A stretch of DNA of 20,781 nucleotides from Octopus sinensis (lineage: Eukaryota): assembly GCF_006345805.1 (NCBI RefSeq), contig NW_021824083.1, positions 1-20,781 on the forward strand, given 5' to 3'. Below the pieces are notes generated by a model. The model made no database searches. It was not told the origin of the DNA and saw only the letters and a program-made list of their open reading frames with translations. A program made the translations under genes and the position numbers. How positions within the stretch are numbered: position 1 is the stretch's first letter; each line of letters begins with the position of its first letter. This document shows, piece by piece, positions 1-20,781 of the stretch.

Positions 1-28
1 ATATATATATAATATATATATATATATT

Positions 29-63
<35 letters not shown>

Positions 64-91
64 ATTTATATATATTATATATATATATACT

Positions 92-139
<48 letters not shown>

Positions 140-168
140 TTATTTATTTATATATATAATATATATAT
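1..168. repeat. (TA)n microsatellite
   Basis: Near-pure TA dinucleotide run read directly from the sequence. Confidence 0.98.
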
Positions 169-514
169 GAACCAACTTCACGGCAGGAGGGGCAGATGAG
201 GGCAGCTGCATCGAACTCTCTCATGCACCAAATAGCAGTTGCTAGAAAGCCTCAATGAAGTGAAACCAAGAAAGTTATATATCCTCAAACCGGAAACTTG
301 GAAACTTGGTTCGCATGCTTCTTAGAGATGAGACTTTACTATAAGAAGCCATGCGCTGATTGTGCCGCTGGAACTAGGCATCTTGTGTTTGCTTAACGAT
401 AAGAAGTCATGGCGTGAGATGAAGTATAACAAAGAGTATCAGATCAAACACTGTAACTTTTCAAGGCAACGTTCTTACAGTTCCACCAATCTATCGGTAC
501 CAATACCACTACCA

Positions 515-818
515 GCGGAGGCACATGGCCTAGTGGTTAGAGCAACGAATTCGCGCTCGAGGGATCACGGGTTCGAATCTCATACCGGGTGATGTGTGTG
601 TTTATGAACCAAACACCTAAGCTCCAAGCGCCTCCGGTAGAAGGTAATGGCGAACTTGTGCTGACTTTTTCGCCACAACTTTCTCTCACTCTTTCTTCCT
701 GCATCCAGTAGCTCACCTGCGACGGACCGGCCTCCCGTCCAGGTGGGGAACCTATACGCCAAGGAAACCGGAAAACCGCCCCTTATGAGCCCGGCATGGC
801 TCGAGAAGGAACAAACAA
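515..818 (+). mobile_element. tRNA-derived SINE (family B here; resembles octopus tRNA-Arg OR-type SINEs)
   Basis: A box tggcctagtgg (526-536), B box gttcgaatc (571-579), (AAC)-like tail, and an exact 14-bp TSD caataccactacca at 501-514 and 819-832. Confidence 0.9.
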
Positions 819-1004
819 CAATACCACTACCACCAACATCATCATCCCCTAAGCTGCCACAGCAGCCGCCACTATGGTTATTATCAGCAACCCCTGGGTA
901 TTCCTGTTTCGAGTGTCAAAATTCTATGGCGTACAGATGGTCAAGATCAGTACGTACGTCCTGATTGGGATGCTAAGTTCATCTCAGTGTTACAAATTTA
1001 GAGC

Positions 1005-1125
1005 TGACTAGGGGATGGAGCAACATGAAAAGAGGTCTTCTGCTCAAGAAAGCAATCTACCACCGAGTGCGGCAATCGAAACCACAACTTTGCGATCTTG
1101 AATGCAACACCCTAATCACAAACCC
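1005..1125 (-). mobile_element. Diverged SINE fragment (family C)
   Basis: ggagcaacatgaaaagaggtcttctgctcaagaa...aatcgaaaccacaa...acaccctaatcac aligns with the 7176-7346 element (ggagcaacgagaaatgaagtgttttgctcaagaa...aatcgaaaccacaa...acaccctaaccac). Confidence 0.7.
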
Positions 1126-1174
1126 ACTCATTTTCAATCTATCGCAAAGGTACTTATCAATTCATCTCGAACTG

Positions 1175-1724
1175 AGGCGGCGAGCTGGCAGAAACGTTAG
1201 CACGCCGAGCGAAATGCGTAACCGTATTTCATCTGCCGTTACGTTCTGAGTTCATATTCCGCCGAGGTCGACTTTGCCTTTCATCCTTTCGGGGTCGATA
1301 AATTAAGTACCAGTTACGCACTGGGGTTGATATAATCAACTTAATACGTTTGTCTGTCCTTGTTTGTCCCCTCTGTGTTTAGCCCCTTGTGGGTAGTAAA
1401 GAAATAGGTATTTCGTCTGCCGTTACATTCTGAGTTCATATTCCGCCGAGATCGACTTTGCCTTTCATCCTTTCGGGGTCGATAATATAAGTACCAGTTA
1501 CGCACTGGGGTCGATGTGATCGACTTAATCCGTTTGTCTGTCCTTGTTTGCCCCCTCTATGTTTAACTCCTTGTGAGCAATAAAGAAATAAGAAACGTTT
1601 GCACGCCGGGCGGAATGCTTAGCGGTATTTCTTCTGCCGTTATGTTCTGAGTTCAAATTCCGTTTGTCGGTCCTTGTTTGTCCCCTCTGTGTTTAGCCCT
1701 TTGTGGGCAGTAAAACAAAAAAAA
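1175..1724 (+). mobile_element. SINE family A head-to-tail trimer (1175-1408, 1409-1590, internally deleted 1591-1724)
   Basis: Head aggcggcgagctggcagaaacgttag, B box gagttca(t/a)attcc, and tail ...gtgggtagtaaagaaata repeated. A 16-bp TSD with 2 mismatches (aattcatctcgaactg 1159-1174 / aattgatctcgaaccg 1725-1740) brackets the whole trimer. Confidence 0.9.
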
Positions 1725-1869
1725 AATTGATCTCGAACCGATAGACAATGTTGCCCTCGGCGTGATTTGAACTCGCCGCGTAGAGATCAGAACAGATAGC
1801 ACGAGTTGTTTTATGTGACACTAACTTTTTTTTTTTTCTCAAATCATCGTCTTACTTTATTTTTACAGC

Positions 1870-2230
1870 CGGCTGTCATTTCAGCTTCTGTTTCGTATTT
1901 GTTCGCTGAAGACATAAAACTCTTCTCCGTTTTGTTCGTGATTTGTAGTTATTTGCATTCGCTTCCCATCAATCTTTACAAGATAATTTTCTATTCATTC
2001 AGTAGATATTTTACAATAGTTTCTAACTTGAATGAGGGCTCGACCTCCTTTTTTGTTGCGATATATACATAATCATTTTGTCAAATTTTCAATGGTTGAT
2101 TCTAAATACTGCTATTATCCATCTTTGTTAGACTAACCTACAAGTTTTTTCTTTTTACCATCCTGTTGAGAATATTATAGCGAATGCTTGTAGACAGATT
2201 GAGTATTGAATTTTATTACCGTATCGTGTC
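1870..2230 (-). pseudogene. Highly decayed R4/Dong-like LINE fragment (post-RT region)
   Basis: Manual minus-strand translation gives LCIYRNKKGGRALIQVRNYCKISTE*IENYL, resembling the RLY.PR..GGRGL motif of RLE-clade LINEs. Multiple stops and frameshifts. Confidence 0.4.
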
Positions 2231-2240
2231 TCATTCAGTA

Positions 2241-3975
2241 CTTTCTTTATTACCCACTAGGGGCGACACAGAGGGGGACACCAAAAGACATGGGGACATA
2301 GAACATTATAATTAAAATTTATGAAAATGAATTGTTAAATGATAAAATGAAAGCGATACCAACGGCCCCATCCGTCAGCATCACTTACCTGTCCTTTGTT
2401 TTTCATAGTCACTTGAATGTTCTTTGCCAATACGAATAAATTCCATATCCATTCTTACTCCGAAATACTCATCCATATTTTCCACGAATTCATCGCTCAT
2501 TCTTATATCTTTCACCTCCCAATTCTCCCTTTCACACCTCACCATAAACTCATCTATGTTCTTCTTTTCAATCACAGCATACCTAGTCTCACCAACATCA
2601 TACCATTTATACTCTTCCATTAGACTTTTAACTTCTTTCTGTTCAGTCATAGTACAAATGTACGGCCTGATATCGATTTCAATCTCTTGTCTGTGTGTAT
2701 TCTTTTTTTTCTTTTGTTTTCTTGTTGGGGGGGAGCGGGTGGGTTCAATGTCTGCATGGATAGGGTGGGACTCAGAGGGCGTGGGTGGTTTTGGGGTGGA
2801 TTGGAGTTCCATATTATTTTCTTTTCCACGTATTCTTCTCTTCCTCTTATTTCCAGCTTCCTTCCATTTCTGTGTATTCTCTTCCTCTTCTACTGTCTCC
2901 TTCTCCTCTGGTTTCTGCTTCTCTCTCTGTGGTTCGGAATCATTTCTTTCCCTGGGGGAGGGCAGAAGGCTCTTATGTGACCCCTCAGGCCACACTTGTA
3001 ACAACGTGGAGCCCTGCCCTCCACCCACACTCTCATGATCACGTCTCCCAATCTGATGCTTTCCGCCAGGTCTACCAGTACCTCGGTCTCTGCCTGTACG
3101 TTCAGCTCCACTGTTACGCCTCTCCAGCCCTCGGACTTAACCGAGGCATGGAGAATATCCACTTCGTCCTCGTGGCCGCTGATCACAGCCGCCACAATCC
3201 ATTCTGCCTCCACGTGGTGGGCACTCCCTCCACCATTATTCGTGTAATCCTCCTGTTTAAATACGTAGGTAACAGTGTTACCTTTTTGACTTCACCGCCT
3301 TCGCCGCCATCTCCTCGCTGCAGATTCACTTTTAAAATGTACCACTACGGTTCCGTACTTGGATCCTCGAGTCAGAAAATTAATTTCCTCCTCAGTTCTT
3401 CGCAGGGCTTCCTCTATCCACTGCATGGTTACAACTTCTACCCTCTTCCTTTCGTTTGCGAACACCCTGTAAATAATGGTCCTCCTATCATACCATTCCT
3501 TTTCCTGGGTGTCGGGGCCAGTTCCACCTCACCGCTTTCCATTTTCATGTATTTCTGGTAACTTGGCAACTTGGCCAAGTCGACCCCTTTCTCTTCCGCC
3601 TTCTTGGTTACACCGGCATAGGTATAACTCAGCTTCTCTTCCAATTTCCTTGCTGCCATTTCTAGCTCCTTCTCAGACGTAGACAAGTCTGATAAAGACT
3701 CGAAAACTCCAGGCTTTTCTTCCATCAGCTTCATTGTAATTGCCTGTTCCAGTTCCTCATCTGTCGTGGACAAGTCTGTTAGAGACTCATAGTCCATTTC
3801 CTTCTGTCTGACAGACCGAAAACGGCCGCCAAAACAGAAAAAGTGTAACGCGCTGAACGAGCGAAACGCGAAACCGCGTCAACGCCGTTCAGAATTTCCA
3901 CAACAACAACAACGCTTTTTCTTCTTTTTTACCGAATTTTCAGCAGCCGAAAAAAACACAACCGACCAACCCTTT
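2241..3975 (-). mobile_element. ORF1(gag)-only non-LTR retro-element (HAL1-like, non-autonomous)
   Basis: CpG-rich 5' leader (3798-about 3975, 5' boundary approximate), one frameshifted gag-like ORF, about 90 nt of 3' UTR, then a tail (2241-2290) matching the SINE A tail including aataaa. No RT or endonuclease ORF, and no clear TSD. Confidence 0.7.
2381..3797 (-). pseudogene. Retrotransposon ORF1/gag-like nucleic-acid-binding protein, about 470 aa after repairing 4-5 single-base frameshifts
   Basis: ORFs 3438-3797, 2890-3213 and 2381-3028 join through intervening frames (EWYDRRTIIYRVF...KYGTVVVHFKSESAAR...VTLLPTYLNRRITRIMVEGVP). The CX2CX4HX4C knuckle CYKCGLRGHIRAFC lies at 2962-3003, followed by a charged low-complexity linker. 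Confidence 0.8.
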
Positions 3976-4041
3976 GTACACATAAAGTGTTAAGAATATT
4001 CCTTCCTAAATTTGTCTTTCTCTTCTATGATATATACATTA

Positions 4042-4428
4042 ATCGTGGAGGCGCAATGGCCCAGTGGTTAGGGCAGCGGACTCGCGGTCGTAGGATCGCG
4101 GTTTCGATTCCCAGACCGGGCGTTGTGAGTGTTTATTGAGCGAAAACACCTAAGTTCCACGAGGCTCCGGCAGGGGATGGTGGTGATCCCTGCTGTACTC
4201 TTTCACCACAACTTTCTCTCACTCTTACTTCCTGTTTCTGTTGTACCTGTATTTCAAAGGGCCGGCCTTGTCACTCTCAGTGTCACGCTGAATATCCCCG
4301 AGAACTACGTTAAGGGTACACGTGTCTGTGGAGTGCTCAGCCACTTACACGTTAATTTCACGAGCAGGCTCTTCCGTTGATTCGGATCAACCGGAACCCT
4401 CGTCGTCGTAACCGACGGAGTGCTTCCA
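4042..4428 (+). mobile_element. tRNA-derived SINE (family B head, different 3' tail)
   Basis: gtggaggcgcaatggcccagtggttagggcagcgg...gtttcgattccc head, and a 10-bp TSD atatacatta at 4032-4041 and 4429-4438. Confidence 0.9.
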
Positions 4429-4486
4429 ATATACATTATTCATTACTTCCCAAATGTTTGAATGCCTGCTTTTGTTATTCTTTGAT

Positions 4487-4560
4487 ATCTCTTTTACTTG
4501 TTTCAGTCATTTGACTGCGGCCTTGTTGGAACACCGCCTTTAGTCGAGAAAATCGACCCC
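4487..4560 (-). mobile_element. 5'-truncated SINE 3' tail fragment
   Basis: Minus strand reads ggggtcgattttctcgactaaaggcggtgttccaacaaggccgcagtcaaatgactgaaacaagtaaaagaga. I recall this as an abundant octopus SINE tail; only the ggggtcgat core is shared with other copies in this window. Confidence 0.55.
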
Positions 4561-4788
4561 ATGATGTTGTTCTTCTCACTACGTCAAGGCCGAAGTCTCG
4601 CATGCGTATAGCATTGCAGGAAAGATTGTGCTGCTGAAGAGATTGGCAATTCGTGTCAATCTCTTACACCTCTTCGCCCTCTTACTACATACATTCATAA
4701 GAAATTCGGCCATAGATGTGTGGGTGGGCAGCCTTGAATACTGAATAGTTAATTAAGAACTTGAACATTGTACTAGATAAAAATATAT

Positions 4789-4872
4789 CAGCGGGATTTG
4801 AACTAAAATACGTGGAAAACGTTCCTCTAAGCATTTTTGTCAAGTACAGTAACGTTTCTGCCAGTTCGTTGC
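4789..4872 (-). mobile_element. Old SINE family A head fragment
   Basis: Reverse complement gcaacgaactggcagaaacgttac...aaatgcttagagg...ttagttcaaatcccgctga matches the family A head. Confidence 0.65.
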
Positions 4873-5616
4873 TTTTAAAATCATATCACGATGCAAATCA
4901 CAAGCAGTTTTATACGCAAAATAATGTTTGAAGTAAAAATGAAATAAACAGTTCATATATTCATAACGAAAGATAATAAGTGCACATGCAAATTAGTCAG
5001 CAATACGAATTTTTTAATGGCTTTCCAGGAAGCAAAGCTTTACATCTGAATAGCGATACTAACGGCTTCTGGAATAAGCTGCCAAACGTATTGTAGAAGC
5101 AGCGATGACCTGGGGCACTGGCTTTTAGATAAAACGGGCTTATAAATGTAAAATATGCATGCGTTATATGTTTTTAATGTTCATTAAACTTATCAAAATT
5201 CCTTAATCGCATCATGAAAAATGCTTCTTTTTTTATCGTGTAAACTGTGCTGCTCGAAATAGCTGAATTATTAACACGTCAAGTATTTGTCGATAACTGA
5301 GTGGAATAACTGAAATGATGATTATTGTTATGGTAATCAGTATGTTTGGCTTAGTATAACGGAAAGAGAAGATTACTGGTTATGACATTGACCAAGAATA
5401 AAGGAGTAATGAAGAGCAAACGCGATAAATGATTCTTTCTTGTATAATGTCTTAGCGAACAGTCGGCCTTACCATCCGTTTATGAAAAGAATGAATAATT
5501 CAGTCTTCTTTTATGCAAAACTAGATATGTCGACACAGGTTCAAATCTTGGAACAGCTTAGAAAAAGAAAAAATATGTCTGACAATATTTTTAAAGGAAT
5601 AGATAGAGTGGTGGAT

Positions 5617-6218
5617 AAGGCGGCGAACTGGCAGAAACGTTAACACGCCGGGCGAAATGCATAGCAGTATTTTGTCTGCCGTTACGTTCTGAGTTCAAAT
5701 TCCACCGAAGTTGACTTTGCCTTTCATCCTTTCGAGGTCGATTAAATAAGTACCAGTTACAAACTGTGGTTGATATAATTGACTTAATCTGTTTCTCTGT
5801 CATTGTTTGTCCTCTCTGTGTTTAGCCCCTTGGGGGTAGTAAAGAAATAGGTATTTCGTCTGCCGTTACGTTCTGAGTTCAAATTCCGCCGAGGTCGACT
5901 TTACCTGTCATCCTTTCGGGGTCGATTAAATAAGTACCAGTTACACACTGGGGTCGATATAATTGACTTAATCTGTTTCTCTGTCATTGTTTGTCCTCTC
6001 TGTGTTTAGCCCCTTGTGGGTAGTAAAAAAATAGGTATTTCGTCAGCCGTTACGTTCTGAGTTCAAATTCCGCCGAGGTCGACTTTGCCTTTCATCCTTT
6101 CGGGGTCGATAAATTAAGTATCAGTTACGCACTGGGGTCGATATAGTCGACTTAATCCTTTGTCAGTCCTTGTTTGTCTCCTCTGTGTTTAGCCCCTTGT
6201 GGGTAGTAAAGAAATAGG
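5617..6218 (+). mobile_element. SINE family A trimer (5617-5851, 5852-6035, 6036-6218)
   Basis: One head, then ~184-bp units joined at aaatagg|tatttc. Only a weak possible TSD (agtggtggata 5607-5617 / agcggtagata 6222-6232). Confidence 0.92.
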
Positions 6219-6629
6219 TGCAGCGGTAGATATTTCGCTGTTTTCTACAATTAAAAAAAAAACCTTGTTTTGCGTAAATCTACCTTGAGGTCATTCATTT
6301 GGATTCCTGTTGCCATCGAGCGGTGCACGGGTGGCTTTAGAAAATACAACTTTAGGAAGCAGGATGTTATCATCAAGCAATTACAGTGTGGAAATTTAGG
6401 TGGAAACTCTGAGACAATGACTGTTTCAGATCTTACATTCAGATTTATTACCTAAACATGTGTGACAAACAGCGATGTTTAGGTCACCATAAGGTTTAAG
6501 TAATCTTTAGAAATGTCGTCCAATTTAGTAGAAGATTCTTGTAGATACGTTCCTACATTAATCTCGGGACAATGGAAAATAATACAAATTCACGTTTCTG
6601 TTCCTTTGGATTTCTATTACAGGCTTACT

Positions 6630-6720
6630 CCTGCCGAGGTCGACTCTGCCTGTCATCCTTTCGCGGTCAATAAAATAAGTACCAGTTGCACGCTGGGGGG
6701 CTGTGTTATCGGCTTAACCA
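6630..6720 (+). mobile_element. SINE family A central fragment
   Basis: gccgaggtcgactctgcctgtcatcctttcgcggtcaataaaataagtaccagttg matches the family A body. Confidence 0.75.
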
Positions 6721-6759
6721 CTGTTCTGAGCTTGCTGCCTTGTGCCAAAATTTGAAACG

Positions 6760-6900
6760 TCTATTATTATCATTATTATTATTGTTGTTGTTGATCTTCT
6801 TCATCCTTAATATTATAATTATTACTATAATTATTATTATTATTCTTACTATAAATATAATTCTTCTTCCTCTTCTACTTCTTTTTTCATCATTGTCTCT
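6760..6900. repeat. (ATT)n/(CTT)n microsatellite, probably the (AAT)n tail of the adjacent minus-strand LINE
   Basis: Degenerate trinucleotide run, seen directly. Confidence 0.85.
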
Positions 6901-6990
6901 TCATCACAGGTTTTGTTGGACGTACTCGGGATCTCGCATGCGAATCAGGCTTACAACATGCAGCCTATGTTACAATGCTATTCGTTCTTT

Positions 6991-7175
6991 TCAGTGATCT
7001 AATACTTTCCAGGTTTTTATACCAGCCGAGAGGAGGCACATATTTCTAAGAATTATACTGGGCACTCTATTCTAATTTCCTTTATATTCCTCTTGATGCA
7101 TTCTGACACTGTTCCCAAGGAACCAACAACTTCGTGCACTATCTTCTACTTCATTCTCCATAGCCGGTCTATTTC
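6991..7175 (-). pseudogene. Decayed C-terminus of an R4/Dong-type restriction-like endonuclease ORF
   Basis: Manual translation gives EIDRLWRMK*KIVHEVVGSLGTVSECIKRNIKEIRIECPV*...MCLLSAGIKTWKVLDH*, collinear with the C-terminus at 11830-12024 (EIEVTRMW...IPVIVGALG...ALLGTAHILRRTL). Confidence 0.65.
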
Positions 7176-7346
7176 GGGACGCCATTCCATTGCAGCGTTA
7201 CTCATTTTTGCCAGCTGAGTGGACTGGAGCAACGAGAAATGAAGTGTTTTGCTCAAGAACACAACGCGTCGCCCGGTCCAGGAATCGAAACCACAATCTT
7301 ACGCTCATGATGCTGACACCCTAACCACTAAGCCACGCCCCTCCAC
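7176..7346 (-). mobile_element. tRNA-derived SINE (family C), 3'-truncated
   Basis: Reverse complement gtggaggggcgtggcttagtggttaggg...gtttcgattcctggaccggg (A and B boxes), then gttgtgttcttgagcaaaacacttca. Confidence 0.85.
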
Positions 7347-7358
7347 ATATATGTATAA

Positions 7359-7392
<34 letters not shown>

Positions 7393-7460
7393 CTCTTTCT
7401 GTGTCTGTATATATATATATGAATATGAATAGACACACACATACGCACGCAAACACACAC
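7347..7460. repeat. Compound (TA)n/(GT)n/(CA)n microsatellite
   Basis: Seen directly; (GT)n at about 7364-7392. Confidence 0.9.
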
Positions 7461-7804
7461 TTATAATATGAATTCTTGACTTCTTAAAATTTATCATAGC
7501 TTCAAGGGTGTGTGTTATAATTACCAAATAGCAATTGAGACAAGCTAAAAATAGGAAGGTGTGTTAATTCAAGGATCAAGAATTTCTGTAGAGCTGACGT
7601 GCCATTAACATAAAAGAACATTCTTGAAGTCTGGAGATAAGAGTTCAGACAATAATGGAAAAGTGTTTACGGTTCAATAGTTGTCACGACAATTGTTCTC
7701 GTGTAGAACTGGAGGTTGTAATAAAGCAGAATTTTATATTGTATGGATTTACTATATTTTCATTTGTTTATCACTAATCTTTCTGAGTTGTTTCTTATAA
7801 GCTC

Positions 7805-7975
7805 ATGACTGTATGGTTAAGAAATCCAGTCTGCAACTATGTGACTTGCGGTTCAATCTCACTGCGCAGCCAGCAGGTTGTGGAAGGGTCTTTTTCTGGA
7901 GCTCCGGACAGACAAATGCCTTGTGCGTACGTCAAGCAGACAGAAAAATGTGGGAAGCATCGTTAATATGTATCC
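7805..7975 (+). mobile_element. Degenerate SINE family D copy
   Basis: gtatggttaagaa...ggttcaatctcactgcg...gccttgtg...gcagacagaaa is collinear with the minus-strand element at 8120-8430. Confidence 0.5.
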
Positions 7976-7980
7976 ATCCG

Positions 7981-8119
7981 AGGCGGGGAGCTGGCAGAAA
8001 GGTTAGCACGCTGGATGAAATGCTTAGCGGTATTCCGTCTGCAGCTACGTTCTGAGTTCAAATTCCGGCGAGGTCGACTTTGTCTCTCATCCTTTCGGGG
8101 TCAATAAATTAAGTACCAG
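7981..8119 (+). mobile_element. SINE family A, 3'-truncated monomer
   Basis: aggcggggagctggcagaaaggttag...gagttcaaattccggcgaggtcgac...taagtaccag. Confidence 0.85.
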
Positions 8120-8223
8120 ATAAATAAGATAAATTACGGGGACATAATCAGACCAGCACAGGTTGTTAAACTATGGTGGTGGCACAAACACAGATAACTA
8201 CACACGCAAACACACTTATATGC

Positions 8224-8267
<44 letters not shown>

Positions 8268-8430
8268 GACAGGCTTCTGTCAGTTTCTGTCTACCTAATC
8301 CACTCACAACACTTAGGTCGGCTCGAAGCTATACTAGAAGACACCTGCGGTAGGTGACACGTAGTGGGACTGAACCCGGGACCATGTAATTGGGAAGCAA
8401 GCTACTTACCATACAGCCACGCCTGCACCT
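8120..8430 (-). mobile_element. tRNA-derived SINE family D with internal (TA)n, 3'-truncated
   Basis: Reverse complement aggtgcaggcgtggctgtatggtaag...gggttcagtcccac (A and B boxes), with an internal TA run at about 8217-8263. Confidence 0.8.
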
Positions 8431-9333
8431 ATATATTCCTAAATCTTAATGAAGTCTAGCTTTCATAATTTGAATTATGGCGATTTATGTCTAGTTCTCG
8501 GAAATCTTTCTCCCATTGCATCAGAGACGTACTTTTGCCATAAATAGTACCTATAATGGTTTTTAGGAGCGCAACGTTCGCTAAAGCTACATAAACGTAA
8601 CAGAGCTATAAACCAGAGACCTTTAACGCTGAACATCCGTATGGCGGATACATTAGATAATTAGCTTTGGATACACCACTTCTATCAAATTGAGATGGAT
8701 GAACGCCTTCGTTATACGCCAGCTAACCAGAGACCAAACAACGGTAACAGCTAGAGATTGGAATTGTTAGCATGACTTCTTCGCCATCAGTCGAACATAA
8801 TTGTACCATGCAATTCTAAGTCGATCATTTGTGTCGTTCGCGTAACGTCCTCACGAAAGCAAGAAATATCTCATTTCTTTAAGTTTGTGTTATAATATTT
8901 CTATGTTCTTTCCATTTCTTGTTATGTAAGAAAGCTGCTTTCACACAAATTACATATTCGATTTTTTCACATATCCATTGCAGACCCTTTTGTGCTAATG
9001 CTACGTTGATCAGTTGTTTTATATTTTCTATCTGATATTTCGCTGAAGGATTTTATGCTATATTTCTTGAATATTTCAATTCTTCACAATTTATGACAGA
9101 ATATAGCTTGCGCCAGTCAAATATGCGATGTTGTTACTGCTTTCAGATTCTTTGATTTGCTATTCTTAGGTTTCTTCATAACTTTCTCTCCGCTTCTTTT
9201 AGCAAATTCCAACCTATAACTGGCATTACACATTAATATGTATTAAATCCGAATCGATGTCTGCATTTTTTTACAATTTCTTCCGCAGCATAATCACGTT
9301 ATTTTCCCTTTATATATCTTAAAAGAAGTTTCC

Positions 9334-9341
9334 TCCTCCTC

Positions 9342-9376
<35 letters not shown>

Positions 9377-9747
9377 GCTGCTGATGATGATGGTGATGAT
9401 GATGATGCCGCCGCCGCTGCTAACACTGCCACCAGCACTAGCACCACCACCACCACCACCATCATCACTACTGCTACCACCACCAACACCACCATTACTA
9501 CTACTACTACTGATGATGATGATGATGATGCCGCCGCTACTAACATCGCCACCAGCACCACCAGCAGCACCACCACCACCATCACTACTGCTACCACCAC
9601 CACCATTACTACTACTACTACTACTACTATACTACTACTACTACTGATGAAGATGATGATGATGATGATGCCGCCGCAACTACTGACGCCGCCACCAGCA
9701 CCACCATCACTACTATTACCACCACCACCACTACTACTACTGCTACA

Positions 9748-9781
<34 letters not shown>

Positions 9782-9830
9782 TTAGTAATGCTGTTATTGT
9801 TGCTGTCGTCATCATTTGTGTTTATTGTTG
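9334..9830. repeat. Compound trinucleotide microsatellite (CTA/TGA/GCC/CCA) with ~130-bp higher-order periodicity
   Basis: Blocks seen directly. The poly-M/P/L and poly-V ORFs here are by-products of the repeat. Confidence 0.92.
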
Positions 9831-10119
9831 GTACTATTGTTGTGGCTATCGTGTATTGTTATAATTATTTGTTATTCATATTTCGAGAAATACTTGCTGA
9901 AAGTTATTTGTTACAACGAAATTATTTAGATTTAATACGGAAGAAGAAAAAAAAATAAGTATGTTAATATTTTTGTGGTGAAAATGATCAAACACTATTT
10001 ACTATTCTGATTGATATCGCTGCCACGAATATTTCTGTTTCCAAAACTTTATAGAAAACTTCGAATGAAACACAGTAAAACTTGACGGGGTTGGTGGGGG
10101 TTATACACGTTTTGCAAGT

Positions 10120-10728
10120 AAGGCGGCGAGCTGGCAGAAACGTTAGCGCGCCGGGAGAAATGCTTAGCGGTATTTCGCCTCTCGTTACGTTGTGAGTTCA
10201 AATTCCGCCGAGGTCGACTTTGCCTTTCATCCTTTCGGGGTCGATTAAATAAGTACCAGTTACGCACTGGGGTCGATGTAATCGACTTAATACCTATGTC
10301 TGTCCTTGTTTGTTCCCTCTGTGTTTAGCCCCTTGTGGGTAATAAAGAAATAGGTATTTCGCCTGTCGTTACGTTCTGAGTTTGAGTTCAAATTCCGCCG
10401 AGGTCGACTTTGCCGTTCATTCCTCACAGGGTCGATAAATTAAGTACCAGTTACACACTGGGGTCGATGTAACCGACTTAATCCCTTTGTCTGTCCTTGT
10501 TTGTCCCCTCTATACTTAGCCGCTTGTGGGTAGTAAAGAAATAGGTATTTCGCCTGTCGTTACGTTCTGAGTTCAAATTCCGCCGAGGTCGACTTTGCCT
10601 TTCATCCCTCACAGGGTCGATAAATAAAATACCAGTTACGCACTGGGGTCGATGTAACCGACTTAATCCCTTTGTCTGTCCTTGTTTGTCCCCTCTATGC
10701 TTAACCCCTTGTGGGCAGTAAAGAAATA
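10120..10728 (+). mobile_element. SINE family A trimer (10120-10354, 10355-10545, 10546-10728)
   Basis: An 18-bp TSD with 1 mismatch (tatacacgttttgcaagt 10102-10119 / tatacacgttttgtaagt 10729-10746) brackets the whole trimer. Confidence 0.93.
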
Positions 10729-10850
10729 TATACACGTTTTGTAAGTGGCTTTGTCTGACGCTACATGTCGAAGGTGAAACGGTTACCTCTATGATGTATA
10801 ATTTAAAGGAGCCGTTGAATTCACTTTAAATTGGAATATATTTCAGGAAT

Positions 10851-11171
10851 ATATTTATTTATGCGTCCTTTTCAAGCCTAGTCAGGTTCATGGGCCCGGT
10901 TTCCCGGTTTCTATGGTGTATGTGTCCCCCACCCCCCAACTGGACGGGACGCCAGTCCATGGCAGCGTTACTCAAGAAACAGGAAGAGAGAGTGAGAGAA
11001 AGTTGAGACGAAAGAGTACAACAGGGGTCGCCACCACCCCCTGCTGGACCCTCGTGGAGCTTTAGGTGTTTTTCACTCAATAAACACACACAAAACGCGG
11101 TCTGGGAATTGATACCGCGATCCTCCGACCGCGAATCCGCAGCCCTAACCACTGGGCCATTGCGCATCCAC
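10851..11171 (-). mobile_element. tRNA-derived SINE family B
   Basis: Reverse complement gtggatgcgcaatggcccagtggttagggctgcgg head, (AAAT)n tail, and an 11-bp TSD atttcaggaat at 10840-10850 and 11172-11182. Confidence 0.9.
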
Positions 11172-11460
11172 ATTTCAGGAATTATTAAAGACTTTTTAAC
11201 TGTTTACAAATAATCTTCAGCAAGCTACAAGTATATTAGTATAGTAATACAAACGTAGCACCAGGCATGGACAGTGTAACGACCGAATCAAAAACAAAAG
11301 GAGAAAGCGTAGATTGAACTCGGACATGTTTAACTTTCATTAGTCTTCGATTAAATATAATTGCAATGTGTTCAATTTGGTGGCAAAAAATGGAGACGTT
11401 ATGAGTAGAGTGGTGTAAATTATATAAAACGGAAGACACAAATAAGCAAAGATCGTGACA

Positions 11461-11526
11461 CAATAATAATAATAACAATAATAATAATAATAATAATAAG
11501 AAGAAGAAGAAGAGAAGAAGAAGAAG
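11461..11526. repeat. (AAT)n-(AAG)n microsatellite
   Basis: Seen directly. Confidence 0.95.
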
Positions 11527-12120
11527 GAATATATTCACAGACACGACAGAGTTGGGACCTATATACACTGGAAGCTATGCCAGCATTATGAAATAAGAAC
11601 AGAAAAAAGATGATATAGGCACACACCAGAAAAGGTCACAGAAAACGAGAAAGCCACCATACTCTGGGATATGCCGATACACACAGATAGAGAAATTAAG
11701 GCCAACAGACCAGATATAGTTGTCAGAGATCACGAAGAAAAAAATGCTTTCTAATTGATGTATCAATACCAGCAGATGACAACGTGTCTCTAAAAGAAAT
11801 GGAGAAACTTTCAAAATACAAAGACCTGGAAATAGAGGTAACCAGAATGTGGAATCTAAAAACAGAAACAATTCCTGTCATAGTAGGTGCATTAGGCATG
11901 ATAAAAAAAATATTCAGACAAATACATAACAAAAACACCAGGACTTACAAACACATATAACATACAGAAAATTGCACTACTAGGCACTGCACACATCCTA
12001 CGCAGAACACTTTCCATACAGTAACCATAAGAGCATCACAACAAATCACAGCACAAACCCAAGGCACACAGAGCTGCACTCAGTAGTGAAGTGAAAGCAC
12101 GCTATAAAAAATATACTACT
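11527..12120 (+). mobile_element. 5'-truncated R4/Dong-clade (RLE) non-LTR retrotransposon: endonuclease-coding 3' end (11527-12024) plus 3' UTR
   Basis: Translation EYIHRHDRVGTYIHWKLCQHY...ILWDMPIHTDREIKANRPDIVV...LIDVSIP...KLSKYKDLEIEV...PVIVGALG...LLGTAHILRRTLSIQ* shows the RHD, RPD..D and K..KY motifs of RLE domains. One TGA (11611-11613, likely from TGG) and two A-run frameshifts (about 11740 and 11905). Flanked by (AAT)n on both sides. Confidence 0.9.
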
Positions 12121-12131
12121 GAATAATAATG

Positions 12132-12164
<33 letters not shown>
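12121..12164. repeat. (AAT)n tail/target of the RLE LINE
   Basis: Seen directly. Confidence 0.95.
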
Positions 12165-12165
<1 letters not shown>

Positions 12166-12662
12166 ATGCCCTGATGCAGTACCAGGCATCTGATGCAGTA
12201 CGTGGCTTCTGATCTTAACTCATTGGAAGTGTTATCATGTACATTGTTTTGTCTTGGTATTAAAGATGGGCTACAGCAAATATTCTGCTCAATAACACAG
12301 ATTTGCTTGTCAGTTGTTTGACCATAGTCAATTGAGCATGTTCCTTAGTGGGTGACGATATATGCATCTTTGATCACCAGCAGAAGTAGTGGGGGAGCAT
12401 CACAGACATGTGTTGAGAGGGATTCTTTGGGGTTTGAATAATTCATCTCTGGAATCATGGGTGTTTCGTTCACCATCCTTAAACAATCCTTATACAGGGA
12501 CGTTTTGAGCGGGATGGGTTACTCGACAAGAAGAAAATTCTAACTGGGTCTCACATGCAAGGTCATGCGTTGTTTATCTTGATATGAGATCACGCACATA
12601 TGGTTCTGATGCATGTGCCTGGTGTATCCGTATCAGACGGGTAGTCATGATGGGTATACTGA
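12165..12662. mobile_element. Unclassified interspersed repeat starting right after (AAT)n
   Basis: Part of it (12365-12463) recurs inverted at 13824-13922 at about 90% identity. The class (Dong 5' UTR or a non-autonomous partner) cannot be resolved here. Confidence 0.5.
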
Positions 12663-12867
12663 GTCCAAAATGAAAGATGGTTAACAGAACTGTAGCTAGG
12701 ATGTTCAGCGTGCGAGAAATGAACGTGATATAGTGGAAGAGTTATTCGCAAGAATATAATACCACGAATTGTGAAAGAATTGAGATGAGTGTCTACTCAA
12801 ATAATGAATATCGATTAATAATAGATAGGATTTTGGATCTATTGAATACAGATCGGACAGGATTTAT

Positions 12868-13140
12868 GCGCAATTTAAGAAGGCTAACCAAAAGAGACTA
12901 AATCAACAGACGAATAAAGTCAATAATGTACTGAGACACATCGAAACAAAGAACATCACACAAAATCTTATCAAGGCTACCAGTAGGGCTGTGGCGGGAA
13001 AAGACGGGATTGGGAATTAGTGAGAACGGAAGGGCGACGGACAGAAGACGAAATAAACAACCGAGGTGGAAAAGGGGAAATTCTGAAGATATTAACTCAT
13101 TGAAGATATAAACTCCTTGTCAATGTTTGTCAGGAAAAGA
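12868..13140 (+). pseudogene. Decayed N-terminal-half fragment of an R4/Dong-like ORF
   Basis: FKKANQKRLNQQTNKVNNVLRHIETKNITQNLIKATSRAVA...RRRNKQPRWKRG..EDINSL resembles the KVN.VL..I.T.NIT.TN.LI.A and K.P.WKRR motifs I recall from R4-clade ORFs. Confidence 0.55.
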
Positions 13141-13501
13141 AATGAATGAAAAGAATGAAAGAAATGAAAAGAATGAATGAAAAAATAATAATAATAATAA
13201 TAATATCAATAATAATAATAATAAAAATAATAAAAATAATAATAATAAAAAAAAATAATAATAATAATAATAATAATAATATTAATAGTAATAATATTAA
13301 TAATAATAATATCAATAATAATAATAATAATATTAATAATAATAATATTAATAATAATAATATTAATAATAATAATAATGATAATAATAAAAATATCAAT
13401 AATAATAATAATAATATTAATAATAATAATATCAATAATAATAATAATAATAATATTAATAATAATAATATTATAATAATAATGATAATAATAATAATGA
13501 T

Positions 13502-13532
<31 letters not shown>

Positions 13533-13550
13533 TCAATAATAATAATAATA
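13141..13550. repeat. Long degenerate (AAT)n microsatellite (about 410 bp)
   Basis: Seen directly; the poly-I/N/L ORFs are artefacts. Confidence 0.97.
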
Positions 13551-13707
13551 ATGACTGAATTTATTGACATGGTCAATAGAGAGCCGCTACCAAAGCATTC
13601 AAACAGCACAACAAAATAACAACACTATCATGATGTATAATGTTGCTCTTAGACAGATCTTCAGAAATAAGGGAAATGACCTAACAACTTTAAATAACCT
13701 CATCTAG
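13551..13707 (+). pseudogene. Decayed R4/Dong-like N-terminal fragment (second subfamily)
   Basis: MTEFIDMVNREPLPKHSNSTTK / NTIMMYNVALRQIFRNKGNDLTTLNNLI* parallels the LP.L...N..L..I....LT.LN.LI motif. Confidence 0.4.
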
Positions 13708-13980
13708 TATCGTTGGTGATTTTCATTCTCCGTCTTCCCTTCCTTGGAGTTTTTCTATGTTTCTGACGAAGAGCTCCGCTCGAAACGTGAAGTCCTACTT
13801 CTTTCTTTCCTTTTATGAGCATGCACCCATGATTCCAGAGGTGAATTATTCAAAACCCAAAGAATCCCTTTCAACGCATGGCTATGATGCTACCCCACTA
13901 TTTCAGCTTGTGATCAAAGATGTACTTATTCCACGTCCTCGCGTTGTTGTGTTTTCTCTTTGTTCATGTTTGGATTAAAA
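13708..13980 (+). mobile_element. Penelope-like (pLTR-type) fragment, interrupted by an inverted 99-bp piece of another repeat
   Basis: Contains the CTGACGAAG...CGAAACG signature typical of Penelope pLTR hammerheads and ends at a (TA)n tract. Confidence 0.55.
13759..13793 (+). ncRNA. Minimal type I hammerhead ribozyme motif (probably impaired: GUG at the cleavage triplet)
   Basis: gttt-CTGACGA-A-[GAGC tcc GCTC]-GAA-[ACGT palindrome]-G-aagt. Stem II is perfect, and stem I gttt/aagt has 2 Watson-Crick plus 2 G.U pairs. Confidence 0.55.
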
Positions 13981-14017
13981 CTATATATATATAATATATA
14001 TAGATATAGATATAGAT

Positions 14018-14053
<36 letters not shown>

Positions 14054-14070
14054 TGTTTGAGAGAGAGAGT
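13981..14070. repeat. (TA)n-(TAGA)n-(GA)n microsatellite
   Basis: Seen directly. Confidence 0.95.
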
Positions 14071-14578
14071 TGTGGGGGCAAAAGTAGGTATACCTTAAAT
14101 ATCGCATCAATACTATAAAGTTTAATTGATTATAATTATTAGCTCATTAAATTAGCCTCATTTATTATATTTTCAGTGTCATTAATCACAATAATACATT
14201 TATCATAACTATAATGATACTTTTATCGCAACTTTTAATATTTTTCATAAAATGGTATTAGTATTCTCTTTATTTTGTTTCTTCCATAACTACATACCTA
14301 CATTTGCCACACCTTGTGTGTGTCTGTGCATATATATATATATATATATATTAGTCAATTTAGGGTAGCAAAAAAATTCAATAGAAATTTATCGCTACCA
14401 GCGGCCTGGTGGAAAAGAGGAAAATAGTCATCGACTAAATATATAAATATAACAATTTAGGAGTGACCCTAACAGGTCATTCGTCCACCAGAAAGAGCAG
14501 CCATAACTCACACACAACTCACCGCCAAGTAGTAGTAATTCAGAATTAGGTGAATTTAAAAACATTTACCCTAATTCA

Positions 14579-14680
14579 TCTTTTAGACGTTGCAACGTTT
14601 CTGTGTCATTAATGATTAAATTAGCTTAATTAAATTAAATTAAGCTAATCTACCATAGGTTACACTTCATCAGTAAAAAA
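14579..14680 (-). ncRNA. Type I hammerhead-like ribozyme motif, unit 1
   Basis: Reverse complement of the motif described for 19324-19425; intact. Confidence 0.7.
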
Positions 14681-15050
14681 CCTGGGAGAGACAAATATAC
14701 ACGAGGCGTCTGTATCGATGCCTACGGAATATCTGTCTTAAAATTTTCAAGACTGACGTATTCGCGCCAAACTTATCAGCAGTAAATATAAACTGCCGAT
14801 TCAATCTCAGAATTATTCAGAAAATTATCAATTAGTCAATTTAGGTAGCAAAAAAATTCAATAGAAATTTATCGCTACCAGCGGCCTGGTGGAAAAGAGA
14901 AAATAGTCATCGACTAAATATATAAATATAACAATTTAGGAGTGACCCTAACAGGTCATTCGTCCACCAAAAGAGCAGCCATAACTCACACCGCCAAGTA
15001 GTAGTAATTCAGAAATTAGGTGAAAATTTAAAAAACATTACCCTAATTCA

Positions 15051-15152
15051 TCTTTTAGACGTTGCAACGTTTCTGTGTCATTAATGATTAAATTAGCTTA
15101 ATTAAATTAAATTAAGCTAATCTACCATAGGTTACACTTCATCAGTAAAAAA
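15051..15152 (-). ncRNA. Type I hammerhead-like ribozyme motif, unit 2
   Basis: Same motif; intact. Confidence 0.7.
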
Positions 15153-15520
15153 CCTGGGAGAGACAACATATACACGAGGCGTCTGTATCGATGCCTACGG
15201 AATATCTGTCTTAAAATTTTCAAGACTGACGTATTCGCGCCAAACTTATCAGCAGTAATATAAACTGCCGATTCAATCTCAGAATTATTCAGAAAATTAT
15301 CAATTAGTCAATTTAGGGTAGCAAAAAAATTCAATAGAAATTTATCGTACCAGCGGCCTGTGGAAAAGAGAAAATAGTCATCGACTAATATATAAATATA
15401 ACAATTTAGGAGTGACCCTAACAGGTCATTCGTCCACCAGAAAGAGCACCATAACTCACACCGCCAAGTAGTAGTAATTCAGAAATTAGGTGAAAATTTA
15501 AAAAACATTACCCTAATTCA

Positions 15521-15625
15521 TCTTTTAGAACGTTGCAACGTTTCTGTGTCATTAATGATTAAATTAGCTTAATTAAATTAAATTAGGAGCTAATCTACCA
15601 TAGGTTACACTTCATCAGTAAAAAA
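15521..15625 (-). ncRNA. Type I hammerhead-like motif, unit 3 (indels near the cleavage site and in stem II)
   Basis: Extra A (ttttagaacg) and a gga-type insertion in the stem II hairpin; may be sequencing error. Confidence 0.5.
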
Positions 15626-15995
15626 CCTGGGAGAGACAAATATACACGAGGCGTCTGTATCGATGCTACGGAATATCTGTCTTAAAATTTTCAAGACTGA
15701 CGTATTCGCGCCAAACTTATCAGCAGTAAATATAAACTGCCGATTCAATCTCAGAATTATTCAGAAAATTATCAATTAGTCAATTTAGGGTAGCAAAAAA
15801 ATTCAATAGAAATTTATCGCTACCAGCGGCCTGGTGGAAAAGAGAAAATAGTCATCGACTAAATAATAAATATAACAATTTAGGAGTGACCCTAACAGGT
15901 CATTCGTCCACCAGAAAGAGCAGCATAACTCCACCGCCAAGTAGTAATTCAGAAATTAGGTGTGAAAAATTTAAAACATTTACCTACCCAATTCA

Positions 15996-16099
15996 TCTTT
16001 TAGAGACGTTGCAACGTTTCTGTGTCATTAATGATTAAATTAGCTTAATTAAATTAAATTAAGCTAATCTACCATAGGTTACACTTCATCAGTAAAAAA
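15996..16099 (-). ncRNA. Type I hammerhead-like motif, unit 4 (2-nt insertion at stem I)
   Basis: ttttagagacg variant; core otherwise intact. Confidence 0.55.
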
Positions 16100-16471
16100 C
16101 CTGGGAGAGACAAATATACACGAGGCGTCTGTATCGATGCCTACGGAATATCTGTCTTAAAATTTTCAAGACTGACGTATTCGCGCCAAACTTATCAGCA
16201 GTAAATATAAACTGCCGATTCAATCTCAGAATTATTCAGAAAATTATCAATTAGTCAATTTAGGGTAGCAAAAAAATTCAATAGAAATTTATCGCTACCA
16301 GCGGCCTGGTGGAAAAGAGAAAATAGTCATCGACTAAATATATAAAATAACAATTTAGGAGTGACCCTAACAGGTCATTCGTCCACCAGAAAGAGCAGCC
16401 ATAACTCACACACCGCCAGTAGTAGTAATTCAGAAATTAGGTGAAAATTTAAAAACATTTACCCTAATTCA

Positions 16472-16572
16472 TCTTTTAGACGTTGCAACGTTTCTGTGTC
16501 ATTAATGATTAAATTAGCTTAATTAATTAAATTAAGCTAATCTACCATAGGTTACACTTCATCAGTAAAAAA
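16472..16572 (-). ncRNA. Type I hammerhead-like ribozyme motif, unit 5
   Basis: Core intact; 1-nt deletion in the stem II hairpin loop. Confidence 0.7.
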
Positions 16573-16938
16573 CCTGGGAGAGACAAATATACACGAGGCG
16601 TCTGTATCGATGCCTACGGAATATCTGTCTTAAAATTTTCAAGACTGACGTATCCGCGCCAAACTTATCAGCAGTAAAATATAACTGCGTTCAATCTCAG
16701 AATTATTCAGAAAATTATCAATTAGTCAATTTAGGGTAGCAAAAAAATTCAATAGAAATTTATCGCTACCAGGCCTGGTGAAAAGAGAAAATAGTCATCG
16801 ACTAAATATATAAATATAACAATTTAGGAGTGACCCTAACAGGTCATCGTCCACCAGAAAGAGCAGCCATAACTCACACCGCCAAGTAGTAGTAATTCAG
16901 AAATTAGGTGAAAATTTAAAAACATTTACCCTAATTCA

Positions 16939-17040
16939 TCTTTTAGACGTTGCAACGTTTCTGTGTCATTAATGATTAAATTAGCTTAATTAAATTAAAT
17001 TAAGCTAATCTACCATAGGTTACACTTCATCAGTAAAAAA
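16939..17040 (-). ncRNA. Type I hammerhead-like ribozyme motif, unit 6
   Basis: Same motif; intact. Confidence 0.7.
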
Positions 17041-17412
17041 CCTGGGAGAGACAAATATACACGAGGCGTCTGTATCGATGCCTACGGAATATCTGTCTTA
17101 AAATTTTCAAGACTGACGTATTCGCGCCAAACTTATCAGCAGTAAATATAAACTGCCGATTCAATCTCAGAATTATTCAGAAAATTATCAATTAGTCAAT
17201 TTAGGGTAGCAAAAAAATTCAATAGAAATTTATCGCTACCAGCGGCCTGGTGGAAAAGAGAAAATAGTCATCGACTAAATATATAAATATAACAATTTAG
17301 GAGTGACCCTAACAGGTCATTCGTCCACCAGAAAGAGCAGCCATAACTCACACCGCCAAGTAGTAGTAATTCAGAAATTAGGTGAAAATTTAAAAACATT
17401 TACCCTAATTCA

Positions 17413-17514
17413 TCTTTTAGACGTTGCAACGTTTCTGTGTCATTAATGATTAAATTAGCTTAATTAAATTAAATTAAGCTAATCTACCATAGGTTACACT
17501 TCATCAGTAAAAAA
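17413..17514 (-). ncRNA. Type I hammerhead-like ribozyme motif, unit 7
   Basis: Same motif; intact. Confidence 0.7.
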
Positions 17515-17885
17515 CCTGGGAGAGACAAATATACACGAGGCGTCTGTATCGATGCCTACGGAATATCTGTCTTAAAATTTTCAAGACTGACGTATTCGCG
17601 CCAAACTTATCAGCAGTAAATATAAACTGCCGATTCAATCTCAGAATTATTCAGAAAATTATCAATTAGTCAATTTAGGGTAGCAAAAAAATTCAATAGA
17701 AATTTATCGCTACCAGCGGCCTGGTGGAAAAGAGAAAATAGTCATCGACTAAATATATAAATATAACAATTAGGAGTGACCCTAACAGGTCATTCGTCCA
17801 CCAGAAAGAGCAGCCATAACTCACACCGCCAAGTAGTAGTAATTCAGAAATTAGGTGAAAATTTAAAAACATTTACCCTAATTCA

Positions 17886-17987
17886 TCTTTTAGACGTTGC
17901 AACGTTTCTGTGTCATTAATGATTAAATTAGCTTAATTAAATTAAATTAAGCTAATCTACCATAGGTTACACTTCATCAGTAAAAAA
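17886..17987 (-). ncRNA. Type I hammerhead-like ribozyme motif, unit 8
   Basis: Same motif; intact. Confidence 0.7.
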
Positions 17988-18380
17988 CCTGGGAGAGACA
18001 AATATACACGAGGCGTCTGTATCGATGCCTACGGAATATCTGTCTTAAAATTTTCAAGACTGACGTATTCGCGCCAAACTTATCAGCAGTAAATATAAAC
18101 TGCCGATTCAATCTCAGAATTATTCAGAAAATTATCAATTAGTCAATTTAGGGTAGCAAAAAAATTCAATAGAAATTTATCGCTACCAGCGATAAATTTC
18201 TATTGAATTTTTGCTACCCTAAATTGACTAATTGATAATTTTCTGAATAATTCTGAGATTGAATCGGCAGTTTATATTACTGCTGATAGTTTGGCGCGAA
18301 TACGTCAGTCTTGAAAATTTTAAGACAGATATTCCGTAGGCATCGATACAGACGCCTCGTGTATATTTGTCTCTCCCAGG

Positions 18381-18482
18381 TTTTTTACTGATGAAGTGTA
18401 ACCTATGGTAGATTAGCTTAATTTAATTTAATTAAGCTAATTTAATCATTAATGACACAGAAACGTTGCAACGTCGAAAAGA
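18381..18482 (+). ncRNA. Type I hammerhead-like motif, right arm copy 1
   Basis: CTGATGA at 18388-18394 and GTC at 18473-18475; T>G at 18476 breaks the first stem I pair. Confidence 0.6.
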
Positions 18483-18852
18483 TGAATTAGGGTAAATGTT
18501 TTTAAATTTTCACCTAATTCTGAATTACTACTACTTGGCGGTGTGAGTTATGGCTGCTCTTTCTGGTGGACGAATGACCTGTTAGGGTCACTCCTAAATT
18601 GTTATATTTATTATTTAGTCGATGACTATTTTCTCTTTTCCACCAGGCCGCTGGTAGCGATAAATTTCTATTGAATTTTTTTGCTACCCTAAATTGACTA
18701 ATTGATAATTTTCTGAATAATTCTGAGATTGAATCGGCAGTTTATATTTACTGCTGATAAGTTTGGCGCGAATACGTCAGTCTTGAAAATTTTAAGACAG
18801 ATATTCCGTAGGCATCGATACAGACGCCTCGTGTATATTTGTCTCTCCCAGG

Positions 18853-18954
18853 TTTTTCACTGATGAAGTGTAACCTATGGTAGATTAGCTTAATTTAATT
18901 TAATTAAGCTAATTTAATCATTAATGACACAGAAACGTTGCAACGTCTAAAAGA
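18853..18954 (+). ncRNA. Type I hammerhead-like motif, right arm copy 2
   Basis: CTGATGA at 18860-18866 and GTC at 18945-18947; T>C at 18858 in stem I. Confidence 0.6.
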
Positions 18955-19323
18955 TGAATTAGGGTAAATGTTTTTAAATTTTCACCTAATTTCTGAATTA
19001 CTACTACTTGGCGGTGTGAGTTATGGCTGCTCTTTCTGGTGGACGATGACTGTTAGGGTCACTCCTAAATTGTTATATTTATATATTTAGTCGATGACTA
19101 TTTTCTCTTTTCCACCAGGCCGCTGGTAGCGATAAATTTCTATTGAATTTTTTGCTACCCTAAATGGACTAATTGATAATTTTCTGAATAATTCTGAGAT
19201 TGAATCGGCAGTTTATATTACTGCTGATAAGTTTGGCGCGAATACGTCAGTCTTGAAATTTTTTAAGACAGATATTCCGTAGGCATCGATACAGACGCCT
19301 CGTGTATATTTGTCTCTCCCAGG

Positions 19324-19425
19324 TTTTTTACTGATGAAGTGTAACCTATGGTAGATTAGCTTAATTTAATTTAATTAAGCTAATTTAATCATTAATGACA
19401 CAGAAACGTTGCAACGTCTAAAAGA
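19324..19425 (+). ncRNA. Type I hammerhead-like ribozyme motif, right arm copy 3 (reference copy)
   Basis: Stem I tttttta (19324-19330)/taaaaga (19419-19425); CTGATGA at 19331-19337; stem II GTGT...ACAC; GAAA at 19403-19406; stem III ACGT-TGCA-ACGT; predicted cleavage after GTC at 19418. Confidence 0.75.
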
Positions 19426-19796
19426 TGAATTAGGGTAATGTTTTTAAATTTTCACCTAATTTCTGAATTACTACTACTTGGCGGTGTGAGTTATGGCTGC
19501 TCTTTCTGGTGGACGAATGACCTGTTAGGGTCACTCCTAAATTGTTATATTTATATATTTAGTCGATGACTATTTTCTCTTTTCCACCAGGCCGCTGGTA
19601 GCGATAAATTTCTATTGAATTTTTTTGCTACCCTAAATTGACTAATTGATAATTTTCTGAATAATTCTGAGATTGAATCGGCAGTTTATATTTACTGCTG
19701 ATAAGTTTGGCGCGAATACGTCAGTCTTGAAAATTTTAAGACAGATATTCCGTAGGCATCGATACAGACGCCTCGTGTATATTTGTCTCTCCCAGG

Positions 19797-19897
19797 TTTT
19801 TTACTGATGAAGTGTAACCTATGGTAGATTAGCTTAATTTAATTTAATTAAGCTAATTAATCATTAATGACACAGAAACGTTGCAACGTCTAAAAGA
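19797..19897 (+). ncRNA. Type I hammerhead-like ribozyme motif, right arm copy 4
   Basis: CTGATGA at 19804-19810, GTC at 19888-19890, stem I intact. Confidence 0.72.
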
Positions 19898-20527
19898 TGA
19901 ATTAGGGTAAATGTTTTTAAATTTTCACCTAATTTCTGAATTACTACTACTTGGCGTGTGAGTTATGGCTGCTCTTTCTGGTGACGAATGACCTGTTAGG
20001 GTCACTCCTAAATTGTTATATATATATATATATTTAGATTTATATTACCAGGTTTCTTCATGTATGTGTGTCTATTTATATATTTATTTATTTATTTATT
20101 CATTCATTTATATTACCTGAACATCCAAACTTCCTCATTCTACATTGAGAGAAAGACGGGATGGACGCTTCATTTTTGTGCTGGTGCCGCATTATGTCCT
20201 ACGCGACTGTGAGGATTTGCATCCCCAACATAGAATTTATGATGTAATACATGTCCTTGAAGTAGTAATTGTGCGCGGCTGAAGAAGGCCATAGACACAC
20301 ATTATGCATTGTTATAAATCCGTCTAATAAAGGCCCGAAACATATGTACCACTGAATCTTTGGCATCATGTTTTTATTTTGATTAATATACTCTACCACC
20401 TACACCACCAAATGGTATATACAGATGCTTACAATTATCAAGTATTCACCCTATGTATATATATATAGGTGAGAGAGTTTGTGTTTGAAAGCACGTGGTT
20501 GGATGTATAAAAAATAAAAAAAGAGAA

Positions 20528-20781
20528 AAAAAAACTACAGAAGGCTTCTGTTATAAGGTTAAAAATGAATGCCTCCCTCTGCCTGGAACTCAATATTTCA
20601 CAACATAGCGAAGACATGACACGATGTAGGTAAAGAAACTTGAGAAATTTGAAAAGAAAATACGAAACTGGTTATTTCTCCGAAAATTATCTTACTATAC
20701 ACAAAATTTTCTAACATTTTTCTAACATAGCGACTTAAATATATTATTTAACCTATAACACAAGCCTTCTGTAGTTTTTTT
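20528..20781. mobile_element. MITE-like element with ~35-bp imperfect terminal inverted repeats (reaches the window edge)
   Basis: aaaaaaactacagaaggcttctgttataaggttaaa (20528-20563) versus tttaacctataacacaagccttctgtagttttttt (20747-20781). No ORF inside. Confidence 0.6.

What the first reader, a model, noticed from the sequence alone, without database searches (positions are those of the whole stretch)
14351..20021. Tandem ~472-nt repeat in which every unit encodes a type I hammerhead ribozyme: a candidate cephalopod retrozyme / self-cleaving satellite
Seen in the sequence: each unit has, on one strand, tttttta-CTGATGA-a-GTGT...ACAC-a-GAAAC-GTTGCAAC-GTC^taaaaga (e.g. 19324-19425). This gives both conserved hammerhead core boxes, a canonical GUC triplet, a 7-bp stem I (6 Watson-Crick + 1 G.U) and a stem III formed by the perfect palindrome ACGTTGCAACGT. 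There are 12 such motifs (8 minus, 4 plus), and the predicted plus-strand cuts at 18475, 18947, 19418 and 19890 are 471-472 nt apart. Established knowledge: tandem repeats carrying type I hammerheads are known as newt satellite 2, schistosome Sm-alpha, cricket pDo500 and metazoan non-LTR retrozymes; these yield monomeric, often circular, RNAs and are thought to use Penelope-like machinery. Inference: this array is such an element, with a fairly long monomer, in a probable octopus. I cannot tell whether the family is already described.
Basis: partly seen in the sequence, partly recalled or inferred. Interest (0 to 1): 0.95.

Follow-up and report, generated by a model that had tools for sequence, protein, structure and literature searches.

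The report
Octopus tandem repeat carrying hammerhead ribozymes
A 5.7-kb block of twelve near-identical ~474-base repeats in an Octopus genome carries one hammerhead self-cleaving RNA motif per repeat, so it looks like a cephalopod example of the already known "retrozyme" class of small mobile elements; cleavage itself has not been tested.

Summary
A ~474-nt tandem repeat spans 14352 to about 20022-20036, with 8.1 units whose motif lies on the minus strand and 3.9 units on the plus strand. Every unit has CUGAUGA...GAAA...GUC with type I topology. Eight of the 12 motifs are fully intact, and four have stem I or cleavage-site defects. The host is an Octopus.

The motif is not a canonical hammerhead. 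An extra A sits on each side of helix II, helix II carries a ~55-nt hairpin extension, and helix III is a 12-nt perfect palindrome. No Rfam hammerhead model matches, even at E<=10.

Three features match the hammerheads described for Penelope-like elements (PLEs): the extra base after A9, the G10.1-C11.1 pair and the palindromic helix III. Folding a two-unit transcript predicts a composite inter-unit hammerhead.

The two arms meet head-to-head at 5'-truncated ends. The left end abuts (TA)n, which fits PLE-style integration. Copies differ by only ~0.1% in substitutions.

Best reading: a young, non-autonomous, PLE-dependent non-LTR retrozyme, a new member of a known kind. Catalysis, circular RNA and mobilisation are inferred, because no homologues could be retrieved. 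Interest is moderate (0.4), not 0.95.

The parts
14331..14351 (.). (TA)n microsatellite directly abutting the left outer end of the array
   Evidence: Sequence read. Only (TA)n is shared between the two flanks.
14352..18189 (-). Left arm: 8.1 units of the ~474-nt repeat with the hammerhead sense on the minus strand. Its RNA-sense 5' end is at the junction (consensus position ~176) and its 3' end is at 14352 (...GACTAAT, consensus position ~229).
18176..18197 (.). Head-to-head inversion junction: atttatcg / loop ctaccag (18183-18189) / cgataaat, with a 2-nt CG microhomology at 18190-18191. Both arms are 5'-truncated at almost the same unit position (176 vs 184-185).
   Evidence: The sub-threshold miRNA-like Rfam hits here are only this palindrome.
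18190..20022 (+). Right arm: 3.9 units with the hammerhead sense on the plus strand. Its 3' end lies inside the unit's own TA-rich tract, so the boundary is ambiguous between 20022 and 20036.
20023..20034 (.). (TA)n at the right outer end. It is either target microsatellite or an expansion of the unit's own TTATATAT tract.
14578..14681 (-). Hammerhead motif, intact. C17 at 14586; predicted cut between 14586 and 14585 on the minus strand.
15050..15153 (-). Hammerhead motif, intact. C17 at 15058.
15521..15626 (-). Hammerhead motif, defective. It reads GUU instead of GUC with a 1-nt insertion that shifts stem I, and has a 2-nt insertion in the helix II extension.
15997..16100 (-). Hammerhead motif, defective. 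A TC insertion directly after C17 (16005) disrupts stem I.
16471..16573 (-). Hammerhead motif, intact. C17 at 16479.
16938..17041 (-). Hammerhead motif, intact. C17 at 16946.
17412..17515 (-). Hammerhead motif, intact. C17 at 17420.
17885..17988 (-). Hammerhead motif, intact. C17 at 17893.
18380..18483 (+). Hammerhead motif with U1.1>G (an A.G mismatch next to the cleavage site). C17 at 18475.
18852..18955 (+). Hammerhead motif with U2.2>C (a C.A mismatch in stem I). C17 at 18947.
19323..19426 (+). Hammerhead motif, intact. Layout: stem I 5' strand 19323-19330; CUGAUGA 19331-19337; extra A 19338; helix II GUGU...ACAC with a 55-nt hairpin extension; extra A; GAAA; helix III ACGU-UGCA-ACGU; C17 at 19418; stem I 3' strand 19419-19426.
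19796..19898 (+). Hammerhead motif, intact. C17 at 19890.

Best explanation
The block is a young, non-autonomous retroelement of the metazoan 'non-LTR retrozyme' kind in an Octopus genome, carrying a Penelope-like-element (PLE) type of type I hammerhead.

Shown by the sequence:
- Twelve ~474-nt units, each with CUGAUGA, helix II, GAAA, helix III and GUC, with stem I open.
- A 12-nt perfect palindrome as helix III.
- An extra A after A9 followed by a G10.1-C11.1 pair.
- 34% GC, no coding capacity, and a strongly self-paired monomer on the hammerhead strand.
- Two arms joined 5'-end to 5'-end, and (TA)n at the left outer end.

Inferred mechanism:
1. The array is transcribed into multimeric RNA.
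2. The palindromic helix III strands of neighbouring units pair with each other, forming composite (double) hammerheads.
3. [quoted passage not shown]
4. A host RtcB-type ligase circularises the monomers.
5. A PLE reverse transcriptase, primed at a (TA)n site nicked by its GIY-YIG endonuclease, copies the circular or multimeric RNA more than once around and so produces a tandem array.
6. A second priming or template-switch event gives the inverted, 5'-truncated arm.
For: - Motif and periodicity.
- Chance rate of a hammerhead descriptor is about 7e-5 per unit. A relaxed descriptor finds nothing else in the other 15 kb of the window.
- The hammerhead fold of a 128-nt segment is only 1.2 kcal/mol above its MFE (-28.4 vs -29.6). 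Two copies co-fold into a double hammerhead at -72.9 vs 2 x -29.6.
- The unconstrained MFE of a 613-nt two-unit transcript contains the 12-bp inter-copy helix III plus a trans stem I, with the core unpaired. It is 16 kcal/mol better than two monomeric hammerheads.
- Circular monomer MFE is -130 against -93+/-5.6 for shuffles (z=-6.6), and the antisense strand reaches only -106. The monomer is 64% paired with 34% GC.
- PLE-hammerhead hallmarks are listed in PMC4209133: an unpaired base between A9 and 10.1, a conserved G10.1-C11.1, an enlarged helix II, and a palindromic helix III.
- The retrozyme definition and size range come from PMC7229834 and the 2026 preprint.
- PLE insertion traits ((TA)n bias, inverted 5'-truncated copies) come from PMC8557442.
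- O. vulgaris has 31 recently active PLE families (PMC13282606), and the host is Octopus.
- Only 6 substitutions occur in 5690 nt, including between the inverted arms, as expected if both arms came from one recent template.
Against: - No Rfam hammerhead model matches, even at E<=10 on 141 nt.
- The A between C11.1 and G12 is not among the variants described in the papers read. Together with the A after A9 it puts an A.A step between the core and the most conserved helix II pair, which could lower or abolish activity.
- PLE-type hammerheads cleave poorly in vitro.
- Four of the 12 copies have stem I or cleavage-site defects.
- No homologue from any other locus or species could be retrieved, so there is no covariation evidence.
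- The copies are too similar for a conservation test: 4.7 events expected in the core, 2 observed, P=0.15.
- The right-hand (TA)n may be the unit's own TA tract.
- The inversion junction also fits a DNA-level fold-back or an assembly error.
- No PLE ORF lies in the window.
Confidence: 0.7

Rival explanations
1. A hammerhead-derived but now catalytically dead satellite. The repeat descends from a PLE pseudo-LTR or a retrozyme, but the A.A-flanked core no longer cleaves. The array grew by unequal crossing-over, and the inversion arose by a replication fold-back, with no RNA intermediate.
For: - Rfam is negative.
- An extra A lies on both sides of helix II.
- Four of 12 copies are damaged at stem I or the cut site.
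- The junction is a plain hairpin with a 7-nt loop and 2-nt microhomology, as seen in DNA fold-back inversions.
- The right-flank (TA)n is ambiguous.
Against: - All 12 copies keep CUGAUGA, GAAA, helix II and helix III intact.
- Substitution divergence of ~0.1%, including between inverted arms, points to a very recent event.
- The composite hammerhead is the predicted MFE of a two-unit transcript.
- The hammerhead strand folds much better than the antisense strand.
Confidence: 0.2
2. An ordinary satellite in which a hammerhead-like string arose by chance.
For: The descriptor hits about 7.5e-8 per base in random sequence. A 2.8-Gb genome would therefore hold hundreds of chance motifs, and no homologues were available to test conservation.
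Against: - The chance per 474-nt unit is about 7e-5.
- The real motif exceeds the descriptor: an 8-bp stem I and a 12-nt palindromic helix III.
- It shows the PLE-specific extra base plus G10.1-C11.1.
- Tandem context, low GC and a structured monomer all match the known class.
Confidence: 0.03
3. The array is the pseudo-LTR part of an autonomous Penelope-like element whose ORF lies outside the window or has been deleted, rather than a separate non-autonomous family.
For: - PLE hammerheads sit in pseudo-LTRs, and PLEs form tandem and inverted insertions.
- Retrozymes are phylogenetically nested among pseudo-LTRs.
Against: - Twelve consecutive ORF-less units lie between unique flanks.
- No RT or GIY-YIG ORF occurs anywhere in the 20.8-kb window.
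- Translations of the unit hit nothing among 5.8 billion proteins, which include the O. vulgaris annotation.
Confidence: 0.07
4. The head-to-head arrangement is a long-read or assembly fold-back artefact, and the true locus is a single one-orientation array. This concerns only the inversion, not the repeat or the motif.
For: - The junction is an exact hairpin.
- Copy differences are 54 indels against 6 substitutions, typical of an unpolished long-read consensus.
Against: - The arms are not exact mirror images: 5 mismatches plus 28 gap positions at zero shift, against 7 plus 38 when shifted by one unit.
- The arms differ in length.
- Both outer ends run into different unique sequence.
Confidence: 0.1

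Closest known systems
Metazoan non-LTR retrozymes (Cervera & de la Pena 2020, PMC7229834), e.g. the ~350-390-bp Mytilus galloprovincialis repeats, Acropora 220-240-bp repeats and axolotl 330/350-nt repeats
   Same: - Tandem non-coding repeats of a few hundred bp with one type I hammerhead per unit.
- Low GC (34% here).
- A highly self-paired monomer.
- A host genome that also carries PLEs.
- At least 2 consecutive complete motifs, the operational criterion of the 2026 preprint.
   Different: - No expression, circularity or cleavage data here.
- Helix II carries a ~55-nt hairpin extension, so there is no helix II-capping loop in the position of loop 2 of canonical type I motifs.
- An extra A lies on both sides of helix II.
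- Helix III is a 12-nt palindrome.
- The array is two head-to-head arms rather than one direct array.
- No cephalopod example was found in the papers searched.
PLE-type (minimal or atypical) type I hammerheads in pseudo-LTRs of Penelope-like elements (Cervera & de la Pena 2014, PMC4209133; Lunse et al. 2017, cited in PMC6765202)
   Same: - An unpaired base between A9 and G10.1, and a conserved G10.1-C11.1.
- An enlarged helix II and a palindromic helix III.
- A predicted need to act as inter-copy dimers in tandem arrangements.
   Different: - Here helix III is a full 4-bp stem plus a 4-nt loop, not 0-2 bp.
- Stem I is long (7-8 bp) rather than 4-5 bp.
- A second extra base lies 3' of helix II.
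- No RT/GIY-YIG ORF lies between the copies.
Newt satellite 2, Schistosoma Sm-alpha and cave-cricket pDo500 self-cleaving satellites (as summarised in PMC7229834 and PMC6765202)
   Same: Tandem or dispersed repeats that encode type I hammerheads. The newt and other amphibian motifs have a weak helix III and cleave as dimers.
   Different: By my own knowledge, not tested here, those motifs have a canonical core with a short capped helix II. This one matches none of the curated Rfam hammerhead models.
L1 twin-priming inversions and PLE 'inverted 5'-truncated copy' insertions (PLE structure from PMC8557442; the L1 mechanism from my own knowledge)
   Same: - Two arms with RNA-sense 5' ends meeting at an internal junction with microhomology.
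- 3' ends facing the target DNA.
- A (TA)n target like that preferred by Neptune and Naiad PLEs.
   Different: - Both arms are multimeric copies of a short unit.
- The two 5' ends fall at nearly the same unit position (176 vs 184-185), which also fits a snap-back copy.
- A target-site duplication cannot be read in a microsatellite.

Membership tests
Hammerhead ribozyme, type I | Conserved core C3-U4-G5-A6-N7-G8-A9 and G12-A13-A14, an A15.1-U16.1 pair, and H17 not G | tested here: met
   CUGAUGA, GAAA, A15.1-U16.1 and C17 are present in 11 copies, and U17 in one.
Hammerhead ribozyme, type I | Three helices around the core, with helix I open and helices II and III closed | tested here: met
   Stem I has 7-8 bp, helix II has 4 bp plus a hairpin extension, and helix III has 4 bp plus a UGCA loop. 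The constrained fold is -28.4 against an MFE of -29.6 kcal/mol.
Hammerhead ribozyme, type I | G10.1-C11.1 pair stacked directly on A9/G12 | tested here: not met
   One A lies between A9 and G10.1, and one A lies between C11.1 and G12. The 5' extra base is known in PLE and some other hammerheads. The 3' one was not found in the papers read.
Hammerhead ribozyme, type I | Match to the curated covariance models (Rfam hammerhead families) | tested here: not met
   No hammerhead family appears at the gathering threshold or at E<=10, on 20.8 kb, 5.8 kb or 141 nt.
Hammerhead ribozyme, type I | Site-specific self-cleavage 3' of position 17 | not testable with these tools
   This needs in vitro transcription or in vivo end mapping.
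Hammerhead ribozyme, type I | Helices supported by compensatory changes among homologues | not testable with these tools
   No homologue was retrievable, and the copies in the array differ by only 6 substitutions.
Metazoan non-LTR retrozyme | Tandem repeats of roughly 50-1000 bp, each with a type I hammerhead, and at least 2 consecutive complete motifs | tested here: met
   Twelve units of ~474 nt, with runs of up to four consecutive intact motifs (16479-17893).
Metazoan non-LTR retrozyme | Low GC (<45-50%) and no LTR, PBS, PPT or coding region | tested here: met
   GC is 34%. The longest ORF in the array is 59 aa, and no protein homologue exists. PBS and PPT were not searched for specifically.
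Metazoan non-LTR retrozyme | Monomer RNA predicted to be stable and highly self-paired | tested here: met
   Circular MFE is -130 kcal/mol with z=-6.6, and 64% of bases are paired.
Metazoan non-LTR retrozyme | Accumulates as monomeric linear and circular RNA in tissues | not testable with these tools
   No transcriptome search by nucleotide sequence was available.
Metazoan non-LTR retrozyme | Co-occurs with autonomous PLEs in the same genome | not tested
   Literature only: O. vulgaris has 31 recently active PLE families and 336 insertions (PMC13282606). None lies in this window.
PLE-type hammerhead | Unpaired base between A9 and 10.1, conserved G10.1-C11.1, enlarged helix II, and palindromic 15.2-16.2 positions and loop 3 | tested here: met
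   The motif reads CUGAUGA-A-GUGU...ACAC, helix II has a 55-nt extension, and ACGUUGCAACGU is a perfect 12-nt palindrome. The features are listed.
PLE-type hammerhead | Located in pseudo-LTRs flanking an RT plus GIY-YIG ORF | tested here: not met
   No such ORF lies in the window. The units follow each other directly.
PLE-mediated insertion | Insertion into a (TA)n microsatellite, with tandem and inverted 5'-truncated copies | tested here: inconclusive
   The left end abuts (TA)10, and the arms are head-to-head and 5'-truncated. The right-hand (TA)n may be the unit's own tract, and no empty site was available.

The most novel reading that the evidence does not exclude
The locus is a near-pristine record of a single retrozyme integration event. 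A circular or multimeric hammerhead RNA was copied by a PLE reverse transcriptase primed on a (TA)n target through TA microhomology, and twin priming or snap-back gave the two head-to-head arms. If so, it would be direct sequence evidence for which machinery mobilises metazoan retrozymes and how the tandem arrays are born. It would also mean that a hammerhead with an A.A step inserted between the core and helix II, and a 55-nt helix II extension, is catalytically competent as an inter-unit dimer.
Probability: 0.3. Interest if true: 0.6.

Novelty: new member of a known kind. Interest (0 to 1): 0.4.

Why it matters
Hammerhead-bearing tandem repeats (non-LTR retrozymes) are abundant sources of small circular RNA in corals, mussels and amphibians. 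According to the 2020 review, their sequences give no clue to the autonomous element that mobilises them. A 2026 preprint argues from sequence relatedness that they derive from PLE pseudo-LTRs.

This Octopus array would extend the class to cephalopods, for which I found no description in the papers searched. The array is very young and both of its ends and an internal inversion junction are preserved. It therefore offers a concrete locus for testing PLE-type target-primed integration at (TA)n.

It also offers a natural core variant for testing how much the hammerhead tolerates next to helix II. If the motif does not cleave, the locus is simply one more decayed PLE-derived satellite.

Tried and rejected
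- Rfam cmscan at the gathering threshold on the whole window, at E<=10 on 5.8 kb and at E<=10 on 141 nt gave no hammerhead family. The only hits were sub-threshold hairpin and miRNA-like matches caused by the inversion palindrome and the AT-rich helix II.
- Exact-pattern scans for the motif gave nothing useful. Metagenome contigs gave 0 hits with both the long and the short helix II spacing, and viral contigs gave 0. Prokaryotic genome contigs gave 1 hit in a bacterial MAG. It lies in GC-rich sequence with no stem I, and my estimate is about 0.4 chance hits for this pattern in a collection of that size.
- I tried to reach Octopus DNA or RNA assemblies through ORFs of the unit. Seven exact ORF look-ups were not in the collection, and a 290-aa concatenated translation scored no hit.
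- One O. vulgaris locus (L002) fetched through a window ORF homologue contains neither the unit nor any hammerhead motif. I stopped this random sampling as too inefficient.
- A conservation test of the core against the rest of the unit within the array has no power: 2 events against 4.7 expected, P=0.15, and almost all events are indels.
- The mirror-image test of the two arms was not decisive.
- A search for further copies or a target-site duplication in the window found only (TA)n and low-complexity matches.
- I considered and rejected a foldback-transposon reading. There is no unique centre, the arms are unequal, and a hammerhead sits in every unit.
- I also rejected a miRNA-precursor reading of the junction or of helix II, since all such scores are far below the gathering thresholds.
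- I ran no further search on a guessed PLE query, because Octopus hits would probably be buried among PLEs from other animals.

Full report
**1. The observation**

Tandem Repeats Finder reports two adjoining arrays of one repeat. The first spans 14350-18191 (period 473, 8.1 copies, 97% matches) and the second spans 18188-20029 (period 472, 3.9 copies, 97%).

The pattern CTGATGA-N55-80-GAAACGTTGCAACGTC occurs 11 times, 7 on the minus strand and 4 on the plus strand. It occurs 0 times in 100 dinucleotide-preserving shuffles. A twelfth copy reads GTT in place of GTC.

The predicted C17 positions are 18475, 18947, 19418 and 19890 on the plus strand. On the minus strand they are 14586, 15058, 15529, 16005, 16479, 16946, 17420 and 17893. 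Spacings run from 467 to 476 nt, and the consensus unit is 474 nt.

**2. Is it more than chance?**

I wrote a general type I hammerhead descriptor. It requires CUGANGA, an optional 1-nt bulge on either side of helix II, helix II of at least 4 bp and up to 120 nt, and GAAA. It also requires helix III of at least 4 bp starting with A15.1-U16.1, H17 not G, and stem I of at least 5 bp.

- In 40 Mb of random sequence with the unit's dinucleotide make-up it hit 3 times.
- That rate is about 7e-5 per 474-nt unit (both strands) and about 3e-3 per window.
- It would still give hundreds of hits in a 2.8-Gb genome, so the motif alone is not significant genome-wide.
- The argument rests on the context: one motif per unit of a tandem repeat, and details not required by the descriptor (section 3).
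- A more relaxed descriptor finds only the eight intact copies in the window and nothing in the remaining 15 kb.

**3. Anatomy of the motif**

On the sense strand, for example 19323-19426, the motif reads as follows:
- stem I 5' strand GUUUUUUA;
- CUGAUGA;
- an extra A;
- GUGU, then a 55-nt segment that folds into a near-perfect AT-rich hairpin, then ACAC;
- a second extra A;
- GAAA;
- CGU-UGCA-ACG-U;
- C17, followed by the predicted cut;
- stem I 3' strand UAAAAGAU.

Three features depart from the canonical motif.

First, helix II is 4 bp followed by an internal loop and a long hairpin, not a short capped stem.

Second, one A lies between A9 and G10.1 and another lies between C11.1 and G12. 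An A.A step therefore separates the core from the helix II pair that Perreault et al. call the most conserved pair apart from A15.1-U16.1.

Third, helix III plus its loop is a perfect 12-nt palindrome.

Probably because of the first two features, no Rfam hammerhead family matches at the gathering threshold. None matches at E<=10 on 5.8 kb or at E<=10 on 141 nt alone.

Cervera and de la Pena (2014, PMC4209133) describe the hammerheads of Penelope-like elements as having:
- an unpaired base between positions 9 and 10.1;
- a conserved G10.1-C11.1 pair;
- an enlarged helix II;
- a palindromic helix III or loop 3;
- probable action as dimers.

They also note that such variants escaped standard descriptors. 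The Octopus motif has all four sequence features. The extra A on the 3' side of helix II is not among the variants described in the papers I read, and its effect on catalysis is unknown.

**4. Folding**

- A 128-nt segment can adopt the hammerhead fold at -28.4 kcal/mol, against an MFE of -29.6.
- Two copies co-fold into a double hammerhead, with a 12-bp inter-molecular helix III and trans stems I. Its energy is -72.9 against 2 x -29.6.
- In a 613-nt transcript spanning two consecutive motifs, the unconstrained MFE (-175.9) already contains the inter-copy helix III. It also pairs the upstream copy's stem I 5' strand with the downstream copy's 3' strand and leaves the upstream core unpaired.
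- Forcing two separate monomeric hammerheads in that transcript costs 16 kcal/mol.
- The thermodynamic prediction is therefore that cleavage, if it occurs, uses composite inter-unit hammerheads in multimeric transcripts. The literature proposes this for amphibian and PLE motifs.
- The circular monomer is strongly structured: -130 kcal/mol against -93+/-5.6 for shuffles (z=-6.6), with 64% of bases paired.
- The antisense strand reaches only -106 kcal/mol. No hammerhead motif exists on the antisense strand.

**5. State of the copies**

- Eight motifs are fully intact.
- Four carry defects confined to stem I or the cut site: 15529 (GUU with a 1-nt shift), 16005 (TC inserted after C17), 18475 (U1.1>G) and 18947 (U2.2>C).
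- CUGAUGA, GAAA, proximal helix II and helix III are identical in all 12 copies.
- This says little, because the 60 differences from the consensus are 41 deletions, 13 insertions and only 6 substitutions in 5690 nt.
- Such a profile looks like long-read consensus error. The true substitution divergence is about 0.1%.
- A core-versus-rest test has no power (2 events observed, 4.7 expected, P=0.15).
- The array is therefore very young or recently homogenised, and this includes the comparison between the two inverted arms.

**6. Architecture of the locus**

- In RNA-sense orientation both arms start at the junction, at consensus positions ~176 and ~184-185 counted from the cut site, and run outward.
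- They are therefore joined head-to-head, and both are 5'-truncated at almost the same place.
- The junction is a hairpin, atttatcg-ctaccag-cgataaat, with a 2-nt CG microhomology at 18190-18191.
- The left arm's 3' end (...GACTAAT) abuts (AT)10 at 14331-14351.
- The right arm's 3' end lies in the unit's own TA-rich tract (...TTGTTATAT) and is followed by (AT)6-7 and TTTAG. The right boundary is therefore ambiguous between 20022 and 20036, and the right-hand (TA)n may be unit-derived.
- No target-site duplication can be read, and the flanks share only (TA)n.
- Craig et al. (PMC8557442) report three traits for PLEs. These are an insertion bias for (TA)n microsatellites that hides target-site duplications, complex tandem and inverted insertions, and an inverted 5'-truncated copy next to the element.
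- The Octopus locus fits that pattern. It is what twin priming, or a snap-back by a reverse transcriptase on a multimeric or circular template, would give.
- It also fits a DNA-level fold-back, or a read or assembly artefact in principle.
- Against a trivial artefact, the arms are not exact mirror copies and both outer ends continue into different unique sequence.

**7. Host and partners**

- A 215-aa ORF elsewhere in the window (2381-3028, minus strand) hits only Octopus vulgaris proteins, at 65-98% identity.
- The surrounding 1.7 kb is ~95% identical to a tandem macrosatellite on O. vulgaris chromosome record OX597827.1.
- The window therefore comes from O. vulgaris or a close relative.
- A 2026 repeat annotation of O. 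vulgaris lists 31 recently active Penelope-like families with 336 insertions, and does not mention ribozymes (PMC13282606).
- The window itself contains no RT or GIY-YIG ORF.
- Translations of the unit match nothing among 5.8 billion proteins.

**8. Comparison with what is known**

Metazoan non-LTR retrozymes are defined as tandem, low-GC, non-coding repeats carrying type I hammerheads. They are expressed as small, highly self-paired circular RNAs and co-occur with PLEs (PMC7229834 and PMC7761336).

A 2026 preprint finds consensus lengths of 51-972 bp and relates retrozymes phylogenetically to PLE pseudo-LTRs. Its operational criterion is a TRF array with at least 2 consecutive complete hammerhead motifs.

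The Octopus array meets every sequence-level criterion, and 474 nt is not unusually long. It differs in the helix II extension, the A.A step, the full palindromic helix III and the head-to-head arrangement.

I found no paper in the searchable library that describes a hammerhead repeat or retrozyme in a cephalopod. That is absence from this library only. Repbase, Dfam and subscription papers could not be checked.

**9. Verdict**

- The feature is real. It is best explained as a young, PLE-dependent, retrozyme-type element with a PLE-type hammerhead that probably works as an inter-unit dimer (confidence 0.7).
- The main rival is that it is a dead hammerhead-derived satellite maintained at the DNA level (0.2).
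- Catalysis, circular RNA and mobilisation are inferences.
- It is a new member of a known kind, of moderate interest (0.4). Hammerhead repeats are widespread in metazoans, including molluscs.
- The added value is the cephalopod host, the unusual core variant, and an unusually fresh insertion architecture that bears on how such arrays are made.
- No comparative test was possible, because none of the available collections holds cephalopod DNA searchable by nucleotide sequence.

Noticed in passing
window 1224-1590, 5667-6219, 10169-10728: A 184-185-nt SINE-like unit occurs as tandem dimers or trimers at three places (87% mean column identity). It contains a tRNA-T-arm-like GAGTTCAAATTCC stretch, but ARAGORN calls no tRNA.
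   Followed up: partly
window 2242-3965; L002 1050-19151: This 1.7-kb stretch is ~95% identical to a 1.74-kb macrosatellite with at least 10 copies on O. vulgaris OX597827.1. That macrosatellite's copies are annotated as 'hypothetical predicted proteins'. The window holds a single unit.
   Followed up: partly
window 2890-3213 (-): An ORF inside that macrosatellite unit contains a CCHC zinc-knuckle-like string (C-YK-C-GLRG-H-IRAF-C), which suggests a gag-derived origin. It has no Pfam hit at E<=0.01.
   Followed up: partly
window 20528-20566 and 20743-20781: There are 39-nt inverted repeats, 87% complementary and 176 nt apart, with the right arm ending at the window edge. This may be a MITE-like element.
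   Followed up: no
window 14352-20022: Differences between repeat copies are 41 deletions, 13 insertions and 6 substitutions. This looks like uncorrected long-read consensus error rather than divergence, so the homopolymer lengths in this window should not be trusted.
   Followed up: yes
window 18102-18268: A sub-threshold Rfam hit to MIR6140 (84 bits, gathering score 140) and other hairpin families is produced purely by the palindrome at the inversion junction.
   Followed up: yes
window 1-168, 9342-9781, 13184-13552: Long simple repeats are present: (AT)86 at the window start, a CCA/ACT-rich block, and (AAT)124 about 800 bp upstream of the hammerhead array.
   Followed up: no
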